A stretch of 64,000 nt of DNA from assembly GCA_002699365.1 (NCBI GenBank), contig PAAN01000021.1:6416-70415 (forward strand). The letters run 5' to 3'. Below the pieces are notes generated by a model. That model was given only the letters and a program-made list of their open reading frames with translations, had not been told where the DNA came from and ran no database searches. Below, piece by piece: positions 1-64,000 of the stretch; position 1 is the first letter of the stretch, and each line of letters begins with the position of its first letter. The position numbers and the translations under genes were made by a program. The DNA is from Coraliomargarita sp. GTDB taxonomy: Bacteria > Verrucomicrobiota > Verrucomicrobiia > Opitutales > Coraliomargaritaceae.

Positions 1-160
1 AAAGAACATACGAAGCTAAAAGAGATAAAATAACCGATTATTTTGATGACTAATGTCTTTCACGTTTGACAGTAATTTCTGTATAGAATTATCAATTAAG
101 TAGTTAAAATTATCCACTGCTAAACTAAAGCAAAAACCAAAGACTATTATATATCCGAGC

Positions 161-469
161 ATGTCCAATAACCTTACTAAACGTGATATCGTACTAGACA
201 TTTACGATAAAACAGATTTCCCGCAAAAAGATGTACGTGCTACAGTGCAATTAACACTAGATGCGATTTCTGCCGCACTTAGTGAAGGTCGTAATGTTGA
301 ACTGAGAAATTTCGGTGTTTTTGAAGTTCAAGTACGCAAATCACGTATTGGTCGTAATCCGAACAAACCAGAAACTGATGTGCTAATTCCAACCCGAGCA
401 GTCATAAAATTTAAAGCAGGAAAAGAGTTAAAGGCTCAGTTAAAGGAGATAGATGTAGACTCGCTCTAA
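161..469 (+). CDS. HU/IHF-family DNA-binding protein
   Basis: 102-aa ORF with the typical HU/IHF pattern (RNFGVFEV...R.GRNPNKPE...IP....KFKAGKELK). Confidence 0.85.
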   Translation: MSNNLTKRDIVLDIYDKTDFPQKDVRATVQLTLDAISAALSEGRNVELRNFGVFEVQVRKSRIGRNPNKPETDVLIPTRAVIKFKAGKELKAQLKEIDVDSL

Positions 470-547
470 GATCTTGAATGAAATTTTACCAACTTATTGT
501 AACCATAAGAAGCTTTAGCTTACTGGCATTGCATAGGTGTTAGTTCT

Positions 548-1891
548 ATGCAGTTTACTACTCTCCCAGGTTTTCGTGATTTCTATCCAGATCTGTGTTC
601 CCGCAAAGTACATATCTTTGATACATGGCGTAAGTCAGCCCAAAGTTTTAACTTCCTTGAATACGATGCTCCTATTCTAGAGCCACTAGATCTTTATATT
701 GAAAAATCAGGTAGTGAAATAACCGGACAATTGTTTAACTTTCAAGATCGTGGTGATCGGTCCGTGGCACTACGCCCGGAATTAACTCCATCGTTAGCTA
801 GAATGGTTGGTGCTAAAGCTAACAGCCTCAAACGTCCTATTAAGTGGTTCAATATTGGAGAAAACTTTAGGTATGAACGTCCACAAAAAGGAAGGCTTCG
901 ATCATTTTATCAATTTAATGCTGATATTTTTGGGGAGTCTGGACCTGCAGCAGATGCAGAACTTATATCGCTATTGGGTAATACTCTACAAGCTTTTGGC
1001 CTTAAAGATAGTGACTTCACTATTAGGCTAAGTGATAGAGATATATGGCTTTTAATATTATCGTCTGAAGGTATTCATGGAGCAGATGCTACTTTAGTCC
1101 TTGGTATTATAGACAAGATGGAGCGATCCGACCGAAGCCAAAGCATAAAACTATTAAGTGGCGTTCTCAATAATGGAGCAGAGGACTTTATGATCATGAT
1201 TGAAAAAATAATGAGCATACGCGATTTTGCATCACTACGTGACTTGCTACTAAACCTGAAACTAGACTCAGTAAGAGCCGAACAAGCAAAGCTACGAATC
1301 AGTCAATGGGATGATTTATTATCTTTATTAAGCAATACATGCGTTTCTAATAGCTTACAAATAGACTTAAGTATTGTACGCGGCTTAGCATATTATACAG
1401 GCTTTGTATTTGAGGCATTTGAATCTGGCGGTAAGGGAAGAGCACTTGCGGGTGGAGGACGTTATGACTCGCTAGTACAAAAACTTGGCGGGCCTGAAAT
1501 GCCAGCTACTGGATTTGCGATGGGGGATGTTACCCTGTCTAATTTATTAGAAGATAGCGATTTATTAGATGATATATGCGTCAAGTCGCCTGACTTCATT
1601 GTTATTATTGCAGCCAGTGATATCAGCAATGAAGCACTTAAAGACACAACTATGCTACGCAGCTTAGGGTATAGCGTAGAATATCCACTCAAGTTAAGTT
1701 CCGTTAGTAAGCAACTTAAAGAGGCCAATCGTGTTGGTGCTACCATAGCGCTCATTTACGGAACTGAAAATCAAATCTCGAACAATGTTATCGTTCGCGA
1801 TCTGAAGAATAAAGTAGAGCATGTATTTGCCAGGGAATTACTATCAGAACTACCAAAGGATTGGTTAGCTAATGGTATTACTGCAAAGTAA
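548..1891 (+). CDS. hisS: histidyl-tRNA synthetase
   Basis: 447 aa with class II HisRS motifs (RPELTPSLARMV, FRYERPQKGRLRSFYQFNADIFG, GGGRYDSL). Confidence 0.9.
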   Translation: MQFTTLPGFRDFYPDLCSRKVHIFDTWRKSAQSFNFLEYDAPILEPLDLYIEKSGSEITGQLFNFQDRGDRSVALRPELTPSLARMVGAKANSLKRPIKWFNIGENFRYERPQKGRLRSFYQFNADIFGESGPAADAELISLLGNTLQAFGLKDSDFTIRLSDRDIWLLILSSEGIHGADATLVLGIIDKMERSDRSQSIKLLSGVLNNGAEDFMIMIEKIMSIRDFASLRDLLLNLKLDSVRAEQAKLRISQWDDLLSLLSNTCVSNSLQIDLSIVRGLAYYTGFVFEAFESGGKGRALAGGGRYDSLVQKLGGPEMPATGFAMGDVTLSNLLEDSDLLDDICVKSPDFIVIIAASDISNEALKDTTMLRSLGYSVEYPLKLSSVSKQLKEANRVGATIALIYGTENQISNNVIVRDLKNKVEHVFARELLSELPKDWLANGITAK

Positions 1892-2014
1892 GTTCATCAT
1901 GCAATTAAATGGAGTCGATTAACTACTACTTTCAATAAACAAGAGGGTTGGCATGATGATAGCTATACTAATGGTTAGTATTGTTTTATCTTTCTAGTCC
2001 CTTTTATTTCTAGC

Positions 2015-3319
2015 ATGTCCAAAAATATCGGCTTTATTTCTACTCGTTTTGCTGGTTCAGATGGTGTTTCGCTAGAAAGTGCTAAATGGGCAGAAGTATT
2101 ATGGGACGACGCGCACGTAAGTTATTGGTATAGTGGCCGCAATGACCGTGATACAGCTTGCAGTTACTGCATCCCAGAAGCTTATTTTGGTCATCCCGAA
2201 AATATATGGATTAACGATAGGATATGGGGGCACACGCTCCGTGATCCTAAGGTAACCGATCGCATTCATGCGCTAGCAAAATATTTAAAGCAGACATTAT
2301 ATGCATTCGTAGACTTCTATAAGATTGATATACTAATACCTCAAAATGTACTAGCGATTCCAATGCATGTTCCACTTGGTATAGCAGTAACAGAGTTCTT
2401 AGCAGAGACGCAAATGCCTGCGATAGCACATCAACACGACTTTTATTGGGAACGCTCTCGGTTTTCTGTTGGTGCAGTTAAGGATTACTTAGATATGGCA
2501 TTCCCACCGAGCTTACCAAACCTGCACCACATATGTATCAACCAAGCAGCTATTGAACAATTAGGCCTACGTAAGGGCGTTACTGCATCGTTGATGCCAA
2601 ATGTATTTGATTTTGATAACCCCCCTAAGCAATCTGTAGACTCTTACACGGCTGACATACGTAAGGAGATTGGTATCGATAATGATGATATTCTTATATT
2701 ACAACCAACTCGTATAGTTCCAAGAAAAGGCATTGAGCATGCAATCAAGCTAGTAGGTATGCTTAATGATGATCGATTTAAATTAGTGATATCACACGAT
2801 GCTGGTGACGAAGGTTTAGACTATAAATATCAGTTAATGGAGCTAGCCGAGCAGGAAGGAGTGGACTTACGTTTTTTTGCAGCTCGTATTGGTGAAGCTA
2901 GGCAAATCGATCATGATGGTAAAAAGGTATATACTCTTTGGGATATCTACCAACATGCAGATCTAATGACCTACCCAAGCACCTATGAAGGTTTCGGAAA
3001 TGCCCTTCTTGAAGCAATCTATTTTCGAGTGCCAGTTATCATAAATCGCTATTCAATATACGTTCAGGATATAGAGCCAAAAGGCTTTAAATTACTTGAA
3101 ATGGATGGCTTCATTACGCCGCAACTTGTAAAACTCGTAAGACGCATAGTCGATGACCCATCGTATAAAGAATCTATCGTTGAGCACAACTATTCGGTAG
3201 CTAAGAAATACTACAGCTACACTGTATTGCGACGTTTATTGCGACAACATATCGCCCAACTAACCGGAGATGCTCCAGATGAGTTTCTGCCTAAACGCGA
3301 AAGAGGGGAGCATAATTAA
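2015..3319 (+). CDS. family-4-like glycosyltransferase, possibly glucosylglycerate-synthase-like
   Basis: 434 aa with a GT-B C-terminal pattern (PSTYEGFGNALLEAI). It lies immediately upstream of, and is translationally juxtaposed to, a GH13_18-type phosphorylase. The specific function is inference. Confidence 0.65.
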   Translation: MSKNIGFISTRFAGSDGVSLESAKWAEVLWDDAHVSYWYSGRNDRDTACSYCIPEAYFGHPENIWINDRIWGHTLRDPKVTDRIHALAKYLKQTLYAFVDFYKIDILIPQNVLAIPMHVPLGIAVTEFLAETQMPAIAHQHDFYWERSRFSVGAVKDYLDMAFPPSLPNLHHICINQAAIEQLGLRKGVTASLMPNVFDFDNPPKQSVDSYTADIRKEIGIDNDDILILQPTRIVPRKGIEHAIKLVGMLNDDRFKLVISHDAGDEGLDYKYQLMELAEQEGVDLRFFAARIGEARQIDHDGKKVYTLWDIYQHADLMTYPSTYEGFGNALLEAIYFRVPVIINRYSIYVQDIEPKGFKLLEMDGFITPQLVKLVRRIVDDPSYKESIVEHNYSVAKKYYSYTVLRRLLRQHIAQLTGDAPDEFLPKRERGEHN

Positions 3320-3320
3320 T

Positions 3321-5069
3321 ATGATTAGATCGGTTTCAAGAGAACAACTACAACGCGTACGACGTCATTTTATTCATCTTTATGGTGGGCGCTCAGAGCA
3401 ATTGATAGAGCGTTTTTGTATGATGTTAGGTCGATATGGACTTGAGGATGTCGCGGTACCTACATCGAGTATTTGGGATGAACACGATACGATTTTAATA
3501 AGCTATGCAGACTCATTGCAGGATGATTCAATTGGTAAACCATTAAGCGCGCTTCATTCGTTCGCTAACCAACACCTGAAAGGAGCTATACGCACAGTAC
3601 ACCTACTTCCATTTTGCCCATGGTCTTCAGACGATGGTTTTTCAGTCATCGATTATCGTAAAGTAGATGTTGATTCTGGTGACTGGGAAGACATTGAACA
3701 AATTGGTGGAGATTTTAATTTGATGTTTGATTTAGTTTTAAATCATTGTTCATCCGAGAGTTCTTGGTTTAGCGATTATATTGCAGGGATAGAACCTGCT
3801 AGGCACTATTTCATAGAAGCTAATCCTGAACTAGATTACTCTCTTGTAGTCAGACCAAGAACAAGCCCTTTGCTAACGAAGACCCGAACGCGAACTGGGG
3901 AATCTCACGTATGGACTACCTTTTCATCTGATCAGATTGACCTAAATTGGCAAAACCCAGAAGTCTTATTTGAATTTATTGATATCCTCATGCTATATAT
4001 TTCAAAGGGCATGCGAATCGTAAGATTAGATGCGGTGGCCTTTTTATGGAAAAATATAAGTGGAAAGTCTATACACGAACCAGAAACGCACGAGATCGTT
4101 TGCCTACTTCGCGACATATTAGAAATCATTGCTCCACAAACAATTCTTCTAACTGAAACTAATGTACCACATGCAGAAAATATTAGTTATTTTGGCCAAG
4201 GAGATGAGGCGCAAATGGTGTATCAATTTAGTCTCCCACCATTGCTTATGCATGGTCTAGCTACTGGAAATGCTACATTCTTAACCAAATGGGCATATGA
4301 ATTAAAGCCTCCGCCGGACGGATGTACATTTTTTAACTTTACAGCTAGTCATGATGGCATCGGGGTTCGCCCAATAGAAGGATTATTACCAAAGCCAGAA
4401 ACAGATAGTTTAATTAAGCATGTTGAGTCTTCTGGCGGTAAGATTAGTTGGCGAACAATGCCTGATGGTACGGAACAACCATATGAACTCAACATCACCT
4501 ACTACTCTGCATTAACTATACAAAATAACCCGCAATTAGGCGCACAACGTTTTTTGTGTTCTCAAGCAATTATGTTATCTTTACGAGGAATTCCAGGGAT
4601 ATATATCCATAGCTTAACTGCGAGTTTAAATGATTTACAAGCAGCTAAAGAGAGTGGGATTAACCGACGAATAAATCGACATAAATGGAAGCTTTCTGAG
4701 TTAGAAGTACATCTAAAAGATCCTATTTCAAAACTAGTCTTTGACTCATACATACAAATGTTGAGACGTAGGTCAAACCACCCAGCATTTCACCCAGATG
4801 CATCTCAAAAGGTATTTAATGTAAGCCCCAATTTATTTGTCCATAATAGGACCTCTGTTAGTAAGGATGAGGTAATGCTCTGCATTTATAACTTTTCAAA
4901 TACACCAGTAAATATCGATGCTGCATTTGTATCTGAACAACTCGGTAATGCTCCTAACTACTACGAGGTAATTTCTGCGCGACTAATTAGTCGACAATCT
5001 TTCAATACCTCGCTGGAGCCCTATCAATCGCTATGGCTAGTTGCACGCAGTCAATTACATTCCAAATAA
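3321..5069 (+). CDS. sucrose-phosphorylase-family (GH13 subfamily 18-like) glycoside phosphorylase
   Basis: GH13 catalytic motifs are present: RLDAVAFLWK (nucleophile), LTETNVPH (acid/base) and ASHDGIGV. I prefer the ATG at 3321 (MIRSVS...), preceded by aagagggga, over the track start at 3270, which overlaps the upstream gene. Confidence 0.8.
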   Translation: MIRSVSREQLQRVRRHFIHLYGGRSEQLIERFCMMLGRYGLEDVAVPTSSIWDEHDTILISYADSLQDDSIGKPLSALHSFANQHLKGAIRTVHLLPFCPWSSDDGFSVIDYRKVDVDSGDWEDIEQIGGDFNLMFDLVLNHCSSESSWFSDYIAGIEPARHYFIEANPELDYSLVVRPRTSPLLTKTRTRTGESHVWTTFSSDQIDLNWQNPEVLFEFIDILMLYISKGMRIVRLDAVAFLWKNISGKSIHEPETHEIVCLLRDILEIIAPQTILLTETNVPHAENISYFGQGDEAQMVYQFSLPPLLMHGLATGNATFLTKWAYELKPPPDGCTFFNFTASHDGIGVRPIEGLLPKPETDSLIKHVESSGGKISWRTMPDGTEQPYELNITYYSALTIQNNPQLGAQRFLCSQAIMLSLRGIPGIYIHSLTASLNDLQAAKESGINRRINRHKWKLSELEVHLKDPISKLVFDSYIQMLRRRSNHPAFHPDASQKVFNVSPNLFVHNRTSVSKDEVMLCIYNFSNTPVNIDAAFVSEQLGNAPNYYEVISARLISRQSFNTSLEPYQSLWLVARSQLHSK

Positions 5070-5078
5070 GCAGTCCTA

Positions 5079-6431
5079 TCAAGCATTGTATTTGTTGGGC
5101 CTTGGTAAAAAGTTCGCCATCACTAAAGGAACAACTAAGAGTACAGAACCGAACAAATACGCTGATTTTGAGCCAAAGCTAAAGTATGCTAGAGCTGCTA
5201 CTAATGGACCAATTGCGCGAGCTAGGGAGCCCGCTGAGCGATATACTCCAAGCGCCTGACCTTGGATACTTTCCGGAGCGTACAGTGATACGAGTGAGCT
5301 CAAACTTGGTGTAACTAAGGCCACTGCAAAAGACATACATATTAACGATGTTAAAAAATAAATAAGACTCGTTGAGTAAGCTAATCCAAAAAATGCAAAT
5401 AAACCACACGCCAATCCTATTTGAGCTAGCATTTTTTCTAAGCCTCTTCCTGACAACTTACGGACTATACCACCCTGGACTATGATCATAACAGTCCCTA
5501 TGAAAACAAATAACATACCGTTATTAATGGGACTAAATAAGAAACGTTCGACTGCTAGAAAAGTTAGTGTAAATTCCATACCACTAAAAGCTAACATGAA
5601 GAAAAGATAAGTGCTGGTTGCTTGCTTAGTTGCTCGGCAAGGGCTTTTAAATCTATCTACTATTGAGATATTTTTATTTTCTACATTTATCAAGCGTTTG
5701 TGCGCAGGAAGCGTTTCTTTAAATGCTACCGATACCCAGACTAAATTTATAACGGATAAACCAAAACTAATCATAGCTGGGACGGAGAATGGATTGATTC
5801 CATATCGAGATAATTGCGGCATATAATCCAGCAAATTTACGGTTGCACTTATTCCTCCAATTGCTGGACCAATAATAAAGCCTAACCCAAAAGCGATACC
5901 AATAAGAGCCATACCACTGGAACGTTTGGAAGCGCTTGTTACATCTGCAACTACAGCCGTTGCTACTGATAAGTTACCACCCATTACGCCACCTATTAAA
6001 CGTGCAAGAACTAGAATCCAAAAAGATGCAGCAAAAAACCAGGCTACATAACTAAGTGCTAATCCTAAAATAGTAATAATGAGCACCTTACGCCTACCGA
6101 CTCGGTCTGAATAGGAACCCCAGAGTGGGGCACATACGAATTGTAACAATGAGTAAAGCGAACCGAGTACACCTCCAAATAATACAGAAGTCATAAATTT
6201 TGGGTCCGCTGCACCGTTATTTTCCGCCCAATAAAAAAGCGGAGATATACAGCGACCTAAAAGACTAGTACTATTTGCGCCGTCTGGAAGATAGTATTCC
6301 AGCATGGCTGGAAATAGTGGGAATATAATAGAAAATCCTACAAGATCGAGAAACAGTGTCATAAAGACAATGCCCAGAGCCTTATTATTAGGCGAATCTA
6401 ATAGTTTACTACTACGCATACCAATATACAA
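5079..6431 (-). CDS. MFS transporter (drug/H+ antiporter-like)
   Basis: 450 aa with about 12 hydrophobic helices and the MFS loop motif [13 protein letters not shown]. Confidence 0.8.
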
Positions 6432-6518
6432 TTATCAGAGTATTTATTTAAAGAAGCAAATCGTGCTACGACAAAAAAACATTATATGCTTCAGCAATAA
6501 TGCATACTATCACTTAGA

Positions 6519-7004
6519 CTACTTATCGGTGCCAAACTTTTCGCATAGTGCATGATAAACATTGCCAGGAACTAAATCAGTTTTGCGGTTTGTAAATGCA
6601 TGTACTTGTTTAATAAGTGAGGAACTAGTAAAAAAGTACTTCTCGTTAGGCATTAAAAAGACAGTCTCTACTCTTTCATCTAAATGACGATTCATTTGAG
6701 CCATTTGAAACTCATGCTCAAAATCAGATACTGCACGCATACCACGAATCAGCGCAACAGCATTGAGTTCTACAGCTAAATCAACAATCAAACCGTCAAA
6801 GGAAACAACACTTATATTTGGACGATTTATTATGTTTTCTTTAATCAAATGCACGCGCTGTTCTGCAGTAAATAGAGTTGATTTTCCTGCATTTTTCGCA
6901 ACAGCAATGACAACTTTATCAAAAATACGACGTGCTCGATTGATGACATCAAGATGCCCATTTGTGATCGGATCAAATGATCCAGGATAGATAGCTGTTT
7001 TCAT
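6519..7004 (-). CDS. coaD: phosphopantetheine adenylyltransferase
   Basis: 161 aa; N-terminal [14 protein letters not shown] nucleotidyltransferase motif and typical PPAT length. Confidence 0.9.
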
Positions 7005-7120
7005 TACTAACGTAATAAAGCTTATACAAAGAATTGAAGTCGACTCAATTTAACAATATTAAAAAATTGAAATAGAACGACAACATATTGTGCCGCCAAT
7101 AAACTATATTGGTAAATCGA

Positions 7121-8950
7121 TTATTTTCCAGTTTTGGCTAGTTTTCGCCTAACATTATGGTCGAGTTCACGCTTGCGCATACGAAGAAACCTAGGCGTTG
7201 CTTCGACCAACTCATCTGGAGCAATGTACTCAATTGCACGCTCTAGTGAAAAAGTGACGGGTGGAGCTAATTGTATGCCTTTATCTGAACCAGACGCGCG
7301 CATATTGTCTAACTGTTTCGCTTTTGCTGGATTAACTGGCATGTCTTCTTGTCGTGGATTTTCTCCGACTATCATGCCTGCGTATACTTCTTCACTAGGA
7401 GCAATAAATAGCTTTCCTCGTGTCTGAATATTATCAAGCGCATAGGGCATAGCCTTGCCTAATTCCATGCTAACTAAAGTACCAGTCAATCGGGTCGTAA
7501 TTTCGCCACAAAAAAGTCGATATTCTAGAAAAGAATGACTCATTACGCCGTGACCCGAAGTCATCGTCACTAAGTCACTCTCAAAGCCTATTAAGCCACG
7601 TGTGGGCACCTCAGCTTCAACAGTTACTCCCGCGTTATGATGTTCCATATGGGTTACTTTACCTTTTCTTTTGGCTATGTTCTCCATAATTCCTCCTAGA
7701 TGCTCTTCCGGAGTTTCCACCCAAACTTGCTCAAATGGCTCATGCCGCTTACCGTCAATTTCTTTATACAGTACAGTAGGGCGGGAGACGAGTACCTCAA
7801 ATCCTTCCCGGCGCATCGTTTCTACGAGTACTGCTATTTGCATGGCTCCACGTGCATTAACTAGAAAAGTTGTACCCTTATCTGTGTCTTCAACAGAAAT
7901 AGATATATTGGATTGGGTTTCACGCGTTAGTCGTTCGCGTATCTGACGTGAGGTAACTTTTTTTCCATCTTTACCTGCAAGGGGCCCATTATTAACGGAA
8001 AACTCCATTTGTACAGTAGCTGGATCTAGTTCGATAAATGGTAGCGGCTCCGCATTTTCATCTGCCGTTAGTGTGTCACCTATATCCACGTCGTCAAATC
8101 CAGCTAGTCCAACAATGTCCCCGGCAACTGCATTAGAAACATCATCTGTCGCCAGACCAGAGAAAGTCTTCATTTTTGTAATTTTAACTCTCTGCTTACG
8201 ACCATCTTTACGCAAAGTAAATACAGCTTGTCCTTGATCGACTGTACCTGAAAGGATCCTACCTATCGCCATTCGCCCCACGTAGTCATCCCAATCAATG
8301 TTGGAAACTAACATACGAAAGGAGCCATCCTCAACTACGGGTGGTGGGATTCGATCAATAATAGTCTTAAACAAGTCATCCATGTTTTCACGAGGGCCAT
8401 CTACTTTTAGATCAGCAAATCCCATCTTAGCAGATGCATACAAGAAAGGCGCGTTAAACTGGTCATCATCAGCCTCGAGGTCCAAAAATAGCTCGAGCAC
8501 TTTATCATGTACCCAGTCTGGCCTAGAAGTATCACGATCTATCTTATTGATGACACATATTGTCTTTAAGCCAGCATCCAGTGCCTTACGTAGCACCCAC
8601 CTAGTCTGTGCCTGCGGCCCTCCGACCGCATCCGTCAATAAAAGAACTCCATCTACCATCTTCATAACTCGTTCTACCTCAGCTCCAAAATCCGCATGCC
8701 CTGGAGTGTCTACTATGTTAATAGTATACTCGACACCATCATCAGGATGAACCCATTTTACTGCTGTATTTTTAGCTTTTATTGTAATTCCCTTTTCACG
8801 CTCCAAATCCATAGAGTCCATAGCGCGCTCCTGAACTTTTTGATTCTCACGAAAAGTACCTGCTTGGTCTAATAAGCAATCAACTAGCGTTGTTTTGCCG
8901 TGGTCCACATGGGCTATAATGGCAATATTACGTATTTGTTTAGCAATCAT
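7121..8950 (-). CDS. typA: translational GTPase TypA/BipA
   Basis: 609 aa; G-domain motifs [17 protein letters not shown] and NKIDR, with a BipA-type C-terminus. Confidence 0.9.
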
Positions 8951-9056
8951 TGTATATGGTCGAATTAATTAGCGCGCGATCACGCCTTTACAAGTCATCG
9001 AAGTCAATCGTAATGATTGTGTAGTAATTGTATAAGAACCAACAAAGAATGGATAA

Positions 9057-10415
9057 TTAGATATTGTACTCTTTTCCTGGAACCAAATTCAATATATTAG
9101 CTTTAGGTAGTTCTTGTTCCAAGTATTCCTGAAACCATTGCCGTGCCAATTCCTCACCATGATTTAGCACAATAACGCGTGCTGAAGATTTTATTGCGTA
9201 GTTAGCCAGTTCGTCGCGGTCTGCGTGACCACTTAAATCAAATTGATCTACGGAAGCTTGAATTTTGGCACGATAATCGAGTGCATGAAAATAAAAGTAA
9301 TCCATGTTCTTAGTTCCGAGTAATTCACCGCCTGGAGTATCTGGATCACAATATCCTACAAAACATACACCGTTGTGCTTATGTGCCAGCATTGCTGCCG
9401 CAAGTTTATACGATGGAGTATGTTGCACCATCATTCCGCTACTAACAATATAAATACCTTTATTAGATAGATCGCGACCGGGACGAAGATTAAACTCTAG
9501 GTTCTTCACTCCCATGTGGTCGAGAATACGAATATCGAAATCTATTAAATTGGATTTTTTACGAATTTTATCAAAATAGTTACAAAGGTCCATTCCCAGT
9601 CCTGCAGCGACTATGGGGCAGCGAGCTAGTTTTCCTGCGCTGCGTGCATTGTATACTATTTTCAAAACCTCTTGCATACGACCTAACGCAAAGACAGGAA
9701 TCAAACAACTGCCACCCCGTGCTAAAATTTCATTCATTTTAAGTACGAATCGATCCACCTCAGTACTTCTGGATGTACCTTCAGCCCGTGAATGAGCTCC
9801 TCTAGTTGTTTCCAGTATTAGCGTGTCAATGGGAGGCTTTGGCAATTTCGCACCAGCAAGTGTAAGCTGATTATCGAACAAAATATCTCCCGAAAACACT
9901 ATTCGCCTATGCTTGTAGACAAGTTCTACCGCTGCAGCACCGACTACATGACCGGCAGGATGTAAAATTACTTCAATATTTTCGCCATTCTTATAATAAA
10001 TTTCACCGCTACTATATCTTTGCGCCACAAGCTGTTTGTTAACATGAGATATATCACGATGAAGAAAGAGCGGATAGTCTACTATTCCGTGCTCCTCACG
10101 CTGCCGCTTCATAACATTTATCGAATTTCGTAGCATTCTAGGGGCTAATGAAACGTTAGGAATACTAGTAATTATCGGGGCATGTGGATGTAAGGCTGCA
10201 ATAACCGGTAAAGACCCTAAATGATCTAAATGGCAGTGTGTTACTATTATTAAGTCCAGGTTATCGACACCCAATAAATTATAATTAGGTAGTGCCTGTT
10301 TGCCTATCATTTTAGGATGCAAGCCACAATCGACTAAAATGTTAAAAGGACCAATTTTTACAAAATGTGAATTTGCACCGATACCACCACTCGCATTTAA
10401 ATCCGTAATTTTCAT
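9057..10415 (-). CDS. metallo-beta-lactamase-fold hydrolase, beta-CASP-like (putative RNA-metabolising nuclease)
   Basis: 452 aa; HCHLDHLGSLP (HxHxDH) motif, later SGHAD, and length and architecture typical of the beta-CASP family. Confidence 0.7.
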   Translation of the reverse strand: MKITDLNASGGIGANSHFVKIGPFNILVDCGLHPKMIGKQALPNYNLLGVDNLDLIIVTHCHLDHLGSLPVIAALHPHAPIITSIPNVSLAPRMLRNSINVMKRQREEHGIVDYPLFLHRDISHVNKQLVAQRYSSGEIYYKNGENIEVILHPAGHVVGAAAVELVYKHRRIVFSGDILFDNQLTLAGAKLPKPPIDTLILETTRGAHSRAEGTSRSTEVDRFVLKMNEILARGGSCLIPVFALGRMQEVLKIVYNARSAGKLARCPIVAAGLGMDLCNYFDKIRKKSNLIDFDIRILDHMGVKNLEFNLRPGRDLSNKGIYIVSSGMMVQHTPSYKLAAAMLAHKHNGVCFVGYCDPDTPGGELLGTKNMDYFYFHALDYRAKIQASVDQFDLSGHADRDELANYAIKSSARVIVLNHGEELARQWFQEYLEQELPKANILNLVPGKEYNI

Positions 10416-10825
10416 TCTGATGGCTCACTCGCCCCAGGTAATGTATTTGGTATATTCATATCAAATCGTGGAATACGCACAAATATAGGAATGCCCTGTT
10501 CATCTATACCATGAAAAGATCCCTCCGCGCTGCTATTACAATCACTGGTATGGTAACTGTTATAGCTAAACTTTTCTCCGGGCTTAAGGTTAGGCTCTTT
10601 GCCAACGATGCCCGCACCTTCAATAACTTTTTGGGTACCTGCTTGTTCACAGATGACCCATCGTCTACCTTTTAGAGTAACCGTAGTGTTGGAGAGATTT
10701 ATTATAGTAATGAAGTAAATAAAAGCGTGTGGCGCATCTATAGGTAGATTGCCCGTGTCATGTACATATACGATACGATCAATTTTTACCTGTAATCCAG
10801 GAAGCTCTGTACTTAAATCAGCCAA
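10412..10825 (-). CDS. apaG: ApaG (DUF525) domain protein
   Basis: 137 aa with ApaG-like sequence (...PHAFIYFITIINLSNTTVTLKGRRWVI...GIVGKEPNLKPGEKFSYNSY). Its stop overlaps the downstream start as ATGA. Confidence 0.8.
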   Translation of the reverse strand: MADLSTELPGLQVKIDRIVYVHDTGNLPIDAPHAFIYFITIINLSNTTVTLKGRRWVICEQAGTQKVIEGAGIVGKEPNLKPGEKFSYNSYHTSDCNSSAEGSFHGIDEQGIPIFVRIPRFDMNIPNTLPGASEPSE

Positions 10826-10989
10826 TTTTAATAAAATTTAAGGTTATATTGCTTATCCTAGTAACACAAATTAGGTATATTAAAAATAGTATTAGAAAAT
10901 AGCAACTTAGTGAATTTATTGTACACATTTTAGTAAGTTAGCATCGCCATCACTATAAAAAGCGTTTTTACCTGCATTTGTATTTAACA

Positions 10990-12903
10990 ATGAGTGACTT
11001 CTTGAAGCATGAATGCGGCATTGCTATGGTCCGCCTCTTAAAACCCCTGAGCTATTATCAGGAGAAGTATGGCACTCCTATATATGGCTTCAATCAATTG
11101 TTCTTGTTAATGGAAAAGCAGCACAACCGTGGTCAAGATGGAGCGGGAATTGGTTGCGTAAAACTAAACATGCCAGCAGGGCAGTCTTATATGGCGCGTG
11201 AGCGCAGCATACAATCCAACTCATTATCACGAATTTTCCAGGAACAATTAAAAGATTATACGAATAAATTAGAGAGTGGAACTATTCACCCAGAATTTGT
11301 TTCTACCGTAAAAGAGAACTTTGCATTTGGAGGTGAAGCCCTTCTAGGGCATCTACGTTATGGAACTTCAGGGGTCTATTCGACTCAGAGCTGTCATCCG
11401 TACGTACGCCAGTCCAATTGGCCGACCAAGAGCTTAATGCTCGCAGGTAATTTTACTATTACAAACGAGAAGGAATTAAATGAATCATTGATCGATCGTG
11501 GCCAACACCCAGTCTTTGGTACAGATACTCAAGCAGTATTAGAGGGCATTGGATTCCACTTAGATGAGGCTCATGATGCCATTTATCATCGCATGCGTGA
11601 CCAAAAAGTTGAGGGTGCACAGATTCCAAAAATTATAAGTCACGAACTTGATCCTGTTAGAATTATTAAAAAAGCCGCTGCGGATTGGGATGGCGGATAT
11701 GCCATCGCTGGCTTAATCGGTAATGGAGATGCTTTTGTTATGCGCGACCCGCATGGCATACGACCATGCTTTTATTTTCAAAATGAAGAAGTAATCGCAT
11801 TTGCTTCGGAGCGCGTGGCGTTGATGACAATATTTAATCAACCCATCGAGAGCGTTTGTGAGTTACAACCAGGCACAGCAACAGTCATAAAGAGTGATGG
11901 GCGTGTCTACTGCGAGCCATTCACTGAAAAAAAGACAATCTCGCCATGTTCCTTTGAGCGCATCTACTTCTCGCGAGGTAATGATGCAGATATTTACACA
12001 GAAAGAAAAGCACTGGGTGCCGCGCTGTTAGGTCAAGTCGTCAAAAGTATCGATAATAACTTCACCAACAGTGTATTTAGCTTTGTACCAAATACAGCAG
12101 AAGTTGCCTATCATGGGCTGCTAGAGGCTGTACGTGTGCACCGGCGTAAGGAGGTTAAATTAGCTATCTTAAAAGCCCAAAAAGAGGATAATTTAGATGA
12201 GAGCTTACTCGACTCACTCATTATGGGTAATTGGCCGCGTGGTGAAAAAATAGCTCATAAGGATATCAAGCTAAGAACTTTTATTTCTCAGGAAAAAGGT
12301 CGAGCGCAGCTTGTATCTCATGTCTATGATATTACTTATGGTGTTGTACAACCTACCGACAGCCTAGTATGTATCGACGATTCAATTGTACGAGGCACTA
12401 CACTAAAAGAATCAATACTAAATATTTTAAGCCGAACCAAACCTCGTAAGATAGTCATCGCTTCTACTGCTCCTCAGATTCGCTATCCAGACTGTTATGG
12501 TATTGATATGTCCGAGTTAGGAAAATTTATCGCATTCAAAGCGACCATTGCACTTGTAAAAGAGGAAGGACAAAGTGAGCTACTCAGGGAAGTGTACGAA
12601 GACTGTATTCAACAAGTAAATAAGCCAGCATCTGAAATTAAAAATTATGTGCGAAGAATTTACGACAGATATACGGATGAAAAAATATCTGCCAAAATAG
12701 CGCAGCTCGTATATCCTAAGAAAATGGCATGGAGCGGTGACTTAGAAATTGTTTTCTTACCGGTCGATAAGATGAGAGAGGCGATTCCCAAACACAATGG
12801 TGACTGGTACTTTACTGGCAACTATCCTACTGCTGGAGGCTATGCGACTTTGAATCGTGCGTATATTAATTATTTCGAAAATAAAAGCGGTAGAGCCTAC
12901 TAA
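10990..12903 (+). CDS. purF: amidophosphoribosyltransferase (long form)
   Basis: N-terminal nucleophile context ...HECGIAMV and a PRTase motif (VCIDDSIVRGTT). I prefer the in-frame ATG at 10990 to the TTG at 10978. Confidence 0.85.
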   Translation: MSDFLKHECGIAMVRLLKPLSYYQEKYGTPIYGFNQLFLLMEKQHNRGQDGAGIGCVKLNMPAGQSYMARERSIQSNSLSRIFQEQLKDYTNKLESGTIHPEFVSTVKENFAFGGEALLGHLRYGTSGVYSTQSCHPYVRQSNWPTKSLMLAGNFTITNEKELNESLIDRGQHPVFGTDTQAVLEGIGFHLDEAHDAIYHRMRDQKVEGAQIPKIISHELDPVRIIKKAAADWDGGYAIAGLIGNGDAFVMRDPHGIRPCFYFQNEEVIAFASERVALMTIFNQPIESVCELQPGTATVIKSDGRVYCEPFTEKKTISPCSFERIYFSRGNDADIYTERKALGAALLGQVVKSIDNNFTNSVFSFVPNTAEVAYHGLLEAVRVHRRKEVKLAILKAQKEDNLDESLLDSLIMGNWPRGEKIAHKDIKLRTFISQEKGRAQLVSHVYDITYGVVQPTDSLVCIDDSIVRGTTLKESILNILSRTKPRKIVIASTAPQIRYPDCYGIDMSELGKFIAFKATIALVKEEGQSELLREVYEDCIQQVNKPASEIKNYVRRIYDRYTDEKISAKIAQLVYPKKMAWSGDLEIVFLPVDKMREAIPKHNGDWYFTGNYPTAGGYATLNRAYINYFENKSGRAY

Positions 12904-12905
12904 TT

Positions 12906-14456
12906 ATGCAAAAAACAGCACTTCTATCTGTTAGTGATAAATCCGGATTAGTACCTTTTGCAAGGGCTTTAGTGGAAACTCATGGATACCGTTTACTGTC
13001 AACTGGTGGTACTGCAAAATTGTTAGAAAAAGAGCAAATTGCAGTGACAGAAGTTAGTGAATATACTGGCTTTCCTGAGATGATGGAAGGGCGCGTAAAA
13101 TCATTACACCCTAAGATACACGGTGGCTTGCTTGCTAGGCGCGATAAGTCCGATCATATGTCTGCTGCTGCTGAGCATGGTATTGATATGATAGATTTAG
13201 TTGTCGTCAATTTATATCCATTTGAAAGTACCGTCGCAAAGCCAGATGTAAGCTTTAATACAGCAATAGAAAACATAGATATAGGCGGTCCTTCTATGTT
13301 ACGATCAGCGGCAAAAAATCATGCATCTGTTACCGTCGTAGTCGATAGCACCGATTATAACCGAGTTTTAGAGGTCATGGATCAACCTAAATTACTAGCA
13401 AAGTTAAGGCGTAAATTAGCGCTAAAAGTCTTTAAGCGAACGGCATCCTACGATGACGCCATTGCTAGCTATTTAGAGAACCAAATAGTAGAGGAACCAG
13501 ACCTAGTATCTATATCTGGCATTCCCTCCGATCTTTCCATTGATCTACCACAAGCTCAGGCACTTCGATATGGGGAAAATCCGCATCAGCATGCTGCGCT
13601 TTATGGAAGTTTCTTCGATTGCTTTGAGCAGCACCAGGGCAAGGACTTAAGTTTCAATAATATTATAGATATTTCTGCAGCTACGTACTTAATTGGTGAG
13701 TTTCAAAAGCCAACAGTTGCAATCCTTAAGCATACAAATCCATGTGGTGTGGCATCTGCAGATAATCTTGTAACTGCATGGGAACAGGCTTACGAGACTG
13801 ATAAGCAGGCCCCTTTTGGCGGTATCATAGTTGTTAATCAGACTATCGATGCCGACCTGGCGTCGATCATTAGTCAAATTTTTTGCGAGGTAATTATCGC
13901 TCCAGAATTTACACCTGCAGCTAGGGATATATTTTCAAAAAAGAAGAATCTACGTCTGATGACGACCAAAGGCTCACTGCCTAAAGAATCGATGCGTGAG
14001 GTTCGTTCTGTAGTCGGTGGAGCACTTCTACAAGATCGTGATGGCATGCCAGATCGACCAAGTGACTGGAAGGTGGTAACTTCACGCCAACCCAGCGCGG
14101 AAGAGATGCGTGCCATGACCTTTGGTTGGAGCGTCGTCAAACATGTTAAATCCAATGCTATAGTATATGCAGGTTGTGAACGTACTCTCGGAGTAGGGGC
14201 AGGGCAAATGTCACGAGTCGATAGTTCTAAGATAGCTGTTTGGAAAGCGGGCGAAGCAAATATTTCACTAACTGGCTCAGTAGTATGCTCAGATGCATTT
14301 TTCCCGTTTGCAGATGGACTGATTGCTGCAGCTGACGCAGGCGCAGTAGCTGCAATTCAACCAGGTGGCTCTATGCGCGACGATGCGGTCATTCAGGCTG
14401 CTAATGAGCGTGACATGACTATGATTTTTACTGGTAAGCGGCACTTCAAGCACTAA
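12906..14456 (+). CDS. purH: bifunctional AICAR transformylase / IMP cyclohydrolase
   Basis: 516 aa; MGS-like N-terminus (ALLSVSDKSG...STGGTAK) and an AICARFT C-terminus (...QPGGSMRD). Confidence 0.9.
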   Translation: MQKTALLSVSDKSGLVPFARALVETHGYRLLSTGGTAKLLEKEQIAVTEVSEYTGFPEMMEGRVKSLHPKIHGGLLARRDKSDHMSAAAEHGIDMIDLVVVNLYPFESTVAKPDVSFNTAIENIDIGGPSMLRSAAKNHASVTVVVDSTDYNRVLEVMDQPKLLAKLRRKLALKVFKRTASYDDAIASYLENQIVEEPDLVSISGIPSDLSIDLPQAQALRYGENPHQHAALYGSFFDCFEQHQGKDLSFNNIIDISAATYLIGEFQKPTVAILKHTNPCGVASADNLVTAWEQAYETDKQAPFGGIIVVNQTIDADLASIISQIFCEVIIAPEFTPAARDIFSKKKNLRLMTTKGSLPKESMREVRSVVGGALLQDRDGMPDRPSDWKVVTSRQPSAEEMRAMTFGWSVVKHVKSNAIVYAGCERTLGVGAGQMSRVDSSKIAVWKAGEANISLTGSVVCSDAFFPFADGLIAAADAGAVAAIQPGGSMRDDAVIQAANERDMTMIFTGKRHFKH

Positions 14457-14499
14457 TAGCGGTAGAATAGCTAATTTTTCTCTGGGAAATGCTCATTTT

Positions 14500-15315
14500 A
14501 TGAGTTATTTTATTTTGATGAGGTTGCTTAATTTCTTTGTCACTTTGTTAATCATTAGTGGTTTTCATTTAACTAGTTGTACTACGGTACCGGTCACTGG
14601 TCGCCCAGTTCTTCATTTAATTTCCTCCGAGCAGTTAGCGACAATGGCTGCCACTCAATTTGCGGAACTTAAAAAACAGTCACGCGTTTCTAATAATCCT
14701 AAATATACAGCTATGTTGGAGCGCGTCGGTGCACGCATAGCAAACGTAGTCGGTACAAGCGCTTTACACTCAACAAATGCAAATTGGGAGTTTGTTGTAT
14801 TCGAAGACCCCGATCAAATCAATGCATTTGCGATGCCAGGAGGTAAGGTTGCAGTGTATACTGGTCTCTTTGATGTCGTCCAAACAGATGCAGATCTAGC
14901 CATTGTTGTCGGGCATGAAATTGCGCATGTTGTAGCCGGCCATGGCGCTGAGCGTGTCACTCAACAACTATTAGCTGCGGGTGGTGCGCTTGCCCTTAAC
15001 TACGGAACCGATGACATGAACAGTGCGGAACGCCAGCTAATTATGATCGCCTATGGAGCCACAACAACGCTCGGCGCGTTACTTCCCTATAGCCGATTGC
15101 ACGAAACCGAAGCAGATGAAATTGGACTTATTTTTTCGGCTCGAGCTGGCTATGATCCTCGCGTCGCTGTAGATTTCTGGAAGCGCATGGATGCCGCGAA
15201 CGAGGGTAAACCACCTGAATTTTTATCGACACATCCAGCAGATGCTACGCGGCAACATCAATTAGCTCACGTAATGCCCTTGGCTCTACAAGAATACTAT
15301 AACAGTAAACTTTAA
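14500..15315 (+). CDS. M48-family zinc metallopeptidase, probable lipoprotein
   Basis: 271 aa; signal peptide with a Cys lipobox-like site (LTSCTT) and the HEIAHV zinc motif. Confidence 0.8.
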
Positions 15316-15325
15316 TATTATAATT

Positions 15326-17296
15326 ATGAATAAAGCTATTATTATACTAACTAGTACTTTTATTATCACTTCCTCCTTACTTTCTAGTGTAACTGCACCT
15401 AATTCACTGGAAGGCATTAGTGTTAGGATGTCCCCAACCGATCCTTACTTTAGGTCTGTACTCTTAGAAGCGGAGTTCAAAGAATCTAGCCTTAGCTATG
15501 GCTTTGCAGGTAACTTAATAGCAGAAAACCTTAGTTATAATTATATAAATAATGGCACAGACGGAACTGTAAATTTATTAGGAACAATAGAAATAGTATA
15601 TACATTTAATACAGAAACCTCGGGCACATATATAGAATATTATATAGATAATGGAATGAGGCAATATATCGAAGAAATGGGCACTTTTGAATTCGTACCA
15701 GTAAGTTTGACCGTCAACAACGATTGGAGATTATTTGATGATTTTACAGAATCATCGGATGAATACTGGTCTATTTGCAAGGAAGCGACGTCCCATACAT
15801 ACGACGGAGCGATTAACTTTGTATTCGATGACAGCGCTGAATCCTACATTGACTTAGATTATATGAGGTCTTTGCCTTCCAATGAAAATTGGCAGATAGT
15901 TGCGCATGCTATAACTAGCACCGTTACTGATGGAAGTAATGCTAATTTCTTATCAGAATTCGAAATAGAAATTGATAACTACTCGCAGCTACTGGGCTTT
16001 GAATTTGATGTTAAATTCTTTGATAATAATACACAGATAATATTATTTTATTATGACAGTATTGGCACAGAAATAACTGCATACAGTAATTTAGGCAGTA
16101 AGGTAGAAAAAATTAACTTGCGCTGCTACATCGCAACTTCAGAAAGTGCAGAAAATGAGCGTGTACTACACTTTGAATATGCCACGTATTTAGGAGGATG
16201 GAATAATGTCGCTACCTTTAATCTAGATACCGGAGCTTATTCAGGACAAAATTTAATTTCTGGCACTTTAAATAAACAGTTGGCCAGCAGTACAGATCGC
16301 TTTGCTGTTAGCTTTGAGGCAGAGACCGCTTCGGGGCTTAGTAACCCATCTAATCAAGTACAACTTTCCGTAGATAATATAGGTATAGATATACATAATA
16401 ATGATTTATATTTTATTCAGCTAGAGGCTCCTAGTGGTGGTGCAGGCGATTACTTGGATGCCTTTTCTATTGTTGGCTGTGATAGTGAAATTTCTGGTGA
16501 TGTGATTATTCCTTATTCATTCGACGGATTGCCTGTTGTGAAAATAATTTATGCCACATTTCAAAGTGCATCCAATATTACCAGCATAACTATACCAGAT
16601 TCCATAACTTATATAGGAAGTAGCGCATTTGGAAGCTGCACAGGACTTACTAGCATAACAATACCAGATAGTGTAACCACAATTGATGAATATGCATTTG
16701 CTGGATGTACAAATCTAACATCTATAAATATTCCAGCCGTTTTCACACCTCGATTGGCATTACTTGGCCTTGAAGGAGAACTACTACTAACTACCTTTTA
16801 TCAAAGTATCATTGAGTATTTATCTAATGACGAAACTTTCATAAGCGCATTGGATAGATCTGTTGTTGGGCAGCAAGGTCCTAAGGGTGATCAAGGACCT
16901 GCAGGAGAAACCGGGCCGCAAGGAATTAAAGGAGACACTGGAGCTCAGGGTTCACAGGGTCTTGCTGGACCTGTAGGTGAGCGAGGACTAACTGGCCCAA
17001 TTGGACCACAAGGGATACAAGGCTTACAAGGATCTACAGGCATACAGGGACTACAAGGGGAAGTCGGCCCTCCAGGCCTAGAGGGACCGCAAGGACCAGC
17101 TGGTTATGACTCCTCTGCTATACAGACCCTACGAGCAACACCACACATTCAAGCAGATCAGGATGGAACCTTCCAAGTCAAGTACTCCATTGAATCTTCA
17201 GATAATTTATCGGATTGGAATGAGCAAATGAGCGTCAATTCGAACTTACAAACTGGAGACTCAGGCAAACAGTTTTTACGATTACGGGTGGAGTAG
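15326..17296 (+). CDS. secreted protein with BspA-type leucine-rich repeats and a collagen-like triple-helix segment
   Basis: 656 aa with an N-terminal signal peptide, LRR units ([53 protein letters not shown]) and 27 uninterrupted G-X-Y triplets. Confidence 0.8.
16868..17110 (+). repeat. collagen-like G-X-Y repeat tract (27 triplets) inside the CDS
   Basis: Direct translation gives [81 protein letters not shown]. Confidence 0.9.
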
Positions 17297-17345
17297 TTTG
17301 TAATTTTTTTGATTATCTTATTTATTAAGATATTAGCAAATTGTC

Positions 17346-18716
17346 ATGGATGCAGTTACTACATTAATCGAATATTTAAAATTTCCATCAGTATCGACTG
17401 ATTCAAATTATTCGGTGGGCATGCAAGGCGCTCGCAATTATATTAGTGGGCAATTAGAAGTGCTGGGGTTTTCAGTAGAAAATATAAAGACTAATTTACA
17501 CCCGATTCTACTTGCGGAGCGTCATGGAGATCCTGAGTGGCCGCATGTGGTACTGTATGGCCATTATGACGTGCAACCTGCAGATCCTTTTGAGCGATGG
17601 AGTAGCGCCCCATTTGATCCAGAAGTTCGAGATGGCCGTATCTATGCACGAGGTGCTGCCGACAATAAGGGTCCTACCATTGTGCACATGACTGCACTGC
17701 AAAGAGTGCTTAAAAAGCATCCTAATTTACCCCTCAACATTACTTACGTCATTGAGGGCGAAGAGGAGATCGGTAGCCCGAGCATGCCTAAATTTTTTGA
17801 CGATTATGCGGAACGACTCAGCCAAGCAGACTATATGTTAGTATCTGATACGGGCAGCCCAAGTAACAAACAAATTGTCATCACTACTGCTTTAAGAGGT
17901 CTCATAGATGTAGAGATTAAAGTGACTGGAGCGAAAGTAGATTTGCATTCAGGAATTCATGGCGGCGCAGTCTACAACCCGCTCCAAGCAATTAGTGAAA
18001 TTTGCGCATCACTCCACAATACAGATGGCACTGTCAATATACCTGGTTTTTATAATGGTATCGCTCCTCTAGAAGACTGGGAAAGATCTCAATTGGACCG
18101 ATACCCAGAATCCCTAGAAAGCTACAAAGAGTTGCTAGGCGTATCCTCATTTGCACCTTGCGGAAACCTAACTCCATTAGAAGCAGTGCGTTTTGGGCCA
18201 ACTTTGGAGTTCAATGGTATGGGCGGCGGATATCAAGGAGAGGGTAGCAAGACCGTCATACCAAGCGAAGCGTTCGCAAAGATCACCTGCCGCTTAGTGG
18301 ACGGCCAAGATCCCACCACCATTCAAGAAATGGTGATCGCCACAATTAAGGAACGATGCCCCAAACAGGTCGAATTAACAGTGCGCCGCGGCGCAGTCGC
18401 ACCTGCATATTTAGTTATACCACCGGACAGATCAAATACTCCTAAAAAGCAACCTCTTGCTCTGGCAAACGCCTTCCGTTGTGTTGCAACTGCAATTACT
18501 AATAACTTTGAGAAGGAGCCAATTTACCTGCGTGAAGGTGGAAGTATTCCTGTCATTGCAGACTTTAAACAACGCGCTGGTTTAGACGCCATAATGGTTG
18601 GACTGTTCACGCCAATCGACAATCTACACGCGCCCGATGAGAGCTTTGATTTAGAGCTCATGAATAAGGCCATTGCTACTTTCGAAGAGGTCTTTATTTC
18701 TATTTCTAATTTATAG
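17346..18716 (+). CDS. M20-family peptidase/dipeptidase (ArgE/DapE/CPG2-like)
   Basis: 456 aa; motifs HYDVQP, RGAADNKG and EGEEEIGS are typical of M20 metallopeptidases. Confidence 0.8.
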   Translation: MDAVTTLIEYLKFPSVSTDSNYSVGMQGARNYISGQLEVLGFSVENIKTNLHPILLAERHGDPEWPHVVLYGHYDVQPADPFERWSSAPFDPEVRDGRIYARGAADNKGPTIVHMTALQRVLKKHPNLPLNITYVIEGEEEIGSPSMPKFFDDYAERLSQADYMLVSDTGSPSNKQIVITTALRGLIDVEIKVTGAKVDLHSGIHGGAVYNPLQAISEICASLHNTDGTVNIPGFYNGIAPLEDWERSQLDRYPESLESYKELLGVSSFAPCGNLTPLEAVRFGPTLEFNGMGGGYQGEGSKTVIPSEAFAKITCRLVDGQDPTTIQEMVIATIKERCPKQVELTVRRGAVAPAYLVIPPDRSNTPKKQPLALANAFRCVATAITNNFEKEPIYLREGGSIPVIADFKQRAGLDAIMVGLFTPIDNLHAPDESFDLELMNKAIATFEEVFISISNL

Positions 18717-18805
18717 ATAGCAGTGCCCTACAGTAGAGATATAAATTCTTTACTAACTACTTGTATCATTTATAAGTAAAAATACTTTCTTATTACTACC
18801 CCTAG

Positions 18806-19528
18806 ATGAAGCATTTCAGTTATTTACTGCTTACAGTTATTCTTTCTTTTTTTAACACTTATTTAAGAGCAGATAATTTCGTATTTCACTCATCTTTAGC
18901 GATTGAATCAGTAGATGTAGCCTCTGTTCCAAGCGCTACCGCTACTGAATGGAGCCTTTTTCAAGATACGACTATTGAGTTCTATGCTGAGTTTGCACCT
19001 GGCACTCAAAGTAAGTGGTCAAATAACAGCAACGTACGATCTTATGAAGCAGTAGATACCTTAATGAGGGTAATTGGTGGAAATTACGACGGCGACCACT
19101 CATGGATGAATCAGCACATATTTGGTGAGATATTTGTCTTAGGAACTGCTGGTAACAGTTATTTAAGATTTGGGTTTTATGATATTAGTTTTAACACGGG
19201 TAGTGTATTTACCAAAATTGGAGCACCGAAGTTTACTTCCAATTCAAATCTATATACCTACGACACTATTGATGATCTAGTATCAATTTTAAAACCAACT
19301 TCAGTGATTAATCCTACTATTACGTATAATGATTATTTTTTAGCCGATTACGATACCTCGGATGAAGTTAGTTATAGTCAAGTAAACATAAGTCATTTCA
19401 GCGGTGATATTTATTCTAATACTACTATTGCTGAAATAATACCCGAACCTTCAACTTTTTCGCTAGCTCTGAGCATTGCAGCTATACTTGTAATTGCAAT
19501 GCGCAGGCATCTCAATTGTGCTGAATAG
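18806..19528 (+). CDS. PEP-CTERM sorting-domain secreted protein
   Basis: Signal peptide, then a C-terminal IPEPSTFSLALSIAAILVIAMRR (PEP motif, TM helix, basic tail). Confidence 0.8.
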   Translation: MKHFSYLLLTVILSFFNTYLRADNFVFHSSLAIESVDVASVPSATATEWSLFQDTTIEFYAEFAPGTQSKWSNNSNVRSYEAVDTLMRVIGGNYDGDHSWMNQHIFGEIFVLGTAGNSYLRFGFYDISFNTGSVFTKIGAPKFTSNSNLYTYDTIDDLVSILKPTSVINPTITYNDYFLADYDTSDEVSYSQVNISHFSGDIYSNTTIAEIIPEPSTFSLALSIAAILVIAMRRHLNCAE

Positions 19529-19570
19529 TTGAGACATCAATGTTGCAGCAGCACTTGAAGACTATTTTAC

Positions 19571-20824
19571 TTAACGAAATGGACCGCGACGACCTGGACC
19601 ACCTCTATAGGTGGCATTTTCTAGACGTTCTCTAACTTCTTCACTAAATTCGGCGGACTCTAAATATCCTGCAAATGCAGATGGGTCTTGGTCTTTCCAA
19701 TTGGCTGCAACTCTCTCCATCAGATACCCTTGCATTCTTTCGTTGGAAATAGACTCTGCCCAGCTCATCGCATTAGCAGGATCTTCTTGAGCAGCCCGAA
19801 AGGTATAACTTGCAACGGCGCGGTCTAGTTCCGGTGAAGCGGGCAGAGTATTGAGCCACTCAGCTGATGCAGATAAATCATACTGTGACCATTCTCGAAT
19901 AATGTTAGCGGTACCTCGACCAAAAGCTGGATCTTCTGCATCTAAATTAGACAGCCAGTCTGCTGCTGCGATCGGATCACTTTCTGCCCATTCACCAATT
20001 AAAGAGGTCTTCATCCACGTTGTCGCTGATTCTCCCAATGAATTTACATAGGTAGCCGCTGCAGTAGGGTCATATTGCGCCCACTCATCGACCATTTCTG
20101 CAAGCAGGCGATTTTTCGTATCACCATCCTGCATTGCCTCGACTGTTAAGCGAGCTACCTCTAGTCCGCCCTGGCGTACCTGCATCTCAATAACTTCGCT
20201 TAGAATATTATTTTTTAATCGCCTTTCTACATTGGTAGCCTCTTTCATTCCATATGCCTGCGCAAATGCCGCCGTAGGTTCGGATTGCGCATAACCGCGA
20301 AATATAGCCATTAATTTTCGATTCATGACCTGTTTCGGTATTTGATCGGAATGGGTATCTGCCCAAGAAAGTGCTGCATTTGGGTTTGTTGCGCCCCAAG
20401 CTTGCAGGATACTGTTTATAGCACGTTCTTGGTCACGAACAGATGTAATTTTAGTTGCTTCTAATAAAGCGAGCTCTGGTTGATCCGAAGCCATTCGCAC
20501 TAATAAATCTTTAATAATAGTAGCACGCCTTGGATCCGTAAACGGTAAGGCAAATGCTCCTTGCAATGATTCTTCCAATGTGACCGCTGGATAGTAAATA
20601 GCTTGGCCCTCGTCTGTATTCGAGGCTAACTCTTCTGTGTTTTCTAATTCTACAGTTCCGTGCTGGCTAGATGCATCATTTTTTTCGTCATTAGAAGACT
20701 CATTAGTTGCACTAGCAGTTATAACATTATCTACAGCAAATTGCAGTCCTCTGCCAATAGCGAAGGCTGCAAGTACAGTTGCTGACCAAACGATTACTAA
20801 TATAAAGTGCGTTGGAAGTTTCAT
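19571..20824 (-). CDS. membrane-anchored helical-repeat protein, function unknown
   Basis: 417 aa; N-terminal TM helix and about seven degenerate repeats of the form W/A-x-x-x-D/N-P-x-A-A-x-x-W/Y. Confidence 0.6.
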   Translation of the reverse strand: MKLPTHFILVIVWSATVLAAFAIGRGLQFAVDNVITASATNESSNDEKNDASSQHGTVELENTEELASNTDEGQAIYYPAVTLEESLQGAFALPFTDPRRATIIKDLLVRMASDQPELALLEATKITSVRDQERAINSILQAWGATNPNAALSWADTHSDQIPKQVMNRKLMAIFRGYAQSEPTAAFAQAYGMKEATNVERRLKNNILSEVIEMQVRQGGLEVARLTVEAMQDGDTKNRLLAEMVDEWAQYDPTAAATYVNSLGESATTWMKTSLIGEWAESDPIAAADWLSNLDAEDPAFGRGTANIIREWSQYDLSASAEWLNTLPASPELDRAVASYTFRAAQEDPANAMSWAESISNERMQGYLMERVAANWKDQDPSAFAGYLESAEFSEEVRERLENATYRGGPGRRGPFR

Positions 20825-20860
20825 GTGATAGCTAATTTATTATAGAACACTTTTTAGTTA

Positions 20861-21409
20861 CTAATTAGTCGTTATCCAAACTAAATTTTTTTCACTTATT
20901 TGCTTAAATAAATCAATGATATCAACATTTTTCATCTCTATGCACCCACCGCTAAATGGCCTACCTATACGTGCTTCGTGATTTGTACCGTGTATGTATA
21001 TGTAACGATTATAGGTATCGCATCCATCGCCTACATTAACTCCGCGTTCCAAGCCACGTAAACGAATGATGCGACTAGTAATCAGATTACTTTCCTGCTG
21101 TTGTGTTGTTAATTTTGTGAAGTGCTGGGTGGGCACTCGTCCTTTAAAAACCATACCACTTGGTTGCTCTGAACCGATCATAGTAGCAATTGTATGTAAT
21201 CCAGTCGGCGTACCATAGGAATTAGCGACGCAGCTACTAGGTTTTTTCGAAGTAGAAACTGTATATTCTTGTGCAAGTTTTCCATCAATAAGGTAAAAGA
21301 GTCGTTGCGATTTGATCGAAACGATTAGTAGTTGAGCAGTCGGCGAGATTGACAATACCATGCAGCTTTGTTTTACACGCTCGTATTCCACTTTCAAATT
21401 AAATGGCAT
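20861..21409 (-). CDS. L,D-transpeptidase (YkuD) family protein
   Basis: 182 aa; catalytic motif IHGT...GRPFSGGCIEM. Confidence 0.8.
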   Translation of the reverse strand: MPFNLKVEYERVKQSCMVLSISPTAQLLIVSIKSQRLFYLIDGKLAQEYTVSTSKKPSSCVANSYGTPTGLHTIATMIGSEQPSGMVFKGRVPTQHFTKLTTQQQESNLITSRIIRLRGLERGVNVGDGCDTYNRYIYIHGTNHEARIGRPFSGGCIEMKNVDIIDLFKQISEKNLVWITTN

Positions 21410-22416
21410 ATAAGGTAGGCATACTCGGAGCGACTGGGGCGGTCGGTCAAGAAATCATTCGTTTACTCCACGAACGTAATTTTCCGTTCAGTGAGTTACA
21501 TCTACTTGCTTCTGCTCGTTCAGCAGGCAAAACACACAAGTATGCAGGTAAGAAATGGACCATTCACGAGGCTACCGAAGCTAGTTTTTCTGGGTTAGAT
21601 ATCTGCATTTTTAGTGCTGGAACCGGTCAATCCTTGCAGTTCGCAGAAGCTGCATCTAACTGCGGTTGTATAGTTGTCGATAATTCTTCGGCATTTCGAA
21701 TGGATCCAAACGTTCCGCTCATTGTACCTGAGGTCAATCCAAATGCTATTGATGATCACAAGGGTATTATTGCTAATCCTAATTGCTCAACGGCAATCAC
21801 TCTAATGGGACTGTATCCCTTACACCAAGCATTTGGCTTAAAGCGCTTCATAGCATCCACCTATCAAGCTGTATCGGGTAGTGGCGCCGCTGGCTTAGCG
21901 GAATTAGAAATGCAGACCAAGGCTTGGTGCAATGGCGAGCCTTTGAAGCGTGAAGTCTTTCCTCACCAAATCGCCTTCAACCTGATTCCTCACGTGGATA
22001 GTTTCGAAGAAGATGGTTACACTCGCGAAGAGATGAAAATGTTTCATGAAGGTAAAAAAATCATGGGGATTGATGACTTACGAGTGACGTGCACCTGTGT
22101 TCGCGTGCCAGTTCTTCGTGCGCACTGCATTTCAATAAGCGCAGAATTTGAGCGACCTGTTAACGTTCAATCTGCACATTCTAGCATTCAATCTTTCCAG
22201 GGAGTAGAGTTAGTTGATGACCCAAGACATCTAAAATACCCGATGCCACTAGATTATTCGGAAATAGTCCCATGTGCAGTAGGGCGCATTCGTAAAGACG
22301 GGGTTTTTGATAATGGATTAGCCTTATGGGTAACAGGGGACCAATTATGGAAGGGTGCTGCGCTCAATGCCATACAGATTGCAGAATTGTTACATACTAA
22401 GGACCTCGTAAAATAA
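21403..22416 (+). CDS. asd: aspartate-semialdehyde dehydrogenase
   Basis: 337 aa; GATGAVGQ Rossmann motif and the active-site context IANPNCST. Confidence 0.9.
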   Translation: MAYKVGILGATGAVGQEIIRLLHERNFPFSELHLLASARSAGKTHKYAGKKWTIHEATEASFSGLDICIFSAGTGQSLQFAEAASNCGCIVVDNSSAFRMDPNVPLIVPEVNPNAIDDHKGIIANPNCSTAITLMGLYPLHQAFGLKRFIASTYQAVSGSGAAGLAELEMQTKAWCNGEPLKREVFPHQIAFNLIPHVDSFEEDGYTREEMKMFHEGKKIMGIDDLRVTCTCVRVPVLRAHCISISAEFERPVNVQSAHSSIQSFQGVELVDDPRHLKYPMPLDYSEIVPCAVGRIRKDGVFDNGLALWVTGDQLWKGAALNAIQIAELLHTKDLVK

Positions 22417-22428
22417 GTTAACTTCTCG

Positions 22429-22833
22429 ATGCTTGAACTAGCTCGTCATCTATCGGACTGCAGTCTACTTATTCTAATTTGGATAGTACAACTGGCTATT
22501 TATCCATCTTTTCAATTTATGTCTACTGAACAGCTAATACAGTGGCATGCTAAATACACAGAACGCATGGCGTGGATAGCTGGTCCATTAATTCTGCTTC
22601 AAACAACAATCGTTAGCATACAGATCGCTCAAGAAACAAGTGCCATACATATACTATCTGGGTGTGTCGTCGGTGTTACTTGGATGCTAACTTATTTTGT
22701 TTCTATTCCCTTGCACCGCGCGATTAGTCAAGATGGAGCCGGCCCAGTAGTACTTAAAAAATTGGTAGATACGAACTGGTACCGTACTATTTGCTGGTCT
22801 GTCCTGTTTGCTATAGGGTGGTGGGCTAACTAG
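22429..22833 (+). CDS. small integral membrane protein, function unknown
   Basis: 134 aa with four hydrophobic segments. I recognise no family. Confidence 0.5.
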   Translation: MLELARHLSDCSLLILIWIVQLAIYPSFQFMSTEQLIQWHAKYTERMAWIAGPLILLQTTIVSIQIAQETSAIHILSGCVVGVTWMLTYFVSIPLHRAISQDGAGPVVLKKLVDTNWYRTICWSVLFAIGWWAN

Positions 22834-22846
22834 AAAAGGGCAGCAC

Positions 22847-24376
22847 TTAAATCCGACCACTGAGCATATTTAGCTCCCGTAAATATTGCGCACATTCTAG
22901 TTGTAGCGCTTCTAATTGAGAATTTGTGATGCGCCATTGCCAGTTTCCACTAGCTGCGCCTGGTGTATTTAATCGGGCCTCTGTGCCAAGACTCATAATA
23001 TCTTGTACAGGAACGATTGCCAATCGACCAACCGAGGAGAGGGCACAGCGAACGAGATCCGCTGCGATTGTCTCTCCAGTAACTTTTAAGTAAGTACGCA
23101 CTTGGTTTTTAGCTGATTCATGTAGACTAGAAAACCATCCAACTGTTGTGTCGTTATCATGTGTACCTGTATACACTACGCTATTAACTGTGTGATTGTG
23201 CGGTAGATATGCATTGGATGAATTCTCATCAAATGCAAATTGCAAGACTGCCATACCAGGAAATCCAGTTGCTAAATGTAGTGATTCGACAGCCTCAGTG
23301 ATAACGCCAAGATTCTCTGCAATAATTTGAGCTTCAGGAAACTTCGAATGTATCGCATTAAATAATTTTATACCTGGGCTTTTTTCCCAACTACCATTTC
23401 GGGCGGTAGACTCATTTGCTGAAACTGACCAATAAGACTCAAAACCACGAAAATGGTCAAGGCGTACAATATCATAAAAGCTTAAATTATTACCAATACG
23501 CTCCAACCACCAAGAAAAATTACTGTTGATGTGCGCAGGCCAATTATACAATGGGTTACCCCATAGTTGACCATCAACTGAAAAGTAATCGGGTGGTACT
23601 CCTGCAACTGCTATTGGCTCACCATTTATCGTAAGCTGAAAGAGTTCGCGGTTGGACCAAACATCAGAACTATCAAGAGATACAAAAATAGGTATGTCTC
23701 CCATGATTTTAACTCCATTTAATTTACAATAGGTATGCAGGCGCTCAAATTGCGCATAAAACAGGTACTGATAAAACACTTGAGCATCGATTGCATCTTC
23801 GAGTTCTTGTGTACGCTCTAAGTTATAGGCAGTATTATAGTTTCGATACTTAGTCGGCCAATCCAACCAACAACTACCATTATATTGACTTTTTAGAGCC
23901 ATAAATAAGGCATAATCTTCTATCCAAGATGATTGCTGCTCGCGAAATTGGCGTATACTTCCATAAATGCCTACACTATCTTTTCCAGAAGCTAAAAAAC
24001 GTTGATGTGCGATTGTTAAAAGTGGCCAATAAGAGCTGTATAAAGTACCATAATCGACGAACTCATTGGATAATTCTTGGAGACTTTTTCTTTCATCACT
24101 TAAAAGTAAGCCTTCCGATTCTAGTGGATCTAGATCTATAAAATATGGATTACCTGCAAATGCAGAAAAACACTGATATGGAGAGTCTCCATAACCCGTA
24201 GGACCAAGCGGGCATATCTGCCAAACGCGCATACCGCTATCCTTTAAAAAATCAACGAAGCGATAAGCGCTAGAACCAAAATTACCGACGCCAGTAAAAG
24301 AGGGTAAGGAAGAAATCGGTAACTGCACACCAGTAGACCTTGATTGTAGCCAATTATATAAAGCGTCTTCAGCCAT
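22847..24376 (-). CDS. malQ: 4-alpha-glucanotransferase (amylomaltase, GH77)
   Basis: 509 aa; GH77-like blocks (GDSPYQCFSAFAGNPYFID, VRLDHFRGF, GDIPIFV, YTGTHDNDT). Confidence 0.9.
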   Translation of the reverse strand: MAEDALYNWLQSRSTGVQLPISSLPSFTGVGNFGSSAYRFVDFLKDSGMRVWQICPLGPTGYGDSPYQCFSAFAGNPYFIDLDPLESEGLLLSDERKSLQELSNEFVDYGTLYSSYWPLLTIAHQRFLASGKDSVGIYGSIRQFREQQSSWIEDYALFMALKSQYNGSCWLDWPTKYRNYNTAYNLERTQELEDAIDAQVFYQYLFYAQFERLHTYCKLNGVKIMGDIPIFVSLDSSDVWSNRELFQLTINGEPIAVAGVPPDYFSVDGQLWGNPLYNWPAHINSNFSWWLERIGNNLSFYDIVRLDHFRGFESYWSVSANESTARNGSWEKSPGIKLFNAIHSKFPEAQIIAENLGVITEAVESLHLATGFPGMAVLQFAFDENSSNAYLPHNHTVNSVVYTGTHDNDTTVGWFSSLHESAKNQVRTYLKVTGETIAADLVRCALSSVGRLAIVPVQDIMSLGTEARLNTPGAASGNWQWRITNSQLEALQLECAQYLRELNMLSGRI

Positions 24377-24478
24377 GTCGTTAAGACCTTACTAAGTAGC
24401 TATGGCATTCAGAACAGTGGCTAGAATTAAAACTAGACATAATATATATTGTGCGAAGTATAGACTTTACTTAGTTAC

Positions 24479-25705
24479 CTAATTAGCTAGTCCCCAGCGT
24501 TTTGTGAAAGGATAATAGATAAAGATCGCTTTACCGATGACGGATTGATCTGGAACAAAGCCCCAATAACGACTGTCTGCTGAATTTGCAGAATTGTCCC
24601 CTAATGCAACGTAACTATTTTCGGGCACTCGCATACTACGACCCTTGGCCAATAAACGCTCATTGATATATCCGCTATATTCACCGACTTGCTTTGAGTT
24701 ACTAACAAAAGCCTCTACCTCAGTGCGTGGTGTATTGTTAACATGCAATGTACCATCAATGATTTCAATTTCCTCGTATTCGGCACCCCCGATTCTTTTG
24801 ATGTAATACTTTGGCGTATAATCTCCGGTAGCCCTACCAACTGCCTCTAATATATCATTTGTGCGAAACACGAAAGGATCTCCAACTTTAGGTTTACGAA
24901 AGTGATAGGATAAACGGTCCACAAACAAGGCATCACCAAGAGTAATGGAAAATTCCAATAAAGTATCGCCCACATTGACCTGTTGCCCAAAACTTATCGC
25001 TACTAGGCCATTTCCTAAGTTACGGATATTCGTTGGTGTCGACTTTTTTAGTAGGCTTTTTTCTAAAGTATCTTCAAGGCCGAACTCAAGTGGCACACGA
25101 AGCCTGTGCGGCTTTTCATCGACTAAAAACGTATACTCTTTGAGACGAGTAGGCATAATACCAAACCATTTTCGCCCGTCAACGACCTCATAAAAAACAA
25201 CTTGTCCACCGTTACTTGTCTGCGCAACAAGTAGCTCAATTTCTCCACTATTGTTAGCGATTACCTTATAGTGACGCGCCCCAAGTGTGAGTTTGTTTAA
25301 GACCCTAGATAATCGACTAGGTGAAGTATCCCCATTGTAAACTATAGAGTTCATTCCACTGTAGGTGGGATACATAGAATTTGTTGGTATTATAAATGGC
25401 TGAAAAAAGAATGATCGAATACCAATTACTATAATAGCTGCAACTAATAGGACTTCTATATTATCACTTAAAAAAGTCTTTGGGTAAATTTTACCTCCCA
25501 CTTTGCGCAGCAATTGATCCAACTGATCCAATTTAGGATTCAGTACTGCTTGATTTTCTTGTTTATTATATAGTAAGATTTCTACTTCTTTAACTAACAC
25601 TTTAAGCGCTGCGTATTGACCTGGAGCTATAATATCACGACGATAATTACTAACCCTATAGGCAGCATGTAGTAATTCTTTTGCTTTTTTACGTCGATTT
25701 TTCAT
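24479..25705 (-). CDS. lepB: signal peptidase I (long form)
   Basis: 408 aa; SPase I boxes (IPTNSMYPT, GDNSANSADSRYWGFVP). It lies downstream of lepA, as in many bacteria. Confidence 0.85.
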   Translation of the reverse strand: MKNRRKKAKELLHAAYRVSNYRRDIIAPGQYAALKVLVKEVEILLYNKQENQAVLNPKLDQLDQLLRKVGGKIYPKTFLSDNIEVLLVAAIIVIGIRSFFFQPFIIPTNSMYPTYSGMNSIVYNGDTSPSRLSRVLNKLTLGARHYKVIANNSGEIELLVAQTSNGGQVVFYEVVDGRKWFGIMPTRLKEYTFLVDEKPHRLRVPLEFGLEDTLEKSLLKKSTPTNIRNLGNGLVAISFGQQVNVGDTLLEFSITLGDALFVDRLSYHFRKPKVGDPFVFRTNDILEAVGRATGDYTPKYYIKRIGGAEYEEIEIIDGTLHVNNTPRTEVEAFVSNSKQVGEYSGYINERLLAKGRSMRVPENSYVALGDNSANSADSRYWGFVPDQSVIGKAIFIYYPFTKRWGLAN

Positions 25706-25799
25706 GAGATTAGTAACTTGTAAATTTAGACAATTAATAAGTAGGAGCGCTTAAGAATTGCGAGTTTCATTTATGCGCAATTAACAACAAATGGAGTAC

Positions 25800-27611
25800 T
25801 CAGTTGCCGCCATCTGAGGTCTTTAGAATTTTGATAAAAGCATCCTGAGGAATCGACACGCTGCCAATATTTTTCATGCGCTTCTTGCCCTCTTTTTGCT
25901 TCTCGAGAAGTTTACGCTTACGCGATATATCTCCACCATAACATTTCGCAGTAACGTCCTTACGATACGCACTGATTGTTTCTCGAGCCACTACTTTTCC
26001 TCCCACAGCCGCTTGAATAGCAATCTTAAACATCTGGCGCGGTAAAATTTCCTTTAAGCGGCCGCATAAAGCGCGCCCCCTGCCCTCCGCCTTATCGACG
26101 TGTACGATAGAGGAAAAAGCGTCTATTTGTTCTTGATTAACGAGTAAATCCAAGCGGCATAATTTGCCTAAATCGTAACCATCCATTTCATAATCCATAG
26201 ATCCATAGCCATGCGTCACGCTTTTTAATCGATCATTAAAGTCCACCAATATTTCGTTAAGTGGCACACGACACACTAACATCACTCGCGTATCATCAAT
26301 AGTTTCAGTGTGTTCACATATGCCGCGCTTTTCACTCATCAAAGCAAGTACATCTCCTATAGATTTGCTAGGAATGTGAATAGCTGCCTTGATCATAGGT
26401 TCTGCAATCGACTCTATTTCTGCAGGATCTGGTAGATGAACTGGATTATGAACTTCAATCATATCCCCGCCAGTTTTCGTCACGTTATAGACCACACTAG
26501 GATAAGTGGAAATTACATCTAGATCATATTCACGTCGTATTCGCTCTTGAATTATTTCCATGTGTAGCAAGCCCAAGAAACCACAACGAAAGCCAAAGCC
26601 CAGCGCTACCGAGTTTTCTGATTGATAGACAAAGGCGGCATCATTCAAACGTAATTTACCCATCGATGCTTTAAGCTTATTATAATCACTGGTATCGATT
26701 GGATAAATGCCGCTAAATACCATTGGACTGACCTCCTTATATCCAGGAAGCATCTCATCAGCAGGTGAATTGGTATGTGTTATAGTGTCCCCTAGCTTAA
26801 TATCAGCTACATCACGTATATTAGTCACAATATAGCCGACATCACCTGCTTGAAGCTTCTCTAATTTACTCATCTGCGGAGAAAACTTACCCACCTCTTT
26901 AACTTGGGATTTTCGGCCATCGCTCATCATTAGAATTTGATCAGACGCCTGCACGTTTCCGGAGAACACACGTACGTAGCAAATGACCCCCTTGTACGCA
27001 TCATAGACACAGTCAAATATTAGCACGCGTAAGCCATCCATATCTGCCCAGCGTGGTTTTGGCATACGCGTGACTGCTGCCTCCATTAAATCGTCTATGC
27101 CAAGTCCAGTTTTACCACTTGTGAGAACTGCTTCTTCTGCAGGTATGGCTAGTACATCTTCTAACTGTTGCTGCATTGCCGGAATATCTGCGCCTGGAAG
27201 ATCCACCTTATTAATTACAGGTATAATCTCTAGGCCTTGCTCAATTGCTAATTGCGCATTAGCGACTGTTTGCGCTTCGATTCCTTGCGCTGCATCAATT
27301 AGTAGCATAGCGCCCTCACAAGCAGTCAGACTACGCGATACTTCATATGAAAAATCCACATGACCCGGAGTATCAATCAAATTAAAAGTATAGTCTTGGC
27401 CATCCTTCGCGGTGTATATCATCGAAACGGGGTGACTTTTTATAGTAATGCCACGCTCACGTTCAAGATCCATGGAATCAAGGAGTTGTTCCTTCATATC
27501 ACGCACCTCCACTGTCTGCGTAAGCTCTAATATTCGATCCGATAGAGTCGTTTTACCATGATCTACATGAGCAATGATACAAAAGTTGCGAGTATGATTA
27601 AGGTCAGTCAT
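25800..27611 (-). CDS. lepA: elongation factor 4
   Basis: 603 aa; GTPase motifs ([22 protein letters not shown]) and a LepA-specific C-terminal domain. Confidence 0.9.
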   Translation of the reverse strand: MTDLNHTRNFCIIAHVDHGKTTLSDRILELTQTVEVRDMKEQLLDSMDLERERGITIKSHPVSMIYTAKDGQDYTFNLIDTPGHVDFSYEVSRSLTACEGAMLLIDAAQGIEAQTVANAQLAIEQGLEIIPVINKVDLPGADIPAMQQQLEDVLAIPAEEAVLTSGKTGLGIDDLMEAAVTRMPKPRWADMDGLRVLIFDCVYDAYKGVICYVRVFSGNVQASDQILMMSDGRKSQVKEVGKFSPQMSKLEKLQAGDVGYIVTNIRDVADIKLGDTITHTNSPADEMLPGYKEVSPMVFSGIYPIDTSDYNKLKASMGKLRLNDAAFVYQSENSVALGFGFRCGFLGLLHMEIIQERIRREYDLDVISTYPSVVYNVTKTGGDMIEVHNPVHLPDPAEIESIAEPMIKAAIHIPSKSIGDVLALMSEKRGICEHTETIDDTRVMLVCRVPLNEILVDFNDRLKSVTHGYGSMDYEMDGYDLGKLCRLDLLVNQEQIDAFSSIVHVDKAEGRGRALCGRLKEILPRQMFKIAIQAAVGGKVVARETISAYRKDVTAKCYGGDISRKRKLLEKQKEGKKRMKNIGSVSIPQDAFIKILKTSDGGN

Positions 27612-27745
27612 CCTAAGAATGCGAAATGCACTACCATCACGTCACAATTGGAAAAATCAATCACGGATCTTAAGTGTATAGTAGCAGGTGTACTTCGTCG
27701 ACCAATCCAGTGCAGTTATTTGACTAATTAGGACTTTACGAATGA

Positions 27746-28651
27746 TCACAAAGGCAACTCTTCGTACTCAGAAAAAGGTGTCACTTTAAGAGATTTATCG
27801 ATACGTTTTGCAAATCCAGTAAGTACTTTACCAGGCCCGCACTCGTAGAGCTTAGTTAAAGAATGGTCATTTGCAGCATTACGTAAACAATCCTCAAAGC
27901 GGACAGAAGAAACAATTTGTTTTATAAGTGCATCCTTAATTGCCTGCCCAGATTCAACGCGATCTCCTGTTACATTTGTATAGGTGGCATACCTTGGAGG
28001 ACTAAAATTAAAATCTTTGATAAACGCAGCGAATGTATCACTTGCTGACTGCATGAGTTTGCTATGATAGGCGCCCGCCACATTAAGCAGTTTACATAGT
28101 TTAAATCGCCCTTTTGACGCAGTTACTGCTTCGATGATTTGATGCTTATTGCCAGAAATGACAATTTGTCCCGGACAATTAAGATTGGCGATTTCGATGC
28201 CTAATTCATCGCAAAATATTTGTACTTCATCTGTAGTTCCTCCGATCACTGCAGCCATACCACCCTCGGTTGTATCGCATGCTTCTTGCATGAGCCGCCC
28301 TCGCTCGGCAACTAATCGTAAGCCAGTTTCAAAGTCATATACCTGTGCGACTGCAAGTGCAGTTAATTCACCAAGACTTAGTCCGCAGACGGCAGTTAAG
28401 TCGTCTAAATGGCCTCTTTCTTGCAGAATGGAAAATAAAGCATAGCCATGTACATAGAGCGCTGGTTGGCAGGCTTTTGTTTCCGTAAGAACAGATTCGG
28501 GACCCTCAAAACAAACACTTTTAAAGTTCCAGCCAAGGATGTCATCTGCCTTATCGTATAACTCTCGAGCAATGGCTGAGTTTTTGTAGAGCGAATGCCC
28601 CATTCCAACAGTTTGTGCGCCTTGGCCGGAGAAAAGTAATCCCTTGCTCAT
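27746..28651 (-). CDS. fabD: malonyl-CoA:ACP transacylase
   Basis: 301 aa; FSGQGAQ N-terminus, active-site GLSLGE and a later AYHS. Confidence 0.9.
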   Translation of the reverse strand: MSKGLLFSGQGAQTVGMGHSLYKNSAIARELYDKADDILGWNFKSVCFEGPESVLTETKACQPALYVHGYALFSILQERGHLDDLTAVCGLSLGELTALAVAQVYDFETGLRLVAERGRLMQEACDTTEGGMAAVIGGTTDEVQIFCDELGIEIANLNCPGQIVISGNKHQIIEAVTASKGRFKLCKLLNVAGAYHSKLMQSASDTFAAFIKDFNFSPPRYATYTNVTGDRVESGQAIKDALIKQIVSSVRFEDCLRNAANDHSLTKLYECGPGKVLTGFAKRIDKSLKVTPFSEYEELPL

Positions 28652-28847
28652 AATTTTTGTATTTCTAATTAATTACACTATTAGATTTAAGTCTGAATAT
28701 AAAATATAATTTTAAGAATCATATATAATACAAATAAACTAATCTATATGATGGTTAAAGATTATCGTATTAGGTTTGCAAGAATCCTTTGATCTCGCAT
28801 CAATATAAAATGTGTTTATTAAGTTTTATATGCATTAACGTATAGTT

Positions 28848-29636
28848 ATGGTTACAATTAATATAGATAAGTACTGGTCTGAGTTGCGTGAACAGGCGAC
28901 TGCGATTATCAAGCGTGAACCAGGTTTAGCTTCACTGTGCAACGAAACAGTCCTAGAGCGCAGTTCTTTTGCAGAGTGCATCGCATATCGAACCACTCGT
29001 AAACTCGCCAACCATGCGGCCTCAGTTGATGTATTGCACGCTACTTTCTTAGAAGCATTTGCCAGCGATCCTGATATATTACGACAAATTGCGTGTGACA
29101 TGCAGGCAGTCTGTGATCGCGACCCTGCGTGCCTCGATGTGCTGACTCCCCTACTTTACTTCAAAGGCTTTCAGGCTTTAGTTTGTTACCGAGTCGCTCA
29201 CTTTCTTTGGCGCTATGATAGGCGCGAATTTGCGCTCTATCTTCAAAGCCTTGTTGCAGAAACATTTGCCGTCGATATACACCCGGCAGCAAAAATAGCC
29301 TGTGGCATTCTTCTCGACCATGCAACTGGGTTTGTCGCAGGTGAAACGACAGTAATTGAAAAAGATGTCTCTATCTTACATGAAGTTACTTTGGGTGGTA
29401 CTGGTAAAGATCGTGGCGACCGCCACCCCAAAGTACGCTCTGGCGTCTTGCTCGGTGCTGGCGCAAAAATTCTCGGAAATGTCGAAATTGGCACCTGTGC
29501 AAAGGTTGGAGCTGGCAGCGTAGTACTCAAAGATGTGCCTGCATATACAAGTGTCGCAGGCGTTCCAGCAGAAATTATTGGTAAAACAAGTGATGTATCC
29601 CCAGCGCTAGGCATGTGCCACGAGATAGAAGAGTAA
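28848..29636 (+). CDS. cysE: serine O-acetyltransferase
   Basis: 262 aa; SATase N-terminal helical domain plus hexapeptide repeats (DIHPAAKI...GGTGK...RHPKV...VLLGAGAKILG). Confidence 0.85.
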   Translation: MVTINIDKYWSELREQATAIIKREPGLASLCNETVLERSSFAECIAYRTTRKLANHAASVDVLHATFLEAFASDPDILRQIACDMQAVCDRDPACLDVLTPLLYFKGFQALVCYRVAHFLWRYDRREFALYLQSLVAETFAVDIHPAAKIACGILLDHATGFVAGETTVIEKDVSILHEVTLGGTGKDRGDRHPKVRSGVLLGAGAKILGNVEIGTCAKVGAGSVVLKDVPAYTSVAGVPAEIIGKTSDVSPALGMCHEIEE

Positions 29637-29685
29637 TTTTTTTATGCGATTGGCATTCACTATAATTTAGTAATACCAAGGATCG

Positions 29686-31914
29686 ATGCTCAGTATCGCC
29701 ACACTCGATAGTCAAAATGCCCTATGGTCACTGTGCCTAGCTATAGCGGCAGGCTGTTTCTTAACGGTACTAGCCCGGCGGCTACACTTACCGACTATTG
29801 TACTACTTTTACTAGGTGGTTTTGCATTTGGTGCAGAAGGATTAGGCATTCTCAATGCAGACGCATTGGGAGATTTTCTACCTCCTGTTGTTTCTTTAGC
29901 AGTCGCACTTATATTATTTGAAGGTGGACTTACACTGGACCTAAAAGGCTTTAGTCAAACTTCCACAGTAATACGCCGCCTTTTAACGATCGGAGTATTG
30001 ATTACTTGGATAGGATCAGCACTTACTGTCTTCTATATTTTTGATACGACCCCTTCCATGGCGCTGCTCATGGGCAGTCTTATTATCGTAACTGGTCCTA
30101 CGGTGATCGTTCCGCTACTGCGACGTATTCGAATACAACAACGCTTGGGTAGCATCTTGCACTGGGAAGCCGTTTTGATTGATTCTATCGGTGTATTTGT
30201 AGCCATTTTATGCTACGAATGGGTCGTTGAAGGTGGTGGCACTGTAGCCATACCAAATTTCTTGATTCGAATCATTAGTGGGGCTGCAATAGGAGGTATC
30301 GGCGGCTATGGCATCTATTTTGCGATGCATCGCAGTTTAGTGCCAGATAACATTGTGAATGCTTTTGCTCTAGCTAGCGCGATGTTGATTTTTGGTTTAA
30401 CCGAGCTCATACGACCCGAGGCTGGCTTATTAGCAGTTACAGTAGCGGGGCTTATTGTAGGCCTTAAAAAGCCCAGGCAACTTCGCGAAATAAAGGCATT
30501 TAAGGCAGAAATTGTCGATTTGCTGATTGGTCTACTATTCTTACTTCTTGTATCGCGCTTAAGAATCGATCAGTTCGAAAATTTCTTCGACTTAGGTGGC
30601 GGTTGGGTATTATTATCAGTTATAGTATTTGTTCGCCCATTAAGCGTAATTGCTTCTGCTTGGGGGACACCGCTGAAGGTACGTGAGCGTGTACTACTCA
30701 GTTACGTAGCTCCGCGTGGAGTAGTTGCTGCATCCATGGCTTCCTTATTTGCGCTTTCACTAGCAGCCAAAAATCCAGATAGTACCTATCCAGCCTTAAT
30801 AGAGTCATTTGTATACTCGGTAATTTGCGCAACTGTACTCATTCAAGGACTGTCTTCAGGATTGGTCGCACGCCTACTCCGACTTCAGCGCCCTGCTCCG
30901 AATGACTGGGTGATTATAGGCGCCCATCACTTTGCTCGTGAATTAGCAAAAAGGCTAACGCGCGAAGATGAGCTGTCGGTAATATTACTCGATACGAATG
31001 CACGAAATGTATCTCTAGCTAAACGAGAAGGACTCATAGCGCTAAACTGCGATGGTATGGAAGCAGAAAAGCTCTATGAAGAAGAACCGTTACTTTTTGG
31101 TACAGGATATGTACTCGCACTGACAGATAACATCGAATTTAACCAAATTTTAATGCAAAGATGGGCGGAAATTTTAGACAATGAGAAAGTCTATGGATGG
31201 ATTCCTCAAGACAGTCCACACGCAGAGGATCAAATTACCGGCCAGTCTGCATTCGGTGATCTCACCCGTCCCTCAGTTATTGGAACTGAGCTAATGCAAG
31301 GAGAGAGTAGTTTTGAAGTTGTTACTTGGAAAAGTGGTAAAACCCTACCCTCTGGTGATTGGCACCCCCTGTTCGTGCGACGCGGACGATCCATAAAAGT
31401 AATTGCCAATGACGCGGCACTCAAAGACGTAGCTAAAGAAGAGCAAGAGGTACTATGTCTACGCCGTACAAAAGGGTTCTTATTGCGTGCCCTACAAAAC
31501 GGCGATTACGCGACCCTTCACATTGAATCCATACCAGACCTATATGGACAATTGATAGATCTTGCAGGTCAAAAAATCGATGGAATATCAAAGGAGAGTA
31601 TTTTAACCAATTTAAATGCGCAGCAAAAAGTCTTTCCTGCTTTTATGGGTCATGGAATAGCAATACCACATGCACATTGCGATGGCTTGGAAACTAGGGT
31701 GTGTTTTGTCGCCAAACTAAATCAAGGATTACAGGTACAGGGACAAGAAGATGGCATCGACTTCGTATTCTTTTTATTAAGTCCAGTTGGAGATGATGAA
31801 GGCCACTTAGCTACACTTGCAGATATTGCTCGTAACTGCCGGTCCGAACGTACCAGAGAGCAGATTAAGCGGTCCCAATCAATCGATGCAATTATAGCTA
31901 CGATGACAACTTAA
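29686..31914 (+). CDS. CPA1-type cation:proton antiporter fused to cytoplasmic regulatory domains, including a C-terminal PTS EIIA(Ntr/Fru)-type domain
   Basis: 742 aa; roughly 400 aa of multi-helix Na+/H+ exchanger-like membrane domain, then a soluble region ending with ...FPAFMGHGIAIPHAH...IDFVFFLLSP, which is typical of EIIA type 2. Confidence 0.7.
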   Translation: MLSIATLDSQNALWSLCLAIAAGCFLTVLARRLHLPTIVLLLLGGFAFGAEGLGILNADALGDFLPPVVSLAVALILFEGGLTLDLKGFSQTSTVIRRLLTIGVLITWIGSALTVFYIFDTTPSMALLMGSLIIVTGPTVIVPLLRRIRIQQRLGSILHWEAVLIDSIGVFVAILCYEWVVEGGGTVAIPNFLIRIISGAAIGGIGGYGIYFAMHRSLVPDNIVNAFALASAMLIFGLTELIRPEAGLLAVTVAGLIVGLKKPRQLREIKAFKAEIVDLLIGLLFLLLVSRLRIDQFENFFDLGGGWVLLSVIVFVRPLSVIASAWGTPLKVRERVLLSYVAPRGVVAASMASLFALSLAAKNPDSTYPALIESFVYSVICATVLIQGLSSGLVARLLRLQRPAPNDWVIIGAHHFARELAKRLTREDELSVILLDTNARNVSLAKREGLIALNCDGMEAEKLYEEEPLLFGTGYVLALTDNIEFNQILMQRWAEILDNEKVYGWIPQDSPHAEDQITGQSAFGDLTRPSVIGTELMQGESSFEVVTWKSGKTLPSGDWHPLFVRRGRSIKVIANDAALKDVAKEEQEVLCLRRTKGFLLRALQNGDYATLHIESIPDLYGQLIDLAGQKIDGISKESILTNLNAQQKVFPAFMGHGIAIPHAHCDGLETRVCFVAKLNQGLQVQGQEDGIDFVFFLLSPVGDDEGHLATLADIARNCRSERTREQIKRSQSIDAIIATMTT

Positions 31915-31995
31915 AGTACTAAATTTGTTGCGGCGTAGATAGCGTAGAGTTGACAGATCATTAAAAGCACGACTTATGGACTACTATTATTTTTT

Positions 31996-32081
<86 letters not shown>

Positions 32082-32082
32082 C

Positions 32083-32916
32083 TTAATCAGGTCTCTTAAA
32101 CATCCAAGGCATAACTCCCTTGTTAACCTCAACACTCTCTATAACAGTTTCCCGTATAAACGCATCATTAGTGTACAATTTACTGCTAAAGGCTATCATA
32201 AGACCCGATACATTCTTGAAGTCCGATTGCTCTATATACCTCTTAGTGCCATCAACCCTAAGTGATTGCTCCGCTACTTGATGACGATTTGAGTCCAAAA
32301 AATAAAGATAGTACTGTTGATTAGGTAGGACTACTTTAGTCTGAATACATATTTTATCATCTATTGTGGCAGCTTCAAGAATCTCTATCGTTTTACCAGG
32401 TAGCAATGGCCATACTAAATGACCACCAAACCAAGAGTCACGTATAAAGTCTATAGAAGCATCCAATGACATTGTCTTGGATATTTCCGACTCAAAGGTT
32501 TTAATTTGCCAAGCTTCGACTCCATCGAAGCAAGTGATAATTCTCTCATTATTACCAACATATATGATAGACTTATTTAAGTCAGGCCTCTTTCTGTAGT
32601 TAACGAAGCGGTAGTACTTACCGTTAGGGTATATTAACATACCCTTAATACACAGGCTCTTTATTTTCTGCCAGCTTTCTGCACCACCTAGACTATTTCT
32701 ATAGTAGCTTTGTAGTGTATCGCTAACTTTCTGACTAAGCCCCTTGGTATCCATCGGATCTGGCAAAACCGTCTCCTCGTTAACGAGTAGGTCAGCGTAC
32801 CGGTAGGGCTTAATGGTCTTTTCAGAAGACCACAAAAGCGCAGTTAGCCAAAAAAGGCTAATGAAAAGTACATATGCAAGCCTTGTACCCATTACTAATA
32901 GGAACATAAGCTCCAA
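32083..32916 (-). CDS. hypothetical exported/membrane-anchored protein
   Basis: 277-aa ORF with a hydrophobic N-terminus and no family I recognise. Its stop abuts the tRNA-Leu 3' end. Confidence 0.5.
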   Translation of the reverse strand: MELMFLLVMGTRLAYVLFISLFWLTALLWSSEKTIKPYRYADLLVNEETVLPDPMDTKGLSQKVSDTLQSYYRNSLGGAESWQKIKSLCIKGMLIYPNGKYYRFVNYRKRPDLNKSIIYVGNNERIITCFDGVEAWQIKTFESEISKTMSLDASIDFIRDSWFGGHLVWPLLPGKTIEILEAATIDDKICIQTKVVLPNQQYYLYFLDSNRHQVAEQSLRVDGTKRYIEQSDFKNVSGLMIAFSSKLYTNDAFIRETVIESVEVNKGVMPWMFKRPD

Positions 32917-33242
32917 CTGTTATTGATGAACTAACTATAGTAGAGGTACACACAATGAAGATGGCAGTGGATAAAGTATTCACAAAGATAGGAGAAAATA
33001 TTTATATAATTTCTAGCTTAATCCGTACCAAATAACCCAAAAAACATAATCTTTTTTTTGGTTTAAATAACCCACAGGTCGAAACTGAAAGAACCTGAAT
33101 AAAGTTATACGATTTGAGCGTCCCCAGTCTACAAATGATGGGCACAAGGTAAGCAAATTATGTAAACACTATCCTACAACTCAATACAGCGAAACTAAGG
33201 TAAGCGACTTGAGCGCTTAGAGAACATTAACCAATTAAAGAA

Positions 33243-33716
33243 CTAAATTACACTAATCTCCCGCCTGCGAAGAGCCACAAGCCCAAGGGCTAGCCCTCCA
33301 AGAAGCAGTGCGTAACTGGAAGATTCTGGTATAATATTGAATGTACCATTCATTGATGGGTGAACATTACATACATAAGTTTTGGTATATGTGCTGTAAT
33401 CCGTACTAGTATCGAGTGTAAATGATTGTGAACCTCTAAAACTTAAATTATTAATTAAATTTGTAGTGTTACCTTGTGAGTCAGTAATATACATTCTGAA
33501 AGGGTGTGAGGTATTGTTGCCAGTAAAAGTATACTCAATGCCAGTAAGCAAGCTATCTGAACCACTGTTAGTAAAGTTAAAATCAGTGACACCATCATTA
33601 ATGCTGAAACTATAAAATGGGTCATCAAAACCAGAAGTGTTCACTAATACATCCACAGCAAAAGAACTTAAGGAAGTGAGTAAAAAAAGAGGGAAGAAGT
33701 AATAGCGAGAATTCAT
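33243..33716 (-). CDS. small PEP-CTERM-type sorting-domain secreted protein
   Basis: 157 aa; signal peptide and C-terminal IPESSSYALLLGGLALGLVALRRR (PEP-like motif, TM helix, Arg cluster). Confidence 0.7.
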   Translation of the reverse strand: MNSRYYFFPLFLLTSLSSFAVDVLVNTSGFDDPFYSFSINDGVTDFNFTNSGSDSLLTGIEYTFTGNNTSHPFRMYITDSQGNTTNLINNLSFRGSQSFTLDTSTDYSTYTKTYVCNVHPSMNGTFNIIPESSSYALLLGGLALGLVALRRREISVI

Positions 33717-34019
33717 AACGTAAACATAAAGGTATTAACTAAAAAAAACAACACATAGTTAAAGATTTTACAGTAATTTTAGTAGAAAAATACCAACTAT
33801 TTTTCACCAATTTAGAAATTAACATTTATTAATGACTTATTCACAACGTAAATAACTGATATGCATCTATTTTCGTAGTTATTAACAATAAATACATAAG
33901 TTATTAACTTTCAATTATTTATGAATTTAATTGTTGACCTTAATGCTTTTTCTAACAATTTTATTTGCTTACCTTAATTGGTATGTGATCTTTGACAGAA
34001 GCGATAAAAGTTAGTGATG

Positions 34020-34996
34020 CAGCAATGCATTAACTAATGCATTATCTCGATAAAGTCCGATTAGTTTCGGAAAATGGTCGGGCGAAGCTAGCATTCCCGG
34101 CCCCTACTTTTATAACACTTCGGTGCTATATGTGGTAGGCACATGTCACCTACTTCCACAGAGGGTTCGTTTACCTTCTGCGTTTAACGATTTGGATGTA
34201 GGCGGTGAGCATTTGCTTAAGAGCTCAGTATATTGAGTCGCTTTAGCACGAACCCTTTGCCCACCGAGTTATGTAGTTATAAACAGGGTTCATTTGTTTA
34301 TGATTACAAACACAGTCGGTCTTAGACCGGTAGTTGTTACTGTGAGCTAGTATGGAGTTATGATTTAGTGGTAAGACAAAGGTACAACCACTCGATCCTG
34401 ATGGTTTCGCAACCTATTAGGGGAAAAAGAATCGTTGCTCTGTGGATTGAACATACTGAGTTGAGACAACGGGCGGCCGTTGGCGAACGCTTTATGTAAT
34501 AATATTCGATTAGCGGGAGGTTTTAACAGAATCGTTCGCCTGAGTAAATAATGCAACTTGCGGGATAAGAGACAAGACCCGTGGTGTAAGGCAAACGACT
34601 GACTCTTGTAGCAGTGCCGACCTTATGCTAAGATTACTAACAATTCATCTCAGTATTGTAAGAAATCGTGTTCGCGGTGTATATATTAGCAGATATGTAT
34701 GTTGCGAGCAGAGAAGTCTCACCCTAAGCGTATCTGATGGTAACATCAGTTACTGGTTCCGCTACGGAACCTTATAGTTAGAATCGTCTTACTAACTAGC
34801 GTAGCGTCGGGGAACTGGCAGCCACATCATTCGACGGATGGGATGGCGCCTAATGCCAGTGCAACGAGGAAAGAGAACGTGGCGAGTTCCCACTCCTCAC
34901 CTTTTTATTACATCTTCGGATGCTAGTAATTAGATAGTATCGTAATTCATACGTGAGTGGCGATCGGCCCGTAGACTAATAGTCTACGGGTTTTTT
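34020..34996 (+). ncRNA. candidate large structured non-coding RNA, class unassigned
   Basis: About 1 kb with no credible ORF on either strand. It is richer in G+C than the flanking AT-rich spacer and contains many hairpins and long-range helices. It has two C(UUCG)G loops and one GUAA loop, all only in the + orientation, and ends at a 10-bp stem plus T6 terminator. The 5' end is uncertain. Confidence 0.6.
34968..34996 (+). terminator. Rho-independent terminator (+ strand)
   Basis: cccgtagact-aat-agtctacggg is a perfect 10-bp stem followed by tttttt. On the minus strand the hairpin has no trailing U tract. Confidence 0.85.
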
Positions 34997-35026
34997 GTGT
35001 CTACATTGCTGATAGGATTGAAAGGA

Positions 35027-36385
35027 CTACCTTTGATAATTGCGTCTACCGCTTGAGGTGCGCTCACTGCTACCACCATTACCTCCAGCACCACTTCGAA
35101 ACGGCTTTCCGCGTTTATTAGCAGTACGATTGGGTCGTCCTCGTGAGCGACTTCCTGCACTAGCTCCGGATCTTCTGCCTTGTGCGGGCTTTTTCACAGG
35201 TCGTTTACTGGTGTGCAGATCCTCTACCTCTTGCAAATGATAGTCATGATCCCGTTTAACTGGTATGGGCTTTTTGATCAATCGCTCCACTTGGCGCAGT
35301 AAGGCGACCTCTTCTTCTGTGCAGAAACTAATTGCCTGACCGCTCTTACCGGCACGCGCGGTACGCCCTATACGGTGCACATACGCATCCGGTTCCATTG
35401 GTAAATCATAGTTTACTACTAATGTAATATTTTTTACATCGATTCCGCGTGCAGCTACATCAGTCGCTACTAATATATCAATTTCTCCTTGGCGGTACCG
35501 ATCGAGTGTCTTCTCACGAGCGGATTGTGATTTATTGCCATGAATAGAATCTGCGCTCAGACCTTCTTGAATAAACTTTTTAGCTAAATTTTTTGCACCA
35601 TGTTTAGTTCGTGTAAAAATAAGGCTTAACTCTTCTTGGTTATCATCAAAACGACGATGTAACATGTCTAAAATCAACTTTTGCTTAGCATTTTTTCCAA
35701 GGAATAGGACCTGTTGGTCAACTTTTTCCGCTGTCGAACCTTGCGGGGCGATACGAACTTCATCTGGCTTGTATAGCATAGCCTGTCCTAGCTTGGTAAT
35801 CTCTGTCGCCATAGTAGCTGAAAAAAGCAGGGTCTGACGTTTTTTTGGCAATTTGCTTTCGATTTTACGGATGTCACGAATAAATCCCATATCTAGCATA
35901 CGGTCAGCCTCATCGAGTATAAATGTCTCGACCTGAGAGAGGTCGACATGTCCCTGATCCATTAGATCGATCAAACGACCTGGACAGGCGACCAGTACAT
36001 CTAGACCTTGAAAGAGCTGCTTAATTTGAGGCTTCTCTGAGACACCTCCATATACCAAACCGGTACTAAATTTTATGTACTTACCGTAAATTTTAAAACT
36101 ATCTGCTACTTGGCCAGCTAATTCTCGAGTCGGCGTGAGCACAAGGTGGCGCACACCCCGGCGAAAAGGCTTGCGCCCGCACGAGGCGATATTGTGCAGT
36201 AGCGGTAAAGCAAAAGCCGCGGTCTTACCAGTACCGGTTTGTGCACAGGCAAGTAAATCTCCCCCTTTAAGTAGCAGTGGTATCGCCTTCGCTTGAATCG
36301 GTGAAGGCTTCGTGTAACCCCTTTCGCTCAAGGCGCGTTGAATCGGTGCGGACAGCTCTAGCTGCTCGAATTTACGTTCGTTCAT
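35027..36385 (-). CDS. DEAD-box ATP-dependent RNA helicase (RhlE-like) with an Arg/Gly-rich C-terminal tail
   Basis: 452 aa; Q motif, AQTGTGKT, DEAD, SAT and HRIGRTARAG motifs, and a basic RG-rich tail. Confidence 0.9.
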   Translation of the reverse strand: MNERKFEQLELSAPIQRALSERGYTKPSPIQAKAIPLLLKGGDLLACAQTGTGKTAAFALPLLHNIASCGRKPFRRGVRHLVLTPTRELAGQVADSFKIYGKYIKFSTGLVYGGVSEKPQIKQLFQGLDVLVACPGRLIDLMDQGHVDLSQVETFILDEADRMLDMGFIRDIRKIESKLPKKRQTLLFSATMATEITKLGQAMLYKPDEVRIAPQGSTAEKVDQQVLFLGKNAKQKLILDMLHRRFDDNQEELSLIFTRTKHGAKNLAKKFIQEGLSADSIHGNKSQSAREKTLDRYRQGEIDILVATDVAARGIDVKNITLVVNYDLPMEPDAYVHRIGRTARAGKSGQAISFCTEEEVALLRQVERLIKKPIPVKRDHDYHLQEVEDLHTSKRPVKKPAQGRRSGASAGSRSRGRPNRTANKRGKPFRSGAGGNGGSSERTSSGRRNYQR

Positions 36386-36589
36386 AATTATTTGGCGCCA
36401 AGACGTTGTCGCAGTAGCAGGCGCTGCGCTATCGATGATCCTTATTATGGATGCCTAAAACAATCGCTCATCGATGACAGACCGCGTCAGGAGAGCGCAA
36501 GCGCTCAAGTATGGCAAGGAAGACACAGTAATCCTAGCAGCTTGCAAGCTCAATAGTTGCGCAGTAATCGTGCCCGTCCAAGCAAGTGG

Positions 36590-38056
36590 CTAAGCTTTAT
36601 CGATCAGCTGTTTCAATAAATCATCGAGCATAGCTGGGTTTGCTTTTCCCTTAGTCGCCTTCATGACTGGCCCTTTAAGCGCATTAAGCGCCTTAAGATT
36701 TCCTGCCCTATATTCTGACACCGCTTTTTCATTGCCCGCTATTGCCTCTCGGCACAACGATTCGATCTCTTCACTATCATTACTTTGCTTTAAACCCTTT
36801 GTTTTGACGATCACATCTGGCATAATACCAGTGTTAAACATCTCGGTAAATACCTCCTTGCCGATCTGTTTTGAAATGACGCCTGTATCAATAATTTTAG
36901 CAAGAGTCGCTATGTGCGCAGGTGTGAGTTTACAATCACTCACGCAGTGAGAGGATGCCCCGCGCGCAGAAGCATCTGCTAACTCGCGAAGTAAATCATT
37001 AGCTATGTAATTGGCGATTGCCTTTGGCGCAGCGTAAACTTCTAAAGCAGCCTCAAAAAACTCACTTAGCTGCAAATTCGGGCACAACACTGAAGTGATA
37101 GTGTAAGGTAAATCCAAATCCCCTTGGTAACGACGCTGCTTATCTAATGGACGCTCTGGCAACTGCGCATCCAACTGTTCGATCCGTTTAGGATCCATCT
37201 GTACAGGCATCAAATCTGGGTCTGGGAAATAACGATAGTCATGTGCTTCTTCTTTACTGCGCAAAGAAGAGCTGCTACTACTATCCACATCCCATCGACG
37301 AGTTTCTTGGACGATAACCCCACCCTCATCAAGTATCTGAGTTTGCCGAGCAATCTCATATTCGATCGCAGCTTTTACATTAGAAATAGAATTTAAGTTC
37401 TTCATTTCGGTCCGAGTACCGAGCGAATTGGTACCGACCGGACGCAAGGAAACATTCGCATCGCAGCGCATTTGACCCTTCTCCATATCGCAATCGGAAA
37501 TGCCGGCATAGATGATAAGATTACGTAGTGCATTAAGAAAGGCCACCGCTTCGGTAGAGTTCTGCATGTCTGGCTCAGTGACTATCTCGGCTAAAGGGAC
37601 TCCTGCCCGATTGAAGTCAATAACTGTATCAAACGCCTCGTGGGTCAGCTTACCAGGATCCTCCTCTAGATGAATCCGATTGAGTTGGACCCAGCGGTGT
37701 TCGCCCTCGATATTTCTCGATGGCCCAGGTAGTTCGATTTCGACCTTTCCACCAATGCACAGCGGTTGATCGTTTTGAGTTAACTGATAGTTCTTAGGTG
37801 AATCCGGATAGAAGTAATTTTTTCTATCCCATTTGCACTGCTCAGCAATAGCACACTGCAGCATGAGCCCTAATTGTGCGCATTTCTCAATCGCGAGGTG
37901 ATTGAGCACTGGCAAGGTACCAGGCAAGCCAAGTACCACGGGATCGGTTAGCGTATTTGGTTCTGCACCATAAACATAAGGCGCTGCTGTAAACATCTTC
38001 GTACGGGTCTTTATTTGTACGTGTACTTCAAGACCGATGACAGCTTCGTAAGACAT
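36590..38056 (-). CDS. gatB: Asp/Glu-tRNA amidotransferase subunit B
   Basis: Conserved N-terminus MSYEAVIGLEVHVQ starts at the ATG at 38056. The 48 extra codons in the track ORF overlap gatA and are probably not translated. Confidence 0.9.
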   Translation of the reverse strand: MSYEAVIGLEVHVQIKTRTKMFTAAPYVYGAEPNTLTDPVVLGLPGTLPVLNHLAIEKCAQLGLMLQCAIAEQCKWDRKNYFYPDSPKNYQLTQNDQPLCIGGKVEIELPGPSRNIEGEHRWVQLNRIHLEEDPGKLTHEAFDTVIDFNRAGVPLAEIVTEPDMQNSTEAVAFLNALRNLIIYAGISDCDMEKGQMRCDANVSLRPVGTNSLGTRTEMKNLNSISNVKAAIEYEIARQTQILDEGGVIVQETRRWDVDSSSSSSLRSKEEAHDYRYFPDPDLMPVQMDPKRIEQLDAQLPERPLDKQRRYQGDLDLPYTITSVLCPNLQLSEFFEAALEVYAAPKAIANYIANDLLRELADASARGASSHCVSDCKLTPAHIATLAKIIDTGVISKQIGKEVFTEMFNTGIMPDVIVKTKGLKQSNDSEEIESLCREAIAGNEKAVSEYRAGNLKALNALKGPVMKATKGKANPAMLDDLLKQLIDKA

Positions 38057-38108
38057 GTTAGTAACAATTAGTAAGTTTAGTGTACAGCAAATTGGACAAA
38101 GAGAACCG

Positions 38109-39575
38109 CTATAATTTTGGCGTTTGCTGGTAATAATCGTGAGCCTGTTCAAACGCGTGTGCAACAGCGAACATATCGGCCTCTCCAAAAGCTGGCGCAA
38201 TTACTTGCAAACCTATAGGCAAGCCAGCTTTGGTAAAACCACTGGGCACAGAAATAGCTGGAAGTCCGGCTAGATTAACTGAAATTGTGTAGATATCACT
38301 TAGATACATCGAAAGTGGATCATCACTGCGCTCACCGCGCTTAAATGCTGGAGTCGGTGAAGTCGGAGTCAATATCGCGTCTACTTGCTCAAAAGCATTT
38401 TCGAAATCATTACGAATTAAAGTGCGTACTTTTTGAGCACGCAAATAATAGGCATCATAATATCCAGAACTCAAAACGTAGGTACCTAATATAATACGAC
38501 GCTTCACTTCTTCTCCGAATCCCTCACCTCGACTCTTGGTAAATAAAGAGACCGCATCATCTGCCGCAGCACTACGATGACCGTAACGAACTCCATCAAA
38601 GCGGGCCAAATTTGAGGACGCCTCTGCGGTAGCGACAATATAATAGACCGGTACAGCTAAGTCAGAATGTGGAAGGGATATGTCAATAATCGCACAACCT
38701 TGGGAGCGGTACCATTCGATGGCTTTTTCTATATTTGCCTTTACTTCTGGGTCGATTCCCTTGCCAAAAAATTCGCGCGGAACACCGAGTTTCCATGGAC
38801 CCTTTTTTTTCTGTAAGGCTTGTACATAATGTGTGTCCCCTTGTGGCCGTATTGAGGTAGAATCTAGTACATCTTTTCCAAGCATCGCCTCCATCAGCAG
38901 CGCGGCATCTTCAACACAGCGAGTAAAAGGTCCCACTTGATCTAATGAAGATGCAAAGGCTACGAGCCCATAACGAGAGATAAGTCCGTAAGTAGGCTTC
39001 ATGCCAACCACACCACAAAGTGCAGCTGGCTGTCGAATTGATCCCCCCGTATCTGTACCTAAGGTAGCAATTGCTTCTCCTGCTGCCATAGCAGCTGCAC
39101 TACCTCCGGAAGATCCGCCCGGTATAGAGCCTAAATCCCATGGATTGGAAGTGGTTTGGTACGCTGAATTCTCGGTCGACGAACCCATAGCAAACTCATC
39201 CATGTTTAAACGACCGAATATAACTGCCCCCGCATCACGAAGTTGGCGTATGCAGGTAGCATCAAATGGTGAGGTGTACGATTCCAGCATCTTCGATGCG
39301 CAGCGTAGCGGTTGATCTTTGACTGCTAATGTATCTTTAATTGCAATGGGAATACCATCTAATGGGCCGAAAGTACTGCCTTGTGCTCGCCGCTCATCAG
39401 AGGCCTGCGCCTGAGCGATAGCATCGACTGCATCCAAAGAAAGGAAAGCCTGCACTTGGTCATCGACTGCTTTAATACGATCTAGTACCGCTTGCGTGAC
39501 TTCGACCGAGGTTGTTTCGCCTACTTTTAGCGAGTGTGCAATCTGAGCAATAGTGTTGTAGTGTAAAGGAGGCAT
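38109..39575 (-). CDS. gatA: Asp/Glu-tRNA amidotransferase subunit A
   Basis: 488 aa; amidase signature GGSSGGSAAA...GTDTGGSIRQPA. Confidence 0.9.
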   Translation of the reverse strand: MPPLHYNTIAQIAHSLKVGETTSVEVTQAVLDRIKAVDDQVQAFLSLDAVDAIAQAQASDERRAQGSTFGPLDGIPIAIKDTLAVKDQPLRCASKMLESYTSPFDATCIRQLRDAGAVIFGRLNMDEFAMGSSTENSAYQTTSNPWDLGSIPGGSSGGSAAAMAAGEAIATLGTDTGGSIRQPAALCGVVGMKPTYGLISRYGLVAFASSLDQVGPFTRCVEDAALLMEAMLGKDVLDSTSIRPQGDTHYVQALQKKKGPWKLGVPREFFGKGIDPEVKANIEKAIEWYRSQGCAIIDISLPHSDLAVPVYYIVATAEASSNLARFDGVRYGHRSAAADDAVSLFTKSRGEGFGEEVKRRIILGTYVLSSGYYDAYYLRAQKVRTLIRNDFENAFEQVDAILTPTSPTPAFKRGERSDDPLSMYLSDIYTISVNLAGLPAISVPSGFTKAGLPIGLQVIAPAFGEADMFAVAHAFEQAHDYYQQTPKL

Positions 39576-39612
39576 AATTTATTTGTAGCAGACAATTTTC
39601 TATCTTGAGTGC

Positions 39613-39906
39613 CTATTCAACAACCTTTGGAACAACTACTTGATTGTCGCGTTGTTCGGGAGCCATTTCTATAAGTGTCTGTGCTTTTAAGGTCGCCCCT
39701 GGGGCGTCACCTGGGCGCCAAACGTTATGAATATTTTGGGTGTGCGCCATCGGTTCAATTCCATCCACATCGACCGCGCTCAGCTTTTCAAAATGACCGA
39801 GAATATCGGCTAGTTGAGCGGACAATGTTGATTTCTCCTTATCGGATAGTTTAATGCGCGCCAAATCAGCGACATAATCGATATCGATGTGAGGTTTTTC
39901 GCTCAT
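39613..39906 (-). CDS. gatC: Asp/Glu-tRNA amidotransferase subunit C
   Basis: 97 aa; GatC-like sequence, positioned at the head of the gatCAB cluster. Confidence 0.85.
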   Translation of the reverse strand: MSEKPHIDIDYVADLARIKLSDKEKSTLSAQLADILGHFEKLSAVDVDGIEPMAHTQNIHNVWRPGDAPGATLKAQTLIEMAPEQRDNQVVVPKVVE

Positions 39907-39957
39907 AATTACTTAAGTAAATAGGTTTTCTGTACGTAGTAGACAGGCTTTGATAAA

Positions 39958-42411
39958 CTACTTACGGATTGTGTAATTCGTTTTTTCACAAATCAGTTGT
40001 TGTATCGAGTCAAAGGCTGCATTCACTTCCTTGTCCTTTAGTGTACGATCTGGTGCACGAAAACTAAGATTAAAAGCGAGACTCTTTTTGCCCTCTGGCA
40101 AGCCCTCTGCTTGATAAAGATCAAAAATACGCACGCTCTCACAATCAAATCCTTGTGATGATTTCTGGGCGAATTTGCTCACATCACCGTGCACTTGCTG
40201 CGCCAATGTCGAAGTATCGACGATCAAGGAGAGATCTTTGCTAGATGCGGGTTGATTGCTAATTGCCTTGTGGCGATTGCGCTTAGTTGTACGTTTGAAA
40301 AATTGTGGAGTCATCAAAATCGAGCCAGCCAAGACGGGTGCTGTTAGGTCCCAGCGCTTCTTAAGCGTGGTCGCGTTGATCATACCACAGGTTATTTCAT
40401 AGCCCATGCGGCCAAAATCTCCTGCATAAGCGGCATGTCCACCCTGCCACAGATCGCAGGAATTAATTGGATGAAAAGATATTTTCTTTGCGGACTGCCC
40501 TGCAATTTCCAGAATATTTTCACAAATTGTGCGAGAAGTATAGAAGTCTTCCGATTCGCGCGTAAGCCATTCTCGCTGTCTGGATTCTTGAGCCATAACG
40601 AAACCAACTGACACGAGCTCGACTAATTGCCCCTGCACTTCACGATAGACATGACCGCGCTCGAAAAAACGAGTGCCCGTAGTACCACGCGCAGCGTTCA
40701 GTTGTAGTACATCAATCAATCCTGGTATCAACGAAGGGCGTAAGTGACTTTGGTCACTCTGCAATGGATTATCTAGGGCAAGGCATGCGTGACTGGAATC
40801 GCCAAAGAAATAACGCACCTCCTCAGGATCTCGTAGAGAGTAAAGAAAGGCTTCATTAAAATTTTGCCCCGTCAGATAATCGGCCACGCTCACGTTCACA
40901 CTGTACAAGCGATCATCTGTTCGCTCAATGCCACGAGCTACAACTTCACTGTCAGGAATTTTACCGGTGCCATACATACGAATAAACTCCTCGATTAAAT
41001 CAACCGGACGAAGCAAGTCTGCGCGGTACGATGGTATGCTTACTTCCCAGCGAGGGCAATTTTCAGCATCAGCGTATTGGGCGACCTGCAAGTTCAGCGA
41101 CTCTAGAACAGATTGGATTACTGCATCACTTACTTCGAAACCAATAAAATCGCGGACCTGCTTAGGGTATAAAGTTATTACAGTAAGCGTAGATGGCTCA
41201 CTACCAACTTCTAAGCGATTACCCACGATTGAGCCACCCGCTACATCGAGAATTAAATCGGCAGCACGCAGCGAAGCATAAGTGATACCTTTTGGATCGG
41301 CACCTCGCTCAAATCGATAGGAGCTATCTGTCGACAAATGGAGTGAGCGAGAGGTAGCGCGAATCGACTTAGGCGTAAAATAAGCGGATTCCAAGACCAC
41401 ATCGGTAGTCTTCTCATCGACCTCTGCATCGACTGAGCCCATCAAGCCAGCCACGACAAGAGCCCGCTCGCAATCGGCTATTACCAAGTTACTAGTGCTC
41501 AACTCTCGCTCCAAATTATCTAAAGTAGTAATCGACTCTCCTGCATGCGCAGTTCGTACCACAAGCTTACCACCCTTTATCTTAGCAGCGTCAAAAGCAT
41601 GTAATGGCTGACCGGTCTCATGCAAAACATAATTAGTCACATCGACTACATTATTTATTGAGCGCTGCCCGGTAGCCTCGATCGCATCTTTGAGCCATGC
41701 CGGGCTAGGCCCTACCTTAACTCCTTGTATCGAAAGCGCGGTGTAGTGCGGACAAAGATCGTCCGCTAGTACCTGGACATCGGCAAGGAGCGACTTGCCT
41801 TCGTTTTCCTTACCCGCGGACAACTTGGGGTATTTAACCGGCAAACCAAAGCGTGCTGAAAGTTCACGCGCAACTCCTATATGACTGAGAACATCGACAC
41901 GATTGGGAGTAATTTCTAAATCAAATACTGTGTCGCCTTGAGTGAACAGGGCGTTGATTGAAGTGCCTAATGGAGCATTCTTATCAACAATCATAATGCC
42001 ATCATGATCCTGCCCAAGATGAAGTTCTTTAGCGGAGCATAACATGCCCTCAGAAGGTTGGCCGCGCAGTTTTGACTTCTTGATTTTAAAATCACCTGGA
42101 AGCACAGCTCCCGGCAAAGCCACCATCACCTTATCTCCTGAATTAAAATTCTTAGCACCACAAACAATTTGGCGTAGCGCACTCTCCTCTCCGGTGGAAA
42201 CTTCGCAGCATCGTAAGCGATCTGCATCGGGGTGTGCCTGATAAGAGGTCACCTGACCAACAACAACATTAGGCATATTTGGTGGGCCTAACTTCTCATA
42301 AGTCTCTATATCAAAACCCAACAAAGGTAGCGTATCAACTAATACATCTGGACTGTGATCGATCGGATCCAGATCGATATAATTCTTGAGCCAATTGTAG
42401 GAAATTTTCAT
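39958..42411 (-). CDS. pheT: phenylalanyl-tRNA synthetase beta subunit
   Basis: 817 aa; N-terminus MKISYNWLK..., with tRNA-binding, B3/4, B5 and FDX-ACB architecture by sequence feel. It lies downstream of pheS. Confidence 0.9.
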   Translation of the reverse strand: MKISYNWLKNYIDLDPIDHSPDVLVDTLPLLGFDIETYEKLGPPNMPNVVVGQVTSYQAHPDADRLRCCEVSTGEESALRQIVCGAKNFNSGDKVMVALPGAVLPGDFKIKKSKLRGQPSEGMLCSAKELHLGQDHDGIMIVDKNAPLGTSINALFTQGDTVFDLEITPNRVDVLSHIGVARELSARFGLPVKYPKLSAGKENEGKSLLADVQVLADDLCPHYTALSIQGVKVGPSPAWLKDAIEATGQRSINNVVDVTNYVLHETGQPLHAFDAAKIKGGKLVVRTAHAGESITTLDNLERELSTSNLVIADCERALVVAGLMGSVDAEVDEKTTDVVLESAYFTPKSIRATSRSLHLSTDSSYRFERGADPKGITYASLRAADLILDVAGGSIVGNRLEVGSEPSTLTVITLYPKQVRDFIGFEVSDAVIQSVLESLNLQVAQYADAENCPRWEVSIPSYRADLLRPVDLIEEFIRMYGTGKIPDSEVVARGIERTDDRLYSVNVSVADYLTGQNFNEAFLYSLRDPEEVRYFFGDSSHACLALDNPLQSDQSHLRPSLIPGLIDVLQLNAARGTTGTRFFERGHVYREVQGQLVELVSVGFVMAQESRQREWLTRESEDFYTSRTICENILEIAGQSAKKISFHPINSCDLWQGGHAAYAGDFGRMGYEITCGMINATTLKKRWDLTAPVLAGSILMTPQFFKRTTKRNRHKAISNQPASSKDLSLIVDTSTLAQQVHGDVSKFAQKSSQGFDCESVRIFDLYQAEGLPEGKKSLAFNLSFRAPDRTLKDKEVNAAFDSIQQLICEKTNYTIRK

Positions 42412-42467
42412 TTCAGCTATATATAAAAAGTTCTATTAAAGGTGTTTAACGAGGTAGCATTCCACGA

Positions 42468-43520
42468 CTATGCAAACTGCTCTAAGAAGCGCACATCGTT
42501 TTGATAATAATAACGTATGTCATCGACGCCTTGAAGGATCATAGCGATGCGCTCGACCCCCATCCCAAATGCATATCCTGTGAATCGATCTGGATCAATA
42601 TCGACTGACTTAAAGACCTCTGGATCAACCATGCCACAACCCATTATCTCGAGCCACTTGTTACTCAATTTACCAAGATCTGGTGAGTAAAAGTCCATCT
42701 CAAAACTAGGTTCTGTAAATGGAAAGAAACTAGGGCGAAGCCGTGTCTTAGCCTTAGGACCAAATATAGTTTTTACAAAATAATCTAGAGTCGCTTTTAG
42801 ATCAAGTAAACTAACATGTTCATCCACATAGAGACCTTCAATCTGGTGAAAATTTGCACTGTGGGTCGCATCTGGCGTATCTCGACGAAAGCAGCGACCC
42901 GGTGCTATTATACGTATCGGTGGCTTTGATTCGAGCATCGTGCGAATCTGCACAGTTGAGGTATGTGTTCGCAGTAAATATTTTTCATCTGCATGCTTCT
43001 CCACATTAGCAACCGTTAACTGGTCTGGAAGATAGTACGAATCTTGCATGTCGCGCGCGGGGTGATCCGCGGGTATATTCAAAGCGTCAAAACAATAATG
43101 CTCGGTCTCTATTTCCGTAGCCTCAGCAACTGAAAACCCAATCTTACTGAATAATTGAACCATTTCTTCACGCACTTGCGAAATTGGATGGAGTGTTCCT
43201 CTATCCAGATCTGGGCTCGGCAAACTCGGGTCAATTGATGGACCCAACCTAGTCGCCATCTCACCGGCTTCAATGCGTTGCATAACTTCATTAAATGCTG
43301 TAACGACAGAAGACTTAGCCTTATTAATTAATTTTCCAGCAGCGGGCTTTTCATCTTTGGGGACCTGCCCCATTGACTTCATGACCGCAGTCATTGCGCC
43401 ATTAGGCCCTAAGATTGTAGCCTTATATGCCTCCAGTTCTGCGCGAGTTGAAAGATGTGGCATTTTATCCTGCACACCATCAATGATTGTATTTAGCTCA
43501 ATTTCCATTTCGTGGCTCAT
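42468..43520 (-). CDS. pheS: phenylalanyl-tRNA synthetase alpha subunit
   Basis: 350 aa; class II core motifs (HPARDMQDSYY, FRRD, GFAFGMGVERIAM). Confidence 0.9.
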   Translation of the reverse strand: MSHEMEIELNTIIDGVQDKMPHLSTRAELEAYKATILGPNGAMTAVMKSMGQVPKDEKPAAGKLINKAKSSVVTAFNEVMQRIEAGEMATRLGPSIDPSLPSPDLDRGTLHPISQVREEMVQLFSKIGFSVAEATEIETEHYCFDALNIPADHPARDMQDSYYLPDQLTVANVEKHADEKYLLRTHTSTVQIRTMLESKPPIRIIAPGRCFRRDTPDATHSANFHQIEGLYVDEHVSLLDLKATLDYFVKTIFGPKAKTRLRPSFFPFTEPSFEMDFYSPDLGKLSNKWLEIMGCGMVDPEVFKSVDIDPDRFTGYAFGMGVERIAMILQGVDDIRYYYQNDVRFLEQFA

Positions 43521-43643
43521 ATTCGTAATGTTTAGGCTTTCAAGCTAAGCAAATTTGTCGAGACGCATTTAATTAAAAAGTAAGTAAGCGCAGGCAAATC
43601 GTACCATCACTTACATTTACTAGTAATAGAAAAGTTAATAACC

Positions 43644-45515
43644 CTAAGTTATTTCTTTAAAAAGTGCTGCAATACACTTTTTAAGTACAGATATTTTTAT
43701 GGGTTTACTTAAATAGGCATCCATTCCTGCATCTAAACATCGGTCCCTATCCCCTGATAAAGCATTAGCAGTCAGTGCGATGATTTTAATAGACTCTGCC
43801 TTATTTCCTGCTGCTCCATTACGAATTGCATGAGTTGCTTCAAAGCCATCCATCAGCGGCATCTGTAAATCCATTAATATGAGATCACTAGGCTGCTCGG
43901 ATAATAAACTAATTAATTCCTTACCATTGTTACAAAATTGGGCTACACAACCCATACGCTTGAGCATATAACGAAGCAGGTGCTGGTTTGCTAAATTATC
44001 TTCAGCTACAAGAACATTTAAATCCAAGCCGTCATCAGGAGTATTTACGGTGCCATCATTGTTAGTTAGAGATAAATTGGAAGCAAGCGGAGTATCTACT
44101 GATGGTACTTTTTCGCTGTGAATATTTACAATGACATCAAAAAAGAAGCTCGAACCAGATCCTACCTGACTCTTTACAGAAAGTTGCCCATTCATAGCAC
44201 TAGCTAAACGACGACTAATACTGAGCCCTAATCCAGTACCTCCAAATCTGCGAGTAGTGGATGAGTCTGCCTGAGAAAATGGCTCAAATATAGTTTCTAT
44301 CTCCTTGGAATCGATACCGATACCAGTGTCTCTGATTTCAAACTCTAAGTGACTCTGAGATGATTGTTCTTCATTCTCGCGCACTGAAGCCTTTAAAATG
44401 ACGGATCCCTTACTGGTAAATTTTACTGCATTGCCTAGAAGATTAATCAATATTTGTTGTATGCGCTTTTTATCACCTACTATGACTTCTGGGAGTGTCT
44501 CGTCAAATTCATGTAATAACTCAATTTTTTTACTCGCTGCATCTGCTTGAAATAATCGTAAAGTTTCATTTAATAAGTCATTTAAATTCAATTCGTGCAT
44601 ATCTAAATCTAGGCGACCAGATTCGATTTTTGAGAAGTCTAATATATCACTAATTAAGAATAATAGCGCTTCGCTACTAACCTGCAGTGTATCAACAAAG
44701 TCTTTTTGCTCCGCATTGAGTGGCGTCTCTGCAAGCATATCAATAAAACCAATCACTCCATTTAACGGTGTTCTAATTTCATGACTCATCGTAGCCATGA
44801 AATCTGACTTTGCGTGGTTCGCATAGTCTGCATCACGTGCGCTTTGACGCGCGTGTTCAATAACCTGCTTCAATCGACTATTCGCAATCTCCAATTGCGA
44901 CCGCGCTTTTTCGGCATCTTCCATCATGCTAAGCGCAATTTTACGGCCCTGTTTTAGCTCGTTAGCTTGGTCAATTAAATCATTATTTGCACTACTTAAT
45001 TGATCCTTCGCTATACTCCAACGACGCTGCGTCTCGCTACTTTTTGATAAAATAACTCCAATCATAGAACTCATCTTTTCAAATTCAATGAAGTCATATC
45101 CTTGCTCTTGATTGGATAATGATTCTAACGATAAGGTATTTTTTAAGCGATTTAAATTACGAACTAAACTATCTGCTAAATATTTAGATGCTATAATAGG
45201 GACAATTACACCTAAAAATCCTATAGCAGCGACTAACATTAATTCGGTATACAGATCATGGCGTAAGACCTCAAGGAGCTCATATCCGGCATCCGGAGTA
45301 TTCAGGCTTTCCAGATCGCCCTGCGTATCGGAGTTAGAATTGATAAGATTCTGGTCCACTAGCGCGTTTCGCTCTTGCGTATAATTCTCGAAGGCGCCGA
45401 CACATAACCATGCAGTAAATAACATAATTATAAGAGACATGGGAATACCAACCCAATTCCAAATAACTCGAGAAATCGATTGTTTCGTACTTTGAATCTT
45501 TACAGAATTAGTCAT
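43644..45515 (-). CDS. hybrid sensor histidine kinase / response regulator
   Basis: 623 aa; TM segments, coiled coil, H-box (SHEIRTPLNG), N/G boxes (NLLGNAVKF, DTGIGI, GGTGLGLSI) and a C-terminal receiver (LMDLQMPLMDG). Confidence 0.85.
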   Translation of the reverse strand: MTNSVKIQSTKQSISRVIWNWVGIPMSLIIMLFTAWLCVGAFENYTQERNALVDQNLINSNSDTQGDLESLNTPDAGYELLEVLRHDLYTELMLVAAIGFLGVIVPIIASKYLADSLVRNLNRLKNTLSLESLSNQEQGYDFIEFEKMSSMIGVILSKSSETQRRWSIAKDQLSSANNDLIDQANELKQGRKIALSMMEDAEKARSQLEIANSRLKQVIEHARQSARDADYANHAKSDFMATMSHEIRTPLNGVIGFIDMLAETPLNAEQKDFVDTLQVSSEALLFLISDILDFSKIESGRLDLDMHELNLNDLLNETLRLFQADAASKKIELLHEFDETLPEVIVGDKKRIQQILINLLGNAVKFTSKGSVILKASVRENEEQSSQSHLEFEIRDTGIGIDSKEIETIFEPFSQADSSTTRRFGGTGLGLSISRRLASAMNGQLSVKSQVGSGSSFFFDVIVNIHSEKVPSVDTPLASNLSLTNNDGTVNTPDDGLDLNVLVAEDNLANQHLLRYMLKRMGCVAQFCNNGKELISLLSEQPSDLILMDLQMPLMDGFEATHAIRNGAAGNKAESIKIIALTANALSGDRDRCLDAGMDAYLSKPIKISVLKKCIAALFKEIT

Positions 45516-46308
45516 CTAGCGGTACCTCATTATCTCTGTCACTACTCTTTGAATCAACTTTGTAGCGAGTTACTTGTCCAGACTCTGCCAGTAAGTCATT
45601 CACTTCTGACTTTAAGGCGAGTATACGCGATTCTCGACTGATCACGCCCTGGCTATATCGATCGATCTCAGCAACCATTAATTGTCGTTCGTCACTGTCA
45701 ACTATCTCACTTGGTGAATTAAATATAATTAATTCGACTGAATGACCATCTGCTAAGATACGACCACTAATAATTAAACGAAGAGAGATTTCGCTTGAAC
45801 CAATTGCATTTACCTTCGTTACAGACTCACCAGATTCATTTTTTAACTGTTCAAAAAATGTGTGTAATATATCACTATCTATTTTTAGTAAGGAGTTAAA
45901 ATTTAATCCTTTGGTGTCAGAATTTTGTTCAATTGAGCACAAATCATAGAAAACTGGACTAGCTCTTAGTAATTCCAAAGTAATAATATCAATTTCTGCG
46001 CAGCAGATTGAATGGCTTGAATAAATAGATTCAATTCGCTGTTTATGAGTCGTAATAATGCTCAAGTATTTATTCTCCAGGGATTTTAATTGGCTACCTA
46101 AATATCGGTCACGAATAATAAATAAAGTGATACCTAATGCAGCAAATACTGACAGAATCGTATCTTCAAAGTTAGATAAACTAAATCCAGAAAGAACAAT
46201 TTTTATGATTAAAAATACACCAAATAAAATCGAAGCGAATATAAATACTCGATTTGCATAGGAAGAAGAGCGCCTCGGCACAAGGTTAGTAGTGTCATTT
46301 AAACTCAT
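45508..46308 (-). CDS. two-TM membrane protein with a cytoplasmic domain and coiled coil, translationally coupled to the downstream kinase
   Basis: 266 aa; two hydrophobic helices near the N-terminus. Its stop overlaps the kinase start by 8 nt (ATGACTAA). I recognise no family. Confidence 0.55.
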   Translation of the reverse strand: MSLNDTTNLVPRRSSSYANRVFIFASILFGVFLIIKIVLSGFSLSNFEDTILSVFAALGITLFIIRDRYLGSQLKSLENKYLSIITTHKQRIESIYSSHSICCAEIDIITLELLRASPVFYDLCSIEQNSDTKGLNFNSLLKIDSDILHTFFEQLKNESGESVTKVNAIGSSEISLRLIISGRILADGHSVELIIFNSPSEIVDSDERQLMVAEIDRYSQGVISRESRILALKSEVNDLLAESGQVTRYKVDSKSSDRDNEVPLDD

Positions 46309-46385
46309 TAATAGATAACTACGATATTCACATTTCTTTTTTACTTAAGGAAGATACCTTAGACAAGATGAGAGAATATGTATTT

Positions 46386-46763
46386 CTACTTAATCGAGCT
46401 AATATCGATTTCGTTGGCATCTTTCCAAAGATGGTCAAGATTATAGAAACTACGCATACTATCGGTTTGTAAGTGTACCATAAAGTCAAAGGCGTCTACA
46501 ATCACCCAGCCGCTGTTAGTGTCGCGGTCCTCTCCTATAAGAAAAACACCAGCAGTCTTTAGCGCATCATCCAGTTGCGATTTCATTGCTTTAAGATGAG
46601 GGTCGGAAGTGCCAGTAGCTAAAACAATATAATCTGTAATAGAAGAAATATAACTAACATCTAATAAGCGGATGTTTTCAGCTTTCTTATCTCTTAGAGC
46701 ATTTATTGCGCTAACCAGTTCAGTGGATAATGAGTTTGTGCTATTTGATTGTGATATGGGCAT
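46386..46763 (-). CDS. rsfS: ribosome silencing factor RsfS (Iojap family)
   Basis: RsfS-like core (DYIVLATGTSDPHLKA...WVIVDAFDFMVHL). I prefer the ATG at 46763 because the longer track ORF overlaps nadD. Confidence 0.8.
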   Translation of the reverse strand: MPISQSNSTNSLSTELVSAINALRDKKAENIRLLDVSYISSITDYIVLATGTSDPHLKAMKSQLDDALKTAGVFLIGEDRDTNSGWVIVDAFDFMVHLQTDSMRSFYNLDHLWKDANEIDISSIK

Positions 46764-46773
46764 AATATTTTTG

Positions 46774-47367
46774 TCATTTATACAGAGACTGTTCTGAAAT
46801 AAAAGCCTGAACTGACTGCGGCACACGGCCAATAATACTCTGCCCATTACTGCAGTCTTTACGAATAGAACTCGAACTCTCCTTTAATAGCGGCATTTTA
46901 ATATGCATAAAATCCATATTTACTTTCGGTTTTTTTTCTAGCGAGAAGTTTGGACGAGCTATAATTATAAAGCTTATAATCGTAGCTAACCTATCAATCT
47001 CACGCCATTTATCTAGTTGTTCAAATTGATCTGCCCCCAATACCCAAAACAATGTATCGCTTGGGTGGCTTGCCTTAAAGTTACGAACCCAATCTATCGT
47101 GTAACTGATACCGCCAGTCACTATTGCACTTGAATCAACACTAAAGCGCGGTTGCTCACTAGTTGCTAGTTCTAGCATCCTTAATCGATCTGCATCGCTA
47201 GCTATTGGACCATCTTGTTTTAATGGGGAATGCGCAGATGGTAAAAAAATTAAATGGTCAACACATCCATGCCTTAAAACAGTTTCTGCGATTTCTACAT
47301 GGGCATTATGGACAGGATCAAAGGATCCGCCATAGATTGCGATTCGTTTACCTTTTAATAGAACCAT
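46774..47367 (-). CDS. nadD: nicotinate-nucleotide adenylyltransferase
   Basis: 197 aa; GGSFDPVHNAH motif, and the nadD-rsfS pairing is a common arrangement. Confidence 0.85.
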   Translation of the reverse strand: MVLLKGKRIAIYGGSFDPVHNAHVEIAETVLRHGCVDHLIFLPSAHSPLKQDGPIASDADRLRMLELATSEQPRFSVDSSAIVTGGISYTIDWVRNFKASHPSDTLFWVLGADQFEQLDKWREIDRLATIISFIIIARPNFSLEKKPKVNMDFMHIKMPLLKESSSSIRKDCSNGQSIIGRVPQSVQAFISEQSLYK

Positions 47368-47443
47368 AGATACTTTAAAAAAGATTAAATATTTACATTA
47401 TTATAAATAGAGACATCTACAATAAAGTTCTATTTTATTTGTT

Positions 47444-48097
47444 ATGCGCGATATACAAAACAATACACATCATACTTTATCTGAAGCGCTAGAGCAATTA
47501 CTTCAAAATAGTACCAGGGGTGAACTAAGCATCGGCGACTTATGCAGTGCAATTAATGATAAGGGATATGGCCTACTACTAATCATACTATCCCTACCAA
47601 GCGCCTTACCTATTCCTGCGCCGGGATATAGTACGCCATTTGGAATAGCTATAGCGCTAATAGGAATTCAAATGCTTGGCGGGCGGCGCACGATATGGTT
47701 GCCAAAAAAAATAAAAGTATTTAAAGTAAAATCTTCGGTCGCATCAAAGATGATTCAGGTTGGTACTCGATTCATTCGTACATTAGAGCGATTTATTCGC
47801 CCTCGTCTACATACGGTATATTCTGGCATAGGGTACTCTTTAGCTGCCCTACTCACTATTATTATGGCTTTACTTATGATTCTACCCATACCGCTTACCA
47901 ATACATTTCCAGCTAGTGTAATCTTCTTAATAGGAGTTGGTTTAACTGAAAAAGACGGCTTATTCGGTATAATTGCATATAGTATAGGAATTGTTGCGGT
48001 AACTCTATACGCACTAATTATTTTCATTGTAGTCACGCAAGGCCTGCCTGCTATAGATCAAGTTAAAGGCTGGTTAGCTAACGTAATTAATGTATAA
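47444..48097 (+). CDS. ExoD-family exopolysaccharide-synthesis membrane protein
   Basis: 217 aa; ExoD-like pattern (GYGLLLIILSLPSALPIPAPGYSTPFG) with multiple TM helices. Confidence 0.6.
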   Translation: MRDIQNNTHHTLSEALEQLLQNSTRGELSIGDLCSAINDKGYGLLLIILSLPSALPIPAPGYSTPFGIAIALIGIQMLGGRRTIWLPKKIKVFKVKSSVASKMIQVGTRFIRTLERFIRPRLHTVYSGIGYSLAALLTIIMALLMILPIPLTNTFPASVIFLIGVGLTEKDGLFGIIAYSIGIVAVTLYALIIFIVVTQGLPAIDQVKGWLANVINV

Positions 48098-48100
48098 ATA

Positions 48101-49852
48101 CTAAGGGTTTACCTCTCCTAAATCCTTGTGGAAGCGATTTCCTGCGCTGGTAGCTAGAACATACCCCTTACGTATAGTAAAATCTCCAAAGCGTTCACCA
48201 TCTTGACGATCTTTCGCATAATCAATTAATATCGGTTTAAGAAGATTAATAATCTCTTCGTGTGTTTGCGAAGCACGAAATAATTTATTTAGACGAGCGC
48301 CGTCAAAGCCTGCTCCAAGATATAAATTATATTTCCCAGGCACCTTACCTACTAAGCCGATCTCACCTAGGTAAGGACGCCCACAGCCGTTGGGACAACC
48401 AGTAGAGCGTATGATAATCTCATCGTTACTAAGTCCTGCCTCCTCTAGTGTGCCTTCTAAGTCGCTTACCAAACTTGGTAGATAACGCTCGGACTCAGCA
48501 AGTGCTAGACCGCAAGTTGGTAGCGAAACACAGGAAATCTGGATTCTGCGCATACCAGAAGCGCTCTTATAGGAATCTAAACCATGCTCGTCCACTAATG
48601 CATTTATCGTATCCCTATTTTCAGAACAGATATTAGCGAGTATTACATTTTGATTCGGAGTGAGACGAAACTCGCAAAAACCACTCTTAGCAATAAGGCG
48701 CATTCCTGTTTTAAGCTTAGCTTTTTCAGTATCAATAATACGTCCACCCTCTATAAATAACCCCAAATTCCACTTTTTATTACTACCCTTAACCCAGCCA
48801 TAACGGTCGCCATTACCTTCAAAATTTATGGATCTAGCATCCTCAAGCTTATAACCGAGTCGGTTTTCTAATTCAGAACGAATTTTATCTACACCGTGAT
48901 CTTCAACTGTGTATTTAAATCTTGCATGCGCACGCTCAACTCGGTCGCCCCAATCACGCTGAATAGATACAATCTTTTCTGCAACATCGACAACTTGATC
49001 TGGTAGAGCAAATGCCATGGTGTCAGCAAGTCTGGGAAATGTTTTTTCATTGCCGTGAGTCATTCCCATGCCCCCACCTACAGTTACATTAAAGCCAACC
49101 AATACGTCATTCTCAATAACAGCAATGAAGCCTAAACAATGCGCATAAACGTCGACATCATTTTGAGGCGGTATTGCAATTGCAATTTTAAATTTTCTCG
49201 GCAGATAAGTACTTCCATAGAGTGGTTCGATGTCATCACCACCCATACCTAATGATCTCGGTTCCATTGAGGCGATTTTTTTGCCATCCAGCCACATCTC
49301 GGAAAACGCAGACGTCTGTGGCTTCAAATACGCGTCTATTTTGTCTGCAATATCTTGCACTTGCGAGTGCACTTCAGTCTGTATTGGATTCGGGGATGCC
49401 ATTGTATTGCGATTCACATCGCCACAGCCGGCCAGAGAAGACATTGCTGCTTGCGTGGAACGCTGAATAACATTTTTCAAATTACTCTTTAAAATACCAT
49501 GCAATTGGTACGCTTGCCGAGTAGTGAGTTTAATGGTGTCAAAGGAGCAGTATGTGGCTAATTCATCCATCACTAGCCACTGCTCTGGAGTACTCACCCC
49601 ACCCGGAACTCCGATGCGACAAAGAAAACTGTACGCCTTATCTAACTTCTGCTTACGTCGTTCGTTACGAACATCACGGTTATCTTGTTGATACAGGCCG
49701 TGGAATTTAGTCAATTGTTGATCATCGGATGCAATCGAGCCAGTTGAGACGTTCGCAATGCTCTCTAATATAGTACCACGTAGGTGCTGACTAGCGGCCT
49801 TAATACCCTCATTTTTGTGAAGTTTTGGTGCTGACTGGCTGTCGGATATCAT
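48101..49852 (-). CDS. cysI: assimilatory sulfite reductase (NADPH) hemoprotein beta subunit
   Basis: 583 aa; siroheme/4Fe-4S cysteine cluster contexts (SCVSLPTCGLA, TGCPNGCGRP). Confidence 0.9.
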   Translation of the reverse strand: MISDSQSAPKLHKNEGIKAASQHLRGTILESIANVSTGSIASDDQQLTKFHGLYQQDNRDVRNERRKQKLDKAYSFLCRIGVPGGVSTPEQWLVMDELATYCSFDTIKLTTRQAYQLHGILKSNLKNVIQRSTQAAMSSLAGCGDVNRNTMASPNPIQTEVHSQVQDIADKIDAYLKPQTSAFSEMWLDGKKIASMEPRSLGMGGDDIEPLYGSTYLPRKFKIAIAIPPQNDVDVYAHCLGFIAVIENDVLVGFNVTVGGGMGMTHGNEKTFPRLADTMAFALPDQVVDVAEKIVSIQRDWGDRVERAHARFKYTVEDHGVDKIRSELENRLGYKLEDARSINFEGNGDRYGWVKGSNKKWNLGLFIEGGRIIDTEKAKLKTGMRLIAKSGFCEFRLTPNQNVILANICSENRDTINALVDEHGLDSYKSASGMRRIQISCVSLPTCGLALAESERYLPSLVSDLEGTLEEAGLSNDEIIIRSTGCPNGCGRPYLGEIGLVGKVPGKYNLYLGAGFDGARLNKLFRASQTHEEIINLLKPILIDYAKDRQDGERFGDFTIRKGYVLATSAGNRFHKDLGEVNP

Positions 49853-50051
49853 AAAAGTAGGGACGAGTTGAAAATATAATAAACGTAGTTATACTACTAC
49901 TATATTTTTTATCATGCAAACAGTTAGCTTTAAAATTGACTCATTTCTTAGGTTTGTCACTCAAAACTTAAGATTTATATTTTAATACTTATTACTAGCT
50001 TTAGCTACGTTTTATTGTTTTAAAATAGATAACATAACGATTGAATTCATC

Positions 50052-51830
50052 ATGTCTAATAAGGATCCATTACAGCCTTCTTCGCCACTCTCAGAGGAAC
50101 AATCTAAGGCACTAAATAAGCTATTGCCTACATTGGAAGGTAATCAACTCGATTGGATTGCAAATTATTTAAACAATTTGCGGAGCAATGTTGCGATAGG
50201 TTTGGCCAAACCAGAGTTAGTCGTTCTTTTTGGGTCAGAATCTGGCAACGCTGAAGCACTAGCAGACCAATCCGTTAAAGCTGCTAAAAAAAGTGGGTTC
50301 AAGGCACAGTCAATAAGTATGGCGGATATAAAGCCGGCAAAGTTATCCACAATGCATAACTTGCTCGTTATTATTAGTACTTGGGGCGAAGGAGATCCAC
50401 CTGAAAATGCAATTGATTTTTATGAAGAATTTACTGCTGATAATCATCTAAGTTTGAAAGGCTTAAACTATTCCGTGCTTGGATTAGGCGATACGAGTTA
50501 TGAGCATTTTTGTAAGATGGGTAAAGATTTTGATACTCGCTTAGAGGTATTAGGGGCTACTCGAGTCAATGAACGCAAGGATTGTGATGTTGATTATGAT
50601 GATGACTACGAGCAATGGATTGATAACAGTCTAGCAGCGCTAACAAAAATTGCTGGGTCCAGTAGTATAGTTACCACTGAGAAATCTCCCTTGCTATCCT
50701 CCGCACCAATAGAACCCTATTCTAGAAAAAATCCATTTCCTGCAGAACTTAAAGAGCGAGTATTACTCAACGGCAAAGGATCCGCCAAAGAAACAATCCA
50801 TCTAGAATTCAGCCTAGCTGGATCAGGTATGGATTATAGCGTCGGTGACGCTCTTGCTGTACTACCTCATAATGCAAAAGATGTAGTTCATTCAATTATC
50901 GAGGTTACTAAACTTAATCCTGAAGAAATAGTCTCACTTAAAAGCGAGGAGTTTTCTGTTCGCGATGCATTAACGCGACATCTTGACATAACTGCGATTT
51001 CCAAGCCAGTGCTAACTCGTTACAATGAGTTTGCTCAAAGCAAGGAGCTCGATATACTTATTAATGATAAGGATAAGTTAAGTGACTACACTTTTGGTAG
51101 GCAAATCGTTGATGTATTAATTGACTTTCCTGCTGAAAGTATCGATGCGCAACAATTAGTTAGTATAATGCGCAAGTTACCACCGCGCTTATATTCAATC
51201 GCTTCTAGCCCAAAAGCTCATCAAGGAGAGGTTCACTTAACAGTCGGAGTTGTTCGCTACAATACTGCAGGGCGCGAGCGTAAAGGTGTATGTTCTTCTT
51301 TCCTAGCAGACATGGTAGAATCGGGACAACCAGTTGATGTTTACATATCACCAAATAAAAAGTTTCGATTACCTGATAATTCGCACACTCCAATCATCAT
51401 GGTTGGTCCAGGCACTGGAATAGCGCCATTTCGAGCATTCATAGAAGAACGTGCCGAACAAGATGAGGCCGGTAAAAGCTGGTTATTCTTTGGTGATCAA
51501 CACTATTTGACTGATTTTCTATACCAAAGTGAAATTCAAGGGTATCTAGCAGATGGTGTATTATCTAAACTCGATGTCGCATTTTCTCGCGACCAAGCAG
51601 AAAAAGTTTATGTTCAAGATAAGATGCTAGAAAATGCTACTGAACTGTACCAATGGTTAGAAGCGGGTGCAGTTTTTTATGTCTGCGGTGATGCTAGTCG
51701 CATGGCGCATGATGTCGACGCCGCACTACATAGTATAATAAAAAATGAGGGTAAAATGGATACCGAAAAGGCTGAAGAATATGTAAAAAGTATGAAGTCG
51801 GAGAATAGATACTTAAGAGACGTCTATTAA
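50052..51830 (+). CDS. cysJ: assimilatory sulfite reductase (NADPH) flavoprotein alpha subunit
   Basis: 592 aa; flavodoxin-like N-domain (VVLFGSESGNAE) and FAD/NADPH domain (RLYSIASS, GPGTGIAPFR, terminal YLRDVY). Confidence 0.9.
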   Translation: MSNKDPLQPSSPLSEEQSKALNKLLPTLEGNQLDWIANYLNNLRSNVAIGLAKPELVVLFGSESGNAEALADQSVKAAKKSGFKAQSISMADIKPAKLSTMHNLLVIISTWGEGDPPENAIDFYEEFTADNHLSLKGLNYSVLGLGDTSYEHFCKMGKDFDTRLEVLGATRVNERKDCDVDYDDDYEQWIDNSLAALTKIAGSSSIVTTEKSPLLSSAPIEPYSRKNPFPAELKERVLLNGKGSAKETIHLEFSLAGSGMDYSVGDALAVLPHNAKDVVHSIIEVTKLNPEEIVSLKSEEFSVRDALTRHLDITAISKPVLTRYNEFAQSKELDILINDKDKLSDYTFGRQIVDVLIDFPAESIDAQQLVSIMRKLPPRLYSIASSPKAHQGEVHLTVGVVRYNTAGRERKGVCSSFLADMVESGQPVDVYISPNKKFRLPDNSHTPIIMVGPGTGIAPFRAFIEERAEQDEAGKSWLFFGDQHYLTDFLYQSEIQGYLADGVLSKLDVAFSRDQAEKVYVQDKMLENATELYQWLEAGAVFYVCGDASRMAHDVDAALHSIIKNEGKMDTEKAEEYVKSMKSENRYLRDVY

Positions 51831-51843
51831 ATAGATCTATCGA

Positions 51844-53223
51844 TTAAATTCTAAGTATATTTCGCACAATTCCATTAACCTCATAATTTTTTAATAGATT
51901 AGGAAAGTGCTCTGCGCCACGTCCAACAGCAGCTAGCTCGACAAGTTCCGAAGTGTGATCGTGAGAAGTCCACCCTACCCCCGTCTCTTGGTAAAGCTCA
52001 GCAGCAATTGCGTCAGCAATGACACTTGTCATGTAGTCAGAACCAGCCAGCATTTTTTCTACAATTTCTAATTCTTGGGCCTTCGTGATGCCTAGATCAC
52101 AAATTGAATTAAAATGAACACGACTAAATTTGCCAGTCTTCTTATAGATGCGCTCGATCGATTCAAAGCTACCACGAAAATTATTAATTCGATCTAGAGC
52201 GGAGCCACTACCATTGTAGCGCTTTCCGACTCCATTTAATTGACAACCGCCTGTGCCGTGATCGGTTGTCACAATTACAAGCGTATCTGGATTCGATTTG
52301 AGAAAATCTAATGCAATTGGAATACAATTATCAAATTCTAGAAGCTCATGCAAAATAGCTGCCGGGTCATTAGCGTGCCCCGCATGGTCAATTCGACCAG
52401 CCTCTACTTGCAATACGAAGCCGTTTTCGTTTTCACTTAGAGGATGTAGAGCGGCTTTAAACATAGTAGCTAAACTTGGTATCTGTGCAAAAGCTGAATC
52501 ATTCTTGCGATCAATCGCGTAAGGTAGATGGCTATCCGCAAATAATCCTAATATTCGTCGGGTATCCGTTAGATTAGACAAACCTACTTGATCAGTAACG
52601 AAAGAATAGCCACGACGTTTAAATTCCGAACATAAGTTACGCCCTTCAGTAATAAAATACTCGAGTCCGCCTCCCATCAACAGATCTACTTCACGCTCTA
52701 AATATTGATTCGCAATCGTTGCCTCTAAATCACGGTCCAATACATTCGCAGCAAATGATGCTGGTGTCGCATGAGTGATCCGGCAGGTGCTTACCAAGCC
52801 TGTGGATTTCCCAGCCTGCTTGGCATATTGCATCAGCGGTACTAGTGCGTCTCCTTGAATAGAATAATTGATACAACCATTATTTACACGCTCTCCACTA
52901 CCCCATGCACTACCAGCTGCCGCGGAATCAGTCACTGGTGAGCTAGCGGAAGCTGTATCTTGCAGACTTCTATGTACATTATTTTTTTCCAGTAATTGCA
53001 TCCACTCTAGTGGTTCACCATAGTGGCGAAGCTTCCAATGATTCGCTAATGCTAACGATCCGACTCCCATTCCATCAGCAACCAAAAAAATGAGGTTTTT
53101 AGCAGTATTACTTCCACTACTACCATTCGAAAATACCTGAGGACTAGACAATAATGATGTGCCTCCGATAAGACCTGCTCCCTGAATAAACTTGCGTCGA
53201 GATGAGGAATATTGCTCAGACAT
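51844..53223 (-). CDS. alkaline phosphatase family protein with a Tat-type signal
   Basis: 459 aa; twin-arginine motif SRRKFIQGAG, PhoA-family motifs (DGMG, DSAAAGSAWGSG, DHAGHAND, TTDHGTGG). Confidence 0.8.
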   Translation of the reverse strand: MSEQYSSSRRKFIQGAGLIGGTSLLSSPQVFSNGSSGSNTAKNLIFLVADGMGVGSLALANHWKLRHYGEPLEWMQLLEKNNVHRSLQDTASASSPVTDSAAAGSAWGSGERVNNGCINYSIQGDALVPLMQYAKQAGKSTGLVSTCRITHATPASFAANVLDRDLEATIANQYLEREVDLLMGGGLEYFITEGRNLCSEFKRRGYSFVTDQVGLSNLTDTRRILGLFADSHLPYAIDRKNDSAFAQIPSLATMFKAALHPLSENENGFVLQVEAGRIDHAGHANDPAAILHELLEFDNCIPIALDFLKSNPDTLVIVTTDHGTGGCQLNGVGKRYNGSGSALDRINNFRGSFESIERIYKKTGKFSRVHFNSICDLGITKAQELEIVEKMLAGSDYMTSVIADAIAAELYQETGVGWTSHDHTSELVELAAVGRGAEHFPNLLKNYEVNGIVRNILRI

Positions 53224-53282
53224 AATCGTAGAATAATAGAACTATTGTCACAAAAGCCAGCTAAAGAAGTCTCCAGCAGCTC

Positions 53283-53915
53283 TTATTTTGGTGCATACCA
53301 TGCTACAACCTTTGCACGAACCTCATCTAAATCATTCAAAGGCTCAAAAAGAAGTGATGCTGAGTTAATGCAATATCGAAGGCCTCCCCGATCAGAAGGG
53401 CCATCTTGGAAAACATGGCCTTGGTGGGCACCACACACCTTACAATGAACCTCTATGCGCTGCATACCATAGCTAACATCGCGCTTCTCGCCCAGAGTAC
53501 GTGAATCTATTGGTCGTGAAAAGCTTGGCCAACCGGTACCTGAATCAAACTTATCTACGCTTAAAAATAAAGGAGTTTCACAACCGACACAGTTATAAAT
53601 ACCGATAGCCTTATTGTCATGGTAGGCATTAGAAAATGGACGTTCTGTTCCTTGCTCACGAGTAACACTATATGCAAGTGCTGATAAGCGTTCTCTCCAT
53701 TGCTTCTGCGTACGTTTCACAGGAAATGAATCTGCTGAAAGATCCACATGCGAAGGAAGGGCACATGCAGAAGCGCATTCTGCAATTTCTATATTCTTTG
53801 ATGACATAACAGTAGAAAGACTATCCTTTTTGAGAATATTTGCGAATAATATAGTACAAAATAAAAGCAATAAGGATAAGACTATACCTAAATTTCTAAA
53901 TAGCATGTGAATCAT
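53283..53915 (-). CDS. msrB: peptide-methionine (R)-S-oxide reductase with an N-terminal signal/anchor
   Basis: 210 aa; SelR domain with two CxxC pairs ([21 protein letters not shown]), GWPSF, and RYCINS. Confidence 0.85.
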
Positions 53916-53958
53916 AAATTAAATACAAAAATCATTAAAACTAACATCCATTCACAAT

Positions 53959-54327
53959 TTAAAATATTCTATCTTTACTATCAACATTTCTAACTCCGGA
54001 TACTTTACCATTAAAATTTTTAAGTAATGAATCTAGTACTGCATTACTCAATCGTGAGTTAGCCTCATCAATTGTAATTAAATCAGAAGATTCATCCAAA
54101 GTTAATGAGCAAAAATCTTGATCGTCCACTTCCCCTAACTCTTCGAATACTTCCTCTGGCGATGAACTAGATTCAATGAGTGATTCATTGGCTTCCAAAC
54201 TTACTTCAATTGGATCAGTAAAAGTGCTCATTGCCTGGTCAACTCGTGCATCAAGACTGCTCGCACTATCAATACTAACAAAACGACCGACATTTTTTAA
54301 AGGGTCAGGGATGACTAGAGGAGTCAA
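53959..54327 (-). CDS. acidic 122-aa ORF, either independent or the -1-frame C-terminal extension of DnaX
   Basis: The track ORF begins at a TTG with no obvious SD. The same frame stays open upstream through the A10 run at the end of dnaX (up to 54366). Confidence 0.4.
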   Translation of the reverse strand: MTPLVIPDPLKNVGRFVSIDSASSLDARVDQAMSTFTDPIEVSLEANESLIESSSSPEEVFEELGEVDDQDFCSLTLDESSDLITIDEANSRLSNAVLDSLLKNFNGKVSGVRNVDSKDRIF

Positions 54328-54344
54328 ATCAACGGACCGAGTCG

Positions 54345-55499
54345 CTACTTTTTTTTTTGAGTATTGCTAGTTGAATTGCTAGCGCCTTCAGACAATCCAG
54401 TGCCCACTAATTGCTTAATGACAGTATCGATAGCTCGAGCACGAGATTCTTCAGCTGCTTTGAGTAAAACCACTTCAAAATTAACTGTTTCAGACAGTCC
54501 TTTTTGTACACTTTGCTCACCGCGCTGTAAGGCATCTAGCATTCGCATAATGGACTCATTTGTATGAACCGTTCCCAATACATTAGTCTGACCATTCTTC
54601 TCAATTGAATCGAGTAATACAGTTCTTAGATAAGCGATTAAATCCTGGAGTATTCTGTAAAGGTCGCGTCCCTCGCTAGCATATTCGTCCACCGATGCTA
54701 TTATTGATTTATAGTCCAGTGCTCCCAAAAATGAAGCTAGTTGATTAATTCTGTCTGCGGATATAAGCCCGTAAACATCTAGTACGTCCTGCTCCTTGAT
54801 TGTATCTCCACAAAATGAAATCATCTGATCTAAGATAGATTGAGAATCTCGCATTCCACCGTTTGCTAAGCGAGCAATTGAATCAAGTGCAGTGGACTCA
54901 ACTTTTATGCGCTCTGATGCAGAGATCATTTTTAATTTTTCAACAATTACATTGCTTGCAATTGGTCGAAACTCAAAGCGCTGGCAGCGAGAAACAATAG
55001 TTGGCAGCACCTTATGAGATTCAGTTGTTGCAAAAATAAACTTAACGTGACTTGGGGGCTCTTCTAAAGTTTTAAGTAAGGCGTTGAATGCTGCAGTTGA
55101 AAGCATATGGACTTCATCAATAATATAGATTTTATAAGTACACTGCGTTGGAGCATACTGACAGTCGTCTCTTAAGTCACGCACCTGATCAACACTGTTA
55201 TTGGAAGCGCCATCAATTTCTATAACATCCATACATGCGCCATTCATGATCGATTGGCTGATATCGCAGTCATTATCTGGCATGATACTTGGACCTCCTG
55301 CAGCGTTCAAACATTTAGCAAAGAGGCGAGCAGAACTAGTTTTCCCTGTACCCCTAGGCCCAACAAATAAATATGCATGAGCTATACGATTGGATTCTAT
55401 AGCATTACTAAGTGTACGAACAATATGATCCTGACCGACTAATTGGTCAAATTGCTGAGGTCTCCAGCGACGTGCAATAACCTGGTATCCATTATCCAT
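54345..55499 (-). CDS. dnaX: DNA polymerase III clamp-loader subunit (gamma-length zero-frame product)
   Basis: 384 aa; AAA+ clamp-loader motifs ([23 protein letters not shown]). It ends ...ACT CAA AAA AAA AAG TAG. Confidence 0.9.
54348..54358 (-). promoter_or_regulatory. putative recoding (slippery) site, A10-G, at the dnaX 3' end
   Basis: The minus strand reads C AAAAAAAAAA G TAG. It contains the A AAA AAG heptamer known from the E. coli dnaX frameshift site, and the -1 frame is open downstream. Confidence 0.45.
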
Positions 55500-55603
55500 A
55501 CTTTTTATATAGAGCGACTAATCATAGTTACTGGCAAGTGACTTTTTATAGTACAGGGACCAGTAAAGGGAGAATAAGAAAAAAATAATTAAACTATATT
55601 AAA

Positions 55604-55703
55604 GTGGCCAGGCACCCTACGGCACATACCGTTCAAACTACCGCTGCTCCCTTCCGGGCCTGACGGGGTTCGCCTGTCCAGCATTGCATAGGACCCGGCC
55701 TCC
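55604..55703 (-). ncRNA. ffs: signal recognition particle RNA (small, 4.5S type)
   Basis: The minus strand contains GUCAGGCCCGGAAGGGAGCAGC (domain IV consensus), flanked by complementary arms GGCCGGGUCCUA / UAGGGUGCCUGGCC. Its position directly upstream of dnaX is a classic arrangement. Ends are accurate to about +/-5 nt. Confidence 0.85.
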
Positions 55704-55797
55704 AACAACAGACATCGTATAATTCTTACAGACAACCAAAAAATGTAACTATCTTTGATGCTTGTCCTAATCACCATATTCCAAAAGGCTTCTAATA

Positions 55798-56850
55798 ATG
55801 ACTATTGACGGCGTGGTATCGCAGCAGCGAAAACAATTTTTTCCCATAAATTCAGCATTTCGGGACTATCTGGCAGAATACCGACGTGGAATTGATCTAC
55901 CTATTAGCTATGAAGACTTGCTAGATTATGATGATGCCTTCCCTTTAATAAATAAGGATGGTAAGGATACACTATGGTTAACCCTAATTTATGAGCAACA
56001 GCGCGGTAGAGAATTATATGAAGGCCTCAAAAAGATTTACGTAATACTTCGCTCTGGAGGAGATGAAACAGCTATAGGCAATCTGTTTATTGACCGCGTT
56101 GACTTTTGTACCTTTGGCAACACCAAACCAATGCGAGTTCGCGTTGTTAATCAGTACAATGACAACCATGACTACTTTTATGTTAAAAAAGCAGATGCTT
56201 CTCGTATCTATGGACTTGAGTTAGAGGAACTACTCTCTCCAAACCATATAAACTTCCTAGTCTATGGTGATACTTTAATTGAAGAGCACATTATCGGAGT
56301 TCCTGGTGACGATTTCATTCGCGACTACCTACCCCGAGCTGATTTACATTCTGTTCGATTAGCGAAAGAGTTTATAAAATTTAATGAACGCTGCTTCGTG
56401 CGACTACTAGGGGACATGAGAGCTTATAATTATGTTGTAGAAGTGACACCTGACTTTGAGCAAAATCAATACCGAGTACGCGCGATCGATTTTGACCAAC
56501 AAAGCTATGAGGGGCGTCGCTCATTGTACTTGCCTCAATTTTTTAAAAATAATTTTCCAGTAGTGCGACTCTGTACTGAGCTTATTAATGTGGAGACTAG
56601 TCGGCAGTATCAACGTGAAGAGCGTAGTTTAATAAAACGCCGCTTGAACTTTTCACGATACAGAATACGGCATTTACGTAATTGCATGTGCACTGACCAA
56701 ATATCAAGCAAAGATAAAGTTCGGCAACTAAGAAGAGAATTAGCGCAAATGCACAACGATCAACGCTTTCAAAACTGCAAATCTATGGGTGAATTAACCT
56801 TCTTGAATCTTACTGTAACACTAGCACTAGAAGGTGAGGATAACATCTAA
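55798..56850 (+). CDS. hypothetical protein with possible protein-kinase-like (PKL) fold motifs
   Basis: 350 aa; LLGDMRAYNYVV (56410..56430 region) followed about 25 aa later by AIDFDQ (56485..56496). This resembles the catalytic-loop D..N and DFx metal-binding motifs of atypical kinases. Inference only. Confidence 0.45.
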   Translation: MTIDGVVSQQRKQFFPINSAFRDYLAEYRRGIDLPISYEDLLDYDDAFPLINKDGKDTLWLTLIYEQQRGRELYEGLKKIYVILRSGGDETAIGNLFIDRVDFCTFGNTKPMRVRVVNQYNDNHDYFYVKKADASRIYGLELEELLSPNHINFLVYGDTLIEEHIIGVPGDDFIRDYLPRADLHSVRLAKEFIKFNERCFVRLLGDMRAYNYVVEVTPDFEQNQYRVRAIDFDQQSYEGRRSLYLPQFFKNNFPVVRLCTELINVETSRQYQREERSLIKRRLNFSRYRIRHLRNCMCTDQISSKDKVRQLRRELAQMHNDQRFQNCKSMGELTFLNLTVTLALEGEDNI

Positions 56851-56871
56851 ATAACAGAGTAAACCAATTCT

Positions 56872-57321
56872 TTATTCTAGCACTGCCCTATTTTTTTGAC
56901 TAATTGCAGCTTGATAAGTGCGCCATGGTAACGATGCGCACTTTATTCGTGCAGGAAAGTTCTTCACTCCATTTAGAGAAACCAAATCACCGTCACTTTC
57001 TAAATAATCTAAATTATCATCCGATAATATACGATCTACACGAAGAGTAAATTTCTCCGCTTGCGCTAAGCTTTTACCAAGTAATGCATTCGTCATCATT
57101 GAAGCCGATGCTTTACAAATAGCGCAACATGCTGCTTCAAATTTAATAGCCTCAATCAACTGATCAACTACGTTTAAATGTACCGTACACTTATCTCCAC
57201 AGAGAGGATTAAAGCCTTCTGCTGTGTGAGTCGCACATCCTAAATGACCATAATTGCTTGGCCGCTTATTATGTTCTAATATTATAGACTGGTATAACTC
57301 GTCAAGGGAGTCGTTTTTCAT
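56872..57321 (-). CDS. sufU: SufU/IscU-like Fe-S cluster sulfur-transfer/scaffold protein
   Basis: 149 aa; conserved Cys contexts (NPLCGD, CAICKAS, KCASLPW). It lies downstream of sufS. Confidence 0.8.
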   Translation of the reverse strand: MKNDSLDELYQSIILEHNKRPSNYGHLGCATHTAEGFNPLCGDKCTVHLNVVDQLIEAIKFEAACCAICKASASMMTNALLGKSLAQAEKFTLRVDRILSDDNLDYLESDGDLVSLNGVKNFPARIKCASLPWRTYQAAISQKNRAVLE

Positions 57322-57370
57322 ACATAATCCAATCTAACTTGATTAGCTAACGAATCAATGCCCTAGTAGG

Positions 57371-58603
57371 TTAGGTAAAGAACTTCTTCAGCTTTTTTAG
57401 CGCCTTCACTAAACGATCTACATCATCCTCATTATTATAGAATGCGAATGAAGCACGAGCCGTTGCCGGAACACCGAAGCGCTTTAGTAAAGGTTGAGTA
57501 CAATGGTGACCAGATCGAATAGCAATTGCATCGGCATCTAAAAAAGTACCAATATCGTGCGCATGGATACCATCGAATACAAAAGAAATAACAGAAGCTT
57601 TTGGTGAAGCGGTGCCAATAATACGTAATCCATTGATATCTTGTAGTTGCTCTGTTGCTAAAGATAAGAGTTCTTGTTCATGTCGGTAGGCACCTAAACG
57701 ATCCATATCATTTAAATATCTTATAGCAGCAGATAAACCGATAACTCCAGCTATATGAGGAGTTCCTGCTTCAAACTTTCCAGGAATTGCCTTGTAGGTC
57801 GTACCATCGAAATCAACCCTCTCGATCATATCACCTCCGCTTTGGTAAGGAGGAAATTGCTCCAACCATTCACGCTTTGCCCACAGCACACCGATACCAG
57901 TCGGACCCAAGATCTTGTGACCTGAAAAAACAAAGAAATCACAGCCAATCTTACTAATATCTACTGTTTGATGCGGTACACTTTGTGAACCATCTAAAAG
58001 AACGGGTACTGCGTTAGCGTGGGCAATTTTAATAATTGCTTCTACAGGATTTACGGTACCGAGAGAATTTGAAACGTGCACAATAGCCAGTAACTTTGTT
58101 CGCTCATTAATTAATTGCTCCATAGCAACTAAATCAAGTGAACCATCCTCGTTAACTGGCGAAACTTTCAAAATTGCTCCAGTTTTCTCACAGGCAATCT
58201 GCCAAGGTACAATGTTAGCATGATGTTCCATGTGAGAAATTAAAATTTCATCACCTTTTTGTAAAACACTCTCAACAAAACCATGTGCAATTATATTTAT
58301 ACTCTCGGTTGCACCACGTGTAAATATTATGGTGTCTGAATCACTAACACCAATGAAATCAGCCACTTGTACCCTAGTGGATTCGTAAGCATCGGTTGCT
58401 TTCTCACTTAAATAGTGTAATCCACGATGGATGTTAGCATTCTCAAGCGCATAGTACTTTTCTATAGCGCTAACAACTGACTGTGGCTTTTGGGATGTTG
58501 CCGCACTGTCTAAGTAAGTAAGTGGCTTACCATGCACAGTTGACGCTAAGATTGGAAAATCGGAACGGACTGATTCGACGTCAAATGGAGCTGGTACAAT
58601 CAC
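57371..58603 (-). CDS. sufS: cysteine desulfurase (class V aminotransferase, SufS type)
   Basis: 410 aa; PLP-lysine context [11 protein letters not shown] and active-site loop [10 protein letters not shown]. Confidence 0.9.
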
Positions 58604-58787
58604 AATATTAAAAAAAACTTATTAAAATCCTAAAAAAGCACAATAAATAATACATATTTAACCTACCACAGTACATAAAAATTACAACTCATGATGGCTA
58701 ACAAAGAATCCCTTATTGGATGAAATTATCTCCAATATATCATTTATTGTGTATGCACGCGTGGCTGTAGCTATCAGCTGAAAGAAG

Positions 58788-59615
58788 TTATTTCCTAAAT
58801 CGACGTCCTGCCAACTTACCCTTAAGTGATTTTTGATCCATTTCATCATGCACCCTTGTCATGCCAGGACGAAAACGAAGAACATCCTGAAAATCTTCAG
58901 GTAACGCAGCCTTTGCTCTAAAATTAACCACTTTACCATTCTGGAAGTAACTAACTGAGGTTTCTGCACAATGAAGCATTAGTCTTCTCTTTCCTGTTTG
59001 CTCTACAACTTCGCGATTAAAGCTAAAGCTTCCATATGTACGATCACCAACAATAGGATGTCCGTGAAGTTGGCATTGTACCCTTAATTGATGAGTACGC
59101 CCAGTAAGAGGAGAAAGTTTAAGTAGGGTAATTGGGAATCCGCAATGTGGAACTTTTATCACTTGGTAACGTGTTTTAGCTGTAATTATATTTGGCCGAT
59201 TAATTCGATTATTATATACACTTTTTGAAATTTGATCACTCCAATTACCTTTCATTGCTTTCATTCGATGCTTTACCAATGCGTAGTATGTCTTTGCTAC
59301 TTTATGATTAGCAAATTGAAGCTTAACCAATTTCGCAACTTCACTATTAACTGCGACTAAAATTATACCCGAAGTCGGAGAGTCTAATCGATTAATCAAC
59401 CATACATGACGTTTCATACCTTCATTCCTGTACACGTATACTTCATCGTCATAATCATAATCAGCGTTCAGCAATGAACGGTGGGTTTCATCGCTTATGT
59501 TTGGATGTGATAAAACACCTGTAGGTTTATACAGTGCAATCAAACCCTCCTTACTCGTATTTAAGATGTGAACGCCTGTACCCAAAGGTAGCTTATTATA
59601 ATTTTCTACAGTCAT
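58788..59615 (-). CDS. RluA-family pseudouridine synthase
   Basis: 275 aa; catalytic motif NRLDSPTSG and HQLRVQCQLHGHPIVGD. Confidence 0.8.
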   Translation of the reverse strand: MTVENYNKLPLGTGVHILNTSKEGLIALYKPTGVLSHPNISDETHRSLLNADYDYDDEVYVYRNEGMKRHVWLINRLDSPTSGIILVAVNSEVAKLVKLQFANHKVAKTYYALVKHRMKAMKGNWSDQISKSVYNNRINRPNIITAKTRYQVIKVPHCGFPITLLKLSPLTGRTHQLRVQCQLHGHPIVGDRTYGSFSFNREVVEQTGKRRLMLHCAETSVSYFQNGKVVNFRAKAALPEDFQDVLRFRPGMTRVHDEMDQKSLKGKLAGRRFRK

Positions 59616-59617
59616 AC

Positions 59618-60772
59618 TTATTTGTAGTGAAATACTAACTGCATCGATTTTTCATTTCCAAAGACTTGGATCATTTGCTGCGTCCACTTACGAAAAGGTG
59701 AACGCTTAGAAATTGCATTCTCGCAAATGATTGTAGCGATCTCACCCGCGCTGGAGTAAAGAGTCTCTAGTTCTTTAATACTGCCGTTAGCAAGCAAAGT
59801 AAATCGTATCTGAACACGTGCGGCAGTATCAATTGGTTGAAAAAAATCAATTTCTTGATACCACCCACTTTGGATAGCCGCGTAGAACTGTTGCTGGTAC
59901 TCACCGAATTCACTAAAAGTTGAATCAATAGCTAGTGTACCTCGCCGCGCTGCAGATCCAGCAGTAGCCATAAGGGGGCCATGTAATAGTTCTGGAGACA
60001 AACGCGGCCTAGTTCGAGGTAAGGCCCTAACGCCAGGACGACCATTGCTAGTAGATATAGACTTACTGTCTAGATCTGTACTAGAACTTAATGAATGGCG
60101 ATACACATCTATTCGTGGATTTTTCTTACTCTCGGAATTCAAAAATTGATCCGCCTTCGATAAGCGAACAAGTCCACTGCCATTATCCTCAAAAAGAGTT
60201 GAATCCTTGTGTAAAAAATTTGGCTTATTAGAGGCCTGCGCATTTGAAAATTCTTGTGCACTACTATTTTTATCAGGAACGTATTGTTGACTAGTCTGCG
60301 CATTATCTTGGCCCTTTTTATATTGATAATAGCCAGATTGAATAGGTAATAGATCGGTCGACTGTCCCTGTATTATTTTTTGGCTATTGTGACTGCCTTC
60401 AACTTTGGGGGCATTCTGGAGATTAGATTTTGGGTCATTATCAGCTGCTTGTTGATTACGGTAGGAGTATTGGTTGCTATTATCAGGGACATTTTCTGCT
60501 ATATCTGGGTTTGCCTCAACAAATCTAAGATCATCTTGCGAGGGCTCTATAAGCTCTACTTCAAATATCGTTTTTTTCTCTAGAATTTTGCTCATTGCAA
60601 TAACATCACGAAAGCACTCTAAGCCTATTATATGTAAAATTGTTCCAGCGATAAAACTAATTAAGAACGCACTAATCTTTTTTTCAGAATCACCGCTTAC
60701 TAAAGATCGAATACATGAAACTGGTAGTTTATTGTGCAAAATTAAAATTTTGTTGATTGAAAATTTTTGCAA
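59618..60772 (-). CDS. membrane-anchored protein with a low-complexity linker and a TonB-C-like terminal domain
   Basis: 384 aa; one TM helix, a long Q/N/S/P-rich spacer, and a C-terminal ~90 aa resembling TonB_C (…ARVQIRFTLLANGSIKELETL…). The start is uncertain because it overlaps the maf 3' end. Confidence 0.45.
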   Translation of the reverse strand: MQKFSINKILILHNKLPVSCIRSLVSGDSEKKISAFLISFIAGTILHIIGLECFRDVIAMSKILEKKTIFEVELIEPSQDDLRFVEANPDIAENVPDNSNQYSYRNQQAADNDPKSNLQNAPKVEGSHNSQKIIQGQSTDLLPIQSGYYQYKKGQDNAQTSQQYVPDKNSSAQEFSNAQASNKPNFLHKDSTLFEDNGSGLVRLSKADQFLNSESKKNPRIDVYRHSLSSSTDLDSKSISTSNGRPGVRALPRTRPRLSPELLHGPLMATAGSAARRGTLAIDSTFSEFGEYQQQFYAAIQSGWYQEIDFFQPIDTAARVQIRFTLLANGSIKELETLYSSAGEIATIICENAISKRSPFRKWTQQMIQVFGNEKSMQLVFHYK

Positions 60773-61322
60773 GACTCTGTGTCGGAAGTCCCATAACGTT
60801 TTCGATGGAACCTTCGACAGATTTAATAATTAAATCGCGACCAGCCTGTATTCCATAAGAACCAGCCTTATCCAGCGGATTCACTATTGTAAAATAGTGG
60901 TCAATGGTAGCTAAATCTAGATCTTTAAAGTGTACACGACTACTTTCATAAAACTCATGTATGAAATTTCCATTTAGCCAGCGCAGGGCAACAGCGGTAA
61001 AAACAGTATGATGACGACCAGATAATTGCTGGAGCATCTTACGGGCTGAAGGAATGTCTGAAGGTTTTCCTAAAGCGATACCATCAAGAGCAACAGTTGT
61101 ATCTGAGCCTACAACCAAAGCATCTTTAAAGCGGGCACTTGTTAGTGAATCTGCCTTTAAGCGTGCATTTTTAAGAACCATTTGCTCTGGTCCATTATCG
61201 AATAGATCACACTCTTCAGTTGCCGGGGAACATACCTGAAACTTTAATCCCATTCGACGGAGTAACTCACTGCGCCTAGGAGAGGTCGATGCTAGCAGTA
61301 AATAAGATGGATGTAGTTGCAT
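60729..61322 (-). CDS. maf: Maf-family nucleoside triphosphate pyrophosphatase
   Basis: 197 aa; LASTSPRR...L...GSDT...KAGSYGIQ motifs. Confidence 0.85.
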   Translation of the reverse strand: MQLHPSYLLLASTSPRRSELLRRMGLKFQVCSPATEECDLFDNGPEQMVLKNARLKADSLTSARFKDALVVGSDTTVALDGIALGKPSDIPSARKMLQQLSGRHHTVFTAVALRWLNGNFIHEFYESSRVHFKDLDLATIDHYFTIVNPLDKAGSYGIQAGRDLIIKSVEGSIENVMGLPTQSLAKIFNQQNFNFAQ

Positions 61323-61464
61323 AAAAGATCACAAAAAAAGAGTGCGATTATATATAGATAAGAACTTTTACTGTATCTATCAACAACGCCATATTATTTA
61401 TATAATTAATTATAAAAAGATTTTGTAGGTGAGCTTGCATCCAAGCTCAAAAACGAGATTATAA

Positions 61465-63123
61465 ATGTCTATGCAGATTGGAATCGCACAGATCAATACT
61501 ACGGTTGGTGACTTAAGCGGGAATTCACAACTCATCATTGATGCTTACCGTTCATTAGTAAATGAAGGAGCTCAGATTGTTGTTTTTCCAGAATTAGCGC
61601 TCAGTGGATATCCACCTCGTGACTTACTTTTTAAAAGTAGATTTGGTGCCGATACACAACATGCACTCGATCAAATCACTAGTGAAGTAATAGGCTCAGT
61701 ACCAGCAATCATTGGTTATCCTGAAATTCGAATTGAAGCAATTACCGGTAGAGCCTATTTTAATGCAGCTGCTTGGTGTGAATCTGGAAAGATACGCGCC
61801 ATTGCGCGAAAATCACTATTACCATCGTACGATGTATTTGATGAAGATAGGTATTTCGAACCAGCCTCCTCTCCATTAATTTATAATTGGAACGGTAAAC
61901 GCATTGGAATTACTATTTGCGAAGACATATGGGTACCCTCCTCAATGCCTAGTAAGCGTCTCTACCAGAAAGATCCAATCGAAATACTAAGAACTGAAGG
62001 TGTAGAACTATTAATAAATCTGTCAGCAAGCCCATGGCATGCATGTAAATCCCAGAAAAGAGAACAACTTGTCTTAGAGGCAGGCGAGCGCTGTAACTGT
62101 CCTGTAGTCTATTGTAATGCAGTCGGTGGAAATGATGAACTGATTTTTGATGGCGGCAGCATGGTTAGCTGCCCAGAACGTGGAATCATTGGAGGTCTAG
62201 CGAGTTTTCGATCCGATTTATCCATAATCGACATCAGTGAAAAACGCTCAGTTCCAAAATTTGCAGATTCCTACAATCTAGTAGGGAATGCAGCGACTCA
62301 TGATGCTTTGGTTTTAGGGCTTCGCGACTACGCCTTAAAAAGTGGATTTTCTAAAGCACTAATTGGTCTATCTGGTGGTATTGACTCTGCTGTAGTTTGT
62401 GCACTCGCGGTTGAGTCGTTTGGCGCTGAAAATGTAATTGGCGTTGCTCTACCTTCTGCAATATCTAGCGAGCACAGTCGTGATGATGCCGAAAAATTAG
62501 CGAATAAGCTATCTATTACATACCACGAAGTGTCCATTGAAAATACTGTAACTGCATCCGAAGAGGCTTTAACTAATATGTTTAAAGGAAATGCCAGAGA
62601 TGTTACCGAAGAGAATATACAAGCACGCGCACGCGGCCTGTTATTAATGGCAATTTCTAATAAATTTGGAGCTCTACTGCTGACGACCGGTAACAAGAGT
62701 GAAATTTCAGTTGGATATTGCACATTATATGGAGACATGTGTGGAGGTTTAGCAGTTATATCTGACCTACCAAAAATGAAGGTTTACGCACTTGCTAGGT
62801 ACATAAATCGCGAAAAAGAAATTATACCAATTAATACGTTAAATAAAGCACCCTCTGCTGAACTAAGTCTCGATCAAGTAGACCAAGATTCATTACCAGA
62901 GTACCCAATACTTGATGGAATTTTGCAGCTTTATGTCGAAGAAGGTCTTTCAAGAGATGAAATCATTCAACGAGGTTACGATAAATCCATCGTAAATGAT
63001 ATAGTACGGAAAGTTGATCTCAATGAATATAAACGAAAGCAGGCTGCTCCAGGACTCAAAATTACAGCACTTGCATTTGGTGCGGGACGAAGAATACCTA
63101 TAGTCCAAAAGTATGTGAACTAA
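61465..63123 (+). CDS. nadE: glutamine-dependent NAD+ synthetase
   Basis: 552 aa; N-terminal nitrilase/CN-hydrolase domain (ITICEDIW) and C-terminal synthetase with an SGGIDS P-loop. Confidence 0.9.
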
Positions 63124-63173
63124 TTTAATGGCTTATATTTCTGCTCTGCCCGTATCACAAATCTTCTAAGTAA

Positions 63174-64000
63174 ATGAACATCTCAAAAAGTCTTTTCAAG
63201 CGCGCCCAAGATCTCCTACCAGGCGGCGTTAATTCACCGGTACGTGCCTTTCGCTCTGTCGGTGGAAGTCCTTTCTTCACGGAACGCGCGCAAGGCGCAC
63301 ATTTGTTTACTGCAGATGGTAGTCAGCTAATTGATTTTGTCTGTACATGGGGACCATCTATCCACGGTCATAATGACCCGGACATCAGGAACGCCATTAT
63401 TGAAGCACTTGATAAAGGCACTAGTTTCGGTACACCGAATCCTTATGAAGTTCAAATGGCTGAGCTTTTAGTAGATTGTGTTCCGTCACTAGAGAAGTTA
63501 CGCATGTGTAATAGTGGCACAGAGGCAACTATGTCAGCAATTCGTCTTGCTCGAGGGTTCACTGGAAGAGATAAGGTAATCAAATTCACAGGATGCTATC
63601 ACGGACACGTAGATTCCCTCTTAGTAAAAGCAGGCTCCGGAGCATTAACACTTGGACACCCGGACAGCTCTGGAATACCTGCAGGATTTGCAGCTGAAAC
63701 CATAGTACTTGATTATAATGACTCAGCTGCAGTGCAGGCTACATTTAATGAGCAAGGTAGTGATATAGCAGCCATTATAGTCGAGCCCTATCCCGCAAAT
63801 TGCGGACTAATTATGCCAGACACAGGCTATTTAGAATTATTACGTGAACTGTGCACTACACATAATAGCGTGTTAATATTCGATGAAGTAATGACAGGTT
63901 TTCGGGTCGCTTTAGGAGGCGTGCAAGAAATAGTTGGGGTTATGCCCGATCTAACAGCCATGGGGAAAATTATTGGCGGTGGACTACCAGTGGGTGCTTT
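63174..64000 (+). CDS. hemL: glutamate-1-semialdehyde 2,1-aminomutase (5' part, runs off the window)
   Basis: Hand translation from the ATG at 63174 gives [31 protein letters not shown]...[16 protein letters not shown]... and stays open to the window end. It is absent from the ORF track because it has no stop inside the window. Confidence 0.85.

What the first reader, a model, noticed from the sequence alone, without database searches (positions are those of the whole stretch)
34020..34996. Unassigned ~1 kb structured RNA candidate ending in a strong terminator
The gap 33717..35026 between two minus-strand genes has no credible ORF. Its left ~300 bp is extremely AT-rich. From about 34020 the composition becomes visibly more G+C-rich and packed with helices.

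Hairpins I can read directly:
- 34024..34043: aatgcatt-aact-aatgcatt.
- 34056..34071: tccga/tcgga.
- 34076..34102: ggtcggg/cccggcc, 7 bp, with a U-G wobble that only works on the + strand.
- 34116..34125: C(UUCG)G tetraloop.
- 34131..34160: bulged 5+4 bp hairpin.
- 34317..34329: cggtc/gaccg.
- 34467..34482: caacgg/ccgttg.
- 34734..34749: 6-bp stem with a GUAA (GNRA) loop.
- 34755..34771: 7-bp stem.
- 34911..34922: second C(UUCG)G tetraloop.

Long-range helices:
- agggttcg 34162..34169 with cgaaccct 34249..34256.
- ggcgaacg 34482..34489 with cgttcgcc 34533..34540.
- ctggca 34815..34820 with tgccag 34854..34859.
- gggaa (about 34810) with ttccc (about 34887).

The UUCG and GNRA loops and the wobble pair fix the orientation as + strand. 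The element ends at a 10-bp stem plus U6 terminator (34968..34996), the only textbook intrinsic terminator I could spot in 64 kb. I see no RNase P, tmRNA, 6S, SRP, rRNA or group II domain-V signature.

The size and ornateness fall in the range of the rare giant bacterial ncRNAs (GOLLD, ROOL, OLE). I cannot assign it to any of them by eye, so it may be a new class or a divergent member.
Basis: partly seen in the sequence, partly recalled or inferred. Interest (0 to 1): 0.85.

Follow-up and report, generated by a model that had tools for sequence, protein, structure and literature searches.

The report
Known MISL large noncoding RNA gene
The 1-kb gene-free gap holds the gene for MISL RNA, a large, intricately folded RNA of unknown function that is already catalogued and occurs across Verrucomicrobiota bacteria, so it is a real RNA but not a new class.

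Summary
Window 34049..34890 (+) is a full-length match to Rfam family MISL (RF03079): 297.9 bits against a gathering score of 274.6, E 7e-88. 158 of 175 model pairs are canonical. On 66 homologues the structure shows strong covariation: 73% paired against 35-46% for slid controls. The terminator at 34968..34996 is real and is the only strict one in the 64 kb. No ORF, Pfam hit or 3-nt periodicity supports a pseudogene.

It is a large ornate bacterial RNA on the + strand. It is not a new class, nor a GOLLD, ROOL or OLE relative.

The window comes from a marine Puniceicoccaceae-like bacterium. A metagenome contig is 100% identical over the core.

Details that may be new:
- The RNA extends beyond the Rfam model. 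At the 5' end there is a phylum-wide box and a covarying hairpin. At the 3' end there is a closing helix. The predicted transcript is about 33968..34996.
- DnaA-box consensus sites are strongly enriched upstream of MISL genes: 49 observed against 0.56 expected.

The function remains unknown.

The parts
33837..33845 (+). Exact DnaA-box consensus TTATTCACA in the 22% GC stretch upstream of the RNA gene.
   Evidence: It is one of only two exact TTATNCACA matches in the 64 kb. Such boxes are enriched upstream of MISL genes in 66 loci: 49 observed against 0.56 expected from composition, and 0 in a downstream control. Binding by DnaA is inferred, not shown.
33879..33887 (+). Second DnaA-box-like site TTATTAACA, one mismatch from consensus.
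   Evidence: L054 carries an exact TTATTCACA at the corresponding offset from the RNA start (-170).
33934..33964 (+). Predicted sigma-70-type promoter: -35 TTGACC at 33934-39, a 17-19 nt spacer, and an A/T-rich -10 at 33957-64.
   Evidence: All 11 clade relatives show the same layout: a -35 (mostly TTGACN), about 17 nt, a TTnnAT-like hexamer, then 6-7 nt to the 5' hairpin (read by eye). The consensus scanner did not call it. This is inferred.
33967..33986 (+). 5' hairpin H0, specific to this clade. It marks the probable start of the primary transcript, with the TSS near 33968 +/- 3.
   Evidence: RNAalifold predicts it, and 4 of 5 pairs change on both sides across 24 clade sequences; 85.7% paired. 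Local fold. Three ~1-kb metagenome contigs begin 21-28 nt before the box, at or just upstream of this hairpin.
33987..34001 (+). Conserved 5' box GATCTTTGACAGAAG. The form elsewhere in the phylum is GTTCnTTGAnAGAAC.
   Evidence: A box is found 25-70 nt (mostly 45-48) upstream of the Rfam model start in 62 of 66 homologues. Columns 30-40 of A2 are invariant. Outside this clade, a TAnnnT hexamer ends 6-7 nt before the box in 34 of 49 loci, so there the box is the 5' end of the transcript.
34003..34046 (+).
   Evidence: The inner 5 pairs covary in the clade, e.g. AU13/GC7/GU2 and AU9/GC5/GU4/UA3. Phylum-wide, the ends of the segment pair better with their own partner (6.4 bp) than with other sequences' partners (4.7 +/- 0.14; maximum of 200 permutations 5.08). 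Fold.
34049..34890 (+). MISL RNA core (Rfam RF03079, model positions 1-751).
   Evidence: 297.9 bits against gathering 274.6, E 7e-88, not truncated. 158 of 175 model pairs are canonical. Covariation on 66 sequences: 73.3% paired against 35-46% slid; 148 of 175 pairs change on both sides; 0 of 500 shuffles reach the observed value.
34213..34255 (+). Lineage-specific expansion of the loop of helix 34203-13/34256-66.
   Evidence: Shown as an insertion relative to the Rfam consensus. Present at similar length only in the clade of Puniceicoccaceae/Akkermansiaceae-type sequences.
34457..34491 (+). Lineage-specific insertion in helix 34443-56/34492-508. It carries the hairpin 34467-72/34477-82.
   Evidence: Insertion in the cmscan alignment. 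The hairpin is 90% paired with compensatory types in 12 clade sequences.
34866..34898 (+). 3' closing helix GAGGA 34866-70 with UCCUC 34894-98. It encloses the last Rfam hairpin, and its 3' strand lies outside the Rfam model.
   Evidence: RNAalifold on 18 clade sequences gives AU10/GC7/GU1 at the second pair. RNAalifold recovers the same helix on the phylum-wide set of 51 sequences, and GGG/CCC is seen in nearly all sequences listed. Fold.
34901..34964 (+). Clade-specific 3' extension with two hairpins: 34905-14/34919-29, which includes the C(UUCG)G, and 34939-49/34954-64.
   Evidence: Local MFE z-score -4.1. The first hairpin shows compensatory variants among relatives, e.g. AUC/GAU, GCC/GGC, CCC/GGG (alignment, read by eye). 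Other lineages have only 13-16 nt here.
34966..34998 (+). Intrinsic terminator: stem 34966-77/34981-92 (perfect core 34968-77/34981-90) followed by a T-run.
   Evidence: 34 of 66 homologues have a stem plus T-run within 110 nt of the Rfam 3' end. The stem covaries in the clade.

Best explanation
This is the MISL RNA gene (Rfam RF03079) of an uncultured marine Puniceicoccaceae-like bacterium (Verrucomicrobiota).

Shown:
- A full-length covariance-model match above the curated threshold.
- A conserved multi-helix fold supported by covariation in 66 homologues.
- + strand orientation.
- An intrinsic terminator.
- No coding signal.

Inferred from comparison:
- It is its own transcription unit of about 1.03 kb. 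A sigma-70-type promoter sits at 33934-33964 and the start is near 33968.
- The transcript runs through a 5' hairpin, a phylum-wide 5' box and a stem-loop that the Rfam model lacks, then the 842-nt core.
- A 3' closing helix and two clade-specific hairpins follow, and the transcript ends at 34996.

Mechanism (inference; the literature available here gives no function): a chromosomal, vertically inherited, trans-acting housekeeping RNA. Its many invariant unpaired nucleotides and GNRA loops suggest a compact tertiary fold. That fold most likely serves as the core of a ribonucleoprotein or as a catalytic or ligand-binding RNA, rather than as a base-pairing regulator or a cis leader. I put this general mode at about 0.5. 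I put the idea that conserved DnaA boxes couple its synthesis to replication status at about 0.3.
For: Identity:
- 297.9 bits against 274.6, model positions 1-751.
- 158 of 175 pairs canonical.
- covariation 0.316 against 0.06-0.14 for slid controls.
- 16 of 18 sampled homologous loci are full-length MISL above threshold, at the coordinates used.

Taxonomy:
- 75 of the 80 MISL-bearing loci are labelled as Verrucomicrobiota.
- The closest is Puniceicoccaceae MAG L054, 87% identical.
- L121 is 100% identical over the core.

Stand-alone gene:
- The gene downstream (a DEAD-box helicase) is convergent, and the terminator lies between them.
- The window's neighbours are not conserved beyond L054.
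- Terminators follow the RNA in 34 of 66 loci.
- A -10 hexamer sits at a fixed 6-7 nt before the 5' box in 34 of 49 loci.

Extensions beyond the Rfam model.

Expression hint: at least 11 metagenome contigs of 1.0-1.2 kb begin 2-28 nt before the 5' box. Those whose 3' part could be located end in or just before, and in two cases just after, the terminator. This is the pattern expected of assembled transcripts.

Compact fold: 60 invariant and about 130 nearly invariant columns across the phylum. Against L054, unpaired positions change less than paired ones, 0.110 against 0.151 per nt.

DnaA boxes.
Against: - There are no expression, end-mapping or functional data for this organism. I could not confirm that the ~1-kb contigs come from metatranscriptomes.
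- The score is only 23 bits above the gathering threshold, and the window's clade is at the low end of the family (277-354 bits against 447-581 elsewhere).
- 17 of 175 model pairs are non-canonical here.
- The promoter was read by eye; the scanner did not call it.
- The functional mode is inference by analogy. Nothing here separates RNP scaffold, ribozyme and protein sponge.
- The enrichment count for DnaA boxes is inflated by relatedness among loci, and DnaA binding is untested.
Confidence: 0.9

Rival explanations
1. It is a new class of giant bacterial ncRNA, or a divergent GOLLD, ROOL or OLE member.
For: It is about 1 kb long, has many helices and has UUCG and GNRA loops. No GOLLD, ROOL or OLE hit was found, which would fit a new class.
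Against: It matches the existing Rfam family MISL full length above the curated threshold. The same model finds 16 of 18 sampled relatives. No hit to GOLLD, ROOL, OLE or raiA appears at E<=1.
Confidence: 0.02
2. It is a decayed protein-coding gene whose apparent helices are chance.
For: A long gene-free gap between two genes could be a dead gene. Small ORFs of 30-63 aa exist on both strands.
Against: - The small ORFs have no Pfam hit at E<=1.
- Substitutions against L054 fall 40/30/37 over the three phases, so there is no periodicity.
- 148 of 175 pairs show changes on both sides.
- The sequence is conserved across a phylum while its flanks are not.
Confidence: 0.01
3. It is a cis-acting leader or an antisense regulator of a neighbouring gene (DEAD-box helicase, or the 157-aa ORF).
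For: The 3' end lies 30 nt from the stop of the convergent helicase gene at 35027..36385. In Verrucomicrobiales/Pedosphaerales-type loci, cysK and rho follow on the same strand.
Against: - In the window no gene follows on the + strand, and a strong terminator ends the RNA.
- The window's neighbours are not kept in other lineages.
- Where cysK follows, many loci have a terminator between it and the RNA.
- An 840-nt conserved core is far larger than known leaders.
Confidence: 0.03
4. The locus is, or belongs to, the chromosomal replication origin. On this reading the AT-rich stretch with DnaA boxes is oriC and the RNA is an origin-associated transcript.
For: - A 22% GC stretch carries an exact DnaA box.
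- Boxes are enriched phylum-wide upstream of MISL.
- Genes flank the RNA divergently in 22 syntenic loci.
Against: - There is no GC-skew turn at 34 kb, and genes to the right of the RNA are on the - strand.
- Across 66 loci gene orientation is not origin-like: upstream 102-/76+, downstream 68+/65-; in non-syntenic loci 51/51 and 23+/51-.
- No locus shows more than three exact boxes.
- dnaA and dnaN were not among the recurring neighbour clusters.
Confidence: 0.05
5. It is a phage- or mobile-element-borne RNA like GOLLD and ROOL.
For: Two IMG/VR contigs (L149, L160) carry MISL landmarks. A tRNA-Leu gene lies 2 kb upstream in the window.
Against: - Those two contigs are only 2.2-2.4 kb. The other 16 viral pattern matches are chance, with no landmarks.
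- Neighbours are housekeeping genes: gatA/B, lepA, cysE, fabD here; M23 peptidase, cysK, rho and smc elsewhere.
- The RNA is found across essentially one phylum, with conserved synteny within orders. That pattern fits vertical inheritance.
Confidence: 0.02

Closest known systems
MISL RNA (Rfam RF03079)
   Same: Full-length match above the gathering score, all 24 model helices present, 90% of pairs canonical, all phylum-wide invariant nucleotides present, and a Verrucomicrobiota host. It is a member.
   Different: - It belongs to a low-scoring clade (277-354 bits). It has an A+T-rich sequence (45% GC against 50-69% in most relatives).
- It has two insertions of about 40 nt, an extra 5' hairpin and a 50-80 nt 3' extension.
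- In the window and its relatives, conserved structure continues beyond both ends of the Rfam model.
- Its original description could not be read here. The main text of Weinberg et al. 2017 (PMC5737381) does not name it and the supplement is not held. From my own knowledge, it is one of that study's 224 motifs.
OLE RNA
   Same: A large, ornate, chromosomally encoded RNA restricted to one bacterial lineage. Its function was not evident from sequence (own knowledge; PMC12286853 abstract).
   Different: No sequence or structure match. From my own knowledge, OLE is found in extremophilic/anaerobic Firmicutes and sits in an operon with its protein partners. MISL is a separate transcription unit with no constant protein-gene neighbour.
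GOLLD and ROOL RNAs
   Same: Size class and structural complexity. Function unknown.
   Different: No covariance-model match. GOLLD and ROOL are often in prophages and next to tRNAs (PMC5737381) and form RNA-only homo-oligomers (PMC12286853). MISL is chromosomal and confined to essentially one phylum, and only 2 short viral-collection contigs carry it. Whether MISL oligomerises is untested.
RNase P RNA and other universal housekeeping structured RNAs (analogy only)
   Same: A vertically inherited, stand-alone gene with its own promoter and terminator. It has an invariant single-stranded core, variable peripheral helices and lineage-specific insertions.
   Different: No RNase P, tmRNA, SRP or 6S match in this region. 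It is restricted to one phylum. No catalytic activity or partner protein is known.

Membership tests
MISL RNA (RF03079) | Covariance-model score at or above Rfam's gathering threshold (274.6 bits). | tested here: met
   297.9 bits, E 7e-88. The same hit is found when only 33700-35100 is searched.
MISL RNA (RF03079) | Match covers the whole model, not a fragment. | tested here: met
   Model positions 1-751 of 751, not truncated. The 3' part was re-read.
MISL RNA (RF03079) | The consensus helices can form in this sequence. | tested here: met
   158 of 175 model pairs with residues on both sides are canonical, and every one of the 24 helices is present.
MISL RNA (RF03079) | The structure is supported by covariation among relatives that include this sequence. 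| tested here: met
   The sequence-only MAFFT alignment of 66 sequences gives 73.3% paired against 35-46% slid. 148 pairs change on both sides. 0 of 500 shuffles reach the observed value.
MISL RNA (RF03079) | Host lineage is Verrucomicrobiota. This distribution was observed here; I could not read the original description. | tested here: met
   75 of 80 MISL-bearing loci are labelled as Verrucomicrobiota lineages. The nearest relative of the window is a Puniceicoccaceae MAG.
GOLLD / ROOL / OLE / raiA | Match to the family covariance model. | tested here: not met
   With permissive filters and E<=1, only MISL and a chance L20-leader hit (E 0.32) were found in 33700-35100.
RNase P RNA, tmRNA, 6S, SRP RNA, group I/II introns | Match to the family covariance model in this region. 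| tested here: not met
   No hit in the region. ARAGORN finds no tmRNA. The window's SRP RNA is elsewhere, at 55603-55700.
Chromosomal replication origin (oriC) | A DnaA-box cluster with an AT-rich element at a switch of GC skew and gene orientation. | tested here: not met
   Boxes and an AT-rich stretch are present. There is no skew turn and no origin-like gene orientation, either here or across 66 loci.

The most novel reading that the evidence does not exclude
MISL is a DnaA-controlled housekeeping RNA. On this reading, the DnaA boxes kept upstream of its promoter across Verrucomicrobiota tie its synthesis to the replication-initiation state of the cell. The RNA would then act in chromosome replication or maintenance, or would feed back on DnaA. 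The family as catalogued is also truncated: the functional RNA includes a conserved 5'-terminal box, a 5' stem-loop and a 3' closing helix that the Rfam model lacks.
Probability: 0.12. Interest if true: 0.75.

Novelty: already known. Interest (0 to 1): 0.3.

Why it matters
As a discovery of a new RNA class it does not stand, because any Rfam annotation would label this locus MISL.

It still matters in a smaller way. MISL is one of the few bacterial RNAs of this size without a known function, and this analysis adds testable handles:
- Likely true transcript ends, including a 5'-terminal box conserved across the phylum.
- A fixed promoter geometry.
- Signs that it is abundant enough to be assembled from environmental RNA.
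- A strong, unexplained association with DnaA-box sequences.

The RNA also occurs in Akkermansia muciniphila, which can be grown and, from my own knowledge, genetically manipulated. The function question is therefore open to experiment.

Tried and rejected
1. Literature. Full-text searches for MISL found only the Ribonanza paper, which used MISL from Rfam as a chemical-mapping example. The main text of Weinberg 2017 does not name it and its supplement is not held. A review I tried by id is not held. Searches on Akkermansia ncRNA/TSS and on Verrucomicrobia oriC gave nothing usable.

2. Synteny with the window's own neighbours (DEAD helicase, GatB/A, the 157- and 277-aa ORFs). None is conserved beyond the closest MAG. 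No partner gene emerged.

3. oriC hypothesis. Rejected on skew and gene orientation.

4. 5'-3' end pairing. RNAalifold on the joined ends of 51 sequences found only the 3' closing helix. By-eye candidates for a partner of the 5' box did not hold across lineages.

5. Tested and not conserved.

6. Phage association. Essentially negative.

7. Pseudogene. No Pfam hit and no periodicity.

8. Two metagenome pattern hits (L122, L123) were chance matches in tRNA-like DNA. L122 was left in alignment A2, where it only adds noise.

Full report
WHAT IS THERE

The region between the minus-strand genes 33243..33716 (157 aa, no Pfam match) and 35027..36385 (DEAD-box helicase) has no ORF above 63 aa. Its left 300 bp are 22% G+C, and from 34000 the G+C rises to 42-52%.

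A scan of the whole window against Rfam 15 at gathering thresholds gave one hit here: MISL RNA, RF03079, at 34049..34890 on the + strand. It scored 297.9 bits against a curated cut-off of 274.6, with E 7e-88, covering model positions 1-751 of 751, not truncated. A permissive scan of 33700-35100 (E<=1) added only a chance L20-leader hit. It found nothing for GOLLD, ROOL, OLE, raiA, RNase P, tmRNA or introns.

CHECK OF THE STRUCTURE

I transcribed the cmscan alignment onto window coordinates. Of the 175 model pairs with residues on both sides, 158 are canonical, and all 24 helices are present.

The MFE of the 842-nt core is -283.6 kcal/mol (z = -5.4). The reverse complement reaches -235.0.

Of these, 80 carry further MISL landmarks, and 75 of the 80 are labelled as Verrucomicrobiota lineages. 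Rfam confirmed full-length MISL above threshold in 16 of 18 sampled loci, at the coordinates I had derived.

I aligned the window with 65 full-length homologues (716-1041 nt) using a sequence-only MAFFT alignment. The Rfam structure on that alignment gives:
- 73.3% of cells paired, against 35-46% when partners are slid.
- A covariation score of 0.316, against 0.06-0.14.
- 148 of 175 pairs with changes on both sides.
- 0 of 500 shuffles reaching the observed values.

Against the closest relative, substitutions show no 3-nt periodicity (40/30/37). Unpaired positions are more conserved than paired ones. None of the small ORFs hits Pfam. This is an RNA, not a pseudogene.

These coincide with Rfam helices, most of which covary (the 34111-16/34125-30 helix aligns poorly in A1):
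- 34056-71
- 34076-102
- 34116-25
- 34317-29
- 34734-49
- 34755-71
- 34815-20/34854-59

The hairpin 34467-82 sits in a clade-specific insertion and covaries within the clade.

These are not conserved:
- Hairpin 34131-60.
- 34162-69/34249-56, 42% paired. The MFE of this one sequence does form it, but relatives instead keep the local hairpin 34161-65/34174-78 at 92%.
- 34482-89/34533-40, 36% paired.
- gggaa/ttccc.

The terminator is real. Under strict criteria it is the only one in the 64 kb on either strand.

The + orientation is supported by three things:
- The strand of the Rfam hit.
- A U-G pair kept in 22 of 24 clade sequences.
- The energy difference between the strands.

SOURCE ORGANISM

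The nearest genome locus is L054, a Puniceicoccaceae MAG from station ALOHA. It is 87% identical over the RNA. It shares the 277-aa ORF at 69% aa identity and the Na+/H+ exchanger at 90%. A marine metagenome contig, L121 (MDSV01197265.1), is 100% identical over the core. Puniceicoccaceae belong to Opitutia, Verrucomicrobiota.

The window's clade scores lowest in the family, at 277-354 bits against 447-581. Likely reasons are its low G+C, its two ~40-nt insertions and its extended ends.

TRUE EXTENT OF THE RNA

5' end:
- A 15-nt box lies 25-70 nt (mostly 45-48) upstream of the Rfam start in 62 of 66 homologues. Its usual form is GTTCnTTGAnAGAAC. In the window it is GATCTTTGACAGAAG at 33987-34001.
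- The 25-70 nt between the box and the Rfam start form a stem-loop. Its closing helix covaries in the clade. Phylum-wide it does so too: the own-partner helix averages 6.4 bp against 4.7 +/- 0.14 for swapped partners.
- Outside the window's clade, a TAnnnT hexamer ends 6-7 nt before the box in 34 of 49 loci and almost nowhere else. There the box is the 5' terminus of the transcript.
- In the window's clade an extra covarying hairpin (window 33967-86) lies between a -35/-10 pair (33934-39, 33957-64) and the box.

3' end:
- G(A/G)GG at 34866-69 pairs with CC(U/C)C at 34895-98, just beyond the Rfam end, with an A-U/G-C exchange. RNAalifold recovers the same helix phylum-wide.
- In this clade, two further hairpins precede the terminator.

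The predicted primary transcript is therefore about 33968..34996, roughly 1.03 kb.

In support, a clade-specific pattern scan of metagenome contigs returned at least 11 contigs of 1.0-1.2 kb. Eight begin 2-9 nt before the box and three begin 21-28 nt before it. Those whose 3' part could be located stop in or just before, and in two cases just after, the terminator. Assemblies of an abundant transcript would look like this. I could not verify the sample types.

CONTEXT AND FUNCTION

The window's neighbours are not conserved.

In Verrucomicrobiales/Pedosphaerales-type loci there is order-level synteny:
- An M23 peptidase and a SecDF-P1-like lipoprotein lie upstream and divergent.
- cysK, rho, a WYL regulator and smc lie downstream on the same strand.
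None of these is constant across the phylum.

Phage association is essentially absent.

The unexpected feature is upstream. The DnaA-box consensus TTATNCACA occurs 49 times in the 17.6 kb upstream of 66 MISL genes. That compares with 7 in 482 kb of the rest of the same loci, 0.56 expected from the composition of those upstream regions, and 0 in a downstream control. The window has an exact box at 33837-45, one of two in the 64 kb, and a one-mismatch box at 33879-87.

This is not an origin. There is no skew turn, and gene orientation is not origin-like here or across loci. I read the boxes as promoter-associated sites. DnaA binding is untested.

No function for MISL could be found in the papers available. 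Its only mention is as a chemical-mapping example.

My best inference is a trans-acting, vertically inherited housekeeping RNA with a compact tertiary fold, acting as an RNP core or a catalytic or ligand-binding RNA. It rests on four points:
- Conservation across the phylum.
- 60 invariant columns, many of them unpaired.
- GNRA loops.
- A stand-alone promoter and terminator.

VERDICT

Noticed in passing
window 33837-33845 and 33879-33887; upstream regions of L003-L119: DnaA-box consensus sites are about 190-fold denser upstream of MISL genes than in the rest of the same loci: 49 observed, 0.56 expected from composition. 34 of 66 loci have at least one exact box. Orientation and distance differ between orders.
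   Followed up: partly
window 33987-34046; 62 of 66 homologous loci: A phylum-wide 15-nt box (GTTCnTTGAnAGAAC) and a covarying stem-loop lie upstream of the Rfam MISL model start. A -10-like hexamer sits at a fixed 6-7 nt before the box in 34 of 49 loci outside the window's clade. The catalogued family appears truncated at its 5' end.
   Followed up: yes
window 34866-34898: A closing helix pairs GGG before AAAGAG with CCC(C) just after the Rfam 3' end. It shows an A-U/G-C exchange between clades. Its 3' strand is outside the Rfam model.
   Followed up: yes
L120, L126, L130, L132-L135, L138, L139, L142, L143 (metagenome contigs): Contigs of 1003-1172 nt from many samples begin 2-28 nt before the 5' box. 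Where the 3' part could be located, they end in or near the terminator, as if they were assembled MISL transcripts. The two groups of start points (2-9 nt and 21-28 nt) could reflect a processed and a primary 5' end. Sample types were not checked.
   Followed up: partly
L121 (MDSV01197265.1): A 3.1-kb marine metagenome contig is identical to the window over the 842-nt core. It differs by one base in the terminator loop, so the source organism or a very close strain is present in public marine data.
   Followed up: partly
L027, L053, L061, L063: MISL-bearing contigs sit in assemblies labelled Stutzerimonas marianensis (an 858-bp scaffold) and Bifidobacterium/Bifidobacteriaceae MAGs. These are most likely contamination or mis-binned Verrucomicrobiota (for example Akkermansia) contigs.
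   Followed up: no
L003, L009, L033, L060, L073, L093, L097, L099, L102, L103, L111 and others: Order-level conserved neighbourhood around MISL. An aminotransferase, an M23 peptidase and a SecDF-P1-like lipoprotein lie upstream and divergent. cysK, rho, a WYL/WCX regulator and smc lie downstream on the same strand.
   Followed up: partly
window 55603-55700 (-), 31997-32081 (+); L002 5984-6080: The window also holds a small SRP RNA and a tRNA-Leu(TAG). In L002 the SRP RNA gene lies only about 430 nt upstream of MISL.
   Followed up: no
window 32083-32916 (-) and 33243-33716 (-): The two ORFs next to the RNA (277 aa and 157 aa) have no Pfam match. The 277-aa one is kept in L054 at 69% identity. 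The 157-aa one is absent there.
   Followed up: no
window 36590-38200 and 38109-39575 (-): The listed GatB ORF (TTG start) overlaps the end of the upstream amidase (GatA-like) ORF by 92 nt. The mechanical start is probably too far upstream.
   Followed up: no
L041, L111: Two loci with MISL landmarks fall below the Rfam gathering score. L111 lacks recognisable 5' helices. They may be divergent or rearranged copies.
   Followed up: no
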